Shown: positions 1 through 64,000 of the stretch, piece by piece | Layout: each line of letters starts with the position of its first letter | Position numbering within the stretch: the first letter of the stretch is position 1 | Assembly (NCBI RefSeq): GCF_037042905.1 | Contig: NC_087252.1 | Span: forward strand, 19,344,001-19,408,000 | Length of the DNA stretch: 64,000 nucleotides | Direction: 5' to 3' | Origin: Lytechinus pictus | Taxonomy: Eukaryota | Made by a program: the position numbers and the translations under genes | Notes under the pieces: generated by a model | Seen by the model: only the letters and a program-made list of their open reading frames with translations | The model's database searches: none | What the model was told of the DNA's origin: nothing

Positions 1-11
1 TTACCTGGGGA
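1..11 (-). CDS. SDHC: SDHC exon 4, start only (S-P-Q-V...), continues beyond the window
   Basis: CTGCAG acceptor at 12-17, in frame with exon 3 (IY-S-PQV). Confidence 0.7.
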
Positions 12-202
12 CTGCAGATATAAACAAACAACAGGAAACAGGCAATGGCTAATTGTGTATGAAATCACATTTCAGTAATTTTTTTAATTCATTTTCTTAA
101 TTCTAAATTTTTTAACCAAATTATTTTATGTTTTAAGTGAAATCTTTTATTTTATATATTTATTCATTATTTTATAATTTTATTTATAGAATGATGAATT
201 AC

Positions 203-301
203 CTGTATATGGTGAGATGAGGAGACATGGGTCGGTTCAGTTGCTTGTTCTTCTCCCAAAAGTTATCTTGCTCCTGTTTGGCTGTCATTGCCATGGTAAC
301 C
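203..301 (-). CDS. SDHC: SDHC exon 3 (VTMAMTAKQEQDNFWEKNKQLNRPMSPHLTIY)
   Basis: Hallmark FW.KN...NRP.SPH.TIY motif of SDHC, with canonical AG/GT boundaries. Confidence 0.93.
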
Positions 302-892
302 CTGCATTTCAGACATAACAAGATCATGAAACACATGTAACAAGAATAATTGTAATAATAATACTTTGTTGTAATCAAAAGGTGGCAGACTCAGCCTCTT
401 GCAAAATGATAACATATACGGAAGAATTATATATCAATAAATAAACATTGCCCGAAACACATATAACTGGATTGTAAGCCAGGAAATCAAACATTCCTTA
501 TTAATAATAAACAAATGAATTAGTGATTCAGAGAGGAAAACACACATAATATCACATCAATTTAAGAAATGTAGGCCCTCTAACAAAAATTTATCATCCC
601 CCATAAAGGTTAATCAATTTTAACAATATTAAGCCGCAATATAGGCCTTTGATGTACATTATAAAATGAAAGAAAAGGAGCAAATTGCATATATATGGAC
701 ATTACCTAGTCTATATCTGCATATTTTTTACTTCTTTTTTTTTGGGGTCTGCATAGGCCTGCAACATTCGAAAAACAGGTGCAGAAGAAAAGAAACAATC
801 ACAGTGATTTTACAACTAAAAAGCCTGTGAAAGCCTTGAAAATTAACCAAATATTTAGGGCTCTCCCGAAGCAGAGTTGTTTTGTTGCCTAC

Positions 893-949
893 CTGCTTGT
901 CATCATGGGTTGCAGCCTGGCAAGAAGCTGATGATTCCTGCATACTCCC
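893..949 (-). CDS. SDHC: SDHC exon 2 (mitochondrial presequence GVCRNHQLLARLQPMMTSR)
   Basis: Polypyrimidine tract + CAG acceptor, 57 nt, phase 2/2, GTAGG donor. Keeps frame between exons 1 and 3. Confidence 0.85.
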
Positions 950-1004
950 CTGATGAAAAAGAGAAGAAATATTAAGAAAAGGGAGAAAATAAGATGAGTC
1001 AATA

Positions 1005-1623
1005 TCAAAGGTCAAGTCCATCCCAGAAAAATGTTGATTTGAATAAATAGAGAAAAATCAAACCAGCATAATGCTGAAAATTTGATCAAAATCGGATGTA
1101 AAATAAGAAAAGTTATGGCATTTTAAAGCTTGGCTTATTTTTCACAAAACAGTTATATGCACAACTTAATGACATGAAAATGAGAGTCAATGATGTCCAT
1201 CACTCACTATTTCTTTTGTTTTTTATTGTCTGAATTATACAATTTTTCATTTTTTACAGAATTGACAACAAGGGCCAACTTGACTGACCCATATAGTATT
1301 AAAATAATGTTAATTCCACATGTTCAGGGAAGAATTAATCTTTGTTTCACTTGACAATAAAGTGAAAATTAGAATATTCAGTATTTCATATAATGAAATA
1401 CAAAAGAAATAGTGAGTGGATGATGTCATCGGTCTCCTCATTTGCATACCAACAAGGCAACAAGGATGTGCATAAAACTGTTTTGTGAAATTAAGCGAAA
1501 CTTTAAAATATCATAACTTTCTTATTTTACATCTGATTTTGATGAAATTTTCAGTGCTATGCTCGTTGGATTTTTCTCTTTTTATTCAAATCTACTTTTT
1601 GTTAGGGTGGACTTGTCCTTTAA
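1005..1623. mobile_element. Palindromic MITE with TTAA-like ends (piggyBac/Kolobok-type non-autonomous)
   Basis: Ends AAAGGTCAAGTCCA...TGGACTTGTCCTTT with long imperfect inverted arms. Same family as 7811-9372. Confidence 0.75.
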
Positions 1624-2793
1624 TAATTCATAATCGATTTACTGTCTGAGGCAAGACTTTTCCACCCACTATCAATCATTAAACTGCCCTACATGTGAGT
1701 CTTGAATATAACATAGGATTTCAAATAAATTCCCCTTTGTATTTTCACAGGTATTTCTATGTGTCGGCATTACATGTATGCATCTTAACGTTATTGCATT
1801 GTATTTATATTATACCGGTAATCATTTAGAGTCATACCTTTGTTAATGTTCTATTAATATATTATCACTTGAGATGAAAAGCAAACCCGAAGTAGGAGAG
1901 AATTAGTAGCAGAGGAGGAAATAAACATTCTTTACCATCAATTTAATACATTGGCCTTAAAATTTCATGAACTATTTTTTTCTTTATTGCAATGATATTT
2001 TAGAACTTTTCTGCATTTTTGACTCGTTGATGAAAAGTTGAGAAGAACACAATATGGAATATTTATAGTTCAGTATTTGTGAGACAGAAAATATAAGATG
2101 CAAGTGCAATGCAAAAATAAATTAAAAGCACTGACTGTTTTAACAACTTCTGACTTCCCTTCAAACTGACAAGTGACAACATAACAAATTACAATTCAGC
2201 TAAAATATCAAAGTAAATATTGGAATTTAATTCTACTTTTATAGACTGCTCTGTCCTTGACATGCTATATAATAAAGGACATTCTATCAGGGGAATATTA
2301 ATAATTTAGTTTGAATTATAAACGTACATAATATACATGTATTTACCTGTTTGGTCATAAAATTTATATTGAGATTACGTTTCACATACTTTATAAGCAC
2401 AAACACACATCTGACAATCTGCCAGAAATAAAGTGTGCAAATATCTGAACGAAGTCCAGTTGGTTTCAAATAAAATAATTTTACTACAGTAGGCCTACTG
2501 GCATGTACAATACTGTTTACAAAGGTAAACAACAGGGTTCCCAGCTTTTCAAGAAAAAAAAATTTCCAGATTAAAGAAGAAACAATTTACCGGAATGTAA
2601 TTTATCTTTGAAAAATATAATTTATGTTGGGTGTTGATTGTGTCATAATTTCCCTTTTTAGATCTAAATGGATGGCCTGGTTTGAGCACAGTGCGCAAGT
2701 GTAAATTGATGACAATCTATTCATGAATTCACCATGCATAAATTATCTCAGCATAAAACAGACAAGAAAGACTCGAACTGGGATCAAAATAAA

Positions 2794-4198
2794 GCTAAGC
2801 TTGTAACCGATTTTGCAATCGGCAACCGATTCCGTTCGATTTCACCACAATCGGCGATCACTTGCCGATCTTCGATCATGCCCCTTGAAGGAAAAAATCG
2901 AAAATAAAAAATCGGCGTAGATCTAGTTACAGTGCGTGATCGTTCAGAAGATATTTCAAGATTGTTTTTGAGGTGCTAGCTATTTAGAGGTCGCATTATT
3001 CAGGGAGAAAGACGCGGTATCATCTCTGACGATGTTTAAGAGGATAGATATTTTCTCTTCCAACTCATGGTGATAGCGGATGCCGCCGTGAAATTTTTAA
3101 AGGTCGTATTACTGATGGAGATCACTGCGCTACTCTCTTACATCGTTTATGATGATAGACATCTTCTCTTCAACCTCGTGGTGATAGCGTACCCCGCTGT
3201 AAATTTTTAAAAGTCGTATTATCGACGGAGCTCATTGTGTTACTCTCTTACATCGTTTATGAAGATATACATTCTATTTTCAACCTCGTGGTGATAGCGG
3301 ACCCCGCCGTATACTTTTAAAGATCGTGCTACTGACGGAGCTCATTGCGTTACTCTCTTACATCGTTTATGATGATAATTGATATACATTTTATTTTCAA
3401 CCTCGTGGTGATAGCGGACGCCGCCGTGAACTTTAAAGGTCGTATTACCGATGGGCATCACTGCGCTACTCTCTTACCTCTTTTATGATGATAGACATCT
3501 TCTCTTCAACCTCGTGGTGATAGCGGACCCCGCCGTATACTTTTAAAGATCGTGCTACTGACAGAGCTCATTGCGTTACTCTCTTAGATTGTTTATGATG
3601 ATATACATCTTCTCAACCTCAATTTATTTGTCTTTGCAACTTCGTCGGGAGATGCTTCTTTTATATTTCTTCTTAGATATCAAAAGTTCATTTCTCAAGA
3701 TAGGTGCGTGCTTGCGTCTTCTACTACATTTTAATTGCACTTGCGACTTTAAGATGATGCGTCGTACGAGATCAAGAGATCATTCCAATAATTCTAAATA
3801 GCTAGCACCTAAAAATACTTATAAAAGATGTCCCGCCGATCGTTCATTAACCTGTGATCTTTGAGAAATATTTTCATTTTCTTTTCCTTTGCGCCTTTGC
3901 TCGGAAGATGCGTCTTTCGTTTATCTTTCTAACAAAAATCACTCGGTTTATTTTAAAGCAATAACACCTCAAAACCCCTTTAAAACATGTTCCAAACGAT
4001 CGCGCATTTTGGCGACTTCCATTCCTATGCATTCGTCTTTGTGACTTTGTCAGGAAGATGCGCGAGACCGCAAACAAAATTTTCATGTAGGGGCCTATTC
4101 CTTTGTTTTTAAAACATCGCCGATTCGATTTTGATTTTAGAAGCTTAACTGCCGATCCGATTTTCGATCTGATTTTTGATCCGATTTACAACATTAGT
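2794..4198. mobile_element. Probable non-autonomous DNA element carrying an internal tandem array
   Basis: Imperfect outer inverted ends (CTAA..TTGTAA.CGAT) and a perfect inner 18-bp inverted repeat AGGTGCTAGCTATTTAGA (2971-2988 / 3793-3810). Confidence 0.45.
3000..3620. repeat. Tandem array of about 110-bp units (5-6 copies)
   Basis: CAACCTCGTGGTGATAGCG(G) recurs at about 3061, 3172, 3281, 3398, 3507 and partially at 3613. Confidence 0.9.
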
Positions 4199-5749
4199 TC
4201 AAATTAATGCCTAATGGCGGATAGGCATCATAAATAATATATTCATAATTACACAATAGGTTTAAGAATTAAGGGGTTTCAAACTTTAATTTGTGAGAAT
4301 TTTAATAATCATGTTAATTCAAGTAGGCCTACGGTAAGTAGATCTAGTAGTTAATTTAGACATAACTGTTCATTTTTATGACTGTGTGTACCAAAAGAAC
4401 AGGCCATATTTCTTTCCTTCACACTGTCATTTTTTCGATGCACTCATTTTACAAAATCTGTACCGGCTCTCGTCGATGACATAAATCGAACAACACCAAA
4501 TTTAATGATTCGATTCAGGCTAAAAAATAGCTTATTCTTTCTCCTTCTACTTATATCTCATTTCATCCATATTACACTTCTTCTTATCACCGACTTGAAT
4601 TAGATCTGTCTCAGAATTAGATCTAAAATGTGTTATCTTAGTCTTACTTTAAACCTACATGCACTCTAGGCGACACCCCAATACTTACCCGTGCTAATAA
4701 AGTGGGACTCCGCTCACGCGCGTTTGGGCCTCCCTAGCTTAGAACTAAGCAATATTATCTAGAAATCGTTACATTGTAGTAATTAAATATGTTCTATTAA
4801 ATAAATTGATAATGTTTAATCGGTACTCACCGGTTCTTTTGTTGCATTTTCAGACCATTTCTCACAATTCTTCGTAAATATTTGCGGCAAATTTTGTCGC
4901 CATAGACAGCTTAGCATCCATCTTTATTGATAAATGGAGCGCCCTTTACGATAGTTGTTAATGCCGCGGAGAAATCGTTAGGCATTTTGGCCTGTGTTCA
5001 AGGCGTTCTTTCTGTTTTATTTTTAAATAGATTGTGCATTTGTTGAATAGCGCCGTCTACGTCAGGTATGAGATCGAGTGTATAAATACACTCTTCCAAA
5101 ATAATTATGATTCCGACCTGGCGCTGTTTAACTTCAATCTCTTTCACCTAAATTAGCGATGAATGCTAGCATTATAAAATATATATTATTAACGTCTGAC
5201 GAAAAGAATAACCAACCGATCAGCTGACGAGAACGCGAATCACGTGATCTTCATATCAGCTTCGATCGCGAGTCAGAAGAGAAGAGCAGTTGCCCAGAAA
5301 ATCAGGAAAAAGCCGTGAAAATGTAAGTTCCCCTTCATTTCTTTCAATTTTTTTTATTGCTAACAATGTATTCAACTAGTGAGATCGAAATGTAATGATT
5401 AGACAGTACGATATCTTGTAGTTTTGATAAAATACAAAAATAATCATCTTCACAAAGATTTCTGACACAAAATACTACTGATGTCGCCTATGAGGTCCAT
5501 ACATGTAATGTTGGACCTCATTGGTACTAGGAGTGCCTACATGTACGCCTACGGCTACGCCGGCCTACGCTAAAATATGTCAACGTTACACCAAAATCAA
5601 TATGTGGAACCGAGCTGAGAAAGACATCCAGACTACAAAAAACGAAGAAAAAGCAAAGGTTTCACAGAAGAACTGAACTTAGTATGTGAACACGAAACGA
5701 AACACACTCCTAAAATTTAATTTCCATTTAACGTTAAAGCACCACTTAC

Positions 5750-5766
5750 CTTAAAAGAAGCGCCAT
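5750..5766 (-). CDS. SDHC: Succinate dehydrogenase cytochrome b560 subunit, coding exon 1 (MALLLR)
   Basis: ATG GCG CTT CTT TTA AG|GTAAGT. Resembles the vertebrate SDHC N-terminus MAALLLR, and the phase-2 intron joins the next exon in frame. Confidence 0.85.
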
Positions 5767-6887
5767 ATCGCTGATTTGTGATAACTTTCTTGGAAGTTGT
5801 GTTTGGTGGACCAAATCTCTACAGCCAGTTTCCCTGGATTGATACTACGCCATCAACGTCAAAAACATTATAAGCCTTCTTCTTTCTCATATCTCGACGC
5901 GACTGATGGCAAACATTTTGCCCTATTAAATTTTTGTTATACTTGATTGACCATTGGGTAAATGCATAAGAAACAAAAACATTAAACTGCAAGGGGTAGA
6001 GTGTATGTGTACTAATAGAATATGAATTATGATAGCATGGAAAATATTTTTTTTCTCAACTTGATCCTCATCCAGACCTTCCTTTTTAAAGGGCCTACTC
6101 CGCCTATATACTTTTCTTCTTCCTTTCTCCCCTTTCTCGTTTTCTCATTTTTCGTCTTTTCTCCTCCTTTTTTTAATACTTATAAGATTTATAGGGGGAG
6201 GTTCCCCCTGCCCCCACCCCGTGGTGTCATCCTTAATGCTTATATTAGTGTCATGGTGCATATTCTCACTCCATCACCTGCCATAACACAGCTCTATATC
6301 AATAGGAAGTAATTTATTTTCATGCCAAAATCCTATGAAAGATGCAGCAGCTTTACCAATCTTATTCATTTCTTTAAAATTCTCACTTTAATCTTCCTTT
6401 CCTGTCTACACCGTCCTCCTCTTCGCAATCTTATTTATTCCACCTGCTCCGCTCTCCGAGTCTCCCTTCAATGACATAATGCTTGCCATCTCACGCTCTC
6501 TCTCTCCGGCCCTCTCACACGCACTCTTCCTTTTCCCTCCTTCTTTCTCTCCCCCTCCTCTCTCTCTCTCTTCTTCCACTCTATCTGTCTCTCTCATCTG
6601 CCTTCCACTTACTCTTTCCTTCTGTCTCTCTGTCACAATCTTTCCTTCCACTCATTCTTTCTCCGTCTCTCTCCCTCCTCAGTCCCATTTCATCCTCTCT
6701 TCCCCTCTGTTTCAACTGCGAATACATATTAACCCATTGCCTACTGGAACCACACAATCCCTTTACAAAGCCTGTATGAATCACAGAATTCAGTGGTCAA
6801 CAGGTTAAACACACAAGATAATTGCACCACTGAGGCTGTTATAGAACCCATCATCTCCCATAAACTGTATCCCTACCCCCCCCCTGA

Positions 6888-7210
6888 CGAGTCACAACTG
6901 ATACAGGGGACGTCTCCCCCCACCCCCCTTTTGAGAAGCCAAATTAATAATTTGCAATGTAAAAATGCAATAAAAACAGACGTGTACCCCCTCTTTTGAA
7001 CCTGAAGACCCTTTTTTTTTTTTTTTGCTTGTCAAATTTTTTTCTGGTAAGGAATCCTTTTTTTTGGTTGAAGACCTTTTTTTTTTTTTTGCTTGTCAAA
7101 TTTTTTCTGGTAAGGAATCCTTTTTTTTGGTTGAAGACCTTTTTTTTTTTCGCGGACGAAATATCCTCCAAAAAATTTGCCCTTCTTCTGGAAAATCCTA
7201 GGTATGCTGA
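6888..7210. mobile_element. Short interspersed MITE-like repeat (same family as 13050-13366)
   Basis: Shares CCCCCCTGACGAG, GAAGACC(T)nGCTTGTCAAA and GGAAAATCCTAGGTA blocks with 13050-13366. Confidence 0.7.
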
Positions 7211-7810
7211 CTACATTGTACTTTGGACATGTCCTGACCTATGGAATAAATTTACATAAGAAAGATATGAGGAGAACTAACATCCACATAGATATCTAAT
7301 AGTGATTTTTAATCAATAACAATTTTATTTTACATATTAACAAATAAAAATTAGTATTTACAATACTGACAATATTTACAAAATCCAAAATATTTTGTAC
7401 AGTATCAACAAGTACCAGTATGTACAAAACTGTATAGGTAAAAAATACAGAATGTTACTACTTCCTTTTTGGACTAACAAGCCTTCAAAATAACAAATGT
7501 TATTTTTGCGGTACACCTTGTGTAACACATGGCGTTATGTAGAGTAAACCTCTTCCTCAATTGTTTCATACCACATGCAATCCTTCAAACATCATCCAAA
7601 TCTTATTAGTTTCCAGAGTAATTGAACCTTTGGAATAATTGGCTGTAACCGGAAAATTACATGACTATGCGGCATATCTTTCTAATACATGGACTGGGCC
7701 CTGTAAAATAAAACTTTACGATTGATCGGGAGGCTAAGTTTGACAATAAATCATAAACAATCAGTTTATTAAATTGTAGAAACCAGCCCCCCCCCCCCCC
7801 CGAACAATTG

Positions 7811-9372
7811 TTAAAGGACAAGTCCACCCAAACAAAGAGTTGATTTGAAGTAGAATAGAACAAGTGGAATGCCTCTGGCCGTCTCACCTGCATCACGCGA
7901 TTCAATATAGCAGCAGTGCTGATTTTGAAAACTACTATAACTCGCACAAGATGTTCAGTGATACTTGGTTACTCTTATTTCCACGTTTTATGAACTAGAC
8001 CAATACACTCATAGAGATATGATGGCAATTCAACAAATACCCCCAACGTGGCCAAAGTTCTTTGACCTTACATGATCTTTGACCTTGATCATGTGACCTG
8101 AAACTCGCACAGGATGTTTAGTGATACTCGATTACTATTATGTCCAAGTTTTATGAACTAGACCAACACACTTTCAAATTTATGGCTGTAATTCAACAAA
8201 TACCCCAATTTGGCCAAAGTTCATTGACCCTAAATGACCTTTGACCTTGATCATGTGACCTGAAACTTGCACAGGATGTTCAGTAATACTTGATTACTAT
8301 TATGTCCAAGTTTCATGAATCAGATCCATAAACTTTCAAAGTTATGATGGTAATTCAACAGATACCCCCAATTCGGCCAAAGTTCATTGACCCTAAATGA
8401 CCTTTGACCTTGGTCATGTGATGTGAAACTCAAGCAGGATGTTCAGTGATACTTGATTAACCTTATGTATAAGTTTCATGAACTAGGTCCATATATTTTC
8501 TAAGTTATGATGACATTTCAAAAACTTAACCTTAGGTTAAGATTTTGATGTTGATTCCCCCAACATGGTCTAAGTTCATTGACCCTAAATGACCTTTGAC
8601 CTTGGTCATGTGACATGAAACTCAGGCAGGATGTTCAGTAATACTTGATTAACCTTATGGCCAAGTTTCATGAACTAGGTCCATATACTTTCTAAGTTAT
8701 GCTGTCATTTCAAAAACTTAACCTCAGGTTAAGATTTGGTGTTGACGCCGCCGTCGCCGTCGCCGCCGCCGCCGTCGCCGTCGGAAAAGCGGCGCCTATA
8801 GTCTCACTCTGCTATGCAGGTGAGACAAAAATACAACTGGCATAACATTGAAAATTTCATCAAAATCTGAAGTATAATAAGTTATGACATTAAAAAAAAA
8901 AAAATAGTGTTACATTGTATATTCACAATACATCCAGGTGGTATGTAAACGAGGGGGCTGATAAAATCACCTACTCACTATTTAATTTGCATTTCATTAT
9001 ATGAGACATGAAATATTATAATTTTCTCTTCCTTTGCATGTAAAAAGAAGTTTTATTCCTCGCTGAACATGTGGAATTACCATCGTTTTAACATTTCATG
9101 GTTAAGTCAAGTTTGTCATTTTTCTCAAATTTGTAAAAATTGTAAATATTGTATTATTCAAACAATGCAAAACTAAAGAAATAGTGAGGGAGGGGCATCA
9201 TCGACTGTCTCATTTGCATATCACCGAGTTGTGCATATAACTGCTTTGTGAAAAATAAGCGACTTTAAAATGTCATAACTTTCTTATGTTACATCTGATT
9301 TTGATGAAATTTTCAGCGTTATGCTTGTCAGAATTCAAATCAACATTTTTTGGGAGGTGGACTTGACCTTTA
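7811..9372. mobile_element. TTAA-type MITE interrupted by a Helentron-like element
   Basis: Ends TTAAAGGACAAGTCCACC...GGTGGACTTGACCTTTA. Internal sequence matches 1005-1623. Confidence 0.7.
7859..8830 (-). mobile_element. Helentron-associated (HINE/DINE-1-like) non-autonomous element with about 170-180-bp internal tandem repeats
   Basis: Subterminal inverted repeat GTCTCACCTGCAT / ATGCAGGTGAGAC, a (GCC/GTC)n microsatellite near one end, about 5 tandem units (GGATGTTCAGT.ATACTTGATTA), T-run ends. Confidence 0.7.
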
Positions 9373-9422
9373 CGTTTCACGTCACGGGAAGCAGGAATGT
9401 CAACATGCTGTCACTTTAAAAG

Positions 9423-9563
9423 CTAAAATCTTTTGCTCTTGATGGGTTTGGCGTGTATAGGCTCTGTCCAATGCAGTGAAAACATGAAGATGAGAGAGAG
9501 GAAGGCAAACAGTCCAAATAACGTCAACATCAATACACGTGGGATGAACGTCTGATCTGTGAT
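9423..9563 (-). CDS. TMEM218: TMEM218 coding exon 3 (ITDQTFIPRV...HWTEPIHAKPIKSKRF*)
   Basis: Third TM helix and the conserved EPI.AKP tail. The three exons give 114 aa in total. Confidence 0.9.
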   Translation of the reverse strand: MTDQTFIPRVLMLTLFGLFAFLSLIFMFSLHWTEPIHAKPIKSKRF

Positions 9564-10950
9564 CTGGAGAGAGAATGGGATAGAAAGAGAGAGAGAGAAA
9601 GATAATTAGCTGAAAGCCGAGAGCGAGCAGTAGCAGCAAAAAAAAACAACTTCATGACAAAGTCTTTAAAACCAAGGTTAACTGTCATATCCGTCATAAT
9701 CCGAGCCGTAAATAGTTTTAAAACTGGTTACGGCTTCATGGGCATGGCCTATAAAGTCAATCGCACTGAGATCTTGTAACAGAGCATGCCCGCGCACACA
9801 CAGTGAGCAATTAACATTATCAAATTTCATTAATTATTTCACACTTGAAGACTGGGATTATTTACTATATTCAGTTACATTTTTTATCTGTTATACTGAA
9901 TGATACCGATGACGGATATAAACCAAATATATATACGGCCTGCGGTCAGAGGTGTGGTGAAACTATGGTCCCTCAGTGACGCAAATGCGACTATTTTCCT
10001 TTGGGGCTGCATCCCTCAGGAAAACAGTCGCATTTCGGCGTCACTTCGGGAACCATACAATGTAGTTCCAACCACCTCCTCTGGCGGCTGTAAATATTCG
10101 TTCACTCTATCATCGGGATCTAAACCTTTGTGAAATCTAAGCTGCATACGATCACACTGAAGATCACCCAAACAGATAAGCACATATGTGGACAGGGTCT
10201 TTTTTTTCATTTGGAAAAAGACCTGGGGAGCATTTTATCAACACTTTTGTCAGACAAGTTGTCAAATCTGACAACTTTCCTTGATTTGGATTGGCTGAGG
10301 ACCACTGTTACTATGCCAACTGTCAATAAAACAGGACTTGTCGGATAAATCGTCCGATAAGTCCTTTCATGCCTATTTTCTCAATTTTTGTACACAGCAC
10401 AAATCAGGATGGTGTTTCATACAGCTAACTGTATAGTTAGTTACGCACGAATATGCACGTATGTTTACCCATAACTAGAACATGTACATTCTCAGGTGCT
10501 CAGCTATACAGGGATATATCATTTAGCAGAAAAAATGGTCACTATTCGAGCATAAAGTTATGCGTAACTTATGAACAGCACTATATGTGATAATAATAAT
10601 AATACATTGTATTTATCATGTTTCTAAGGGCTTTGCAAAAAAAGATTAAGTAAAATACATTAATATAATTGAACATTTAACAAACAAGAATAAAAATGTA
10701 CTGTGTAAAGCATTATCATATTACAAATTTGGTAACGAGCCTACTAAAAGTTGAATACAAAGTAATAATAATAAAAAAAGCAATGAAGTTTATTAATTCA
10801 AGAGCTGGAATACCTACGGTAAACATAATAAATTACAATAAATACAAATTCCATACATTAAATATTTGAATAGAAGCAAAAGCAAAAACAACAATCCCAC
10901 AATTACATCATTATTACAATGAACAAAAAAAATGCACCAACAGCACTCAC

Positions 10951-11050
10951 CTTTATATCTGATGGCTGTGTAAAGGAATCTTCTCTAGGAATAAATACTA
11001 GGATGAGGGTGATTATGATAACAAGAAGTACTATCCCAAAGGCTGCTCCT
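10951..11050 (-). CDS. TMEM218: TMEM218 coding exon 2 (GAAFGIVLLVIIITLILVFIPREDSFTQPSDIK)
   Basis: CAG acceptor, GTGAGT donor, second TM helix ending in ..PR. Confidence 0.9.
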
Positions 11051-11533
11051 CTGACATAGGGAAGAAGAGGGAGAGAAAAGAGAAAGACTGTTAATGAAAG
11101 AAAACAATTGAAAATTTAAAGGTAATATGCCACGGCCATATTGAATTATCTAGTGGTCTGATCTACTAAAACAATACCGGGGGGGGGGGGGGGGGGGGTG
11201 TTTCACAAAGATTTAATCATCATAGATAGTGCAGATGTAGACTGATAAATCCGCTGTTTAGGAGGAGTGTTTCAACATTTTTTTGGTCCTCCTACAAACG
11301 GATGATGGCCATTGCGCTCAGCTTGTAATGGCGGAGCTCCACCAATGCCTCAACTACAGCGTCTATGGAGAAAAGGGTTGCTGGCGCACCCTTATTGATT
11401 ACTCCTAAATTTTTCTTTTTGATGGGGAAAAAAGAAGAAATAATAAAGATAAATTTATATTACCCATAAATACAATCAGCTTACCACCTTTCCGAAAAAT
11501 ATGCCGGAAAATAGCGAATTTTGATGACAAACA

Positions 11534-11686
11534 GATAAGGATCATCCAGGTTCTTCTTCAATCACCGTCAGCTACAGCTGAGCATGCGGACGTGCCAGCG
11601 TATCAGCTGACACGTTTTGTACGCTCAGCTGTAGCTGCACTGACGGCAATTGAGCGCCTGAAGAAGAACCTGGCTGATCCTAATCT
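11534..11686. repeat. Imperfect palindrome of about 150 bp (MITE-like) in TMEM218 intron
   Basis: GGATCA.CCAGGTTCTTCTTCA...CAGCTGAGC mirrored by GCTCAGCTG...TGAAGAAGAACCTGG.TGATCC. Confidence 0.7.
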
Positions 11687-12155
11687 GTTTGGCCGTCATT
11701 GGTCTATTGACGGAGAGGATGGCGCGGAGCCAAACAAAGTCTCAGCGGAGCATATCCCTAACACAAATAGACCCATTTATCGGTCTAGTGCAGATGCTGA
11801 TGCATCATGTTGAGGCGTTAGAATCAGAATTTATGTCGACGGGGGGGGGGGGGGGGGGGGGGTTCTTCTTTTTATTTGGCAACCAGTCAATTTGACTACT
11901 TTGGCCATCATAGATATTTTTCAAGGTTGTTTTCTATAAAAATATAATATAAAGAGAGCGTTGTGTCCTTAATCTCTCTTCACCCTTCACTGTGCAGTCT
12001 TTGACAAAGGTATGACGAAGCTTGTAGCCTCCCAAGTAAAAACTTATCAACCTCCCCCCCAAAAAAGGTAAACTTTCGTGATAGGGAAAAAATAATATTG
12101 TCTTATCTCATCACACCAATGAGATGAACCTGTTCAGTGGTCGAATGAAACTCAC

Positions 12156-12259
12156 CTCAATTTATCTGCTCTGGAGAAGACAGCACAGAGTAGGATGGCA
12201 AGAGCCCAGAGTATCGCTAGCACGAAGAGGCCAGTTCCTACTCCAAATATAAGAGCCAT
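12156..12259 (-). CDS. TMEM218: TMEM218 coding exon 1 (MALIFGVGTGLFVLAILWALAILLCAVFSRADKL)
   Basis: Matches the TMEM218 N-terminal GVG.G.F.LA.LW...LLC...SR pattern; GTGAG donor, phase 2. Confidence 0.9.
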
Positions 12260-13049
12260 GACGGTCAGTGTTTACCAGACATTTCATATATATTTCTGAA
12301 AAAGTGGAAAAAGAAATAGAAAGAAAATAGAAATTATGATAAGAGTGTTTTGTAAGGGTACTAGTATAAAATTGACTGTAACAAATGATGGCTCAGATTT
12401 ATGAATTCAATCATATGAATTCACTCAAAGTGATATTTGTGTGAAATTTTCAAATAACTAATTATTATATTTTTCATTATTCATAAATGATGGATTTACT
12501 TTATTACAGGCAAATAACAATGAAGTACAAATTGCAGTCATTTACAAATAATGGAAGAAGATTGAATAATTTATAAATAATAATAATACAAATTAAGATT
12601 GTAATTATTCATGACTAAAAGAGTATAAATTATTATTATTTTCATATCCTGATAATAAATATCGGTTAAAAATGATTCACAAATAATTTGTATGTTCATA
12701 TGTTTATTGCTATCATTTGTTAAATAATGATCACATACGACGTACATGTAATATATAATTTGGTTTGGCACCGCATGCATAGTATGATTTAAGTAGCCTG
12801 ATGTCACAGAAAATTAAAAACAAAGGGCTACATGTAGGCCAGTGAATTTGTACCAGTTTCAGACTCTATTTTCTACATGATGAAGTTTAAAAGTTATTAA
12901 CTTGTCAGCATTCTTGTGAAATTGAGGACCAGCGAATGGGATTGATTTTGAACTTTTTATTTCAACTGTGTGAACTGGCTCAGTGGTCTTGAAGATCAGG
13001 GAAGTGTGGGGTAGATATATTATAGATTAATAATAATAATAATATAGGG

Positions 13050-13366
13050 CACTAGCGTACCTACGGGGGAGGGGGGGCAGAGGGGGCACTCTGCCCCCCT
13101 GACGAGCCACAACCCATACAAAAGACATATACCTGCCCCCCCTGACGAGCTTAAAAGACCTTTTTTGCCCCCCTGACGAACTTGAAGACCTTTAATGCCC
13201 CCCCTGAAGAGCCTGAAGACCTTTTTTTTTTTTTTTTGCTTGTCAAATTATTTTCTGGTACGAAAACCTAAAATTTTTTATTGAAGACCTTTTTTTTTTT
13301 TTTGCTTGTCAAATTTTTTGGCAGCCGATTTTGCCCCCCCTGTGGAAAATCCTAGGTACGCCACTG
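13050..13366. mobile_element. MITE with 8-bp TSD (hAT-like), inserted in the tail of a SINE
   Basis: TIR CACTAGCGTACCTA / TAGGTACGCCACTG; TSD ATATAGGG at 13042-13049 and 13367-13374. Confidence 0.8.
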
Positions 13367-13588
13367 ATATAGGGGATTTATATTGCGCACATATCCACCT
13401 TGTTAGGTGCTCAAGGCGCTCCTATATTACCCGGCTAAGCTAGGCGTTCATAGCGCACACAGCTTTTTAAGGAATTACTTCCTACCGGTACCCATTTACC
13501 TCACCTGGATTGAGTGCAGCACATTATGGATCAGTTTCTTGCCGAAGGAAATTACGCCATAGCTGGGATTCGAACCCACGACCCTCTA
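13367..13588 (-). mobile_element. tRNA-derived SINE (5'-truncated); its (ATT)n tail is displaced to about 13028-13043
   Basis: Minus-strand B-box GGTTCGAATCCC and SINE body TGTGCTGCACTC..CCAGGTG..AAATGGGTACC. Confidence 0.7.
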
Positions 13589-16500
13589 ATCAATAAAATA
13601 ATTTCATATTTGAAATGAAGCCATACAAGTATGAGGGGTGGTGATTCATCATCTTAGTTTGACCAATGTTATCTAAAAAAGTGTACACGACAGTCCACCA
13701 CTGGAAATTTTTGTCAGAGGAAATATTGCACTAAAAAGAAGACGAAACCAGCGAGTTGCATTAAAAGTCTCACACTTTCACCCAATACATTTTTTGCATC
13801 AATTTTTTTGAAAATCGCTGAAACAATGATTCTTCACAATCACATGTCTTATTATTGAAATGAAAGAATATCATGAAGGCCGGCAATTCAGCTGATATTA
13901 ACAAGTCCTGACCTGACCTACATGGACCTAACAAGTTATAAATTATATTAATGCGTTTAATTATACAATTAAACAGGAGAGAGAGACTCAGAGAGAGAGA
14001 GAGAAGATTGAACTTGAACTTAGGTCAGGAATTAGGTCACTTAATGACTTAGGTGGCGTTGCAAGAAAATATTTGCAATCAATCACAGATATTCAGAGAT
14101 GCCAAGTTCAAAAAAATGTTATGCGTGAGATTTTCATGACTCGGCGTCTCTGCACGCGCGCGGCCAGTACTTACACTTGTACGTTTCGAAAAGGCGCGCG
14201 CGAGATATGGGCTTCATCATGATATTGATCCATACTACAAAACCACGCGATGCACGCACACGATTCCTCGTATCACGTACTAGCTGTGCGCTGACTGCAC
14301 TCTCGATTCGTCTCGCGTGTCGGGGTAGACGCGACGGCGTGCGAAGGCGGTCGGCCAGTGCGCATAATCTAACGAATAATGCTACTTTTTCTCTTTTTTT
14401 TCTGTCGGGTCCCGATGCGTGAGAAAAATGGGCGCCATGCGTGAGATCGTGAGACGGACCCTGGATGCGTGAGTCTCACGCACAATGCGTGAGACTTGGT
14501 AGTAGGGTGGACAAAATAAAATCCTAGAATTTTTATTTGAACGTCTTTACATTTAAATAAACAATGAATAGAAAGAGAAAACCAAACCAAAACAAACATA
14601 CCAACTCCCAGTTCCAAAGGTTTCCTAAAAGTGAAGATATTATTATTAAGTGTCAAACTATGGCCTTTGTCAGGAAACGATAAGCCGCTTAATCCCTGTA
14701 ACTCTCCCGTAGCTAATTGTCGCTGATTGTGGTCGTTGATCATTTTTAAACGTCGAAAGTTCAAGGATCGTGCGTGACCTTTTGCTCATTATTATTCGAA
14801 TTCAAATTTGCCGCTCGAGCCCAGTCAAATGCTAGGCCACGCCCACCCATGGGCTCATATCATCTCGCGTGCGAAGGAATATCATTCATAATAACGCGAC
14901 ACACACGACACATCAATATACTACTGGGCTTTCGCTCACATAAAACATCACACATAATTAGGGATTTCACATTCTGCTATGACACTTACCCAATCATTTA
15001 GATCTTTCCGTGACTTCTCCTTGAAGTTTCTTCTAAAAAATATGTATATTTTCTTGATCTTTAGTGAAGATTTCACGGAGATAAAATTTGGTCAGCGCCG
15101 ATATCAATTTTCGTCTAAAGAGGGCGCGCGATTTATATTCATATCAAAGACACGACAAGGGAAAGACTAGGCACCTACACTATTTTACACGCAAATTGAC
15201 GCAGGTCATTACGCAAAGTCCGTGAAGTGTCCAATCTTTTCATTGTAAAGACTTTGGTATACCGTATTATTGATGTTCGTTAAAGCCTGTACTGCTGGTT
15301 TTGTTCCAGGCACGTATATTTTTTTCAATCTTTCTTTATTAGTCATCGTTTTAAATTAATTGCAGAAAAGTGTTATCATCGCCAATAATAATCTTGAATT
15401 ATGTTTTTGACATGTTTGAAGGTATTTCATTTATTGGTGCCCATAATTAGTAAATTAATCATAAGAATTGCGCATTCAAAGGATTTAGACACAGTTATAA
15501 AATTACAGAGGAGCTGAATCAAGGTTGTGAAATTTATTAGCGCCACCAACGGGCCTCCTTGTATTTCCGTAGAAGAGACAAGCGAAGTTACTTTCCAGGC
15601 CGAGGTAAGCGAAATTTGCTCTTTTTGACCGATTATTATATTCAAATTACATTTTTTATTTTTTAATGTATTGCTACTTACCGGAAAGAGCCCCGGTGAG
15701 TAGCGAGAAGGAGTTTCGGCAAATATTACTTCAGCAATGAAGCGATGTTTGCCGACTACTTCGAAATCAAGGGTCAAACACGGTTCGGTGTACGAGGTTA
15801 GTATATAGGCTATATATACTAACCTCGTACTAGTGTGAGTGGGCCACGCCCACCTCGTAGCCAGTGTTAGTTTGCGCACAAGGCGTCAGATGTATTTATT
15901 ATGAAAAATAAATTAAAAAACTTCATATAAATATAAATCTACAATTTTTTGTACAAATTTAAAATTAGACGTAGCTCTGCCTCTGGATATTCAGTTGCAA
16001 TTTTACACTTAGTTGATCTCTTTTAACTTTATTTAGTAACATACAACTTGTATAGAGTATAGATCTATTTGTAGGCCTATGCCCTATCGTAGAACCTATG
16101 AAGGAAGCGGATAGCAAGAGTAGACTAACATCGAATTCGAACTTAATACAATCAACTTGTTATGTTAGATCTATCACAACAAACACGCATAACATACAAT
16201 GGGACTAAACACACATTTTTGTATATAAATGCAGCAACGCAATCATCTTGAAAAATAGGTATTATACTATCATTTGAATGAAAATTCGTATTCAAATCAT
16301 CTATTCAATAGCGACAAACATTTACCAACTCACCATATTACAATTATGATTTGAACAGCAAAATTACAGGAGAAAATCGTAATTTCAGAAAATTTATACT
16401 GTTTACGGAAACCGGTATCCGATCTGGAGATGAGAGTTCGGATCCGGATATCGATCTCGTATATTTCCAAGCGAGATTATGACGTCGAGCAGAAGGGGAA

Positions 16501-17500
16501 AGTGAGTGGATGGGGGTATATGGGTACGAGATTCAGGCCTGCCTAACGTCGTCAATGTTATCATTCATTTTTACACTGATCATGTTAAAGTTCAATGAAC
16601 CGTTTGTAAATAATATTTTACGAAAGCTTATTTGTAAGTGTATCTGGATTGAAAATGAATAAAGAAAAAAACATATATTTTTTCAAGATAACCCATCAGC
16701 ACCCGGCCCCTATTGGAAGCGGTAAATTTTCCAAGTTTTTGTATTTACATGTATATGTCACAACAAAAATGATCTAACTTTATAAAGAAATTTTGAGCAA
16801 ACTTGAAATATCTCGTTTCCTGAGGAAACCATGAAACTTCTCACAACTCCCGCGCGGTTGAAGTGGCTCCCGGGGCGTTGGGCAGTACACCCAAAGAAGA
16901 AGAAAAACTCTAGCTGGCAGAGGCGGATCAACGGTTTAACCCCCCCCCCCTGGGGCTGCCAAGTAAAAAAAAAATAACGACCTACATTTTGGAGCCAACC
17001 CAGGATTACCTTCAATTTACCGTGACCCCCCCCCCCTTTTGGCTTATAAAACAAATATCGGTACCAAAATGACCTTCATTTTGTAAAGGGACCGCGGGGA
17101 CAATTGTAACAAAATTTACTAAATTCAATTCAATTCATTTATTTTCTCTTTCAGTCTTTTTACATTTACACTGATAGTTCAATATACATATTTACAAAAT
17201 ATAACATCTAAATCATTTTTTATAATACAATAATACCATGAAATCGAAAGGGAAGGAGACCAATTAAAAAGCAGAGCTTGTAGGGTGAAGGCCTCCTTTA
17301 CATTTTATGAATAAAAGATAAGATAAAATAAAGAAATAAACAAAACATATGTATTTATATATATATATATATATATATAGTGAGATTTCAGTTTCGTAAC
17401 AATAAAAAGATTTCGTAATAATAAGAGTTACGAAACTTAAATCATACTCTTTTATTATTACGTAACTTACGTCATTAATGATCTTTTACCCAAAAGCGCG

Positions 17501-17563
<63 letters not shown>

Positions 17564-17684
17564 ATATATATATACTCCCACACATACACCTTATTAAAGC
17601 TAAATGCCTGCTAAAAAACCTAAATAAAACGAAGATGCATATCTTGGCTTGACACCACGAATAGGTTTGGATTAAGTTAAACAA

Positions 17685-18287
17685 TTAAAGGGGAATCCAA
17701 CCTTTGCCATAAAATATTGTGTTGGGAAGGAGAAAAATAAATTAAACAGGATGGTGAAAGTTTGAAAGAAATCGGACAAGCAATAAGAAAGTTATAGCTG
17801 CTTTAAAATTGAGATCACTAATAGTATGTAGATTTCAAATTGGCAACTGGGTAAGTAAATTATGACAAGGGGCAAGGACAACTTTTCCATAGGCCATGTA
17901 CTTTATTATCAGGGATTTGTGGTTTTCTCCTAAGTACCCATTCCCCTGGGGCAGTAATCTAAATATAACCCAGGTAGTATTTTGTTTAATGTCCTCATGA
18001 AAGAAAAATATAATTTGAAATAAAACTTTGGGGAAAAATGACATTTTAGCCATAATATGTATTGGAGCACATGGAAGAGTAGTCCTTGCCTTACATCACT
18101 ATGACATCCCATATGCGGCCAATTTGAAGTCGCCATGAGTATAGTGATTACCAATATCTACAACTTTTAAAAATTCATAACTTTCTTGTTGTTTGTCCAA
18201 TACCGTTCAAACTTTCACTTATCAACTTGTCTGATTTTTCTTTTTCTCATAAAAACAAGTTTTTATTTGGGTTGGATTCCCCTTTAA
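17685..18287. mobile_element. TTAA-flanked palindromic MITE
   Basis: TTAAAGGGGAATCCAACC...GGTTGGATTCCCCTTTAA. Confidence 0.8.
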
Positions 18288-18949
18288 TTTAGAAGCTACT
18301 ATCATTTGAAAATAAGAGGTCAAGTGTTACAATTGCCCCACAACATGGGGTTATTGTAACATGCCTGTGGGACAATTGTAACACATACAATTGCAGCATT
18401 GTTTTTTCTTCATCAAAGCTTATGCACTTGACTGGTGCAAGGATTTTAATACTTCATTTAACATTTAACAAGACTAGCCCCACATGACAATGCTTGACTC
18501 ATTTGCATTACATTTTCCACTTGCTATTATTTATGAGGAACGTTTTGACTGTTTTTAAGGTTGTTGTGGCTTCACCCTAACTGTAGAACTATACACCAAT
18601 TTCTATTTGGGTTCTGTATCTATACTTTAAACATGTTAAATAATTGATATGTACCTACTCTCTTTAAATTGACGACTGCAGTAAAACACTTAACAGTGTG
18701 CTTTTAACTCATGAATTCTCCTCCGAATACAGTGATATTACTTTTTAAAGATTGGGAAATGAAAGCTTTGTCTAATAAAAAAAATGCCACTTTTCGGACA
18801 AATTCAACATTTCCTTACTTTGTTAACAAACTTATCAAATCCCGAATTAATGTTTTATTAAGATATCCTTTGGACGAAAGACATGTTCCCTCTTTCAATT
18901 TATTCCCTTTAATTTACCTTCTCTGTATATCCATGCCTAACTTAATGGA

Positions 18950-20760
18950 TATTAGGCATTTGTATTACTTGTTTGTTTAGGCCTAGGCCTACTGATTTTT
19001 TACTCTGTACACATTCATGTAGTTCAGCCTTTCGCTGTGAATTCATTTCGTGAATAAAAATATTGGATAGATTTTAATGTTCAAAATTAGTATTTCTCCT
19101 GTTTCAGCTTTGCGACAAAGCTGTACTCTGTGCTGTGTTTTTTATTTCCAATCCGCCTATACTCGGATTTACAATTTTGACATTAATTTTTGAAGAACTT
19201 ATACAGTCTCCTTGAATAACAGTATGAACTATTTTATTCTCAATCAGGTCCGAGAGGTTCGAGGTGCCTTTATATTTTCTACTAAGCTCAGTTTCAAGAT
19301 CCTTTAGATAAAGAAAGAAGAGGAGAGACGACAAATTATCACCTGTATGGGGAATATTTCAGATATAAACCACTTGGATACTTTCGAAACATCAGAAAGA
19401 ATTTTACCATTAATGTCATTACTAGTCAATAAAAACACCAAAAAGTTTCTTATTTAGGAATCTTGTATAAATATCAACAATGCATTTTAAACAGAATATA
19501 TGGTCAATGGTTGAGTATTTGTGCATGAATCCTGCTTGATTCTCCCCTAAGATACCAACGTCAATATATTTTGTTAATCTCTCATTTAGAAGTAAAGTAA
19601 ACAGTTTGCCAATGCAGCTAAGGATCGAGACCCCTCGATAATTTTCCAGTATTTTTAACAGGACCATTATTTTTTAAAGATAGGAGTTATAACACCAATA
19701 CCCCAAACATCAGGAACTTTACCACTATTGATTACAATGTTGAATAACCTAGTAAGGATTGGAATAATAACCGCCGAAGTATCTGTTAAGAACTCATTTA
19801 TAGTTCCATCTATTATAATCTTTGATCCTTTTCATTTTTTAGAGTAAATTCATCATTGATGGCCGGATTATCAAAATGTTGGATTGTAGGAGAGGGGAAG
19901 TTATCGTAAGATTGATTTAAATCCTCAAAGTGGTCAACTATAGATCAGCAAAATTAGCCTCTATCTTTATATTTTTATTTACACTATTGCTTTGGAGAAT
20001 TTTCCAAAAATCCCTCGGTTTAGTAGGTCTCAAAGTTCGTATAGTTTGTTATTGAGATACTTATAATTTTATACCTTTTCCCACATTGAATCATGTTTTG
20101 CCTATTGTAGTCAGTCTGTTTTTTTTAAAGGATTTTTGTTTACATTTCGATACCTGTTTCTCAATCTATAGCAGCTGTGGTTGTACCATGGTTTCATAAA
20201 AACTGCTTTGTTTTTCTGGGCTTATTATTAGTAGATGGGTATAGCATTTCGTAATTTTGGCTGAATCTAATTATTAATAGAAATCATTGCTTCATTAATG
20301 GCTGTCTCATCCACCAGAGTTATATGGGAAGTAAGATTTTGTTTAATAAGGGTGGCTGCTTCTAGATTAATATCATCATGGACCTACTACTACTTGAGCT
20401 TGAACGCCATATTCGCGGGAAGGAATATTTCATCCCTGCATATATTCCTGTCTTCTACTCTGTTTTGCGAGTTAAAGAAATTTAATTTGGCTAAAGTTTT
20501 TGCAATCAGATCTGATGTGACCAAGCTGGGAATTTCATACCACTTCTGTTCTCAATTTTTATAAAAGGTTTTATCTTCCGCGTTTCGCGCGGTAAGAGGA
20601 ATTATTTCAAATTCCTCAATCTTTTCCCATTTTGGGGAGCTCATATTTCTTTCGAAAACAAGTTTTTATAATCACAGCAAGTCAATTGAGTTCGAGTTGA
20701 TAAGGGTATAGACGCAAGAAATATCTGTCTTTTGATTTAAATGTGATGAGATATCAAAAA
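18950..20760 (-). pseudogene. Old, decayed non-LTR retrotransposon (RTE-X/L2-like RT) remnant
   Basis: ORF 19422-19667 retains RT motifs NYRGVSILSCIGKLFT..LNERL..ENQAGF..YSTIDHIF. Flanks carry stops and frameshifts; boundaries approximate. Confidence 0.7.
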
Positions 20761-21027
20761 GTCATCCCTTCCCCCTAGGGAGCGTGCTGTCTAATTGTTG
20801 GCACGCTTTGCGTGCCGTTACCGCCCCTCAAAAATTACGCATACATTCGTAATTCCGAAGCTTCGTTATTCCGAAGGTTCGGATATTCCGAAGGTTCCTT
20901 ATTCCGAAGGTTCGTAATTCCGAAGGTACATTAGTCCGAAAACAAAATGAGGTTCAGTGTAGTAGGTTTCACGGTACACCATGTATTCTTTCTTGGGCAT
21001 ATGTTGGTCCTGAAAAGGACCACCCAA

Positions 21028-21069
21028 TCTCGACGTTTCGACAAGTGTGTTCTTGTCGTCCTCAGGAGA
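21028..21069 (-). ncRNA. Minimal type I hammerhead ribozyme of the Penelope pLTR
   Basis: UCUC-CUGAGGA-C-GACAAG(AACACA)CUUGUC-GAAAC-GUC^-GAGA: intact core, 6-bp stem II, loopless palindromic ACGU stem III. Predicted cleavage after 21032. Confidence 0.85.
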
Positions 21070-21406
21070 ATGAGCAAAGGTTGGTTGGTGTTGGAGTTTA
21101 GTTGGCGCTCTTCAATCTGGTAGATTATCTGCGCCAGGTCGTTTCCATGTTGCTTAATTCCCGCTTCAATGTCCTCGGCCGGCGTTAGACTAGTCTGACC
21201 TGTCATATAGCGAGGTGCAATATAATTAAGATTAGTTACCTCCACCATTAAATTGTGCATTTTTGTACTTCATAGTATGCAAACTTTTATAAGAAGCTAT
21301 GTCGAAACACAATTTTAGTAGTCTATAAGAATTAACATCACTAAATATAATCCTCAGAACAAAAGGAAGCGAGAGGGAGAGATGGAGAGAGATCAGTGGA
21401 ATATTC

Positions 21407-24400
21407 TTATTCGAATCTCTTTGTTTTTTTCACATAATTCAGGATTACTTTATAATCTGCATTTCTTCCCAATAATGTTGCTAGGTCTGATATTGGCGTA
21501 TTTAATTTCAGGCTTCTTTGCATAGTTCTTCTTTCTCTTTCATATTTATTACAATGTAGTAAAAAATGTTCTATTGTCTCAGGAACCTGACAATGTGAAC
21601 ATAGACCATTTTCATGTTGATTACATTTATACTGATAATAATTCAATTTACATTTTCCAAGTCTTAGCCGGTGAATCATAGTCTCTTCAAATCGAATGAG
21701 ACCTTGATAACTAATTGTTTCTGCCACGTTGGGTTGGATGCTAAATAAATGTCTTCCTTTAGATGAGGATGCCCATTGAGCCTGCCAGATTTCTTTATAA
21801 ATCAAAGACATGTGGTTTTTCCATTCCTCTTTGATATATGGAATGTGTAATTCAACTTCTTCTTTTGATGCTCCTTTTTTTGCTAATTGGTCTGCCACTT
21901 CGTTCCCGTGAATACCGCAATGGGATGGTATCCATTCAAAGTTGACATAAATATCTGATGATTGTAAAACTTTGATTTTATATAAGATATCAACAATAAG
22001 ATTGTTTTGAATTCGATTGCTTTCGAGTGCTTGAAGAGCTGACAATGAATCTGTAAAAATTATGATGGACATTCCTTTGTTATCTCCTAGCCAATCAAGT
22101 GCCATTACAATTGCTGTTAATTCGGCTCTCATTATACTTACAGAATTTAATCTATAGTATTTTTTAATGTCCAGTTCTGGTATATAAAAAGCAGAGCCGG
22201 TTCTCTTGTCTTCTTGTTTTGATCCATCAGTGTAGATCTTTAAGTAACCTTTCCATCTTGTATGTGTCCTTTCTAAGACACAGTTTTTCATATCTTGTAC
22301 TAAGTTACGTTGTTTGTTGATAACATTATGGATATAGTAAGATATATTTGGTATTTCATATGACCAAAAAGGTTCTCGTAATATTCTTTGGCTTAGTTGT
22401 TCAATTTGGATTTCTTCATTTGGCTTACATGCTCTAACTACAAAGGGTCCATGACCTACTTTCCAAGTAAATTGATCAATATACCAGGAAGGTTCAATAA
22501 TTTCTAAAGTAGGATGATGAGTATCTCTATTTGTTAAAAGATAAAACATGTATTTATCAACATACAGTTCTCTTCTTAGTTGTAAAGGTCGTTCACCACA
22601 TTCAACCTGCAGTGCTTCAAGGGCAGGGTTATATACTGCACCAGTTATTATTTTCAGTGACTGATATTGGACTGAATCTAATTCTTGTTTTAGTGAAAGG
22701 CTAGCCGAATCGTATAACTCACATCCGTAGTCTAATATGGATCTAATAAGACCTTTGTATATAATATAAAGAATCGTTTTATTATTTCCCCAACTCGTTC
22801 CTGCTATACACCGTAACAAATTGATTCTTTTTGAACATTTGAGTTTTATATAATCTATGTGCTTTTTCCAGGTGAGTTTCACATCAAACCAAATGCCCAG
22901 AAACTTATATTCTTTGTATTGTGGTATAGATTTATCTTTAATCTCAATATTTACCTCTATTTGCTGCCTATTGGTAAAAATCATAACAGCAGACTTTTGA
23001 GGAGATATAATCATACTCCAGGTTGAGCACCATTGTTCAATCTCTTTTAAAGCTTTCTTAATTTTCTTTTGTAGAAAGTCAAGATTTCTGCCTGAACACC
23101 ATATGGCAATATCATCGGCATACATAGAGATTTTTTACAGATTTTTCTTTCAGTTTTAGATCATTCAACATTAAATTGAACAAAATTGGACTAATCACAC
23201 TACCTTGGGGCGTTCCATTTTCCAGAACAAACTGTGAAGATAACTGACCATCAACTTTTACCTTGCAATATCGATCTTGTAAAAATGAATTAATCCACTG
23301 TAACATTTTTCCTTTTATACCAGCTTGATGACATTTAAATACTATTCCCTTTCTCCATAAAAGGTCATATGCTTTTTCAAGGTCAATGAAAATAACTAGA
23401 ACATACTCTTTGTTAGCTAATCCTTTCTGTATATCTGTTTCTAATCTAAGGAGCTGATCTAAAGAACTTCTATTTTTTCTAAATCCAGCCTGTGTTGGTG
23501 TCAGGATACTGCATCGCTCCATGAACCATACGAGTCTATTTTTAACCATTCTTTCCATCAGTTTGGAGAGAGTTGATGTCAAGGAAATGGGTCGATATGA
23601 AGAAGGGTTCGTTGGATCTTTACCTGGTTTAAGTACAGGGATCTGGGTAGAATAATGCCAATCTGTGGGTAGAATTGAGGAATTCCAAATACTGTTTATT
23701 AAAACTAATATGAACTGAAGAGCTATTTTTGGTAGGTGTTGTATCATAATTGACTTGATACCATCTGTACCTGCTGCAGAATTTTTCATATCCTTAACAG
23801 CGCTTGTTAATTCATTATATGTGAATTCATCATTAAGAGGTGTTTCAGAGGAGTAGCTTTCTTCGATCGTATTTCGTATCAAATTTTCAAATGAATTTCT
23901 TCTAATAATCTCGTCATTGTCTAATCGATTGTCGATCGTTTTAAAAGCCTTAGCAATCAATTCTGCCTTTTCTTGAGCATTAGCTATTGGTGTATTGTTT
24001 CCTGTTAATAAATTGGGAAATATATGTTTGGAGACAGAACCATTTCGTAGTCCTTTCACCATATCCCATACTTTGCCTAAGTTGGATGTTCTCCTCAAAG
24101 ACTGACAGTAGTTTAACCAGTATTCCTTTTGTGTTCGTCTCTTTATTTTTTGAGCATATGCTTTCTTTTTCCTGTACATTTCCAAGTCATCCTTTCTAAA
24201 ATGTCTATTTAATCGATTTCTATATTTATTTCTTTCTTTGATTGCTTCTTGGTATTCTAGTGTCCACCAAGGTACTGGGTTTTTTTGCTTTTCGATTTCT
24301 GCCTGCTTTGCGAAGGGTTTCTTCTGCCACTTCGTTAATAATCTGCAAAATCAAATTGTACTTATCTTGAATATTCAGATCATGTGAAAAATGTAATATC

Positions 24401-25134
24401 TTTATTTTACTAAATTTATGCTTCAATCTTTCCCGATATATTTCCCAGTTTACGTGCTTGAAGGACCAATTCTTTTCATGAGGATTGATGTTATCATCTA
24501 CAAATTCTATTTCGTGCAGTGAGCACTTGATAACATTGTGATCGCTCCCGAAATTTCCTAGCACGTTCCATTTTAGTTTGCTGGCGATTTCCTTCGAAGC
24601 AATTGTTAAGTCTAGGCAAGACCTTGTCCCTGTATGGATGTCCATTCTTGTAGGCGTCCCATCGTTCAACACTACTAAATCATGTTTTGTTATAAAGTTT
24701 TCAACTAATGTCCCATTACTATCTCGCTTTATGCTACCCCACAGAGGGTTGTGTGAATTGAAATCACCTGTAATTATTATGTTTTTTGAACAATTTTCAA
24801 TCAAATTTTCTAAATCTCGCAATTCTATCTTTTGACAAGGATTATAATAATTGATTAATGAAATGACCTTGTCATAAGTGAAAATGTCAATTCTTTGATA
24901 TTCCTTGATTTGAGGCAAATTGACTTCTTTGAAAGTAACTGTTTTATGCACATATATTGCAATTCCTCCTCTTCCTCCTTGGCCTCTATTTTTTATTACT
25001 GGGATGAAATCTGGAATTGCTAATATATTAAAATCAGTGAACCATGTTTCTTGTAAACATATCAAGGCAGGGATGGAGTTTAATTCTACATTTTCTATTA
25101 GCTCTTTGTAAAAGTCTGGACCGTGAGCATTCAT
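21407..25134 (-). pseudogene. LINE copy A ORF2 (APE-RT-RNaseH), broken into three ORFs by two +1 homopolymer indels (about 23130 and 24283)
   Basis: ORFs 24226-25134, 23112-24185 and 21407-23125 concatenate to the copy B protein. T6 vs T5 and T7 vs T6 runs; could be assembly errors. Confidence 0.85.
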
Positions 25135-25201
25135 GCTTTGGGCATTCCATTGTAAAATATTTAAAGGCCGAGCGTTAATTGTATTTGAGCTGTCTTTATT
25201 A

Positions 25202-26833
25202 CTAAAGACGATCGTGGATCATCTCTGGAGACACCTCGTTGATGTCTAAGCATCGCTTGGCTGCCTCAACCACTAATCTAATTCTGTTTGAATGAGAAGT
25301 TTCTTTGTCAAGGTTGTTAACTATAAAAGTGATGAATGCCAAAAAGTCGACTCTAGCATTTTCTGTGGATGCGGGAATTACAGGTCCAGACTCTTCTGCT
25401 TCATTAGGCCTACGATTATTCTCTTTACAAGTGAATTCTTGCGCATCTGTCTGTACAGACTTTTCCGCCGTTTCTGTTTGAGTGGATATGGTCGCCGTTT
25501 TTATTGTCGACCTCTTTACCGTTGGTATTTGATCTACTTTAGCTTCCAAAATATTCGGTTGATCTGGGATTTTCTTTCCTTTGGGGGGTTTGATAATATT
25601 CTTGTTTGATGATTCACGATCTTTCGAGTGATTTTCTTCTTTTTTTTCTTGATGGTATATTTTTGTTGCTTGAGCATAAGTTAAATTATTTTGCAGGCTG
25701 ACATTTTGAATATTTTTTGCTTCCTTATAATAGGTACATCCTTGATAGGCCGCTGAATGATTAAGGTTACATCTCAAGCATTTTGGGCTATCTTTATTGG
25801 GGCACATTTCAAAAGTGTGGGTCTCACCACATCTTACACATCTTAAATGACCCTTACAATTCTTTTGGATGTGCCCAAATTGCTGGCATTTATGGCATCT
25901 TGTTACAGTAGGGACAAACTCATCAACTACATATTTTTGGTATAGAAAGGAGACATGGTGTGGAAGATTTGGTCCTTTGAATACTAAAAGAACAGAAGGG
26001 GTTGGTGATAATTCACCGTTTATTCTTTTATTGAATCTCTTTACATACGTCACACCTTGTTCTTTCAAGAGTTCATTGAGTTCTTCCTCCGTGATTAGTG
26101 TATCTACTTTATGAATAACACCACGGATTTGAGTAATGGGTATATATTGTGCAACCTTGACAGGGGTGTGAATTAATTCAGTCATTTCTAAAATCTTTTT
26201 CATCTGTGTTTCATCAATACAAGTAACTTTCAGGCCTCCCTTTTCTTTCATAATTTTACTCACCTCACCATACTTTGAGTTGATTTCTTTAATGAGTTTT
26301 GCTGGGCTTATTTTGCTTATGCTTGAATTCTCGCCTACATCTCTTATTTCTACTATCATAGATTTATTCTCACTTCTGACATGTCTGATATTCTGCTTTT
26401 TACGATTTGAACTCGACCCTTCTTTGTTTTCGAAACTTCCTTTCCTAACTCTCTTGTCGTCTTCATTTATAGTTCTTGTACTTGCTTTTCTCTTTTTTCT
26501 CTCCACTTTTCGCCACTCCATTTCACTCTCAACTTCTGTAGAACTCTCTCTATCATTTGATTTATTGAGATGAGCTTGGAATATACCGTGTTTTCTATTA
26601 CTGCTCGGGGTCATCATTACATTACCAATTGCGGCTTGATAATATGCATCTTCTCCCGAAGAAATATCTGTTTCTTCCGTTTCCATTATCCCTTTTTGGA
26701 TAGTTTGAATATTATTAGAAGTACTGTTAGCATTGGGTTTTGTTAGTATGTTGGTTAGTTTACTGTAAATGTGCTTTTGAATTTCGCTGACAGGCTTACC
26801 AATCCGCTGTCCGAATCGAAAGAGTTGGTTCAT
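25202..26833 (-). CDS. LINE copy A ORF1, gag-like nucleic-acid-binding protein (543 aa)
   Basis: Three CCHC-type knuckles: CHKCQQFGHIQKNC, CVRCGETHTFEMC, CLRCNLNHSAAYQGC. Confidence 0.92.
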   Translation of the reverse strand: MNQLFRFGQRIGKPVSEIQKHIYSKLTNILTKPNANSTSNNIQTIQKGIMETEETDISSGEDAYYQAAIGNVMMTPSSNRKHGIFQAHLNKSNDRESSTEVESEMEWRKVERKKRKASTRTINEDDKRVRKGSFENKEGSSSNRKKQNIRHVRSENKSMIVEIRDVGENSSISKISPAKLIKEINSKYGEVSKIMKEKGGLKVTCIDETQMKKILEMTELIHTPVKVAQYIPITQIRGVIHKVDTLITEEELNELLKEQGVTYVKRFNKRINGELSPTPSVLLVFKGPNLPHHVSFLYQKYVVDEFVPTVTRCHKCQQFGHIQKNCKGHLRCVRCGETHTFEMCPNKDSPKCLRCNLNHSAAYQGCTYYKEAKNIQNVSLQNNLTYAQATKIYHQEKKEENHSKDRESSNKNIIKPPKGKKIPDQPNILEAKVDQIPTVKRSTIKTATISTQTETAEKSVQTDAQEFTCKENNRRPNEAEESGPVIPASTENARVDFLAFITFIVNNLDKETSHSNRIRLVVEAAKRCLDINEVSPEMIHDRL

Positions 26834-26961
26834 AAGCTTCTCAGAGTCTCGTTTTCAAATATAATGACACTTGTTGGATAAAAATCTATAAGACTTTCGC
26901 TTTTGCTGAAAGAGTAGTTCCGAAATCATATAAATCCACAGAAAATAAAGCTCAGATCCAA

Positions 26962-27029
26962 TGATACCTTGGATGTTGTCTCGGAGAACCTTGCGATGAC
27001 GCTTGGCACCACCCTTTCCGAGACCCTTT
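26962..27029 (-). pseudogene. H4: Captured histone H4 coding fragment (K8-I29)
   Basis: Translates [22 protein letters not shown], a 22/22 match to canonical H4. No start codon and no remainder of the gene. Confidence 0.95.
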
Positions 27030-27387
27030 TCTCGTCGCAGAAACGTGGCGCTAAAATCAAGTTGGTTGGTGTTGGAGTTTAGTTGGCGCTCTTCAATCTG
27101 GTAGATTATCTGCGCCAGGTCGTTTCCATGTTGCTTAATTCCCGCTTCAATGTCCTCGGCCGGCGTTAGACTAGTCTGACCTGTCATACAGCGAGGTGCA
27201 ATATAATTAAGATTAGTTACCTCCACCATTAAATTGTGCATTTTTGTACTTCATAGTATGCAAACTTTTATAAGAAGCTATGTCGAAACACAATTTTAGT
27301 AGTCTATAAGAATTAACATCACTAAATATAATCCTCAGAACAAAAGGAAGCGAGAGGGAGAGATGGAGAGAGATCAGTGGAATATTC

Positions 27388-30300
27388 TTATTCGAATCTC
27401 TTTGTTTTTTTCACATAATTCAGGATTACTTTATAATCTGCATTTCTTCCCAATAATGTTGCTAGGTCTGATATTGGCGTATTTAATTTCAGGCTTCTTT
27501 GCATAGTTCTTCTTTCTCTTTCATATTTATTACAATGTAGTAAAAAATGTTCTATTGTCTCAGGAACCTGACAATGTGAACATAGACCATTTTCATGTTG
27601 ATTACATTTATACTGATAATAATTCAATTTACATTTTCCAAGTCTTAGCCGGTGAATCATAGTCTCTTCAAATCGAATGAGACCTTGATAACTAATTGTT
27701 TCTGCCACGTTGGGTTGGATGCTAAATAAATGTCTTCCTTTAGATGAGGATGCCCATTGAGCCTGCCAGATTTCTTTATAAATCAAAGACATGTGGTTTT
27801 TCCATTCCTCTTTGATATATGGAATGTGTAATTCAACTTCTTCTTTTGATGCTCCTTTTTTTGCTAATTGGTCTGCCACTTCGTTCCCGTGAATACCGCA
27901 ATGGGATGGTATCCATTCAAAGTTGACATAAATATCTGATGATTGTAAAACTTTGATTTTATATAAGATATCAACAATAAGATTGTTTTGAATTCGATTG
28001 CTTTCGAGTGCTTGAAGAGCTGACAATGAATCTGTAAAAATTATGATGGACATTCCTTTGTTATCTCCTAGCCAATCAAGTGCCATTACAATTGCTGTTA
28101 ATTCGGCTCTCATTATACTTACAGAATTTAATCTATAGTATTTTTTAATGTCCAGTTCTGGTATATAAAAAGCAGAGCCGGTTCTCTTGTCTTCTTGTTT
28201 TGATCCATCAGTGTAGATCTTTAAGTAACCTTTCCATCTTGTATGTGTCCTTTCTAAGACACAGTTTTTCATATCTTGTACTAAGTTACGTTGTTTGTTG
28301 ATAACATTATGGATATAGTAAGATATATTTGGTATTTCATATGACCAAAAAGGTTCTCGTAATATTCTTTGGCTTAGTTGTTCAATTTGGATTTCTTCAT
28401 TTGGCTTACATGCTCTAACTACAAAGGGTCCATGACCTACTTTCCAAGTAAATTGATCAATATACCAGGAAGGTTCAATAATTTCTAAAGTAGGATGATG
28501 AGTATCTCTATTTGTTAAAAGATAAAACATGTATTTATCAACATACAGTTCTCTTCTTAGTTGTAAAGGTCGTTCACCACATTCAACCTGCAGTGCTTCA
28601 AGGGCAGGGTTATATACTGCACCAGTTATTATTTTCAGTGACTTATATTGGACTGAATCTAATTCTTGTTTTAGTGAAAGGCTAGCCGAATCGTATAACT
28701 CACATCCGTAGTCTAATATGGATCTAATAAGACCTTTGTATATAATATAAAGAATCGTTTTATTATTTCCCCAACTCGTTCCTGCTATACACCGTAACAA
28801 ATTGATTCTTTTTGAACATTTGAGTTTTATATAATCTATGTGCTTTTTCCAGGTGAGTTTCACATCAAACCAAATGCCCAGAAACTTATATTCTTTGTAT
28901 TGTGGTATAGATTTATCTTTAATCTCAATATTTACCTCTATTTGCTGCCTATTGGTAAAAATCATAACAGCAGACTTTTGAGGAGATATAATCATACTCC
29001 AGGTTGAGCACCATTGTTCAATCTCTTTTAAAGCTTTCTTAATTTTCTTTTGTAGAAAGTCAAGATTTCTGCCTGAACACCATATGGCAATATCATCGGC
29101 ATACATAGAGATTTTTACAGATTTTTCTTTCAGTTTTAGATCATTCAACATTAAATTGAACAAAATTGGACTAATCACACTACCTTGGGGCGTTCCATTT
29201 TCCAGAACAAACTGTGAAGATAACTGACCATCAACTTTTACCTTGCAATATCGATCTTGTAAAAATGAATTAATCCACTGTAACATTTTTCCTTTTATAC
29301 CAGCTTGATGACATTTAAATACTATTCCCTTTCTCCATAAAAGGTCATATGCTTTTTCAAGGTCAATGAAAATAACTAGAACATACTCTTTGTTAGCTAA
29401 TCCTTTCTGTATATCTGTTTCTAATCTAAGGAGCTGATCTAAAGAACTTCTATTTTTTCTAAATCCAGCCTGTGTTGGTGTCAGGATACTGCATCGCTCC
29501 ATGAACCATACGAGTCTATTTTTAACCATTCTTTCCATCAGTTTGGAGAGAGTTGATGTCAAGGAAATGGGTCGATATGAAGAAGGGTTCGTTGGATCTT
29601 TACCTGGTTTAAGTACAGGGATCTGGGTAGAATAATGCCAATCTGTGGGTAGAATTGAGGAATTCCAAATACTGTTTATTAAAACTAATATGAACTGAAG
29701 AGCTATTTTTGGTAGGTGTTGTATCATAATTGACTTGATACCATCTGTACCTGCTGCAGAATTTTTCATATCCTTAACAGCGCTTGTTAATTCATTATAT
29801 GTGAATTCATCATTAAGAGGTGTTTCAGAGGAGTAGCTTTCTTCGATCGTATTTCGTATCAAATTTTCAAATGAATTTCTTCTAATAATCTCGTCATTGT
29901 CTAATCGATTGTCGATCGTTTTAAAAGCCTTAGCAATCAATTCTGCCTTTTCTTGAGCATTAGCTATTGGTGTATTGTTTCCTGTTAATAAATTGGGAAA
30001 TATATGTTTGGAGACAGAACCATTTCGTAGTCCTTTCACCATATCCCATACTTTGCCTAAGTTGGATGTTCTCCTCAAAGACTGACAGTAGTTTAACCAG
30101 TATTCCTTTTGTGTTCGTCTCTTTATTTTTTGAGCATATGCTTTCTTTTTCCTGTACATTTCCAAGTCATCCTTTCTAAAATGTCTATTTAATCGATTTC
30201 TATATTTATTTCTTTCTTTGATTGCTTCTTGGTATTCTAGTGTCCACCAAGGTACTGGGTTTTTTGCTTTTCGATTTCTGCCTGCTTTGCGAAGGGTTTC

Positions 30301-31113
30301 TTCTGCCACTTCGTTAATAATCTGCAAAATCAAATTGTACTTATCTTGAATATTCAGATCATGTGAAAAATGTAATATCTTTATTTTACTAAATTTATGC
30401 TTCAATCTTTCCCGATATATTTCCCAGTTTACGTGCTTGAAGGACCAATTCTTTTCATGAGGATTGATGTTATCGTCTACAAATTCTATTTCGTGCAGTG
30501 AGCACTTGATAACATTGTGATCGCTCCCGAAATTTCCTAGCACGTTCCATTTTAGTTTGCTGGCGATTTCCTTCGAAGCAATTGTTAAGTCTAGGCAAGA
30601 CCTTGTCCCTGTATGGATGTCCATTCTTGTAGGCGTCCCATCGTTCAACACTACTAAATCATGTTTTGTTATAAAGTTTTCAACTAATGTCCCATTACTA
30701 TCTCGCTTTATGCTACCCCACAGAGGGTTGTGTGAATTGAAATCACCTGTAATTATTATGTTTTTTGAACAATTTTCAATCAAATTTTCTAAATCTCGCA
30801 ATTCTATCTTTTGACAAGGATTATAATAATTGATTAATGAAATGACCTTGTCATAAGTGAAAATGTCAATTCTTTGATATTCCTTGATTTGAGGCAAATT
30901 GACTTCTTTGAAAGTAACTGTTTTATGCACATATATTGCAATTCCTCCTCTTCCTCCTTGGCCTCTATTTTTTATTACTGGGATGAAATCTGGAATTGCT
31001 AATATATTAAAATCAGTGAACCATGTTTCTTGTAAACATATCAAGGCAGGGATGGAGTTTAATTCTACATTTTCTATTAGCTCTTTGTAAAAGTCTGGAC
31101 CGTGAGCATTCAT
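27388..31113 (-). CDS. LINE copy B ORF2: AP endonuclease - reverse transcriptase - RNase H - C-terminal CCHC (frame open to 31197)
   Basis: LQETW, GDFNSH, SDH (APE); YRPISL, QAGFR, PQGS, YADD (RT); YTDGS, AEL.AI, TDS, WIPSH.GI.GNE.AD (RNase H); CSHC..ETIEHFLLHC. Confidence 0.96.
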   Translation of the reverse strand: MNAHGPDFYKELIENVELNSIPALICLQETWFTDFNILAIPDFIPVIKNRGQGGRGGIAIYVHKTVTFKEVNLPQIKEYQRIDIFTYDKVISLINYYNPCQKIELRDLENLIENCSKNIIITGDFNSHNPLWGSIKRDSNGTLVENFITKHDLVVLNDGTPTRMDIHTGTRSCLDLTIASKEIASKLKWNVLGNFGSDHNVIKCSLHEIEFVDDNINPHEKNWSFKHVNWEIYRERLKHKFSKIKILHFSHDLNIQDKYNLILQIINEVAEETLRKAGRNRKAKNPVPWWTLEYQEAIKERNKYRNRLNRHFRKDDLEMYRKKKAYAQKIKRRTQKEYWLNYCQSLRRTSNLGKVWDMVKGLRNGSVSKHIFPNLLTGNNTPIANAQEKAELIAKAFKTIDNRLDNDEIIRRNSFENLIRNTIEESYSSETPLNDEFTYNELTSAVKDMKNSAAGTDGIKSIMIQHLPKIALQFILVLINSIWNSSILPTDWHYSTQIPVLKPGKDPTNPSSYRPISLTSTLSKLMERMVKNRLVWFMERCSILTPTQAGFRKNRSSLDQLLRLETDIQKGLANKEYVLVIFIDLEKAYDLLWRKGIVFKCHQAGIKGKMLQWINSFLQDRYCKVKVDGQLSSQFVLENGTPQGSVISPILFNLMLNDLKLKEKSVKISMYADDIAIWCSGRNLDFLQKKIKKALKEIEQWCSTWSMIISPQKSAVMIFTNRQQIEVNIEIKDKSIPQYKEYKFLGIWFDVKLTWKKHIDYIKLKCSKRINLLRCIAGTSWGNNKTILYIIYKGLIRSILDYGCELYDSASLSLKQELDSVQYKSLKIITGAVYNPALEALQVECGERPLQLRRELYVDKYMFYLLTNRDTHHPTLEIIEPSWYIDQFTWKVGHGPFVVRACKPNEEIQIEQLSQRILREPFWSYEIPNISYYIHNVINKQRNLVQDMKNCVLERTHTRWKGYLKIYTDGSKQEDKRTGSAFYIPELDIKKYYRLNSVSIMRAELTAIVMALDWLGDNKGMSIIIFTDSLSALQALESNRIQNNLIVDILYKIKVLQSSDIYVNFEWIPSHCGIHGNEVADQLAKKGASKEEVELHIPYIKEEWKNHMSLIYKEIWQAQWASSSKGRHLFSIQPNVAETISYQGLIRFEETMIHRLRLGKCKLNYYQYKCNQHENGLCSHCQVPETIEHFLLHCNKYERERRTMQRSLKLNTPISDLATLLGRNADYKVILNYVKKTKRFE

Positions 31114-31177
31114 GCTTTGGGCATTCCATTGTAAAATATTTAAAGGCCGAGCGTTAATTGTATTTGAGCTGTCTTTA

Positions 31178-32812
31178 TTACTGAAGACGATCGTGGATCA
31201 TCTCTGGAGACACCTCGTTGATGTCTAAGCATCGCTTGGCTGCCTCAACCACTAATCTAATTCTGTTTGAATGAGAAGTTTCTTTGTCAAGGTTGTTAAC
31301 TATAAAAGTGATGAATGCCAAAAAGTCGACTCTAGCATTTTCTGTGGATGCGGGAATTACAGGTCCAGACTCTTCTGCTTCATTAGGCCTATGATTATTC
31401 TCTTTACAAGTGAATTCTTGCGCATCTGTCTGTACAGACTTTTCCGCCGTTTCTGTTTGAGTGGATATGGTCGCCGTTTTTATTGTCGACCTCTTTACCG
31501 TTGGTATTTGATCTACTTTAGCTTCCAAAATATTCGGTTGATCTGGGATTTTCTTTCCTTTGGGGGGTTTGATAATATTCTTGTTTGATGATTCACGATC
31601 TTTCGAGTGATTTTCTTCTCTTTTTTCTTGATGGTATATTTTTGTTGCTTGAGCATAAGTTAAATTATTTTGCAGGCTGACATTTTGAATATTTTTTGCT
31701 TCCTTATAATAGGTACATCCTTGATAGGCCGCTGAATGATTAAGGTTACATCTCAAGCATTTTGGGCTATCTTTATTGGGGCACATTTCAAAAGTGTGGG
31801 CCTCACCACATCTTACACATCTTAAATGACCCTTACAATTCTTCTGGATGTGCCCAAATTGCTGGCATTTATGGCATCTTGTTACAGTAGGGACAAACTC
31901 ATCAACTACATATTTTTGGTATAGAAAGGAGACATGGTGTGGAAGATTTGGTCCTTTGAATACTAAAAGAACAGAAGGGGTTGGTGATAATACACCGTTT
32001 ATTCTTTTATTGAATCTCTTTACATACGTCACACCTTGTTCTTTCAAGAGTTCATTGAGTTCTTCCTCCGTGATTAGTGTATCTACTTTATGAATAACAC
32101 CACGGATTTGAGTAATGGGTATATATTGTGCAACCTTGACAGGGGTGTGAATTAATTCAGTCATTTCTAAAATCTTTTTCATCTGTGTTTCATCAATACA
32201 AGTAACTTTCAGGCCTCCCTTTTCTTTCATAATTTTACTCACCTCACCATACTTTGAGTTGATTTCTTTAATGAGTTTTGCTGGGCTTATTTTGCTTATG
32301 CTTGAATTCTCGCCTACATCTCTTATTTCTACTATCATAGATTTATTCTCACTTCTGACATGTCTGATATTCTGCTTTTTACGATTTGAACTCGACCCTT
32401 CTTTGTTTTCGAAACTTCCTTTCCTAACTCTCTTGTCGTCTTCATTTATAGTTCTTGTACTTGCTTTTCTCTTTTTTCTCTCCACTTTTCGCCACTCCAT
32501 TTCACTCTCAACTTCTGTAGAACTCTCTCTATCATTTGATTTATTGAGATGAGCTTGGAATATACCATGTTTTCTATTACTGCTCGGGGTCATCATTACA
32601 TTACCAATTGCGGCTTGATAATATGCATCTTCTCCCGAAGAAATATCTGTTTCTTCCGTTTCCATTATCCCTTTTTGGATAGTTTGAATATTATTAGAAG
32701 TACTGTTAGCATTGGGTTTTGTTAGTATGTTGGTTAGTTTACTGTAAATGTGCTTTTGAATTTCGCTGACAGGCTTACCAATCCGCTGTCCGAATCGAAA
32801 GAGTTGGTTCAT
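31178..32812 (-). CDS. LINE copy B ORF1, gag-like protein (544 aa)
   Basis: Three zinc knuckles, as in copy A. Confidence 0.93.
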   Translation of the reverse strand: MNQLFRFGQRIGKPVSEIQKHIYSKLTNILTKPNANSTSNNIQTIQKGIMETEETDISSGEDAYYQAAIGNVMMTPSSNRKHGIFQAHLNKSNDRESSTEVESEMEWRKVERKKRKASTRTINEDDKRVRKGSFENKEGSSSNRKKQNIRHVRSENKSMIVEIRDVGENSSISKISPAKLIKEINSKYGEVSKIMKEKGGLKVTCIDETQMKKILEMTELIHTPVKVAQYIPITQIRGVIHKVDTLITEEELNELLKEQGVTYVKRFNKRINGVLSPTPSVLLVFKGPNLPHHVSFLYQKYVVDEFVPTVTRCHKCQQFGHIQKNCKGHLRCVRCGEAHTFEMCPNKDSPKCLRCNLNHSAAYQGCTYYKEAKNIQNVSLQNNLTYAQATKIYHQEKREENHSKDRESSNKNIIKPPKGKKIPDQPNILEAKVDQIPTVKRSTIKTATISTQTETAEKSVQTDAQEFTCKENNHRPNEAEESGPVIPASTENARVDFLAFITFIVNNLDKETSHSNRIRLVVEAAKRCLDINEVSPEMIHDRLQ

Positions 32813-33012
32813 AAGCTTCTCAGAGTCTCGTTTTCAAATATAATGACACTTGTTGGATAAAAATCTATAAGACTTTCGCTTTTGCTGAAAGAGTAGTTCC
32901 GAAATCATATAAATCCACAGAAAATAAAGCTCAGATCAGTGCAGATCAGTGCAGCTCAGTCACCGGATCGGAGAGCTCGCTACTCTTCTGGCTAGCTCTG
33001 ATCTATATCTGT

Positions 33013-33046
33013 ACTGAGTCAAGTTTGTAAAAGCAGGCCTTATATA
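33013..33046 (-). promoter_or_regulatory. Putative TATA box (TATATAA 33046-33040) and Inr (TCAGT, A at 33015) at the Penelope/LINE junction
   Basis: Canonical -31 spacing between TATA and the Inr adenine. Confidence 0.55.
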
Positions 33047-33288
33047 CTCTGTCGAAGTGCCGTATGCAGGGTATCTCGCAGGGTACATGTCTCTGATTGG
33101 CTAGATAGGTCACATGACATCCACATATGCGGACGTGGGTGACAACACACAAATTGGGCGCGCAAAACCAGCGACGACCGGAAATTGCTGTCAGTTATCA
33201 TTCCCGCTAGGATTAGCATGAATGACAAAAGTCACCACTTCCGCCCATACACTGCAGTGCTCACACGTGTGTGGAACGTCCGGGTAGG

Positions 33289-34666
33289 CTAATTAGGCAA
33301 ATTAGCCTCTTTGTCTAGAACGGTAAGCCAGATATTGCTGAGTTGGAGGCCGCTGTCTTGAGGAACAGTGTTATGTTCCTCAATCTCCAACGCTTCTCTG
33401 ACTCTCCGTTGATACGAGTAAGGGACACGGGTGACCAGTCTACTCTCATCCCAAAGAATCCGGTGATCATGCGTATGGGCATGATCGATGATTGCAGATT
33501 TTTCCCTCTCGTCTCTCCTACCATGGGCCTTGTGTTCCTTAATCCGAGTGTTGAAGGAACGACCCGTCTCTCCGATGTAAACCTTACCGCATTCACAAGG
33601 AATTCGGTAAACTCCAGGGAGGTACGTCCTTGGAGTTGCGCTTGTCCTTATGTGTAGTGAGGGCAGATTGAAGCTTATTTGAGGAACTATGACGAACCTC
33701 AATGTCGGCTTCTCTCAAAATCCTCTGAATTTTGTGAGAGGCTGCTCCCAGATATGGAAGAACGACTCTCGCCTTGGGTTGTCCTGCACGAGGGTTCCGC
33801 GAGGGGGGAAGCTCAGTGCAGATCTTATGTGAGGGGTAGTTGTTACATTTCAAAACACGTTTGATATGCTCAAGCTCACCTCTCAGGTGGATCTGGTCAC
33901 TAACCTCATGCGCTCGTTTGACTAACGTCTTGTTGATGGATCTTAGCACTGATGGGTGGTGGAATGAACGATAGTTCAAGTACCGATCAGTGTGAGTAGG
34001 TTTCCGATAAACCTGATGGGATAGGGATCCCTGTGCCGTCCTCGTAATCTTTGTATCAAGAAAGGGGATAGATCCCTCATTCTCCATTTCCATGGTGAAC
34101 TTGATACACTCGTGTTGAGAGTTGAGGTGCTGTAGGAAATTGCTAGTTTCCTCAGCACCGTGTTGCCAAACCACAAAAGTGTCGTCCACATATCTAAGCC
34201 ACACTTTGGGTTTGTGGGTTGCTGACTGGAGAGCCGTCTCCTCGAAATGTTCCATGAACATGTTGGCTACCACTGGGGACAGGGGAGACCCCATGGCACC
34301 CCCTTCCGTTTGCCTGTAGAATGTGTCTCTCCATCTGAAAGAGGTGGAATTGAGGCACATCTCAAGCAGGTCATGGATCTCTAGAGGAGACAACTGTGTC
34401 CTGTCAGGGAGAGTTCTGTCAAATTTCAATCTCTCAAGGATGATGGCGCAAGCATCCTTAACTGGTACACTTGTGAACAATGACTCAACATCAAAGCTGA
34501 TGAGGAGGTCATTGTTAGAGACGTTCATCTGACAGATATGCTCAACGAAATGTTTAGAGTTTCTCACGTGATGCACGCCCTGACCAACAAGAGGCTGTAA
34601 GATGTAAGTCAAATGCTGAGCCAGTGCGTACGTGGGAGATCCTCTAGTAGACACAATAGGTCTGAG
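33289..34666 (-). pseudogene. Penelope-like ORF: RT (33593-34654 frame) + GIY-YIG endonuclease (33289-33702 frame), one frameshift near 33620, N-terminally truncated
   Basis: LRPIVS, SFDVESLFTSVP, GAMGSPLSP, WLRYVDD, IPFLD, VYRKPTHT; GVYRIPCECGKVYIGETGR..R.KEH..REALEI. Confidence 0.93.
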
Positions 34667-35637
34667 TGAGGTTCGTAATAAATTCCGAAGGTTCGTTAGT
34701 CCGAAAACGAAATGATTAACGAACCTTATTTCGTTTTCGGACTAACGAACCTTCGGAACAACGAACCTTATTTCGTTTTCGGATTAACGAACCTTCGGAA
34801 AAACGAACCTCATTTCGTTTTCGGATTAACGAACCTTCGGAATAACGCCACAAATGTTCGGATTAACGAACCCTTTTACGTTTTCGGATTAACGAACATC
34901 GAGGTATATAGGCAATTTACGTGTTTCGGAATTACGAACCTTCGGAATAAAGAACCTTCGGAATTACGAACCTTCGGAATTACGAAGTGTAACCAAAAAT
35001 TATATCCTGGCCATGCACGCGGTTGTCTTTTCTGCATGCAGTTTCTAGAGACCTGTATACATGGTATACTTAGTGCGTCTAAATTAGACCAAAGAGCTAT
35101 TAGCTCTCTGATTAGACCCTGGTGAACTGCTATATTATATTGACCCTAGGGTCCACGGTACAGTTAGTGGACGTACACTGATCTTGAACATAAATTATAC
35201 AAACAGGATGAGCCTGTCGCCGTTTAATGGCGAACTCGGTGTTGCCTAGGTAGCTTTCTTCAGATCTTCTTTATTCTGTTTTTGTTGGGGTACGTAGGAA
35301 CTGGAGTATATGTAGGCCCTGATTACCAATGACATATGAAATATTTTGCGACTATATTAAATGGCTGGCTGTTTAACGACATAAATTACTCGGACTCTTG
35401 GCAGGAGATCCCCGAAGGAAATTGCGAGGTCAAAGATCGTTTTCACTATTAAATTCTTGTATATACCACCGCAGCAGGTAAGCCTATTATAATAATTCAT
35501 TATGCCTGGTTATAAGAGCCTCCACAGTTCAAGATGATTAATTTCAGGACATTTGCACCAGCGACGTTGTATACATGTGAATTCCACACACTGGGCCTAT
35601 TAGTATTGGAATAGTGAGTTTTATTTTTTAATCTAAC

Positions 35638-36696
35638 CCCGGGGGGCCACTTACATTGACGAATGGATACCATGCGCGACCAAAAAAAAACACGTAAAAA
35701 GGATGTCTTTTTCAAGATAGGGCACGTTACGTACGTAACGTGTGAACGTGTTAAGGGTGTCAAAAACACAAAAATAATGAAAAAAGGGTATCTATTTCAC
35801 TAGGAAAGCTACGTGCTTAAGGTCAAATTTGCGGGGATGATAAAACAAAATTAAAATGTTTTATAAAGGATATGCTTTTTAGTAAATTAAGAGGCTTTTA
35901 TAGGAGGAAATTATAATTTGTTAACAAATTTCGGCATTACTCCTATTTGTTTAAGATCAGTATGCTCGATCTGTAATGAAAATCATAAGATCAGTATGCT
36001 CGATCTGTAAATGGAAATCAGAAGATCATAAGTCAGAAAAAATTGGAATCAGTGGGATTCGAACCTGCCATCTACTGCTTTCCGGGCAGCGACTCAACCA
36101 CCAGGCTATTCTGGTTCACGGCTAAGCCACGAAGAACTGGAATTCAAATACCATCGATCCTCTTCTTTCTGACTCATTAATATTCAAATGCCGTCCGCCG
36201 TGGACAATAGATAGTAAATTAAGAGGCTTTTTATAGGAGGAAATTATAATTTGTTAACAAATTTCGACATTACTCCTATTTGTTTAAGATCAGTATGCTC
36301 GATCTGTAATGAAAATCATAAGATCATAAGTCAGAAAAAAATGGAATCAGTGGGATATCCTTTTTGCCCCAACACTACGTGTGTATAGAGTCCATGCAAT
36401 TTGCGCGAGGTGTGGAAGGTGGGGCCGTACTAAACCAAATGGTGTGTAAAGGTAAATCCGACGACCGACGGACCCGTGACATAACAATAAAATATCGCTG
36501 TACTTGTTTAGGGGCTCATTTCAGGGAATAGAGTATCGTTTTGGTTCCAATACTTATTAGGGGGAGGGTTTCAGACGCCAATACTTGTTAAGGGGTGCAT
36601 TTTCAGAATATGGAAAATACGTGTTTAGGGTGCTTTTCGAGACCCCATGGTCGCGCATGGTATCCATTCGTCAATGGAAGTGGCCCCCCCCCCGGG
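35638..36696. mobile_element. MITE with CCCGGGGGG ends and 8-bp TSD
   Basis: TIR of about 45 bp (GGCCACTT.CATTGACGAATGGATACCATGCGCGACCA); TSD AATCTAAC at 35630-35637 and 36697-36704. Confidence 0.85.
35881..36352 (-). mobile_element. Partial-tandem (about 1.5-mer) insertion containing a degenerate tRNA-like sequence (36045-36117)
   Basis: 35881-36056 is repeated at 36213-36356. A-box TAGCCTGGTGG, B-box GGTTCGAATCC, T6 run. Flanked by GGATAT(G/C)CTTTTT. Confidence 0.7.
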
Positions 36697-39600
36697 AATC
36701 TAACCTCAACCCCGGGCCTCAACCAATATTTTTTCTCTAATCTTCTCTGCTTTCAGTACTAAAACCATTTTATCCCCAGGATCAGTGGCGTACGTACAGT
36801 TGAGGGGCTTCTCCCCCGCCCCTATTTTTTCACGACCAAGAAAAAAGAGAGAAGGGTGAAATATATTATTTAATGTGTCAAAATCTATCACAAAATTTGA
36901 TATTTTGTATTTGAAAAATTTAATGCCAAAATTTGAAGTTTGCTTCGCTCGATCGTAACTTTTTATAAATTTTGCCCAATTTATGCGCCATGCATAATTA
37001 TATCTGCCCCCTCAAAATGATTTCCTCATTACGCCACTGATGCTCCGGGCTGAAAATGATATGATTTGAACAGATAAAGAAAATTCAGACAAACAAAACA
37101 CCGAAAATTTTATCAAAATTGGTAAAGGAATATAACAGCATTTTGGCATTTTAAACATTTGCATTATCCCCGGTGAAACAGTTCTAGGCATGTCTTTATG
37201 AATATCCATTAATCATATCCCCACTTGTTCTTTCGTATTTCATTATATGAAATTTAGATATTATTTAAAAAAATTCTACCAAGAACTTAACAAATTGGAT
37301 TGACAACTGATCCACTGCATTAGATATTCATATCGCTGCAACTTATTTCATTATAGGTCGAGGAGACACATTATTCACGCATGTATGAAAAAATGAAAAA
37401 TGAAACAATTGTGATTTAATGTAATAACATATAAGAAAAAGGAAAGTGGGGATGTGACATCAACAGCCCACCTAATGAATATTCATGATGACGTGCATCT
37501 GTTTTCACAAAATAATGCTAAACTTTAAAATTCAATAATTTCGTTATTTTGTTATCCGATTTTGATGAAATATTCAGCATTTTTATATTTTTTCCCCCCT
37601 TCCACAGGGTTCTTTATTTTCGAAAAGCATAGTTACATTGTATAAACATTTACAATTTTTACAAATTTACAATATTCAGCATTTTGCTCTGTGAATTTTA
37701 CTCTATTTATAATTTAGATATAATTATTTTCAGCCCGGAGTACCCCTTTAAGCGAGATCTTCCTCAAAACGTTGTGAGCCCCGGGAATGGTAGCCAAGCC
37801 TATTAGCTGGTGTAGTATCGGAGCGCATCAGCACCTTCATGGTGGATATACGTACGCTATACAAATATTCTATATTATATTTCATCAGTGTATCTTTCGT
37901 GGCATACTGAGGCTGTCATATGAGGAGTTCTGAGTCGTGGCTAAATCTTGAATAACATGGAATTATGTATACGAGAACGGCGGTGAGCAAATGATCGCAG
38001 CATTCCACTGGACACCAGATCCATGACGCATATTACAGTATGGCGGTAAGGAACGTTGTTTATGTGCCATCACTATAGATTCGTATATTCTTATCTTAAC
38101 ATATAGGCCCTATCACTAAACATGTAATTATAATCATTATTATGATTTATGCTTTCGGTATTAGAAGTAGTATTAGTTGTAGTATGTAGTGGGAGAATGG
38201 GAGAAAGGCCAGGGCTTTCGTTTGCGCGGGGTCTTCGATCGATGGCTATTATATGGAATTCCCTACAAATGATAGCCACAGACTGTCCTTGCATTTAAGA
38301 TAAAACCAAACAAACTTATGTGTATAATTCTTTTCATTGCAATGATTTGGGTTTATTTTGTTTGCTCCCCTTCACTTGTGCGATTTGAGCATCTATAACG
38401 AGATGGATATGGCGCCTAGAAGTAGAAGTAGTAGTTAGTATTAATAGTATTAGAAGTAGTAGTAGTAGTACCATTATTGTTATCATGATTATTATTATTA
38501 TTATGAAAATTACTCTCTGGAATCATCTTTCCATATCCGTCAGTCTACTTGTCTTTAATCCTTTAAGTCTCCCCTGAAAACACGTTTCTTTATATCCTTA
38601 TTTATTAAGACAGTGTTAATAGTAATTCTGTGAGATATCTCTTATACTTATTTTTCTCCTTTATCATTGTTAATTTAAATTTACATACTATACAATTTAC
38701 GTGTTCACTATTTTGTGTTTATCATTTTGTGTTAATCTAATTGTAGACAGCTTGTAAAAATCGTTATCATTGTTTTGATTTAATGCCATTATAAAAACAA
38801 AATCACCACTATTACATTGTAATTGAAACTGTTAATGTTCGTAACTATTATTATTATCATAATAATATTATTATTATAATTATTAATATCACTATTATTA
38901 TCATTCTTATTATTATTGTTATTATTAACATTTTATTACCATTATCATCATCGTCATCATCATCATCATCTTCATTGTTATTATCATTTTCAACGGTATG
39001 AAAACCAAAATCCTAACAATTTTCTGATATTTAGGTGCACTAGAAACTTAAATTACCAATCCACTTACAAATGATAAGATATAGGCCTATTTTAGATCCA
39101 CTGCGGGGGGGGGGTAAAATAAAAAAAGACTGCACCAATTGGATCCGTTATTATTGTTACCAAACTTCTAAACTATAGAACGTGAATATTCTTTGAAAAA
39201 AAAATATAGAGAAATCTAAAAAGGGTGTCTAGAATTAGAATTAGCAAAACATATCAAGGAATATCACACAAGGAAGATATATACATGTACATGTAGGCCT
39301 ACAATAAAAGGTTAATCTGAGCCAGCGTACATGTCTATGACTTAATTATCTATAGCTTAGTCATTTATTCAAGCAGTCACGTTTTTGCCCTTGTTAAACA
39401 TCCCGAGTAAATAAAGAAAAAGATGCATTATCAGAGTAAAATGAAAGATGAACTGCGTATTGTTGAACAATCGGTATCCCATGATTCCTGCAGCCCCTCA
39501 GACAGCTAGGGTCTTGAAATAAAATAAAGAGAAATTATGGTGATTAACATGCAAAAAAGTTATGAATGTAAAAAGGAGTGGATTATTTCATTTTTATATA

Positions 39601-41094
39601 AAGAAACAAGAAATGGATGGAGATTTTTATCTATTGCAGCGCATACAAGACAGTACTTGATTGAAAAAGAAATAAATTACACACAGAAACACCCATATCT
39701 ATATTAAGAGTATTGGACGAATTTGAAATTTCCCAAACCCTTACTAGTCGCTATAGATTTATAAGAAGAAACGTATCGTACTACACGAATGCAAATACTT
39801 TCATCATTATATTAAAAATGTATGATTCGATTCTGTTTGGACTGTACGAATTGCTTCAAACGAAAGGGTCTAGGCATGAAAACTATCACATACCAGTCAC
39901 GTGACGTACCTTGCAGTTGTAGAGCGAAATAGCAATCGGAAACTGATCCCACGTGACCTTTGAACTTGACCCGGCCTGGGAATATCCCCAGGGAAAACGC
40001 AGGCGTTATTGTCTCGAAAAATTGTGTACATGTAGTTTATCAAAAAAATACTAAATCTGTGTATCCCAAATTTATGGAAATGAATTTAATTTTCATGAAC
40101 CAGTCCATCAAGTGCGAGCAAATCGACAATTATAGATATGCACCACAGGGGCGGATCCAGGATTTTCCAAGGGGGGCACATTTTCTCGAAAAAAAAATTG
40201 ACAAGCCCAAAAAAAAAAAAAAAAAAAAATGCTTTCACTAAAAATTGAAAGTCATTTCGTCCGCGTAAACTTTGAAAAGCAAGCAAGCAATCAATCAAAA
40301 TGAGAAGAAAAAGGGGACCTTACTTGTGTGTGTGTGTGCGAAGGAGATATTCCCAATTATGAATATATCCTGGTTATTTCAAAGGGCGGCACACTTATTT
40401 CAAAGGGCGGCACACTTATGCAAGAACGGCATATTTACATTACATTTTTTTATTATGGCTCTCAAGGGGCCGGGACACGAGCCGGATGTGCCCCCTCCCC
40501 CCGGATCCGCCAAAGATACACCATGATCTTTGCAATGCTATGCTCGTAAAAATACACGTTCCCTCCCCAGGGGGGGGGGGGCAGTCAAATATATTGCTGT
40601 ACACATGTGTGACAAAAAAAACGCGTTTTAAAGGGACCTCTTTCAGTTTTGGACGCGGGCCGCGCGTGCTCTCGTTAAGGGTATCAAAAATACCGATTAT
40701 TAAGAATAAGGTGGTTTTGAAAGACTGGTCAATGGTCAATCGCGTGGTTAAACGTATTTAGGGTATTTTTTTCCAAAGCTTTTTTTTAGGGGTCATATTC
40801 TCGGCGACAACTTATTTATTGGCCAAAATGTGTAAATGAAGCCAGCGGAAAACTTGTTTAGGGGTCATATTGCACACAGAAAAAAACTCGTTTAGGGGGT
40901 GTTTAGAAATAATTTCAAATTGGTCACGCATAATTATGTACAGCAATACATTTGACTCCCCCCCCCCCCCGCTCTTCCCTCTCACGAAACTGAATAAAAT
41001 AATGAGCCTTGACTTGAAATTGCTACGGTTTAATAGAATATTATACAGATATTACCTACTTAGAGTTTGAATATAACATTTATTATACGCGATG

Positions 41095-42090
41095 GTATTG
41101 GTCATTTTTGGGACCAAAAATTGGCCAAAATGAACATAAGCTTTTAAATAGGGTCATTACGAGTGATATTTTTTGAATCAGCATAAGATTCTACACAAGA
41201 TAGACCTTTAAGTGCATTCCCATTTTATAAGGGAAGAAGATCAAACACGCTGAAGACCTCAAATTCCTACCTATTTGCACAGTTTATTATATTATGCAAA
41301 TCTGTGCGAATGGTCAGTTATGTCTAAAGTACCCAAAATGACCCTCATATGTCAAAACTGGTGGAATGAGTTCCATGAGGTCAAAATACTTTTGAGATGT
41401 TCAATCTGAAGGATTGATACACCAATTTTAGGTGTCACAGCACACCCTTGTAACGATTCTGATATCTTAGAAGTATTTTTGCATAAATTGAACTGATGTT
41501 AGTGGTCATTTTGAGGGCCATAAGTGGTCATAATGACCATAAGCTGTTAAAAACCGATATATTTGGAAACGGCATAAAATTCTACACAAGATAGACTTTT
41601 AAATACATATCGATTTTATAATGGAAGAAGATAAAATACGGCGCTGAAGACCTCAAATTACTGCCTTTTTGTACAGTTTATTATGCAAACTGCGCGAAAG
41701 GTCAGTTATGTCTAATAAAAGTACCCAAACTAACCCTCATAGGTCAAAACTGACGGAATAAATTACATGAGGTTGATTGTTATGATTCAGCGCACATTTT
41801 GAAAATAAATGTGGATTTCTAAAGACATCCAATCGTAGTTCTGATCAATATTTCTGACAAAAAATTCATGAAAATTGTAATTTTCGGGCCAAACATGGCC
41901 AAAATGACCACTTTTATTGTGATTTGGCAAATGAAACTACTTTATCTGGAATCTGGGTGCATTTCTACATAGGATAGACCCTTTTAATTGGATGTGGTTA
42001 CAAAAGCATTCTGTTAAGGGACCATTTTCCAAAGAGTGGTCGAAATTGTCATTTTTGGTCAAAAATTGGCCGAAGTGGCCAAAATGGCGT
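41095..42090. repeat. Interspersed repeat with internal duplication of about 400 bp
   Basis: ATTCTACACAAGATAGAC...GCTGAAGACCTCAAATT...GGTCAGTTATGTCTAA at about 41188 and 41579, with a partial third unit near 41960. Confidence 0.7.
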
Positions 42091-42261
42091 GAGGACGGTC
42101 AAAAAGAGTGACATTTTTTAAATCAGCACACAAATTTACCCCGGATAAGCGGTCAAACCTTTCCAACCAAAAATTCTGAATAAAGCCTCTATCTCCTACA
42201 CTATACATATGTGCTACAGTTATACTTTTAACTTTATTTTTTCTCATGCATTGTTTGACAG

Positions 42262-42426
42262 ATGGACAATCAGCCCTACAAGAAACATCGCATTTTTTTC
42301 ATATTGTTGTGTCTTGCATTGATAACCTGTTTACTAGTTTACACCAAGGTAAATTCAAAATGGAAGGTACCGGCTCCGGAAAAGATGTCATCTGGAAACT
42401 CAAGAAATATCCATCCAAGTCCGAAA
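42262..42426 (+). CDS. NXPE-family protein coding exon 1 (signal anchor MDNQPYKKHRIFFILLCLALITCLLVY...)
   Basis: ATG just after an acceptor, basic + hydrophobic type II anchor, phase-0 GTAAGT donor at 42427 (alternative donor at 42349). Confidence 0.65.
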
Positions 42427-42477
42427 GTAAGTTCTCGACAGCTAATAGATCCACGTCAAATTGATAGCATCTGATAC

Positions 42478-42868
42478 CATAACGTACCGAAGTGTGACCT
42501 CATCAATTTGAGCTTTTTGCATATCGGCGTTTTTTATACCATATTTTGGTAGAGCATGATGAAAAACCCCCACAACCCAAATTTGGTGGGAAATCGGTTC
42601 AAGGGCCCCAGTATATGACCTCATGAATACATAATTAGCCCCATAGATCGATGTATTATTATCCTAACATTTAGAACCAGGCCAGTAATACACTGACTAG
42701 AATGGGGCTAATTATGTATTCATGAAGTCATATCTAAGGCCCCCATGGACCGATTCCCACCAAATTTTGGTAGTGGGTTTTTTTTTATCATGCTCTACCG
42801 AAATGTGGTATCAAAAACAATGAAATGCAAAAAAAAAGTTTTGTGAAGTCATCACTTCGGTACTCTAT
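42478..42868. mobile_element. Palindromic MITE in NXPE intron 1
   Basis: GTACCGAAGTG...CACTTCGGTAC; arms CATGAATACATAATTAGCCCCA / TGGGGCTAATTATGTATTCATG. Confidence 0.75.
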
Positions 42869-43507
42869 TTCATGCAGTAAAATGAAGGAATTTCCAGCAG
42901 GGGAGGCATTGATGGGGGAGGGGGGTGCAGGTAGGCGTTGACCGTCGTCTAAGCTTATGTCAAGTTATGGTAAAGGGGAAACGATTCGACTTGATTTCAT
43001 TTCCACATTTCCACAAAAGTACCAGGTGTAAAAATTGTCCACCTATTGATAAGCAAACATCATAAACAAGCATAGCATTATTCTAAATTAAAGTAAAAAA
43101 AAAACACTTGGATTTTTATTTCTTGAATGATATACATAATCCCTTAATATTGGCATCCGAGGAGTTGAATCATGGCCTTGTCGTTGGCCTCAGCAAAGGT
43201 CCTTGGACGAAGTGGACGAAACAAGAAAAATATTTTAGAATAAGGAAGTAACCATAAGTCAATAGAACTAACCGTTTTCTTTATGGAAAACCATTTGTAG
43301 TGTTGGGATCCTGTAGCCTAAGCCTTGTCCTTGAGGACAATGGTGTAGCCCTAGCCTTGGTGTTATACTCTTAGACATCTCTTTGACCTTGAAGGTCCGA
43401 TGTCCTTGACTTTTGGTTTTTGGCCTTTGACTAGGTTCTCCGGCCTTGTGCACCATACTGGATTTGATGTTGGTTTGTTAATTCTTCTTGATTTTCTTTC
43501 GTTCTAG

Positions 43508-44002
43508 ACTCTTGTAGGTATATCCACCACTCCAATAGTAACAACTTTTGCAGAAAACGCAAAGATAACCAAGAAGGGTCTCTCACCTACGAGCAATGTA
43601 TTTTCAACGGCTGAAGTCATCAACGCAAAGACATCCTATCAGGTCAACGATTCTTTACAACTCCGCATTACTGCAAGGGATATCAACAACGTCACCAAGA
43701 GCCATGGAGGTGATTACTTCCGGGTCAAGCTGTACACCGCCGAAACACAATCATCCTTGAGCATTGACGTCACAAGGGACCTTGGAAATGGTACCTATAC
43801 TGCTGATGTGACTTTACGATGGCCTGGGATGGTAGATATAATAGTGACGTTGGTTCATCCTAGCGAGACTGTCAAGGTTCTTCAAAGGATTCGGGATATA
43901 TATCCAGGGAGGATGATCTTCAAGGGGCGATATCTTCGAACACTTGACTCAGGGATCGATGTCTTTGAAGATAAAATGTGCTTACCAAGGGTTATTCGCA
44001 AT
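43508..44002 (+). CDS. NXPE-family exon 2 (neurexophilin/Ig-like domain)
   Basis: ITARD....KSHGGDYFRV...DLGNGTY....L.WPG...I.VTLVHPSE; TAG acceptor, GTAAGT donor. Confidence 0.9.
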
Positions 44003-44516
44003 GTAAGTATTGCTGGGACCTATCGATTCATACGCCGATGTTATTTACACCCAACTCCTTTGAATAAATTATTTAACATCAAATGAATTGAGTATCATTA
44101 TCATGGAATAATTGGATGGCAAGGTTGAGTTGACAAAAACTAACCATAATATTATTATGATTATTACAATAATAAGTGACATTATGGTATTACGGTTATT
44201 ATTCTGGTATACCTTTTAGGGAATTGTGCCTTCTTCTGTTAAAAAATCTATTATGTATATTAATAATCTTTTATGACAAATTAATAATTGTATGACTTAT
44301 ATTGAAAATTACATTTTGTGAAAATTGAAGAAAATAAATGATTATTATTTTGAATAATAACCAAAATTACTACCATAATAATAAGCCTTTGTAACTTATA
44401 AACAGCTTGATCCTGGTTTGTATTGAGGCCTGGTATTCGGAAATGAAGAGTTGAGAGTTTAGTTTACCCATGCCGTTTAAAAGAGTGATTTGTTTTATTA
44501 AACTTGGACCTCACAG

Positions 44517-44689
44517 GAAACTCTCTGTAACTTTACTGACGAAAGAACAGGCTACCCTTGGTTTTGCATAGCGCCCTCTAATAGAAACCTGACCTGCAAT
44601 GACTGGAAGTCATACGTTGTAGATCCAAGGCTATGTGAGAAATATGCAATGGAAGTCGTTACCAAGGCTGAATTCAAAATGTTAAAGAT
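44517..44689 (+). CDS. NXPE-family exon 3 (LCNFTDERTGYPWFCIAP...LTC)
   Basis: Conserved NXPE C.FTD..TG.PWFC..P motif; CAG/GTAAGT boundaries. Confidence 0.9.
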
Positions 44690-45089
44690 GTAAGTTAATA
44701 AATATGCTTCAATTTAGTCATAGACCTTCGCCTCGCAAAGATAGTGGGATAGGGATTCGTTATGTTACTTTCCAATTTTCGATTTAGTATTTAAACGATT
44801 TATTTAGTTCCATCCCTAGAGTAAATGTTAATTTTTGCTGCAAAATGACATATATTTCAGACGTAAAAAGTTGCCAACCATGAAAATCAGTTATCAGATC
44901 TGTTTAGTTCAATTGATTGTGTATTTGTTTATTTAATAGAATGCACCATCATCACTATTTTATTATCCTTTTAAATATCTGAATTATATTTATAGTCATG
45001 GTAAAATATATCCCTTCATGATTCTTATGTTTAAAAATGATTTCGGTTGTTAATGATTCATGGGAAATATTTCTTTTATTGGATTTCAG

Positions 45090-45148
45090 ACACAAGTTGC
45101 CTATCAAAGAATCACCGTCTCCTCTCAAAGTTATTGGAGACCATGACA
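45090..45148 (+). CDS. NXPE-family exon 4 (linker)
   Basis: TTTCAG acceptor, GTGAGT donor; phase 2 to 1 restores the frame between exons 3 and 5. Confidence 0.8.
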
Positions 45149-45274
45149 GTGAGTGTAGTAATATCATAGTACAATCATGACAAACAAAGAAGCAGAAAAC
45201 ATACAGATGTTCATTCGCCTTCAAAAAGTATACTTTTTAACTATATCGCCAAAAATGATATACATGTGGTTCCA

Positions 45275-45500
45275 AAAAAGTAGAAGTAGTAATAGTAGTA
45301 GTAGTAGTATAAATAGTAGTAGCAGTATAGAAGTAGTAATACAAAGAGTAGAAATTGTAATAGTAGTAAAAGTAGTAGAAGTAGTAGAAGAAGTAGAAGT
45401 AGTAATAGTAGTAGTAGTAGTATAGTAGTAGTAGTGTAGTAGTAGCAGCAATAGTAGTAGCAACAGTAGTATGCAGTTGTAAAAGAAGTAGTAATAGTAT
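45275..45500. repeat. (AGT)n-rich microsatellite
   Basis: Degenerate AGTAGTAGT run. Confidence 0.9.
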
Positions 45501-45980
45501 ATAAGTGGTAGGGGCGGCTCCAGAATATTTTTATAGGGGGTGCAAAACGACATAGATGTGACGTCACGTTTTTCTCAATTGAATTATAGGGCATATACTA
45601 TATAGATTTACGCAAGCCTTGCGGCAACACAGGTCTCTTCTTTCTTCACTTTCCATTCGGTCCCACCCCCCCCCCTCTCCTGTTCTCCTTTTCTTTTCTT
45701 TTTTCCTCATTTGTTTTCCAATACTTAAAATATCATTTTAAGGAGCGTGTCCCCCTAGCTCCTACCTTATAACATTGTCAAGACTTCCACTTCCGCCTCC
45801 TCCTATAAACATAGCTTATATATTTATTTTCTTTATGATAAACTAATTTTGGGTGAATGATTATGAATTTATGATCTTGTATGAGATTATTTTTCACAAA
45901 CATGAAGAAATTTGTGACATGGGAGAAATAAATGTTTATAACTTGTTAACGTTTTTTCCATGGTTCTTTAAACACTACAG

Positions 45981-46801
45981 GTTGGAAGAAGAGCGTCTTT
46001 GCCTATCAAGATTCCTTACCATCCTGTAAACCAGGACAACATCTACACAACCCTACTCCTTCAGGCTTCTACGCTAAGAACATCTGGTTCTCAGATCAAT
46101 GCAAATTCCGTCGATTTACCAAACCCGATGTCTTACAATGCCTGCAGAACAGAGCAGTTCATATTTTTGGTGACTCCACTTCCAGGCAAATGTACTTGGA
46201 GTTTGTCAAGAAGTACAATTCCGAGATAAAGCAAGAACAGATAAAAGCGGATTTCACTGAGAATGCTGTTGGTCCAACACACGCTAAGAGCTCTAAGTTT
46301 AATATTTCTATACATTTCAAGTTTCACGGATCTCCCGTCCGCCAATCTAAGTTTATACGCAAGGAAGCAATCAGTTACATTGCCAATGACTTAGACGATC
46401 TCACTGTAGACTCAAGAACAGTCGTATTGATCTGCATTGGAACACACTTCACGACGTATCCATTAGCGATGTACGAAGAGAGGATAAGAGGCATCAAAGC
46501 GGCTGTTCAAAGACTACACAAAAGAAGTCCTCATACACTGGTGATTTTTAAGAGTGCAAATACCAGGAATTACAAGAAGATCCTCTATCAGATGGAGAAT
46601 AGTGAGTGGTATGTTAGATCATTGGACCGGACGATGAGGGCGGTCTTGCAGGATTGTCCAGAAATTGGCATTATCGACGCTTGGGATATGACCATCGCTC
46701 AGAATTTTAAAGACGCGATCCATCCCAGTGATGCGGTACTTGCAAACATTATGAACAATTTCTTATCTTACATCTGTCCAGAAGCACCAAATTCATCATG
46801 A
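45981..46801 (+). CDS. NXPE-family exon 5 (PC-esterase/SGNH domain)
   Basis: PSGFY...W, CL....HIFGDSTSRQ, HGSP, GTHF, KSANT, DAWDMT, DAIHP. Confidence 0.93.
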
Positions 46802-47785
46802 GTCTACGCCGATTTCTTTCTCTTTTTTTATTTGAAGGTGGTTGCTATGGGTTACGCAACTATATACCTTAATGTTATGTCTTAATAATGCCTTATCACA
46901 CATTTTGCCCCATACGTGTTGGGTTACTGTAGAATGCCCCCTTCTCCGGTAGGACTACTGTCTTAGACCCAGGTACTGCCTTAATGTACAAACCAGTTTG
47001 AGATGGTCCAGAGACGAGCAGCATCATTATTCTCAATCGTTATCATCATACATCTAGCATACTGCATTGGTAAACACGGCTGGACCTCTCTCTGGGACTG
47101 CCAAATGCTGTCCTGGATCACCTACTTGGATCTTGGATGGACCCCTTTCCAGGATTGTTGACTGCCCTCTTGGAACTTAATGGACTGCTCTCCAGGGTTG
47201 TTAAATGTCCACTTGGAAGTCTTGGAACTTGTATGGACTTTTCTCGGATTGTCGAGAGCCCTCCTAAAAAAGCTGTTTGGAATGTGGATGGATTTTGATC
47301 AAAGGATGTCGAACGCCCTTTTGGAAGAACTTCTTGGATTCTGGATTGACCTCAGTACTGCTTTCCATTATTATCGAACACCCTTGTGGAACATGTGGAA
47401 GGAACGCTCATCCACCGCTAATTAAAGCGGTTCACGGGACACAGCTGTTTGCTAAGCACTCCATTATCTGATTATAGAATTTGGTCGAATCTCTTTCAAT
47501 GTGTAACAACATTTGATAATTTATTTTGAATCGTGTTTGCCTTACAAAGCAATGCGCGCCCTGTTACGATCCATTATAAAGAAATTGACAAAAGTCTGTA
47601 ATAGAGCCCTGATTGCATCTTATACAGTAAAACAAAATAGCACGCTGTTTAAGCTTCAAGAATACAAAAAAAATGTATTGACAATGCTCGTCAAATATCT
47701 ACAATTGGCTTAGGGTCTTTGTCGATAATTAGTGAACTGGAAGAGCAGTTTCGTCCTCAGTTTCCGAGCTGACGAAAAAATTGCA

Positions 47786-48021
47786 CACTGCAAAAAGTCC
47801 GGTGTTAATTTAACACCAGCCCGGAATCTATATACCAGAGAAGTACTGAAACAACATCAGTTTGGAATCAAACCGATGCTGTTTTAATACTAATTTGTGT
47901 TGTATAAACACCTATCTGGTGTTAGACTAATACCAAAACCGCTGTTGTTTAACACTTCTCTGGTGTGGACATATATAGATTCCGGGCTGGTGTTATAATC
48001 AACACCGGAGTTTTTGCAGTG
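47786..48021. mobile_element. Palindromic MITE (related copy begins at about 48267)
   Basis: CACTGCAAAAA.TCCGGTGTT...AACACCGGAGTTTTTGCAGTG. Confidence 0.8.
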
Positions 48022-48458
48022 CAACTATGTCATTTGCCCAGATTGACCAATTTTAAACAATGACTTCTTGGTTGTGCCTTGTCATGAAGTGCATTTGATA
48101 CAATATTTCCTATGTTCTTGAATCTGTCGTTCGTCTTAGAGCTAAAACTCTCTCTTGATATATCCATGGCGGTATTGAGTGCTCTACTTGAGTAAGTGAA
48201 CGATGATAGGGAGGCGGAATCGGTGAGTTTATGAAGACTGTATATACAATTGTTTTTCGTTAGGTACACTGAAAAAACGGGTGTTGATTTAATCCATATC
48301 AGAACCCACCAGAGAAGCGTTGAAACAACACCATTTTGAAATCAACCGATATTGGTTTAACACTAATTTGTGCTGCTTAAATGCCAAATTGGTGTATGAC
48401 CTAACGCCAAAACCGGTGTTGTTTCAACACCTCTCTGGTGTGGACCGATATAGATATA

Positions 48459-49835
48459 CAGTGCGTATAAAAAATACGGGACAGTTTTGAAAAGTCTATC
48501 AAAATTTAGTTTCAAATTTTGATGTCTATATTTTGATGTAATAGATGCTCTGAAGTCTTATCTTTCAAATGTCGTTAAAAAATAAGTTTCGTTCATGCTT
48601 GAGCGCACACGGAACGTTTTTGTCGGGGGTTCAAAAAAAGGCTTGCGCCAAATGACAGAAAATTAGAAAATATCGACAATGAGAGATCTTGCTTATCAGC
48701 AGACTTCCTCTATAGGTTTTCATTATCTTTGCCATAATTTTCGAATTATGCTTTCAAAATGTATTAACAAAGCATTAATTTACTTGAATCGTTTTGTTTT
48801 TTCATTAACTATTTTATCTTTTAGCATTTCTTCATAAGTAAGAAAATTTTTTTTTTGGTCAACTCAAGCAAGAATTAAAATTTGCATTATTAATAGGCGA
48901 GCTTGTAATTTATTAAAATCCTTTTATTATGTGAAACAAAGGTTATGGTGCCTTTGAAAGTCATGAATCCTATTGTCAAGGGGGCATTGAGTCCATGAAC
49001 AAGTTAAATTGTGTACTTGACATATGGTGCTGGGAAAAATTGTTGACAGGAGGTGCTGGATTACATTTGACACGAAAAAAAAAGTTTTCACCAATAAATT
49101 AAGCTCCTTTTGATGAAGAGAAACAAAATTAAGGTAATTTTTTGTTCAATATTCACTTTTTAACATACAGACATGTAGTCCAAACAGTTTTCCAGGGGAT
49201 GCATCGTATGATGAATAATACACGCATCACCCCAAGGAAAATCTTGGGGGTGCTTCACCCCCACTTCCCAGGGCCATGGTGCTTAGCAGGACAATATCAA
49301 TTCTTTCAGGAGAAGATTCAATTCCTTTGAATTCACCATAACATTTGTGGCACACAATGAGAGGATTTAAATAAATTACTAGCTCTCCGCATTGATGAAG
49401 CAAATCCCCTTTCTTGGGTTGACAATTGTTTGTTTTTAATAATGATCTGATAGGAATATTCAATGCTAAAAGATAACATAGTTAAATGAAAATACAAAAC
49501 AATTCAATTAAATTAATGCTTTGTGAATGTATTTTGAAAGCATAGTTAAAAAATTATGGCAAAGATAATGAAAAGCTTAAGAGGAAGTCTGCTGATTAGC
49601 AAGATCACTGATCGTCAATATTTTCGAATTTTCTGCCATTTGGCGCAAGCCTTTTTTTTTTTACCCCTGACAAAAACGTTCCGTGTGCGCTCAAGCATGA
49701 ACGAAACTTATTGTTTTTAATGGCATTTGAAAGATAAGACCTCAGAGCATCTATTGACATCAAAATATACAAATAATAGTTTGAAACAAATTTTTTATAG
49801 ACTTTTCAAAACTGTCCCGTTTTTTATACGCACTG
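48459..49835. mobile_element. Tc1/mariner-type non-autonomous element with long (about 330-bp) TIRs and TA TSD
   Basis: TA|CAGTGCGTATAAAAAA.ACGGGACAG...CTGTCCCGTTTTTTATACGCACTG|TA. Confidence 0.85.
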
Positions 49836-50442
49836 TATAGTGTATGATGCACTTGTTCTGTTTCTATTTTGATGTGGTAAGATTTTTGTTTGGTTGTTAT
49901 GATTAAATTTAACTACGATTATGTTTTAATTATTGTAAAAACGTGCAATTTTGGTCAGCAGACCTTTGAATCATATTATTTATGTTTTCATACCAAATAT
50001 ATGAAATAAAATAAAACAAAATGAAATAAAATAGAAACATATATATTTCAGATTTGATGATTTGATTAAAAATTTGTTCAGGAAATAATGCAAATTGAAG
50101 AATGTTATGACACAAGCTTCTTTAAAGTGTTGATGAGTGTAATTTTCTTTGTAGAGTGTTTTATTTTATTTATTCGTTTATTTCACATCTTTACACAGGG
50201 TAACCAATTCAGCTATACACGATAAAAACATTAACAAAGATAAAAATCTGGTTTGCAATTGGGCCCTGTTAATTAAAATACATACAAATTATAATGGTAA
50301 AAATATACAGTACATAATAATGCAAAATAGACAAGAAATAAATCTTTAAAAAATCCCAACCCTCAGTGCCGTCATCACATTCATCAGAAACACACAAACA
50401 CACGGAAGCACCCAAACCCTCACATCCACACTCCCTCACATA

Positions 50443-50630
50443 TAGCTCAGTCGGTAGAGCGGGGGATTCGTATTCCGGTGACCCGGGTTCGATTCCCACT
50501 TGGTGCGCTAGTGCCCTTTGGTAAGGCATTAATCCTCAGTACCAGGTCCTTCGGAGAGGACCTTAAGCCGTCGGTCCTCTGGTTGCTTGCTTACAAGCAT
50601 TTATATGATTTCTTAGTAATCAGGTAAAAA
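50443..50630 (+). mobile_element. tRNA-derived SINE
   Basis: A-box TAGCTCAGTCGGTAGAGC and B-box GGTTCGATTCC followed by a non-tRNA body. Confidence 0.75.
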
Positions 50631-50840
50631 GTCACATACTATGGCACATTTTTCTGCAGACTCATTACTTACTTGTAACATATAATAATTAATTTAACAT
50701 TATGATTTACATATTGACATGAGCGAAAAAAAAAAGTGTGCGTGAATCACGAGTTTGATATTAAGAATAAGATGGATACGTGCGATGAAGGTAATTGTGG
50801 GAGTGAGGCAATTTGTGTGGGTGTGCACGCATGTGAAAGT

Positions 50841-50882
<42 letters not shown>

Positions 50883-51082
50883 TATAAAAGTATAATTTTA
50901 AGGAATTTCATTCCGTCCTTATTTGCTTCAGTTTTTGGTAAATTATATATGTTTTCTTTTTGCATATCCTTGTGGATATAAAATGAAGATTTGTATTTTT
51001 GATTGTATCTGATCAATTAAAAGAATCTGTCAAATATCACCTGATTGCAGAGTCCTTATGGCTCTGTCACCATGCGGAAGAG

Positions 51083-51335
51083 AGGGGGCTCAGTGGTAGA
51101 GCGTCTGCCTCATGAACGGGAGGTCGTGGGTTCGATCCTCGGCCGAGTCATGCCAAAGGGCAAAGACTTACAAAAATTGGACATTCTGCATCCTTGCTAG
51201 GCGCTCAGCATTTAGACTGGAGAAGGGTCATAATAACATCATTATGTTATGCAGGGCCCGGTGGTAGAGCAGTTCCCTAACTGAAGTGGCTACCCTGGGT
51301 AAATAAAATGCTATTATTATTATTATTATTTATCT
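51083..51335 (+). mobile_element. tRNA-derived SINE with (TTA)n tail
   Basis: GGCTCAGTGGTAGAGCG...GGTTCGATCC head, body, (ATT)n tail. Confidence 0.8.
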
Positions 51336-53323
51336 ATTACTTGAAGCCTTGTAGACAACAATAGACCTCATGCAATGACGTCATCGCTCCGCCATCTTAG
51401 AGGCCAGTGCCATTTCATTGCGTGGGTTGGTGATGTGCAACTGGCGCATCTCTGACAACTCTGTTCACGCGTATTCATATAGCCTCTGCGGGAGGGCGCT
51501 ATATGAGATGACATCACAGGCATAAAATAACAAGTCCAGACCCTCTGCCAAAAAAAGAAATTGAAACAGAGGTTGAGTACAAAAGTAATACTGCCCGCTC
51601 TTGGTGGAAATTGAATAAAAAGCGTTTTTATTTTTTTATCAATTTTTTTTAGTGAAACACTTCAAATCATGACAGTTAAAGCTCTTAAATATTGAACGTC
51701 CGAGGATCGATTATGAAACACTCATAGGAAAATAAGGTGCGATTGGAACCCTTATGTCCCGTTTATTTGGAGCCCTCAAGAGAAAGGGTTCCCTATAAGG
51801 TTCTTAGGAACCTTTAACGGTTTTCTGAAGAAGCAAAACAGGTTTCAAGGTTGTTGTTCAAGGTAAGTAAGAACCTATTCAGGAACCTTTAAGATTCCCA
51901 AATATGGGACAGGCATAGAACCCTCTAAGATTTGTTTTGGTCTAAAAGTGAAGTACATGTTTTAGCTCACAAAGTCTATTTTATCTGACAGTTAACATAA
52001 TAGACACCTGTGATTAACAGCAAATCAAACATGATCAAGGAAAGTTGTCAGATTAGATAATTCGCCAGATGCCGATTGTTGCATGGTGAAACCCTCTCTT
52101 GAGCCCTGCTTGCATGGGAATGGGGGGGGGGGGTGTACCAGTCGGGGTAGTCTGCCAGAAAATATACCTGCGACCATTTATGGTACTGCATGTCGATGAA
52201 TATTACCCCGTCTTAACAGACACTTTTCTGACTGCCCTACCCCGATAAAAGCAGGGCGAAAGAAATCACCCTTCCTGTTAAGACGCTCCCACTGGGAGAA
52301 AAGCAGGACTGTGTCGATCGGGAAGGATTTTTCCAAATTTCGGCCTGCTCAGACCAGGGTTGAAGCGAGGTAGAAAAACAACTTTGTACCCCGCTAAAGC
52401 CCGGACGCATGTCTTTTAAGATGTCTGTTAAGACGCCGGGTGCAGTCTGCATGTCTGAAAAGCTCTCCCTAGCTCTCCCATTCCTTTCTCCTTTTCTCTC
52501 TCTATTCTTTATTTCCCCTCCCCTCTTCATTTCCTTTCTCTTTTTCTTTCCCTCTCTTGTGAGTTATCGTCATAAAATATGATGCCCTCATGTCGGCCTT
52601 CCTTTTCTTTGAAAGGCCGACAAATTACATTCAGGACCATTTTAAAAGGGTTCAGCAAAATATTCGAAATACACGACTTCCTCAAATCCTTATAAACGCT
52701 GGAGTACCAAATGCAGATATATTTCTTGAAATATATGTATATGTAACGGTTCAAGAAAAGCTGTTTTAACACCCGTCGACCTAGCGTGAAAAGAAATGAT
52801 TGATCTTGATAACAGTGCCACACCTTATACAAACACATGCAGCTTGATTTGCTTGTCTAACGAGTCATCGAGGGCTTTGGTGGTCATATATTATATACCA
52901 TTACCTGTTCCACTTATATTTTCGGGCCACAATCAGCCTATACACAAATCAAATAGTTTTACCGTGTATTACTACACAGTAGCCAGTGCATTAGTTCAAA
53001 TAGGGCTGATTGAATTGAAAATCGTTTATTACTTGATCAAGCGTGCATCATGAATAGAAAATTGGGCCTTGCCTTTTTTTGTCCTTGTTTGTTTTCTAAA
53101 GGGCACGGATCGTTGCAAAACAAGGGTGTTATGAATACTATGAATACCATGAATGTTAGGTTGATATGAGGGGCGGTAGGGGAGAGATAAACCATTGCCA
53201 GTTATGAGACTTATTTATCATAATGTGGGGCCCACGCCCGAGCTGTCGACAGCAATATGGATTGCTTGCCTTTCTGCTGTTATCTGCGAATGCATGGGAG
53301 TGTAATGAATGATAATGATTTGT

Positions 53324-53474
53324 AATACCTCAGTCACATTTTCTCTACGGTGGCAGTACGGCGAGTCGAAAACAGCCGTTTTAATACCTAAATATAGCTA
53401 TTACAAAAAATGTTAAACCGGCTGTTTTCGATTCGCCGTACGACCGCCGCAGAGCAAATGTGACTGAGGTATTA
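53324..53474. mobile_element. Short palindromic MITE
   Basis: AATACCTCAGTCACATTT...AAATGTGACTGAGGTATT. Confidence 0.75.
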
Positions 53475-54219
53475 ATGTGTCGCTATCCACGACGCATCTT
53501 CGCGTCAAATGGTTTAAATTTTGATTTTCGCGTCAATCACAATTATGCATATCGAAAACATACGTATCTCATCTCAACAAATTTTACTTCACTATAAGTT
53601 CTTTCTACACTTGCCCTTGAAGCTTTATGTATATTATGATAACTTTTTATGATGATGATGATGATTATTATTATTATATTATTATTACTATATTCCTTAT
53701 CACATTGATCCCTCGTATTCTCGTATTGTTAACATCATTTTATTCATCCTTATCATGATTTATCAGTTTATAATGGTTTTCTGTTTTGTCTTCCTGGTGA
53801 TTGTTATTATCAAGAAAACAGGTGGATACAATAATTATTTTCAAAATGAACGAAACTTTGATCATTTTTCTATTCAAAATTTCATCAAGTTCATCACACA
53901 ATCGGGCGTTCAGCTGCAATTGAACTCAAATCAACATCAAATTTACAAATATGAGTCTGCATGATTTCCTGACTTACGCTTGATCAAGAAAAGTGACGCC
54001 TCATTAGGCCGATGATGTGCACTGTACACAATATAATGCATTCATTTGGCAGACCGTGATTCCTGGCTGGAAAGATGAATGAATAATTACATTCCTCTGG
54101 TTTTTGTTATAAATGTATTATACGAAATGCGCCAATTTGATTCAGGCATTCCAAATAAAACCCATATTTAAGCTCTGCGTGGTTTCGGTATGTTAAGAGT
54201 TCACATGATGACAAAGATT

Positions 54220-54510
54220 GGTGTTAAGATTTGATCTTCTACATGTATCATTTAAATTGCTCATGATAAATCTTTGTACGCAATAGGATCAGAATTAAAC
54301 AACATTTGGTTTAATTCATTTATATTTCTAACATTTACAATATGTTTTGTTCCATACTTATATATATTGCAATGAAATGATCATAGTCCGCGTGTTGGAT
54401 AAAGATGCAAATAGACAAATAGGTAGTGCATTCAGTTCCAACAAAAAGTTGGATAATACTTGGAAACAATTTTGTTGTTGAAACTGACAGCATTACCCCT
54501 TTGTCTCTTG

Positions 54511-54565
<55 letters not shown>

Positions 54566-54842
54566 GACGGTCAATCGGATCGGGGTCGCCCTAGCCACTA
54601 ACCCGTCTCTGTGGTCTAGTGGTTAAGGCACCAGCGATCAAAGCTGGGGGCCCGGGTTCGATTCCCGGCAGAGACATTTTTTCGGCATTACCAATTTTTT
54701 CCAAAGGGCAGATAGCTCTGGGGAACCTTGATTTAAGCTACGCCTACCATTGTTCTCTTCATCCATTTCTTTGACAAAATATTTAAATAAAAGAGTTGCC
54801 AAAGCTGTTGTACATGTATAGTTTCACACATTTATATATATA

Positions 54843-54892
<50 letters not shown>

Positions 54893-55080
54893 CTCTGGGG
54901 AACCTTGATTTGAAGCTACGCCTACCATTGTACTCTTCATTCATTTCTTTCACAACATTTTTTAAATACAAAGAGTTGCCAAAACTGTTGTACATGTATA
55001 AATGAAATAAAATGTTGTTTACTTCTGATCCTATTGCGTACAAAGATTTATCATACATGTAGAAGATCAAATCTTAACAC
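54220..55080. mobile_element. Inverted-repeat element hosting a (TA)n-flanked, tRNA-containing insert
   Basis: GTGTTAAGATTTGATCTTCTACATGTAT...ATACATGTAGAAGATCAAATCTTAACAC. Confidence 0.7.
54605..54676 (+). tRNA. tRNA-like cloverleaf with UCA anticodon (probably a repeat-borne tRNA mimic or pseudo-tRNA)
   Basis: 7-bp acceptor GTCTCTG/CAGAGAC, 4-bp D stem, CCAGC/GCTGG anticodon stem with loop GATCAAA, T arm CCGGG-TTCGATT-CCCGG, T6 directly downstream. Lacks the invariant U33. Confidence 0.6.
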
Positions 55081-55170
55081 ATACATATTCGCCAAGATTG
55101 ATCACACTTGTAAATAAATCCACTTAAATATATATTTCTATAACAAAAGAAAAAGAAGATGATAACAATA

Positions 55171-55753
55171 TTAAAGGAGAATGAAACCCTTGAAATCAGC
55201 TGAATCCATATCAAAGAGAAAAATCGAAGAAACATATTGTTGAAAGTTTGAGGAAGATTGAATGAATAATAAGAAAGTTATGAGCATTTGAATATTGAGA
55301 TCACTAATGCCATGTAGATCCTCCTATTGGCAATGCGACCAAGATCTGTGATGTCACACACGTACAACTCCCTCATTACTTTAGTACTTATATTCTCACT
55401 TTTATAGAGTCTATCACAAGGTGAGGTGTTCTCTTTATGTGAGGACAAGTACAGAGGTTTCACAACATTATATCATTGATGAATCATTTGTCATATCATT
55501 AGAATGAGCAAAAAGAGATGTTTTGGGGTATATTTTCAGTGTCCAAAAGGGGAGAGTTGTTCATCTGTGACATCATAGATCTTGGTCGCATTGCCAATGG
55601 GAGGATCTCCATAGCATTAGTGATCTCGACATTCAAATGCTCATAACTCTTCTATTGCTAGTCCTATTTTACTCAAAGTTTTGTTGATCTTATTCTTTGA
55701 TTTTTCTGCATTCACAAAAACTAACTTGCTCCAAGAGTTTCATTCTCCTTTAA
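55171..55753. mobile_element. TTAA-flanked palindromic MITE
   Basis: TTAAAGGAGAATGAAAC...GTTTCATTCTCCTTTAA. Confidence 0.85.
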
Positions 55754-56644
55754 GTCTTCAGATTCCCGCCCCAAAGAACTATACGACTGATTCGATCAAA
55801 CTCAACTACATGAAAATCCATCATTGATAAAGTCCTTTGAAAACAAAGAGAACCACATTGAATGATCAAAATACGATTAATGTATGAACATACTGCATTA
55901 TCTAGAAATGTTTTGAACAAACTTGCAGTTAGGATGTAAGCTGGCAATCCTGGCTTTCAGTGGTTGTGGTTGATCGGATCAATCGCAACTTTTTGTAAGA
56001 CGGGGCTCAGAGGTCACATGAAGTTTACAATCATCAAGCACGTGCATTAGAATGATATCTTGAAAACAACAACAAAATCCTATGATAAATTAGAAAATTA
56101 GGACACACTCGGTAGAACACAGTGTCAAAAACCTTTTGTGCTCTTCCTCAGAACTTATGAAATTATGTCTTTTCAATGTTTTCATTTTTGCCTGCATGTT
56201 TACTCGTTTTATTTAATTGTTCTAAATTGATTGAACCCCCTGATAGTAGACGTGACCTGTTCAACTTGTTCCCTGCGTAGGAGGACGATCTCCAGAGACA
56301 GTAATTACCAAACAAGTCGATCCCCTATATACCCCTTCTGAACCTCAAGTTATTCCAAAATCCATGCTTGATTACACTCTGATAAAAGATGATATTTTCC
56401 ATTTATAGTTATGATTCTTTACAAATGAAAAGAATGAGGGTCATGGTGCAATGAACTTGATATGCGGATTGGTATGGGGTCTAGAAATAAATTGTGATAT
56501 TACAGGTTGATACGGTTGTCTGAGTCATTGCATTGCATTTGCACTGTGGACGGTTGCTGTAGGACCAATTAACAGATCAATAGACCTATGGAAATACACT
56601 GTTGAGGATTAGGACTAGATCTTGGAACTCAGGTCCCTTTTAAA

Positions 56645-56662
56645 ATGGATCAAGACCTGTCG
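56645..56662 (+). CDS. Candidate first coding exon (MDQDLS) of the type II membrane protein gene
   Basis: AAAATGG start context and a phase-0 GTAAGT donor compatible with exon 61010. Confidence 0.4.
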
Positions 56663-57094
56663 GTAAGTGTATACTACATGCATCATACCTTCACTCGTTT
56701 AGGCCTTTATGTGGAAACACAGTAGAACAGAGCATGTATGGGAAACCGTGTCAAAAGATTTAAGGGGCGGGGCTGGGCGGGGTCGCGCGAACAACCACTT
56801 CTTTCTCATCTCACGTCAACCCCCTCCTCCCCCTCTCTCGCTTTCTCTCTTCCCATCCATCTCCTTCTCTCTTCCCACTCCTCCCCTTCTCCTCTCTCCA
56901 TCTCCCCCTCTTTCTCTCTCTCTCTTAACCTATCTGCTCCCTTTACTCTCTCTTCCTACCGCCCCTCTCTGCCATTCCCTTCACCACCTTTCCCACTCAC
57001 CACGATCACTGTCTCCCCCACCCCCCCCCCGATTGTCATATTAGTTCTTTAACCTTTACTATCTATGGACTTTATAAAACGACTATTGATTTGG

Positions 57095-58295
57095 AGTACG
57101 CACAAGGTTTAAAAAATATTTAGTTTTGGTTACGAACTCAAAGCAATCTTGTTTCCGATTCTAGTGCAAGCTCAAAACAATATTGCTTAATTTCGGAGTA
57201 AAAACTAAAACGAACAACATTGTTTCCACTTCGATTACAAGCTTAAACAAAAATTACGCACAAGGTGAAAAAAAATTATTCAGTTTTGGTTACGAACCCA
57301 AAGCAATCTTGTTTCCGATTCTAATGCAAGCTCAAAATAACATTGTTTCCATATAGAGTACAGGCTCAAAACAACATCGCTTCATTTTCGTGTGCAAGCT
57401 CAAAATAATATTGCTTGAATTCGGAGTAAAAACTAAAAATAAATAAAATTGTTTCCACTTCAATTACAAGCTTAAAACAATTTGTTTCACTTTCAAGTAC
57501 AGAAAAAAACATTGCTTCTATTTCGAGTACAAGCTATTTTTCTAAACCCCTCAAAAAAAGTTCTGCAACTCACTTTTGAGGGATGATATATTTTTGTTAC
57601 TGAAGTATAAAAGATGAAACTGGTATCGTTGGAAAGCTTAATTATTCTTCTTTACAAAGATGTGCCATCTGCTGTGATTATGTCATCGTGAAACATGCAG
57701 TTATCCAGAACGTAGAGAAAAGTCAGAAGTGAAATGTTGCAAAATGCATTGTTTTTTTAAACAAGAGTCTCCATTTGTTACCATGCAGGTGATAGTGAAT
57801 GCACTCAGCCCATCCTCGAAACAATAGGAAATTCGCTATTGGAAACAACAAATTTTGCAACATTTCATTTTTTACATTGCTGCTATCACGTCTGTGCATT
57901 TCATGATAACATTAGCATTACAAATAACACATGATTGTGAAGAGGAATAATTATGCTTCTTAATGATACCACTTTTACACATGGTGATGGCACACTAAGA
58001 AATTTATTAGCACTCAAACTTGAGTTGCAGAACTTTTTTTTGAGGGGTTTATTTCGAGTAAAAGCTAATACAGCCGTGTTTCTACTTGAATATGTCTACA
58101 CGCTCAAAACAACATTGTTTTATTCCGAGTACAAGGTAAAACAACTTGGTTTCCATTTTGACTGCTAGTTCAAATATCATTGTTTCAATTTCGAGCGCAA
58201 TTCACATATACATAGGCTCGATCAAATCAACCTTGTTTCAATTTCGAATTCAAGCTAAAAATGTCATCGCCTCAATTTCGAGTTCAAGCTCAAAA
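57095..58295. repeat. Degenerate array of about 30-bp units (TTCGAGTACAAGCTCAAAA..CATTG) with an embedded palindromic MITE at 57547-58047
   Basis: Repeated motif; inner TIR CCCCTCAAAAAAAGTTCTGCAACTCA / TGAGTTGCAGAACTTTTTTTTGAGGGG. Confidence 0.7.
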
Positions 58296-60760
58296 TAACC
58301 AATATTCTCAAAATAGTCAACTTCCAGATGTACCTCTATCATTCCTAAACACAAAACACTCGGTAATAATTTATGTACATTATACACGATGCATATGTAC
58401 GTAATTATGTACATATTTTACGCAGGTGCTGAAATTTATTCCATTCCTTTATTCTCTATTGATATCATATGCTACAAAACAATGGTATACAATAAGAAAA
58501 AAAATTGGGAGACACAATAATGGCAAATATCATATATATATTTTTTTTTACAAAACAGCCATTTATTAATAAGGGCCTTGGGAACGATTTTTTTTTACTG
58601 GGGTGCTGATGTAAATTTGAAAAAAAAAAGTTTTCTTTACAAAGCGAAGGTCATTTTGGTCAAGAGAAATTTGAAAGCAAAAAATAAATAACACAAAATG
58701 AAGGCCTTTTTGGTCCAGAGAAATTTGACGAGCAAAAATAAAAGTGTTTTTTTTTCTACAAAAAGTACGTCATTTTTGTTACATTTTTCCATTTTTCAAC
58801 ACCTACCAGAATTCCAGGGGGTGCTGCCTATGGAGAATAATACACGCAGCACCCCCTATCACACCTGCGTCCCAGGGCCATGATATTGAATAGCAAAAAG
58901 GAAGCTACAATGAAATATATAGTAACGTATTATAATATGTCAATTAAAACTAACTTGCTAATGACAAGACAACCGAGATTAGAAATGCAGTAAAAAAATG
59001 AGGAAGGACTGTGCAAAAATATTTGTCCCATAATTAGACTTTAAGTCACATTTGTATAAAATGCATTGGAGTTGTGTTTATATCTAGACGAAAATAAGGC
59101 AAGGTAGCTTCATTCTTACTCCCTGTAGTACAATGAGTGATTTAATGTACTATAACAAATAACGAGAATCAATAAATCAATAAAAAATAAAACTAGTGAG
59201 GAGTCGAAATATGAGAATATGAAATTTCAAGTTATTACATTAGGAAGTTTCAATGCCTGTTTTAAAATAAAATTTTAATGATCAATTTCTCCTTCGTATG
59301 TGCATTTCAATTCAAGAAAACCTTTACACTGTTTAAACGCTGTAAAAAAAATTTAAGCATGTTGTTTAAACCCGTCACTCTAACAACTACTTTTTAAACT
59401 TCTTAAACAATAACCACAAAATTAAACAACTTGTTGTTGGAGTGACAGGCTTAAACAACGTACTATTTTTTATCTATTATTTTTTTACTGTGTATGTTTT
59501 TTAAAGCATGCCCCATTTTTCATTCGTTTCAACTCTCTTGTTATAATTACGTGCCAACCTTTATTTCATTATTAGTTTCTATCATTTATAATTGTATTGC
59601 TGATTAAGGTACGTTATTTTACATGAATTCGAAAATAAATCCTTGAATTGGAATGGATTTATAAAAAGGCGGGGTGTGCAAGTTAATGGGAATTAGAAGA
59701 CAGTCAATAATGAGTGGGCTGCTGCATTCAGTAAAAGCTGTATAAACCGAAGCATTTGAACTTCTGCCTGGCCTCCGTAATACGAAATCGTATGATATTG
59801 TATATCATGTTGACCAAATCACATCAAAAGATCATCAAGGCCATTGAAGTGAGGAAACACAGAAAAGTTGAACTAAAGAGAATTGATTCGAGCAGATTCC
59901 TTTTTTTTTTTTTACCTTTCGACACGCTGGTTGGATTTTAAATAAACGCCCACGTGGAATGATTGTCCCTGTTCTCTGAACGCTTAAGAAGGTAAACGTT
60001 AATATGCCAGTTTCTTCGTTTGTGGTTAATTGCTGTTTTTCAATAATCTTATATGCACGGCGTAAGATCAAATCGTACCACACTATATAATTGTGACGGC
60101 AACTCCTTGTTGACGTCTTTCTTCAATACTTTTGGTAATAATTGTCATTCACTATCAGTGGCATGAGAGCCAAAAATGGAGGGGGTCAGATATGGCGTAT
60201 CGGGTAAAATGTATTTAAACTTGCGAACGAGTGAAGCGAGTGAGCAAACTATTGACAATTTTACTACAGACATCCTATTTTGTAATTGATTTTCACATAA
60301 TATTCAGAAAATAATATCATATTTCATCCTTTTCTCTCTTTCTTTCTTTCTTTTTTTCTTGTTCGTGACTTTTTTTTTTTGGGGGGGGGAGGCAAGTGTC
60401 CCCATCCCCCATCTGTTTACCATTCAGACGTAATAGCATTACGCCTTTAACCCTTGCCTAAAGAGGCTGGGCCTTATTAAACTATAGCCTACTCATGCTA
60501 ACTGATTACTCGAGGACTAATACAAAAAACTTTTTTTCAGTTGGGGATGATAAATCAATAAAGCTCGCCCCAAATAATCATTAAGGTTGGTTGAAGCTTA
60601 AAAATTATTTAATACATGAGGACAGCTGGTAACGTTATCAGAATTTAAGTATGAAGTTGAATCAACCATAGGTGCCCTGTTTTGCAGTGCTTCCACTTCT
60701 TCCTATTTTCAAGGGGTTCCCATGTGTCGTTGAGGATTTCAAAGACGGTTTTAGAAACTG

Positions 60761-60917
60761 NNNNNNNNNNNNNNNNNNNNNNNNNNNNNNNNNNNNNNNN
60801 NNNNNNNNNNNNNNNNNNNNNNNNNNNNNNNNNNNNNNNNNNNNNNNNNNNNNNNNNNNNNNNNNNNNNNNNNNNNNNNNNNNNNNNNNNNNNNNNNNNN
60901 NNNNNNNNNNNNNNNNN
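60761..60917. other. Assembly gap
   Basis: Run of N. Confidence 1.
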
Positions 60918-61009
60918 CCATTTTCATCACTTTTATCATCATCACCATCACCACCACCATCATCATCATCGTAACCATATCCCTCTTACTTTCTCCTTGT
61001 ATCCCACAG

Positions 61010-61353
61010 TCTCCGACGGACGAGAGCCCTTACGACAATGCCGGTGGAGGCAACCTTGGTCGTAACACCGAAGAGCATGCCTACGACAACGCAACATTCG
61101 AGGAAGACACCGGGGAGCAGACCGCCGTCGACATGCCACCGCCGTCCAATGAACCCGTGAATGACATCTCTGCCGAGGACGAGATCGCGGCCAATATGGA
61201 CACTGAGCCTTCATCCGTGATCGACGTCAATGCGGTGGACGGGGACGAGGACGCGGTCGATGATGAGGATGAGAAGGATGTCGAGACGCCAGATGATGAA
61301 GAGATTCCTGTTTATTCATATGTCGATACAAACAAATTAAAGGAAGAATCAAG
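61010..61353 (+). CDS. Acidic cytoplasmic-tail exon of a type II membrane protein (SPTDESPYDNA...PVYSYVDTNKLKEESR)
   Basis: Pyrimidine tract + CAG acceptor, GC-rich open frame, AG|GTGA donor in phase 2. Confidence 0.75.
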
Positions 61354-61449
61354 GTGATTCACTTTTCTTTCAAATACATCATTCGGTGAAGTCTTTTTTT
61401 GGTGTTATTTTACTATCTATCTATATTTGTATCCATCTGTCTTTTATAT

Positions 61450-61908
61450 NNNNNNNNNNNNNNNNNNNNNNNNNNNNNNNNNNNNNNNNNNNNNNNNNNN
61501 NNNNNNNNNNNNNNNNNNNNNNNNNNNNNNNNNNNNNNNNNNNNNNNNNNNNNNNNNNNNNNNNNNNNNNNNNNNNNNNNNNNNNNNNNNNNNNNNNNNN
61601 NNNNNNNNNNNNNNNNNNNNNNNNNNNNNNNNNNNNNNNNNNNNNNNNNNNNNNNNNNNNNNNNNNNNNNNNNNNNNNNNNNNNNNNNNNNNNNNNNNNN
61701 NNNNNNNNNNNNNNNNNNNNNNNNNNNNNNNNNNNNNNNNNNNNNNNNNNNNNNNNNNNNNNNNNNNNNNNNNNNNNNNNNNNNNNNNNNNNNNNNNNNN
61801 NNNNNNNNNNNNNNNNNNNNNNNNNNNNNNNNNNNNNNNNNNNNNNNNNNNNNNNNNNNNNNNNNNNNNNNNNNNNNNNNNNNNNNNNNNNNNNNNNNNN
61901 NNNNNNNN
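61450..61908. other. Assembly gap
   Basis: Run of N. Confidence 1.
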
Positions 61909-62613
61909 TCAAACTCGGAAACAAAGATGTACTAGTATGTGAATTTACGATATTTTTATTGCGGGTGAAGGGAGGTGGGGAATATCAATGCATAATATCT
62001 AAATCATGTTATATTCAAAATTAATATTTTTTCTTGTATGTTTCATTAAAATTTTAACTTCAACAAGTTTATTTAATCTAAGGATCTAGGTCTATCGATG
62101 ATCTTCTGAAGCGAATTGCAAAGTTTTACATTTTTGGGGGAGAGAATTTGAAAAAAAAATCAGATAATAGAAAACAAGAGAATATGTAGAGATAAGACAT
62201 CATAAGCTTGCTCTTTGCATATTCATGAAGACATGCATAGGACAATTTTTCCGAAATAATGCAAAATTGTAAATTTTCACAACTTTGTTATTCTCCATCG
62301 AATTTTGATGGCATTTTCAGTGTTTTTTTTTTAGTTTACTCATGTATTTTTTAGCCTGGTGTGCCCCTTAAATACAGGAGCCACGGAACGGTTTTGAAGG
62401 GGAGGGGGGGGGGGCTGATCATGCAAAAAATCCTAATCAGATGGTAATTTTTACGGTTTTTTACACGGTTTTGGAAAAAGTGCGGGGACTGAAGCCCCCG
62501 AAGCCCGCCGTTTCCGCAGCCCCTGTTATACTTAATAGAATGAAAATGATATGCCCATAAACCGCATAAAATACTGTGATTTAATTCCGAATATTTACTT
62601 TTAAATGTTACAG

Positions 62614-62756
62614 ATACGATAGTATCAAACTGAAGACAACAGATATGAGTGACGAGGAGTTGCATCGCAGAAAACAAAAGTCAATCAAAATATGTATCGG
62701 TCTGTTTGTATTTGTTCTCATCGCAGTCATTGTGGGACTCCTCGGATTCTATATAG
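62614..62756 (+). CDS. Transmembrane exon (...HRRKQKSIKICIGLFVFVLIAVIVGLLGFYI)
   Basis: In phase with the previous exon; basic cluster followed by a 22-residue hydrophobic helix; G|GTAAT donor, phase 1. Confidence 0.75.
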
Positions 62757-63279
62757 GTAATTTCCTATCCTTATGATAAAAACTCACTGCTGAAAAGAAA
62801 ACAGTGTCACACAGCGTTATCATAGTTTTATCACAGTGTGTTCACATAGTGGACTATGTGAAAATATTTTTCACACTGTTAAACGTTCAACAGTGTGGGG
62901 GATATTTTCACACTCCACTGTAACAAATAGTGGGTAAACTTTTACCACCATAACGGTAATTATGTCTCCAACCATTTGGGGCAGTATTTTACCCAATGCG
63001 GGAAGCATATTGTCCAGTAAGGTTGAAAAAATAAGCAGCAATTACTTTAGAATGGGCACAGTTTTCATCACACTGGCTAAATAAAAATGCCATAAAGAAA
63101 CGCCCAATGTTGGTTGGACGTATAATTACCCTCATGGAGTCGGTTTACCCAATGTTTTTTAGAGTGTATGAACACCTGAATAGTGCGACTGTTCACAGCG
63201 TGTTCACAATCATGGTCGACTATGAGAATATCTGATTCACACTGTTGAATTGCTCAGATTTAACAGTGTGAAGGTGATT

Positions 63280-63750
63280 TCACATTGTCTTCCGCACTGT
63301 GGCACACACTGTCATGACTGGGGGACATTGTGTTCCGCACTGTGACACACACTGCATGACTGTAGGACATTGTGTTCCGCACTCTGACACACACTGCATG
63401 ACTCTGGCACGTACTGTTTTACATTGTGTTCGCACTCTGACAAACACTGCATGACTGTGGAACATACTGTGGGGCATTGTGTTCCGCACTGTGGCACACA
63501 CTGCATGACTGTGGAACATACTGTTGGACATTGTATTCGCACTCTGACAAACACTGCATGACTGTGGAACATACTGTGGGACATTGTGTTCCGCACTGTG
63601 AGACACACTGCGTGACTGTGGCACATACTGTTGGATATTGTGTTCTGCACTGTGATACACACTGCATGACTGTGGAATATACTGTGGGACATTGTGTTCC
63701 ACACAGTGAGACACACTGCATTACTTTGGAACATACTGTGGGACATTTGT
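63280..63750. repeat. 54-bp minisatellite (about 8-9 units, some shortened)
   Basis: ACACTGCATGACTGTGGAACATACTGTGGGACATTGTGTTCCGCACTGTG.CAC repeated. Confidence 0.92.
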
Positions 63751-64000
63751 TCTTTCCAGTAGGGCTTTAACAATGGTCATTGTACAATCATTCATAAACT
63801 TCATACATGTAAATCATGAAATATATGCAAATTCGAGAACACGTTCTATTTTTTCTTACAATCATGAAATTTTAAGTTTTTACTGGCCGAGCTCCAAGAA
63901 ATTTTTCTCGTGTTTATCACATCAATCAAATCAAATATTTTCCCTGTCATACGAATTTGATTAAACCAATCTCTATTTCATTTTCCAATAATCAATCAGC

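Follow-up and report, generated by a model that had tools for sequence, protein, structure and literature searches.

How did two copies of a LINE come to lie exactly at the predicted start site of a Penelope-like element (PLE), between its TATA box and its hammerhead? The arrangement is found in a 64,000-nt stretch of Lytechinus pictus DNA (hereafter the window), and all features described below lie on its minus strand. A previous sequence-only reading had considered three origins: site preference of the LINE for PLE pLTRs, a Penelope/LINE chimera mobilised as one unit, and chance insertion. The last fits best. We conclude that the locus is most probably an ordinary nested retrotransposon insertion, with the PLE signals as bystanders and the composite not a mobilised unit.

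The host element and its empty site

The host is one 5′-truncated PLE unit (unit positions 1044-2808), split in two by the insert. The upstream part (33021..34668), truncated at unit position 1044 and holding the first 270 nt of the tail, shares 98.5% nucleotide identity with unit L003:9988-12795, and the PLE protein shares 97% amino acid identity with L. pictus LOC135157522. An RT ORF (33593-34654; Pfam RVT_1) is followed by a C-terminal GIY-YIG ORF (33289-33702; Pfam GIY-YIG), as in EN+ PLEs, and relatives carry PF00078, PF26215 and PF01541. The downstream part of the tail (20956..21079) reaches the unit's 3′ end and matches the final 124 nt of the L003 and L004 units at 100% identity. The tail ends at 20956, where RNA-seq loose ends continue into the next unit's ATG in other PLE copies. 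Contig L003 shows the tandem organisation of pLTR-type PLEs, with two inverted tandem arrays of three units each and a period of 2808-2826 nt. An array of 21-nt TTCGGAAT...GAACC repeats (20838..20955) abuts the PLE 3′ end; it lies outside the PLE unit, has an inverted partner at 34669-34992, and its summed contig depth is about 10-fold higher than that of the PLE tail.

The empty site was read from ten uninterrupted sister tails of L. pictus (L001, the six units of L003, and L004), L. variegatus (L006) and Diadema (L005), a check that the sequence-only reading had proposed. The empty site is ...ACAAACTTTGCTCATTC..., and the insert splits the PLE 24 nt past TATATAA and 4 nt ahead of the hammerhead, which confirms that the dimer is placed at the predicted +1, between TATA box and hammerhead. 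The rejoined sequence suggested earlier (TATATAA-...-TTCTC-CTGAGGA) has to be corrected: the tails read ...TTTTACAAACTTTGCTCATTCTCCTGAGGA..., the 5′-side PLE sequence at the junction in the window is only ...ACAAACTT, and GACTCA is not PLE. With the true empty site known from the sister tails, the certain target-site duplication (TSD) shrinks to CTT (3 bp); the 9-bp imperfect flank duplication described before is mostly insert sequence. As a TSD, these 9 bp would also require two adjacent mismatches though the copies differ by 0.2%, and the other TSD known for the family is perfect and 4-6 bp long. Microhomology of the LINE 3′ end with the priming strand was considered as well, and none is present. 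The insert's CTCA and that of the PLE cap motif coincide base for base, a 1-in-256 coincidence that counts against a plain nested insertion.

Two nearly identical copies of an I-like LINE

The two LINE copies are arranged head to tail and are 99.8% identical over 5879 nt, differing by 10 scattered substitutions and 2 one-base homopolymer indels. Copy B (27061..33016, with its 5′ end at about 33016/33020) is apparently full length. It comprises a 5′ UTR with 10-nt repeats, ORF1 (31178-32812) with a CCHC knuckle (motif at ORF1 residue 313), an intact APE-RT-RNase H ORF2 (27388-31113; Pfam Exo_endo_phos, RVT_1 and RNase_H), and a 3′ UTR with a conserved stem-loop and the terminus ...CCAACCAAC. 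Copy A (21080..26958) misses ~58 nt at its 5′ end, and two A runs that differ in length by one base each break its ORF2 into three ORFs. Judged by the CCHC motif of ORF1 and the domain set of ORF2, the LINE is an I-like APE element with RNase H.

Its best ORF2 relatives are metagenome and Logan contigs with at most 54% identity; one ENA contig of 840 nt reaches 93%. Exact look-ups with the ORF1 and ORF2 sequences gave no match, homologue searches with ORF2 and its C-terminal 400 aa retrieved no L. pictus gene model, and the LINE 3′ end, used as an exact pattern, had no match in JGI metagenome contigs. The 3′ stem-loop is common to the LINE and its relatives' contigs L007 and L008; from the sequence, the LINE could start with CAGT, CTCAGT or ACTCAGT. 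The empty-site comparison (L001, L003, L004 and L006) also delimited a GACT at the 5′ junction (33017..33020) that is neither PLE sequence nor securely LINE sequence. It could represent extra bases, the LINE 5′ end, or part of a TTGA duplication around copy B.

A histone H4 bridge joins the copies

Between the copies lies a bridge of 102 nt (26959..27060), delimited by sequence and phmmer. It consists, 5′ to 3′, of ~19 unassigned nt, a piece of histone H4 mRNA, and TTG, which stands at the joint with copy A. The codons at 26963-27028 correspond to H4 residues 8-29, with 22/22 identical (phmmer against PDB H4 chains, E about 2e-9). The bridge also contains a candidate 5′ end of the H4 mRNA, TTGATTTTAGCGCC. 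Copy B is flanked on both sides by a perfect TTGA (CTTGA if an ambiguous C is counted).

The presence of H4 mRNA sequence in the junction implies at least one template switch by a reverse transcriptase, and serial jumps within one event are possible. Template switching by LINE RTs yields L1-U6 and L1-mRNA chimeras, and R2 shows end-to-end template jumping in vitro. As in these chimeras, a truncated LINE carries on its 5′ side a piece of cellular RNA in its own orientation, and a few extra bases (TTG) occupy the joint. Unlike in them, a second, full-length LINE comes after the cellular piece, and the donor RNA, a histone mRNA, is non-polyadenylated. Non-LTR elements often form tail-to-internal dimers, which have been described previously (McGurk and Barbash 2018, PMC5932611). 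The present dimer resembles those tandem dimers in the different 5′ ends of its copies and in the short direct repeat around the upstream copy, and differs from them by having H4 mRNA sequence in a 102-nt junction.

A tandem 6-kb repeat might also be created by mis-assembly, since the copies are nearly identical and their two one-base homopolymer differences resemble long-read errors. However, the junctions are unique (the H4 bridge and distinct 5′ ends), ten scattered substitutions separate the copies, and both outer junctions fit a single PLE empty site. We consider such an artefact extremely improbable.

A third copy in unrelated DNA

Target-specific LINEs, such as R1, R2 and those of Tx1 type, are defined by having all their copies in one target. 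The present LINE resembles them as an APE-type element within another repeated element, possibly inserted twice at one bond. To search for further copies, ORF1 was compared all against all; P0381 was the single useful lead, and its only cluster mate is an allelic haplotig of the same locus. This third LINE copy, 98.9-99.5% identical and present on the two allelic scaffolds L009/L010, resides in unrelated AT-rich DNA, with its own TSD (TGTT or AATGTT, 4-6 bp), a different 5′ truncation, and no PLE within 7-8 kb. Its target, CTAA^TGTT, and the PLE-tail target have only a loose A-rich/T-rich junction in common.

The survey of LINE flanks that had been proposed thus yielded one independent extra copy, with flanks unrelated to the PLE tail. 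Unlike R1, R2 and Tx1-type elements, the present LINE has a copy outside the shared target at the one extra locus compared, and 0/10 other PLE tails contain LINE sequence. These sequences (n = 2 loci) indicate that PLE tails are no specific target of the LINE, and the suggested preference for pLTRs is not borne out.

RNA-seq and the composite

Two rRNA-depleted RNA-seq libraries were used (few samples, with ~6% of each run covered). Depth reached 130-390 on the multicopy PLE tail versus 0-4 on the LINE 3′ end. The search for composite transcripts, also proposed earlier, revealed none in these libraries: no start was mapped near 33015 and no end near 21032, there were no read-start or read-end pile-ups, no transcription start and no readable loose ends at 21079/21080, and no PLE/LINE junction signal was present among the best-supported RNA-seq features. 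A 61-nt query for the 3′ junction in a sequencing-run index, represented by 2 sampled words only, listed no run. A transcript may be limited to a certain tissue or stage.

These data bear on the idea that LINE-H4-LINE was transcribed and retrotransposed as a unit with the PLE promoter and 3′ module, or that the dimer was copied from a pre-existing dimer. The parts do stand in the right order and orientation, with the TATA box at -31 of the LINE CAGT. Yet the LINE gives next to no RNA signal, the index listed no run for the two junction words, and a second composite or junction is absent from the ten PLE tails and from the third LINE locus. Moreover, the PLE sequence on either side belongs to an ordinary truncated unit, cleanly split at a single point, where CTT alone is duplicated. 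Mobilisation of a Penelope/LINE chimera is therefore very improbable.

A proposed route for the nested insertion

For the nested insertion that we favour, the following route can be proposed. An older, 5′-truncated copy of the 2.8-kb PLE (~1.4% diverged from its sister units) would have been invaded by a young I-like LINE, whose endonuclease would nick the A/T-rich TTTTACAAA^CTTTG, between the PLE TATA box and the cap-like CATTC. The LINE's own RT would have produced the LINE-H4-LINE arrangement, leaving copy A ~58 nt short of its 5′ end and proceeding on histone H4 mRNA by a template switch that we infer from the sequence. Two routes to copy B appear about equally likely from the junction sequences. 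In one, the RT would switch once more, to the 3′ end of another LINE RNA, all in one event. In the other, a second independent insertion would have used the same nick and left the perfect (C)TTGA repeat, which would give both events a short TSD of 3-5 bp, as at the third copy. The promoter-like module upstream, and the hammerhead and histone-like stem-loop downstream, would be bystanders.

Given the perfect (C)TTGA on both sides of copy B, the LINE may have hit one nick twice. A separate insertion of copy B would imply a local preference, since using the same phosphodiester bond twice is very unlikely by chance. The LINE endonuclease, or the open chromatin of an active promoter, could give rise to such a preference, with copy A and H4 inserted first and the same nick then used again. 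Both events would nick the bottom strand at 5′-AAG^TTTGTAAAA, both TSDs (3-5 bp) would resemble the 4-6 bp of the third copy, and copies A and B differ in their 5′ ends, the signature of double insertion used in PMC5932611. However, the third copy lies in non-PLE DNA at an only loosely similar target, the ten other PLE tails are empty, and the TTG at the H4/copy-A junction is unexplained by a TSD and fits serial jumps with added bases. We consider a site preference of this kind unlikely. The fuller proposition, that the same bond in the PLE tail was struck twice (by a LINE-H4 chimera, then by a full-length copy) and that the histone-gene-like promoter patch (CCAAT, TATA, CATTC) is a LINE hot spot, seems slightly more doubtful still. 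If copy B were a second hit on one nick, the locus would show a LINE double insertion at a promoter as it occurs in nature. If the hot spot were true, each insertion would acquire a TATA box, placed at -31 of the LINE initiator, and a histone-type 3′ end signal behind it.

Read as a nested insertion, the locus is a textbook case: sister copies reveal the empty site, and the LINE-mRNA-LINE junction records RT behaviour.

Promoter-like and 3′ end signals of the PLE tail

The PLE tail carries a CCAAT box (33096..33100) ~50 nt upstream of TATATAA (33040..33046). The latter is found in all Lytechinus sister tails among the ten compared, and Diadema has GTTTAAG at its position. The Diadema setosum relative retains the block AGCCAATCA-AGAC despite diverged surroundings. 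In intact PLE copies, the A of CATTC follows the first T of the TATA box at a distance of 31 nt. At the present locus, the A of the LINE CAGT (33016-33013) likewise falls 31 nt below that T, as the sequence-only reading had stated. The TATA box is plausibly real, and the conservation of CCAAT, a TATA-like box and CATTC in the Diadema relative supports a real promoter-like module, whose predicted +1 is where the insertion sits. The only PLE promoter dissected to date, that of D. virilis Penelope, is TATA-less and internal (PMC2377424).

Downstream of the LINEs, the tail contains a predicted minimal hammerhead of PLE type (21022..21075), recognised by core motif, fold and comparison with Diadema. 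Helix I (21075-21066 with 21031-21022; 4+5 bp) encloses the catalytic core CUGAGGA (21065-21059), a bulged C (21058) 5′ of helix II, helix II (21057-21040; 6-7 bp), the core GAAA (21039-21036) and CGUC (21035-21032), with GUC ahead of a predicted cleavage between 21032 and 21031. Copy A ends 48 nt above this site (counted from 21080), close to the 47 nt given before. The computed fold matches the predicted structure (z -3.3), and three compensatory pair changes separate it from Diadema, including C3:G8 to U3:A8. Rfam hammerhead models gave no match at gathering threshold, nor at E up to 10 on 20700-21300, as expected for a motif without helix III. Like the minimal hammerheads of PLEs (Cervera and de la Pena 2014, PMC4209133), it lies in the PLE tail/pLTR, combines a short helix I with a long helix II preceded by an unpaired base and, replacing helix III, has ACGU, which is palindromic there. 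It differs from them by the histone-like stem-loop and CAAGAAAGA box directly after it and the CCAAT/TATA/CATTC module before it.

The sequence-only reading had taken the locus as promoter, LINE-H4-LINE and self-cleaving 3′ end. The order of parts holds; self-cleavage is doubtful and not expected of a lone minimal hammerhead, because single ones do not self-cleave in vitro and need a dimer for activity (PMC4209133), and only one is present downstream of the LINEs. No pile-up of RNA-seq read ends was seen at 21031/21032, and the same negative has been reported for an Anolis PLE (PMC11167929).

The hammerhead is followed by a putative histone-mRNA-like 3′ end signal (20987..21021), formed by a 6-bp stem with a UUUC loop (21021-21006), AACA, and CAAGAAAGA (20995-20987), which we take to be the sea-urchin consensus of the U7-binding box. 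In replication-dependent histone mRNAs, such a stem-loop has an ACCCA-like flank and is followed by a purine-rich U7-binding box. The stem-loop of the tail scores 16.9 bits with Rfam Histone3 (E 0.11), which is below the gathering score of 34. Relative to Diadema, it shows one compensatory pair, the fourth such change counting those of the adjoining hammerhead, and one wobble change, and AGAAAGA is conserved. The tail thus presents, in order, CCAAT, TATA and CATTC, then within 90 nt the hammerhead, the histone-type stem-loop and the U7-box-like element. If the module works as it looks, the PLE would borrow both the transcription and the 3′ processing of histone genes, something that the PLE papers cited here do not report. 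The module resembles a sea-urchin histone gene turned inside out and is kept between Lytechinus and Diadema.

Two LINE copies joined by a histone H4 fragment

Repeat search and self-BLAST place two head-to-tail copies of a 5.9-kb I-like LINE on the minus strand, copy A at 21080–26958 and copy B at 27061–32937 and beyond, with 99.8% identity across 5879 nt (self-BLAST). Copy B encodes an intact ORF1 (544 aa, with a CCHC knuckle) and an intact ORF2 (1241 aa; Exo_endo_phos, RVT_1 and RNase_H domains). The copies differ by 10 substitutions and 2 one-base length changes within A runs, the latter breaking ORF2 of copy A into 3 ORFs. Copy A lacks roughly the first 58 nt of the element and opens with GATCTGAGC, and the bridge between the copies (27060–26959, 102 nt, minus) codes for histone H4 residues 8–29 with zero mismatches. 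The dimer seen in the sequence-only reading is real and was placed correctly.

Within the LINE 5′ UTR, 10-nt repeats (GAGCTGCACT / GATCTGCACT) form an array of variable make-up (32937–32975, minus; 7237–7290 in L009, a scaffold with a third copy). Both 5′-shortened copies, copy A and that of L009, start with GATCTG, a coincidence suggestive of a site at which the RT preferentially stops or jumps. A 3′ UTR stem-loop, CTGGCGC...GCGCCA (27070–27115, minus), lies 25–30 nt before the LINE end; being common to the 3′ end of a 47%-identical relative (contig L008, TARA ocean metagenome), it is probably the RT recognition element.

The dimer interrupts a single Penelope-like element

Two ORFs upstream of copy B, one encoding an RT and the other a GIY-YIG domain, share 97% protein identity with Lytechinus pictus LOC135157522. 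At the L. pictus locus L003, six units of this Penelope-like element (PLE), repeating every 2808–2826 nt, make up a pair of inverted head-to-tail arrays. Window positions 34668 to 33021 match unit positions 1044 to ~2690, and 21079 to 20956 match ~2685 to 2808; since both segments match one L003-type unit, the host is a single 5′-truncated PLE unit split by the LINEs.

The empty site was read from the tails of L001, the L003 array and L004 (L. pictus), L006 (L. variegatus) and L005 (Diadema setosum), all of them uninterrupted; in the Lytechinus tails it is ...TATATAAGGCCTGCTTTTACAAACTTTGCTCATTCTCCTGAGGA.... None of the other PLE tails contained LINE sequence (0/10 occupied). In the window, the PLE match runs through ACAAACTT up to 33021 and restarts at CTTTGCTCA (21079), so that the certain duplication is CTT. 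GACT (33020–33017) does not belong to the Penelope sequence. The nine-base imperfect duplication proposed earlier stems from the insert's CTCA, which happens to align in register with a target CTCA.

An ordinary nested insertion is the best reading

Searches for other LINE copies through ORF proteins were mostly blank, and ORF1 recovered an L. pictus gene model (99% identity) whose locus, L009, carries a third copy at 98.9–99.5% identity. L010 is an allelic scaffold of this locus with 99.7% identical flanks; both are unplaced scaffolds of GCA_037042905.1, probably alternative haplotigs, and were therefore counted as one insertion. The third copy differs in its 5′ truncation, is flanked by ...GATCTAATGTT (5′) and TGTTAATGTTACC... 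(3′), and has a short, perfect target-site duplication (TSD), TGTT or AATGTT. No PLE sequence occurs within 7–8 kb of it. This unrelated setting and the unoccupied sister tails do not support strict targeting of PLE tails by the LINE.

A composite mobilized as one unit, also envisaged earlier, fares no better. In two rRNA-depleted libraries, RNA depth was 130–390 per direction on the multicopy PLE tail and 0–4 on the LINE 3′ end, and the PLE/LINE junction left no mark. No sequencing run was listed as holding the junction words, a weak test with 2 words. With no LINE in the other tails, a multi-copy mobilized composite is not supported. The best explanation of the locus is that a LINE inserted, once or twice and in the ordinary nested manner, into an A/T-rich stretch of the PLE tail, the chance event that had been listed as a third option. 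The neighboring promoter-like box, hammerhead and stem-loop belong to the PLE and predate the arrival of the LINEs.

Two routes to the dimer

On the minus strand the joints read ACAAAC-TTGA-CTCAGTAC (PLE/LINE B, 33017–33022), ...CCAAC-TTGA-TTTTAGCG (LINE B/bridge, 27058–27061) and GGTATCA-TTG-GATCTGAGC (H4/LINE A, 26959–26961), all three sharing TTG, which the RT may have added ahead of template jumps or which may partly be TSD. Two routes to the dimer are about equally likely. In a single TPRT event, the RT would abandon LINE RNA A shortly before reaching its 5′ end, copy part of an H4 mRNA and then switch to another LINE RNA, starting from the 3′ end of that RNA, with TTG being added before each jump. 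Alternatively, a LINE–H4 chimera would insert first, with TSD CTT, and copy B would later use that very nick (bottom strand AAG^TTTGTAAAA) and produce the TSD (C)TTGA. In this case the TSDs of both events would be perfect and short, as at L009. Non-LTR dimers with unequal 5′ ends, a feature shared by copies A and B, have been ascribed to double insertion (PMC5932611). If true, this second route would imply a local hot spot, the sole surviving form of the site-preference idea.

Promoter-like and 3′-end signals of the PLE tail

The only PLE promoter to have been dissected, that of Drosophila virilis, lies internally and has no TATA box (PMC2377424); labeling the TATA box as the Penelope promoter was therefore an assumption. 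Comparison with Diadema lends it some support: at ~73% ORF identity, the CCAAT block, a TATA-like box (TATATAA vs GTTTAAG) and TTGCTCATTC are kept. CATTC is the sea-urchin histone gene cap motif, and its A falls 31 nt downstream of the TATA box, counted from the box's first T; in the window, that exact position is taken by the A in the LINE CAGT. Geometrically, then, the insertion lies at the predicted PLE start site, as claimed; RNA-seq of both libraries revealed no sites at which RNA molecules start or stop.

Rfam returned no hammerhead match at the gathering threshold, nor at E up to 10. The sequence nonetheless agrees with the published minimal PLE type, in which helix II is long and has one base left unpaired on its 5′ side, helix I is short and helix III is absent. 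The minimum-energy fold comprises exactly helices I and II (z −3.3), and the Diadema relative shows compensatory changes in helix I, helix II and the tertiary pair C3:G8 (U3:A8), with 97.7% of cells paired overall against 27–50% with partners slid. Cleavage is predicted at 21032|21031, 48 nt past copy A. The self-cleaving 3′ end is doubtful, as the minimal form without helix III requires a dimer for activity (PMC4209133) and stands alone here.

Directly 3′ of the hammerhead, a 6-bp stem capped by a UUUC loop (21021–21006, minus) precedes CAAGAAAGA (20995–20987, minus). Rfam Histone3 scores the stem-loop at 16.9 bits (E 0.11), under its gathering score; in Diadema the stem differs by one compensatory change and one wobble but is retained, as is AGAAAGA. 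If any signal ends LINE read-through transcripts, this histone-like stem-loop with CAAGAAAGA is more likely to do so than a minimal hammerhead on its own.

The PLE tail (20956–21079 and 33021–33110, minus; L003:12500–12795; L005:6130–6445) resembles a histone gene inside out: CCAAT, TATA and CATTC are followed within 90 nt by hammerhead, histone-type stem-loop and CAAGAAAGA, each of them conserved between Lytechinus and Diadema. Such a promoter, only 50–90 nt ahead of a signal for 3′ processing, would raise the read-through problem known from retroviral LTRs.

Other features of the window

A tRNA gene lies at 54605–54676 (+; Rfam, 56.8 bits), and runs of N occupy 60760–60917 and 61449–61908. 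Arrays of a 21-nt repeat (TTCGGAAT..GAACC) at 20838–20955 and 34669–34992 form inverted arms, ends outward, that flank the truncated PLE and fall outside the unit by comparison with L003. The repeat's summed depth is ~10x that of the PLE tail in L. variegatus-like DNA contigs; the arrays may represent an independent non-autonomous element, present in great abundance, that inserted together with the PLE.

Follow-up and report, generated by a model that had tools for sequence, protein, structure and literature searches.

A fragment of histone H4 coding sequence lies between two almost identical copies of a LINE in the genome of Lytechinus pictus. This arrangement raises the question of whether the fragment is a bridge, laid down while a single event copied one LINE RNA after another, or whether it belongs to one of the two copies and came to lie between them in another way. 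All coordinates in this report are positions in the window, i.e. the complete stretch of 64,000 nt of NC_087252.1 (GCF_037042905.1) that was analyzed.

Anatomy of the LINE dimer

The LINE copies A and B are located head to tail on the minus strand (Table 1). Aligned over 5879 nt, the copies show 10 substitutions and two one-base indels, which corresponds to 99.8% identity. The linker between the tail of B and the 5' region of A comprises 102 nt (27060–26959). In element orientation it consists of 31 nt, followed by 68 nt of H4 sequence and TTG. Sequence comparison confirmed the initial annotation in that the copies are joined by 68 nt of exact H4 sequence and 3 nt, and in that the window contains no other H4 sequence. 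The first half of the complete block reads CTT, GAC, C13 piece, AAG, C12 piece, GTG, LINE B with its tail. The second half reads CTT, GAT, C9 piece, H4 piece, TTG, LINE A with its tail, CTT and the remainder of the target. Captured pieces other than H4 are named here after the sources given in Table 1.

Table 1. Features of the LINE dimer and its host element, listed in element orientation (positions in the window).
Feature	Position	Strand	Remarks
Host element, upstream part	33021–34668	-	RT frame remnant, CCAAT box, TATA box (33046–33040); ends in CTT (33023–33021)
GAC, extra bases between target CTT and C13 piece	33018–33020	-	found neither in intact copies of the target nor in the C13 source
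Captured C13 piece	32988–33017	-	source G000:C13 ~25056389–25056422, plus strand
AAG, extra bases between C13 and C12 pieces	32985–32987	-	
Captured C12 piece	32964–32984	-	source G000:C12 ~12381091–12381111, plus strand
GTG, extra bases between C12 piece and LINE B	32961–32963	-	
LINE copy B	27061–32960	-	full length; variable 10-nt repeat array at the 5' end; tail ends in CAAC repeats
Copy B ORF1	31178–32812	-	intact, 544 aa
Copy B ORF2	27388–31113	-	intact, 1241 aa; endonuclease, RT, RNase H
GAT, extra bases between CTT and C9 piece	27056–27058	-	
Captured C9 piece	27029–27055	-	27 nt exact, sense; source L065:319–293, G000:C9, minus strand
Captured H4 piece	26962–27029	-	68 nt sense; codons K8 to I29 and first base of T30
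TTG, extra bases between H4 piece and copy A	26959–26961	-	
LINE copy A	21080–26958	-	starts ~22 nt inside the variable 5' repeat array
Host element, downstream part	20956–21079	-	CTT (21079–21077), then hammerhead-like motif, histone-type stem-loop, purine box

ORF2 matches the Pfam models Exo_endo_phos_2, RVT_1 and RNase_H, all beyond their cut-offs. With endonuclease and RT in ORF2, the element is an endonuclease-type non-LTR retrotransposon. In copy B, the ATG of ORF2 (31113) precedes the match to the Pfam endonuclease model by 22 codons. In copy A, ORF1 encodes 543 aa, whereas single-A insertions in two A runs break ORF2 into three pieces. Eight truncated young copies of the family have duplications of 3–8 bp and CAAC-repeat tails, and a filler of 4–20 nt is found at the junction of truncated copies. 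Among 30 sampled 3' ends the tails have 0–2 extra CAAC units.

The homology shared by the full-length copies (C29/C28, C13, C56 and B) starts at position 32960. Thus, copy A is short of ~22 nt of LINE sequence and not of 79 nt of 5' UTR, as had been annotated. Only these ~22 nt of variable repeat array are missing; the remainder of the apparent difference is sequence captured by copy B. The 57–60 nt upstream of 32960 in copy B are absent from all other copies, and 33017–32961 is captured foreign sequence that forms a second mosaic. Bases were compared copy by copy using flank-anchored look-ups, which replaced a MAFFT alignment with one misplaced row. The rare G at 27189 of copy B recurs in a single further copy (L036), a hint that A and B stem from different source RNAs. 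Private changes are slightly more numerous in copy A.

Two further loci of the family are described here for completeness. L050 (G000:C29:144111) and L051 (C28:632040) contain one LINE copy with identical flanks on both sides and are probably two haplotypes or a duplicated part of the assembly. The full-length copy on C56 is interrupted near LINE position 3645 by ~9–10 kb of unrelated sequence, presumably a nested element (L033:6770 to L066:352, then L037). Its ends are 15.7 kb apart and it was considered as a second multimer; it is a single LINE with a nested insertion. The 5' junction of this copy has a 38-nt filler with no other match in the genome. A genome-wide gapped pattern search (tail, 0–400 nt, 5' region) for other dimers of the LINE family returned the present locus as the only dimer with a linker of up to 400 nt.

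The linker is spanned by no public read or contig, as would be the case for an assembly artefact in which the tandem or the linker is absent from the animal. Words specific for the junction occur in no public run, which is neutral for the junction. Four aligned runs contain H4 mRNA reads and LINE contigs only; none contains the joint, and the depth on 27032–27058 is zero in the contig runs. The assembly has no alternative haplotype of the dimer locus. An artefact is nevertheless extremely improbable. The nearest run of N is located at 60761 and the sequence is free of gaps for 27 kb around the junction. Furthermore, an assembler cannot create a unique linker from exact pieces of two other loci, and the linker fits precise LINE ends and a coherent target duplication. 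Judged from the sequence, the dimer structure is real.

Origin of the captured pieces

In all 68 positions the H4 piece agrees with the H4 gene that is part of a 7.45-kb tandem histone repeat (coding sequence, L002:1505–1572). Such a match is far beyond chance and the core observation is therefore correct. A genome search with the 68-mer yielded at least 99 other exact copies and 362 sites with up to 3 mismatches. The 31 nt preceding the H4 piece had been annotated as being of unknown origin. Of these, 27 match a site on C9 exactly (chance expectation ~1e-7). Searched at full length with up to 3 mismatches, the 31-mer found only itself; a 25-nt core of this stretch then led to the C9 source, which is a single-copy site at the same tolerance. 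It occupies the stretch 71–97 nt ahead of the ATG of a first exon, which has 41 codons and a GTGAGT donor at its end. An Atlas search with the 41 residues gave no name for the gene. The C9 and H4 pieces overlap by one A (27029).

Two pieces are also found upstream of copy B. The C13 piece matches its source over 27 nt exactly, or over 30 nt with a slip in a 4-nt GTAC repeat. The source is the start of a putative non-coding first exon. It is preceded by CCAAT and GC boxes, the match begins with a TCAGT initiator-like motif, and a GAG/GTAAGT donor follows after ~215 nt. The C12 piece matches over 21 nt exactly, or over ~24 nt with a slip in a TAG repeat, and its source is followed on the same strand, after ~230 nt, by an ATG open frame. 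Both source loci (L071:491–499 and L072:488–497) contain one more GTAC or TAG unit, respectively, than the captured copy. Either allelic variation or slippage during reverse transcription may account for this. A match of the copy B leader to H4 (12 of 13 positions) was rejected as chance. Short local alignments of the fillers with the LINE, the histone repeat and the Penelope-like unit described below gave matches at chance level only.

All four sourced pieces (H4, C9, C12 and C13) are in sense orientation and collinear with the LINE. Each is sense to the H4 gene or to an exon or open frame just downstream. The copied length is 21–68 nt per piece, and the joins have 0–3 extra bases (GAC, AAG, GTG, GAT, TTG) or an overlap of 1 nt. 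None of the four crosses an intron, with the transcript starts of C9, C12 and C13 predicted from sequence only. No break point coincides with a splice donor, and the assembly contains no donor LINE beside the H4, C9, C12 or C13 source sites. Both observations support template switching of the RT onto cellular mRNAs. A donor LINE within an H4 gene was not found either; the H4 repeats are devoid of the LINE. The initial proposal that the RT had switched onto cellular RNAs is thus supported and can be extended to four mRNAs, each captured in sense orientation from within an exon or just upstream of one.

The captured pieces were probably templated by RNA rather than by DNA. At several joins a G is positioned directly 5' of the copied sequence, as would be expected if a capped RNA were copied to its end. 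Filler DNA at repair junctions is well known, and the mosaics could in principle have been made at the DNA level, with stray DNA or cDNA captured at the 5' junction during double-strand-break repair. The shortness of the pieces, the form of the joins and the 4–20 nt fillers of truncated family copies are in line with this. However, every one of the four runs in the direction of the LINE and is sense. Random DNA filler would show this orientation in four of four cases only 1 time in 16 and would rarely derive from such sites. The pieces come from exons, or from just upstream of them, in genes that are spread over four contigs, and three of them map upstream of a coding start or to a putative first-exon start, which is where an enzyme reaching the end of an RNA is expected to stop. 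An origin of the mosaics at the DNA level is therefore very unlikely.

Chimeric RNAs might also have existed beforehand, through RNA ligation, trans-splicing or 5' transduction from donor copies, and might then have been copied through. Such routes have been discussed for L1 chimeras (bioRxiv 10.1101/2025.02.02.635956). Contigs of two other runs join the leader of B to the LINE 5' region; RNA or DNA of the B type with its leader therefore exists outside the present assembly. On the other hand, the assembly has no donor at the source sites, which are H4 repeats free of the LINE or else single hits, the break points are not splice donors, and the 2–3 extra bases at the joins fit untemplated addition. 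Only a slim chance is given to pre-existing chimeras, and template switching during reverse transcription is the preferred origin of the pieces.

The expression of H4 was inspected in two RNA runs (tissue unspecified). H4 reads cover 26962–27033 and then continue as H4 mRNA. They are of two types, which are distinguished by two synonymous differences (26984 and 27020) and by a different 5' leader. The captured type amounts to 25–37% of the H4 reads in these runs; the non-captured type is more abundant in both. With such a share the captured type is no sharp stage marker. The idea that the H4 subtype time-stamps the transposition is accordingly weak, as the type concerned is that of the high-copy tandem repeat and is represented at this level in both runs.

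Insertion site and number of insertions

The LINE block interrupts another mobile element. The upstream part of this host element has 98.5% identity to a 2826-bp tandem unit, which occurs in head-to-tail arrays and also as an inverted pair whose arms measure 1717 nt. An RT open frame is present in the unit (Pfam RVT_1, E = 1.3e-11). A GIY-YIG-like motif is visible in its translation, and the Pfam GIY-YIG model is not matched even at E = 10. On account of the RT and the GIY-YIG-like motif, the host unit is classed as Penelope-like. The hammerhead-like motif downstream of the block is visible as CTGAGGA, a hairpin and GAAAC, with no Rfam hammerhead match at E = 1 or better.

In the terminal repeat of the host, a histone-type stem-loop (21021–21006) is followed by a purine-rich CAAGAAAGA box (20995–20987). 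The same features are present in intact copies, e.g. at L032:1480–1520. The stem-loop and CAAGAAAGA would correspond to the layout of the histone mRNA 3'-end signal. The only Rfam match in the terminal repeat is Histone3 (16.9 bits, E = 0.083), which is below the cut-off. A retroelement with histone-type 3' processing would be unusual, and a literature search retrieved no report of one.

The empty site is defined by at least 18 intact copies of the host element that read straight through. Compared to the empty site, the LINE block replaces nothing and duplicates CTT (3 bp) at both outer edges. Its distance is 25 bp from the TATA box on the upstream side and 14 bp from the hammerhead-like motif on the downstream side. 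With at most 1 mismatch, 87 empty sites are found in the genome. At least four loci are occupied, namely the present one (C8), C6:24307497, C6:24369813 and C56:152484, and the nick is always just before CTT. Three of 30 sampled 3' flanks of the LINE family are at this site (L037, L044 and L055), and L035 is the junction of copy B itself. L039 is situated in a different Penelope-like family, immediately before its hammerhead-like motif. The remaining flanks are diverse, unrelated sites. Strict site specificity of the R2 or Tx1L type was rejected, since most of the 30 flanks are elsewhere. The site is a recurrently used hot spot, i.e. a preference rather than a specific target.

The CTT of the target occurs three times, at 33023–33021, 27061–27059 and 21079–21077, which results in the layout CTT-B-CTT-A-CTT. 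The C of the internal CTT is the last base of the tail of B. Together with 27058–27057 it reads CTTGA, and since the same sequence is found upstream of B, CTTGA brackets this copy. The earlier statement that neither copy is bracketed internally by a target duplication does not hold. Dimers that arise by double insertion have the layout T-TE-T-TE-T, and distinct 5' ends of their non-LTR elements are taken as evidence of two events (McGurk and Barbash 2018, PMC5932611). The present dimer has the layout expected of two insertions at one site, and its 5' ends differ: A starts ~22 nt inside the array and carries H4 and C9, B is full length and carries C12 and C13. Both units have the same construction of CTT, GA and a pyrimidine, a piece from upstream of a coding start, a second piece, three extra bases and the LINE. 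L070 is an old, truncated, independent insertion at the hot spot with the same CTT duplication and no filler. Its tail-to-target junction has the same form as that of copy B, whose 3' junction is as expected of priming at the usual nick.

The best explanation, which we hold with moderate confidence, is that two separate insertions took place at the hot spot and that each was ended by template switches of the RT onto cellular mRNAs. On the narrower issue of number, we infer that two insertions rather than one event are likely. Two target-primed insertions of one young LINE family would have occurred in the start-site region of the host, 25 bp past its TATA box. In each, the RT would have reached, or almost reached, the 5' end of the LINE RNA, added 2–3 untemplated bases and switched onto cellular mRNAs, copying 21–68 nt of each. 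The cDNA would then have been joined to the upstream target end that finishes in CTT. The event of copy A would have included the H4 piece and then the piece of the C9 gene leader, that of copy B the C12 piece and then the C13 first-exon piece. If there were two insertions, the H4 piece is therefore filler that belongs to the 5' junction of copy A. Its bridge-like appearance is due only to the second insertion, which came to lie against this filler. Insertion of A before B is slightly favored, because no coincidence is required if B followed with a CTTGA duplication, and because private changes are slightly more numerous in A. With ~5 events on ~91 sites the chance of a double hit is roughly 10%, so that a double insertion is not far-fetched.

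Two points speak against two events. The internal duplication has only 3 bp (5 bp with GA) and an adenine-rich untemplated addition could give TT in the sense strand. Furthermore, the junction of A already has two switches, and a third one onto LINE RNA is not far-fetched. In that case, one target-primed event would have produced the 12-kb block from six templates: LINE RNA, H4 and C9 mRNAs, a second LINE RNA, and C12 and C13 mRNAs. In agreement with this, a single CTT duplication in a known target encloses the block as a whole, template switching is demonstrable in the LINE family, A and B are 99.8% identical, and the TT following the tail of B could be untemplated. However, the internal CTT (or CTTGA) repeats the target and the 3' junction of B equals that of the independent copy L070. 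A single event needs 5.9 kb of synthesis after a switch, whereas all other switches were followed by 68 nt or less. The enzyme would also have had to enter precisely where the LINE tail ends, yet no defined RNA 3' end exists there. The genome contains no other dimer. Additionally, the RNA copied first (A) has two ORF2 frameshifts, which is a poor fit with an enzyme copying its own mRNA unless these are later mutations. A single event is thus unlikely and survives only because the internal duplication of 3–5 bp could be mimicked by adenine-rich untemplated addition. The initial annotation had proposed one event that copied a LINE, H4, an unknown RNA and a second LINE. This is not the best reading of the locus in view of the T-TE-T-TE-T layout, the hot spot with its fixed nick, the L070 junction, the separate mosaic of each copy and the lack of another dimer.

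Relation to known systems and significance

In the preferred reading, the locus adds a further case to two known phenomena, namely template-switch chimeras and double-insertion dimers. The dimer resembles the tandem dimers formed by double insertion at one site (PMC5932611), such as the R1 tandems of Drosophila rDNA, in the copy of the target in the joint, the differing 5' ends and the strong site preference. It differs from them in the duplication of only 3–5 bp, in the 99 nt of captured mRNA sequence that the joint contains in addition, and in the hot spot, which is the start-site region of another retroelement instead of rDNA or the promoter of a host gene.

Template switching of LINE RTs onto cellular RNAs is a known process (PMC2104539; bioRxiv 10.1101/2025.02.02.635956). 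As in U6/L1 and other bipartite mammalian chimeras and in the tripartite chimeras of Magnaporthe grisea (PMC2104539), transcripts are fused in one orientation 5' of the LINE 3' part. Direct joins or few extra bases, more than one jump per event and a flanking target duplication are further properties in common with chimeric retrocopies (PMC2104539). The bounds of such a retrocopy are present as CTT on either side of unit A and of unit B and as a CAAC-repeat tail; the duplication is short. In contrast to the chimeric retrocopies (PMC2104539), the pieces are very short (21–68 nt), and three of the four are from upstream of a coding start or from a putative first-exon start and one is from H4. 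They are attached to nearly full-length LINEs and not to short 3' ends. The LINE involved encodes endonuclease, RT and RNase H, has a CAAC-repeat tail and resides in an invertebrate genome.

Few untemplated bases per join are also typical of the end-to-end jumping of R2 and group II intron RTs in vitro, and the G 5' of the copied sequence at several joins would fit a capped end. Unlike in these reactions, the H4 piece is internal at both of its ends, and the join of H4 and C9 is a 1-nt overlap rather than an addition of bases. A more far-reaching reading, which is distinctly unlikely, regards the C9, C12 and C13 pieces (21–30 nt) as extending from the capped start to ~+21 to +30. They would be copies of very short capped nuclear RNAs from promoter-proximal pausing, entered at their 3' ends by end-to-end jumping during integration at an active promoter, and the whole block could, in the same vein, be a single concatemer of six templates. 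If this were true, LINE 5' junctions would be a natural record of short nascent germ-line RNAs.

Tx1L of Xenopus is a target-specific LINE that inserts within another mobile element, Tx1D. In both systems, insertions recur at exactly the same position of a different mobile element. In the present family this is a preference only, and most copies are located at unrelated sites.

Considered as two insertions, the locus is a clean, fully sourced natural case of multiple switches by an invertebrate LINE enzyme, with four mRNAs captured over two insertions. It also calls for caution, as a dimer with foreign RNA sequence in its joint resembles a single concatemer and is better explained by double insertion. 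The distinction between one event and two matters wherever the processivity of the enzyme or the birth of tandem repeats is inferred from such structures.

In addition, the start-site region of a Penelope-like element has repeatedly served the LINE family as an insertion site. In one of the contigs that join the leader of B to the LINE 5' region, 79 unaligned letters (the first 30 shown; run type, DNA or RNA, unrecorded) would end ~31 nt past the first base of the TATA box. This extent would be a weak hint of transcription from the host-element promoter. A LINE that is placed downstream of the TATA box of another mobile element might use the promoter of its host.
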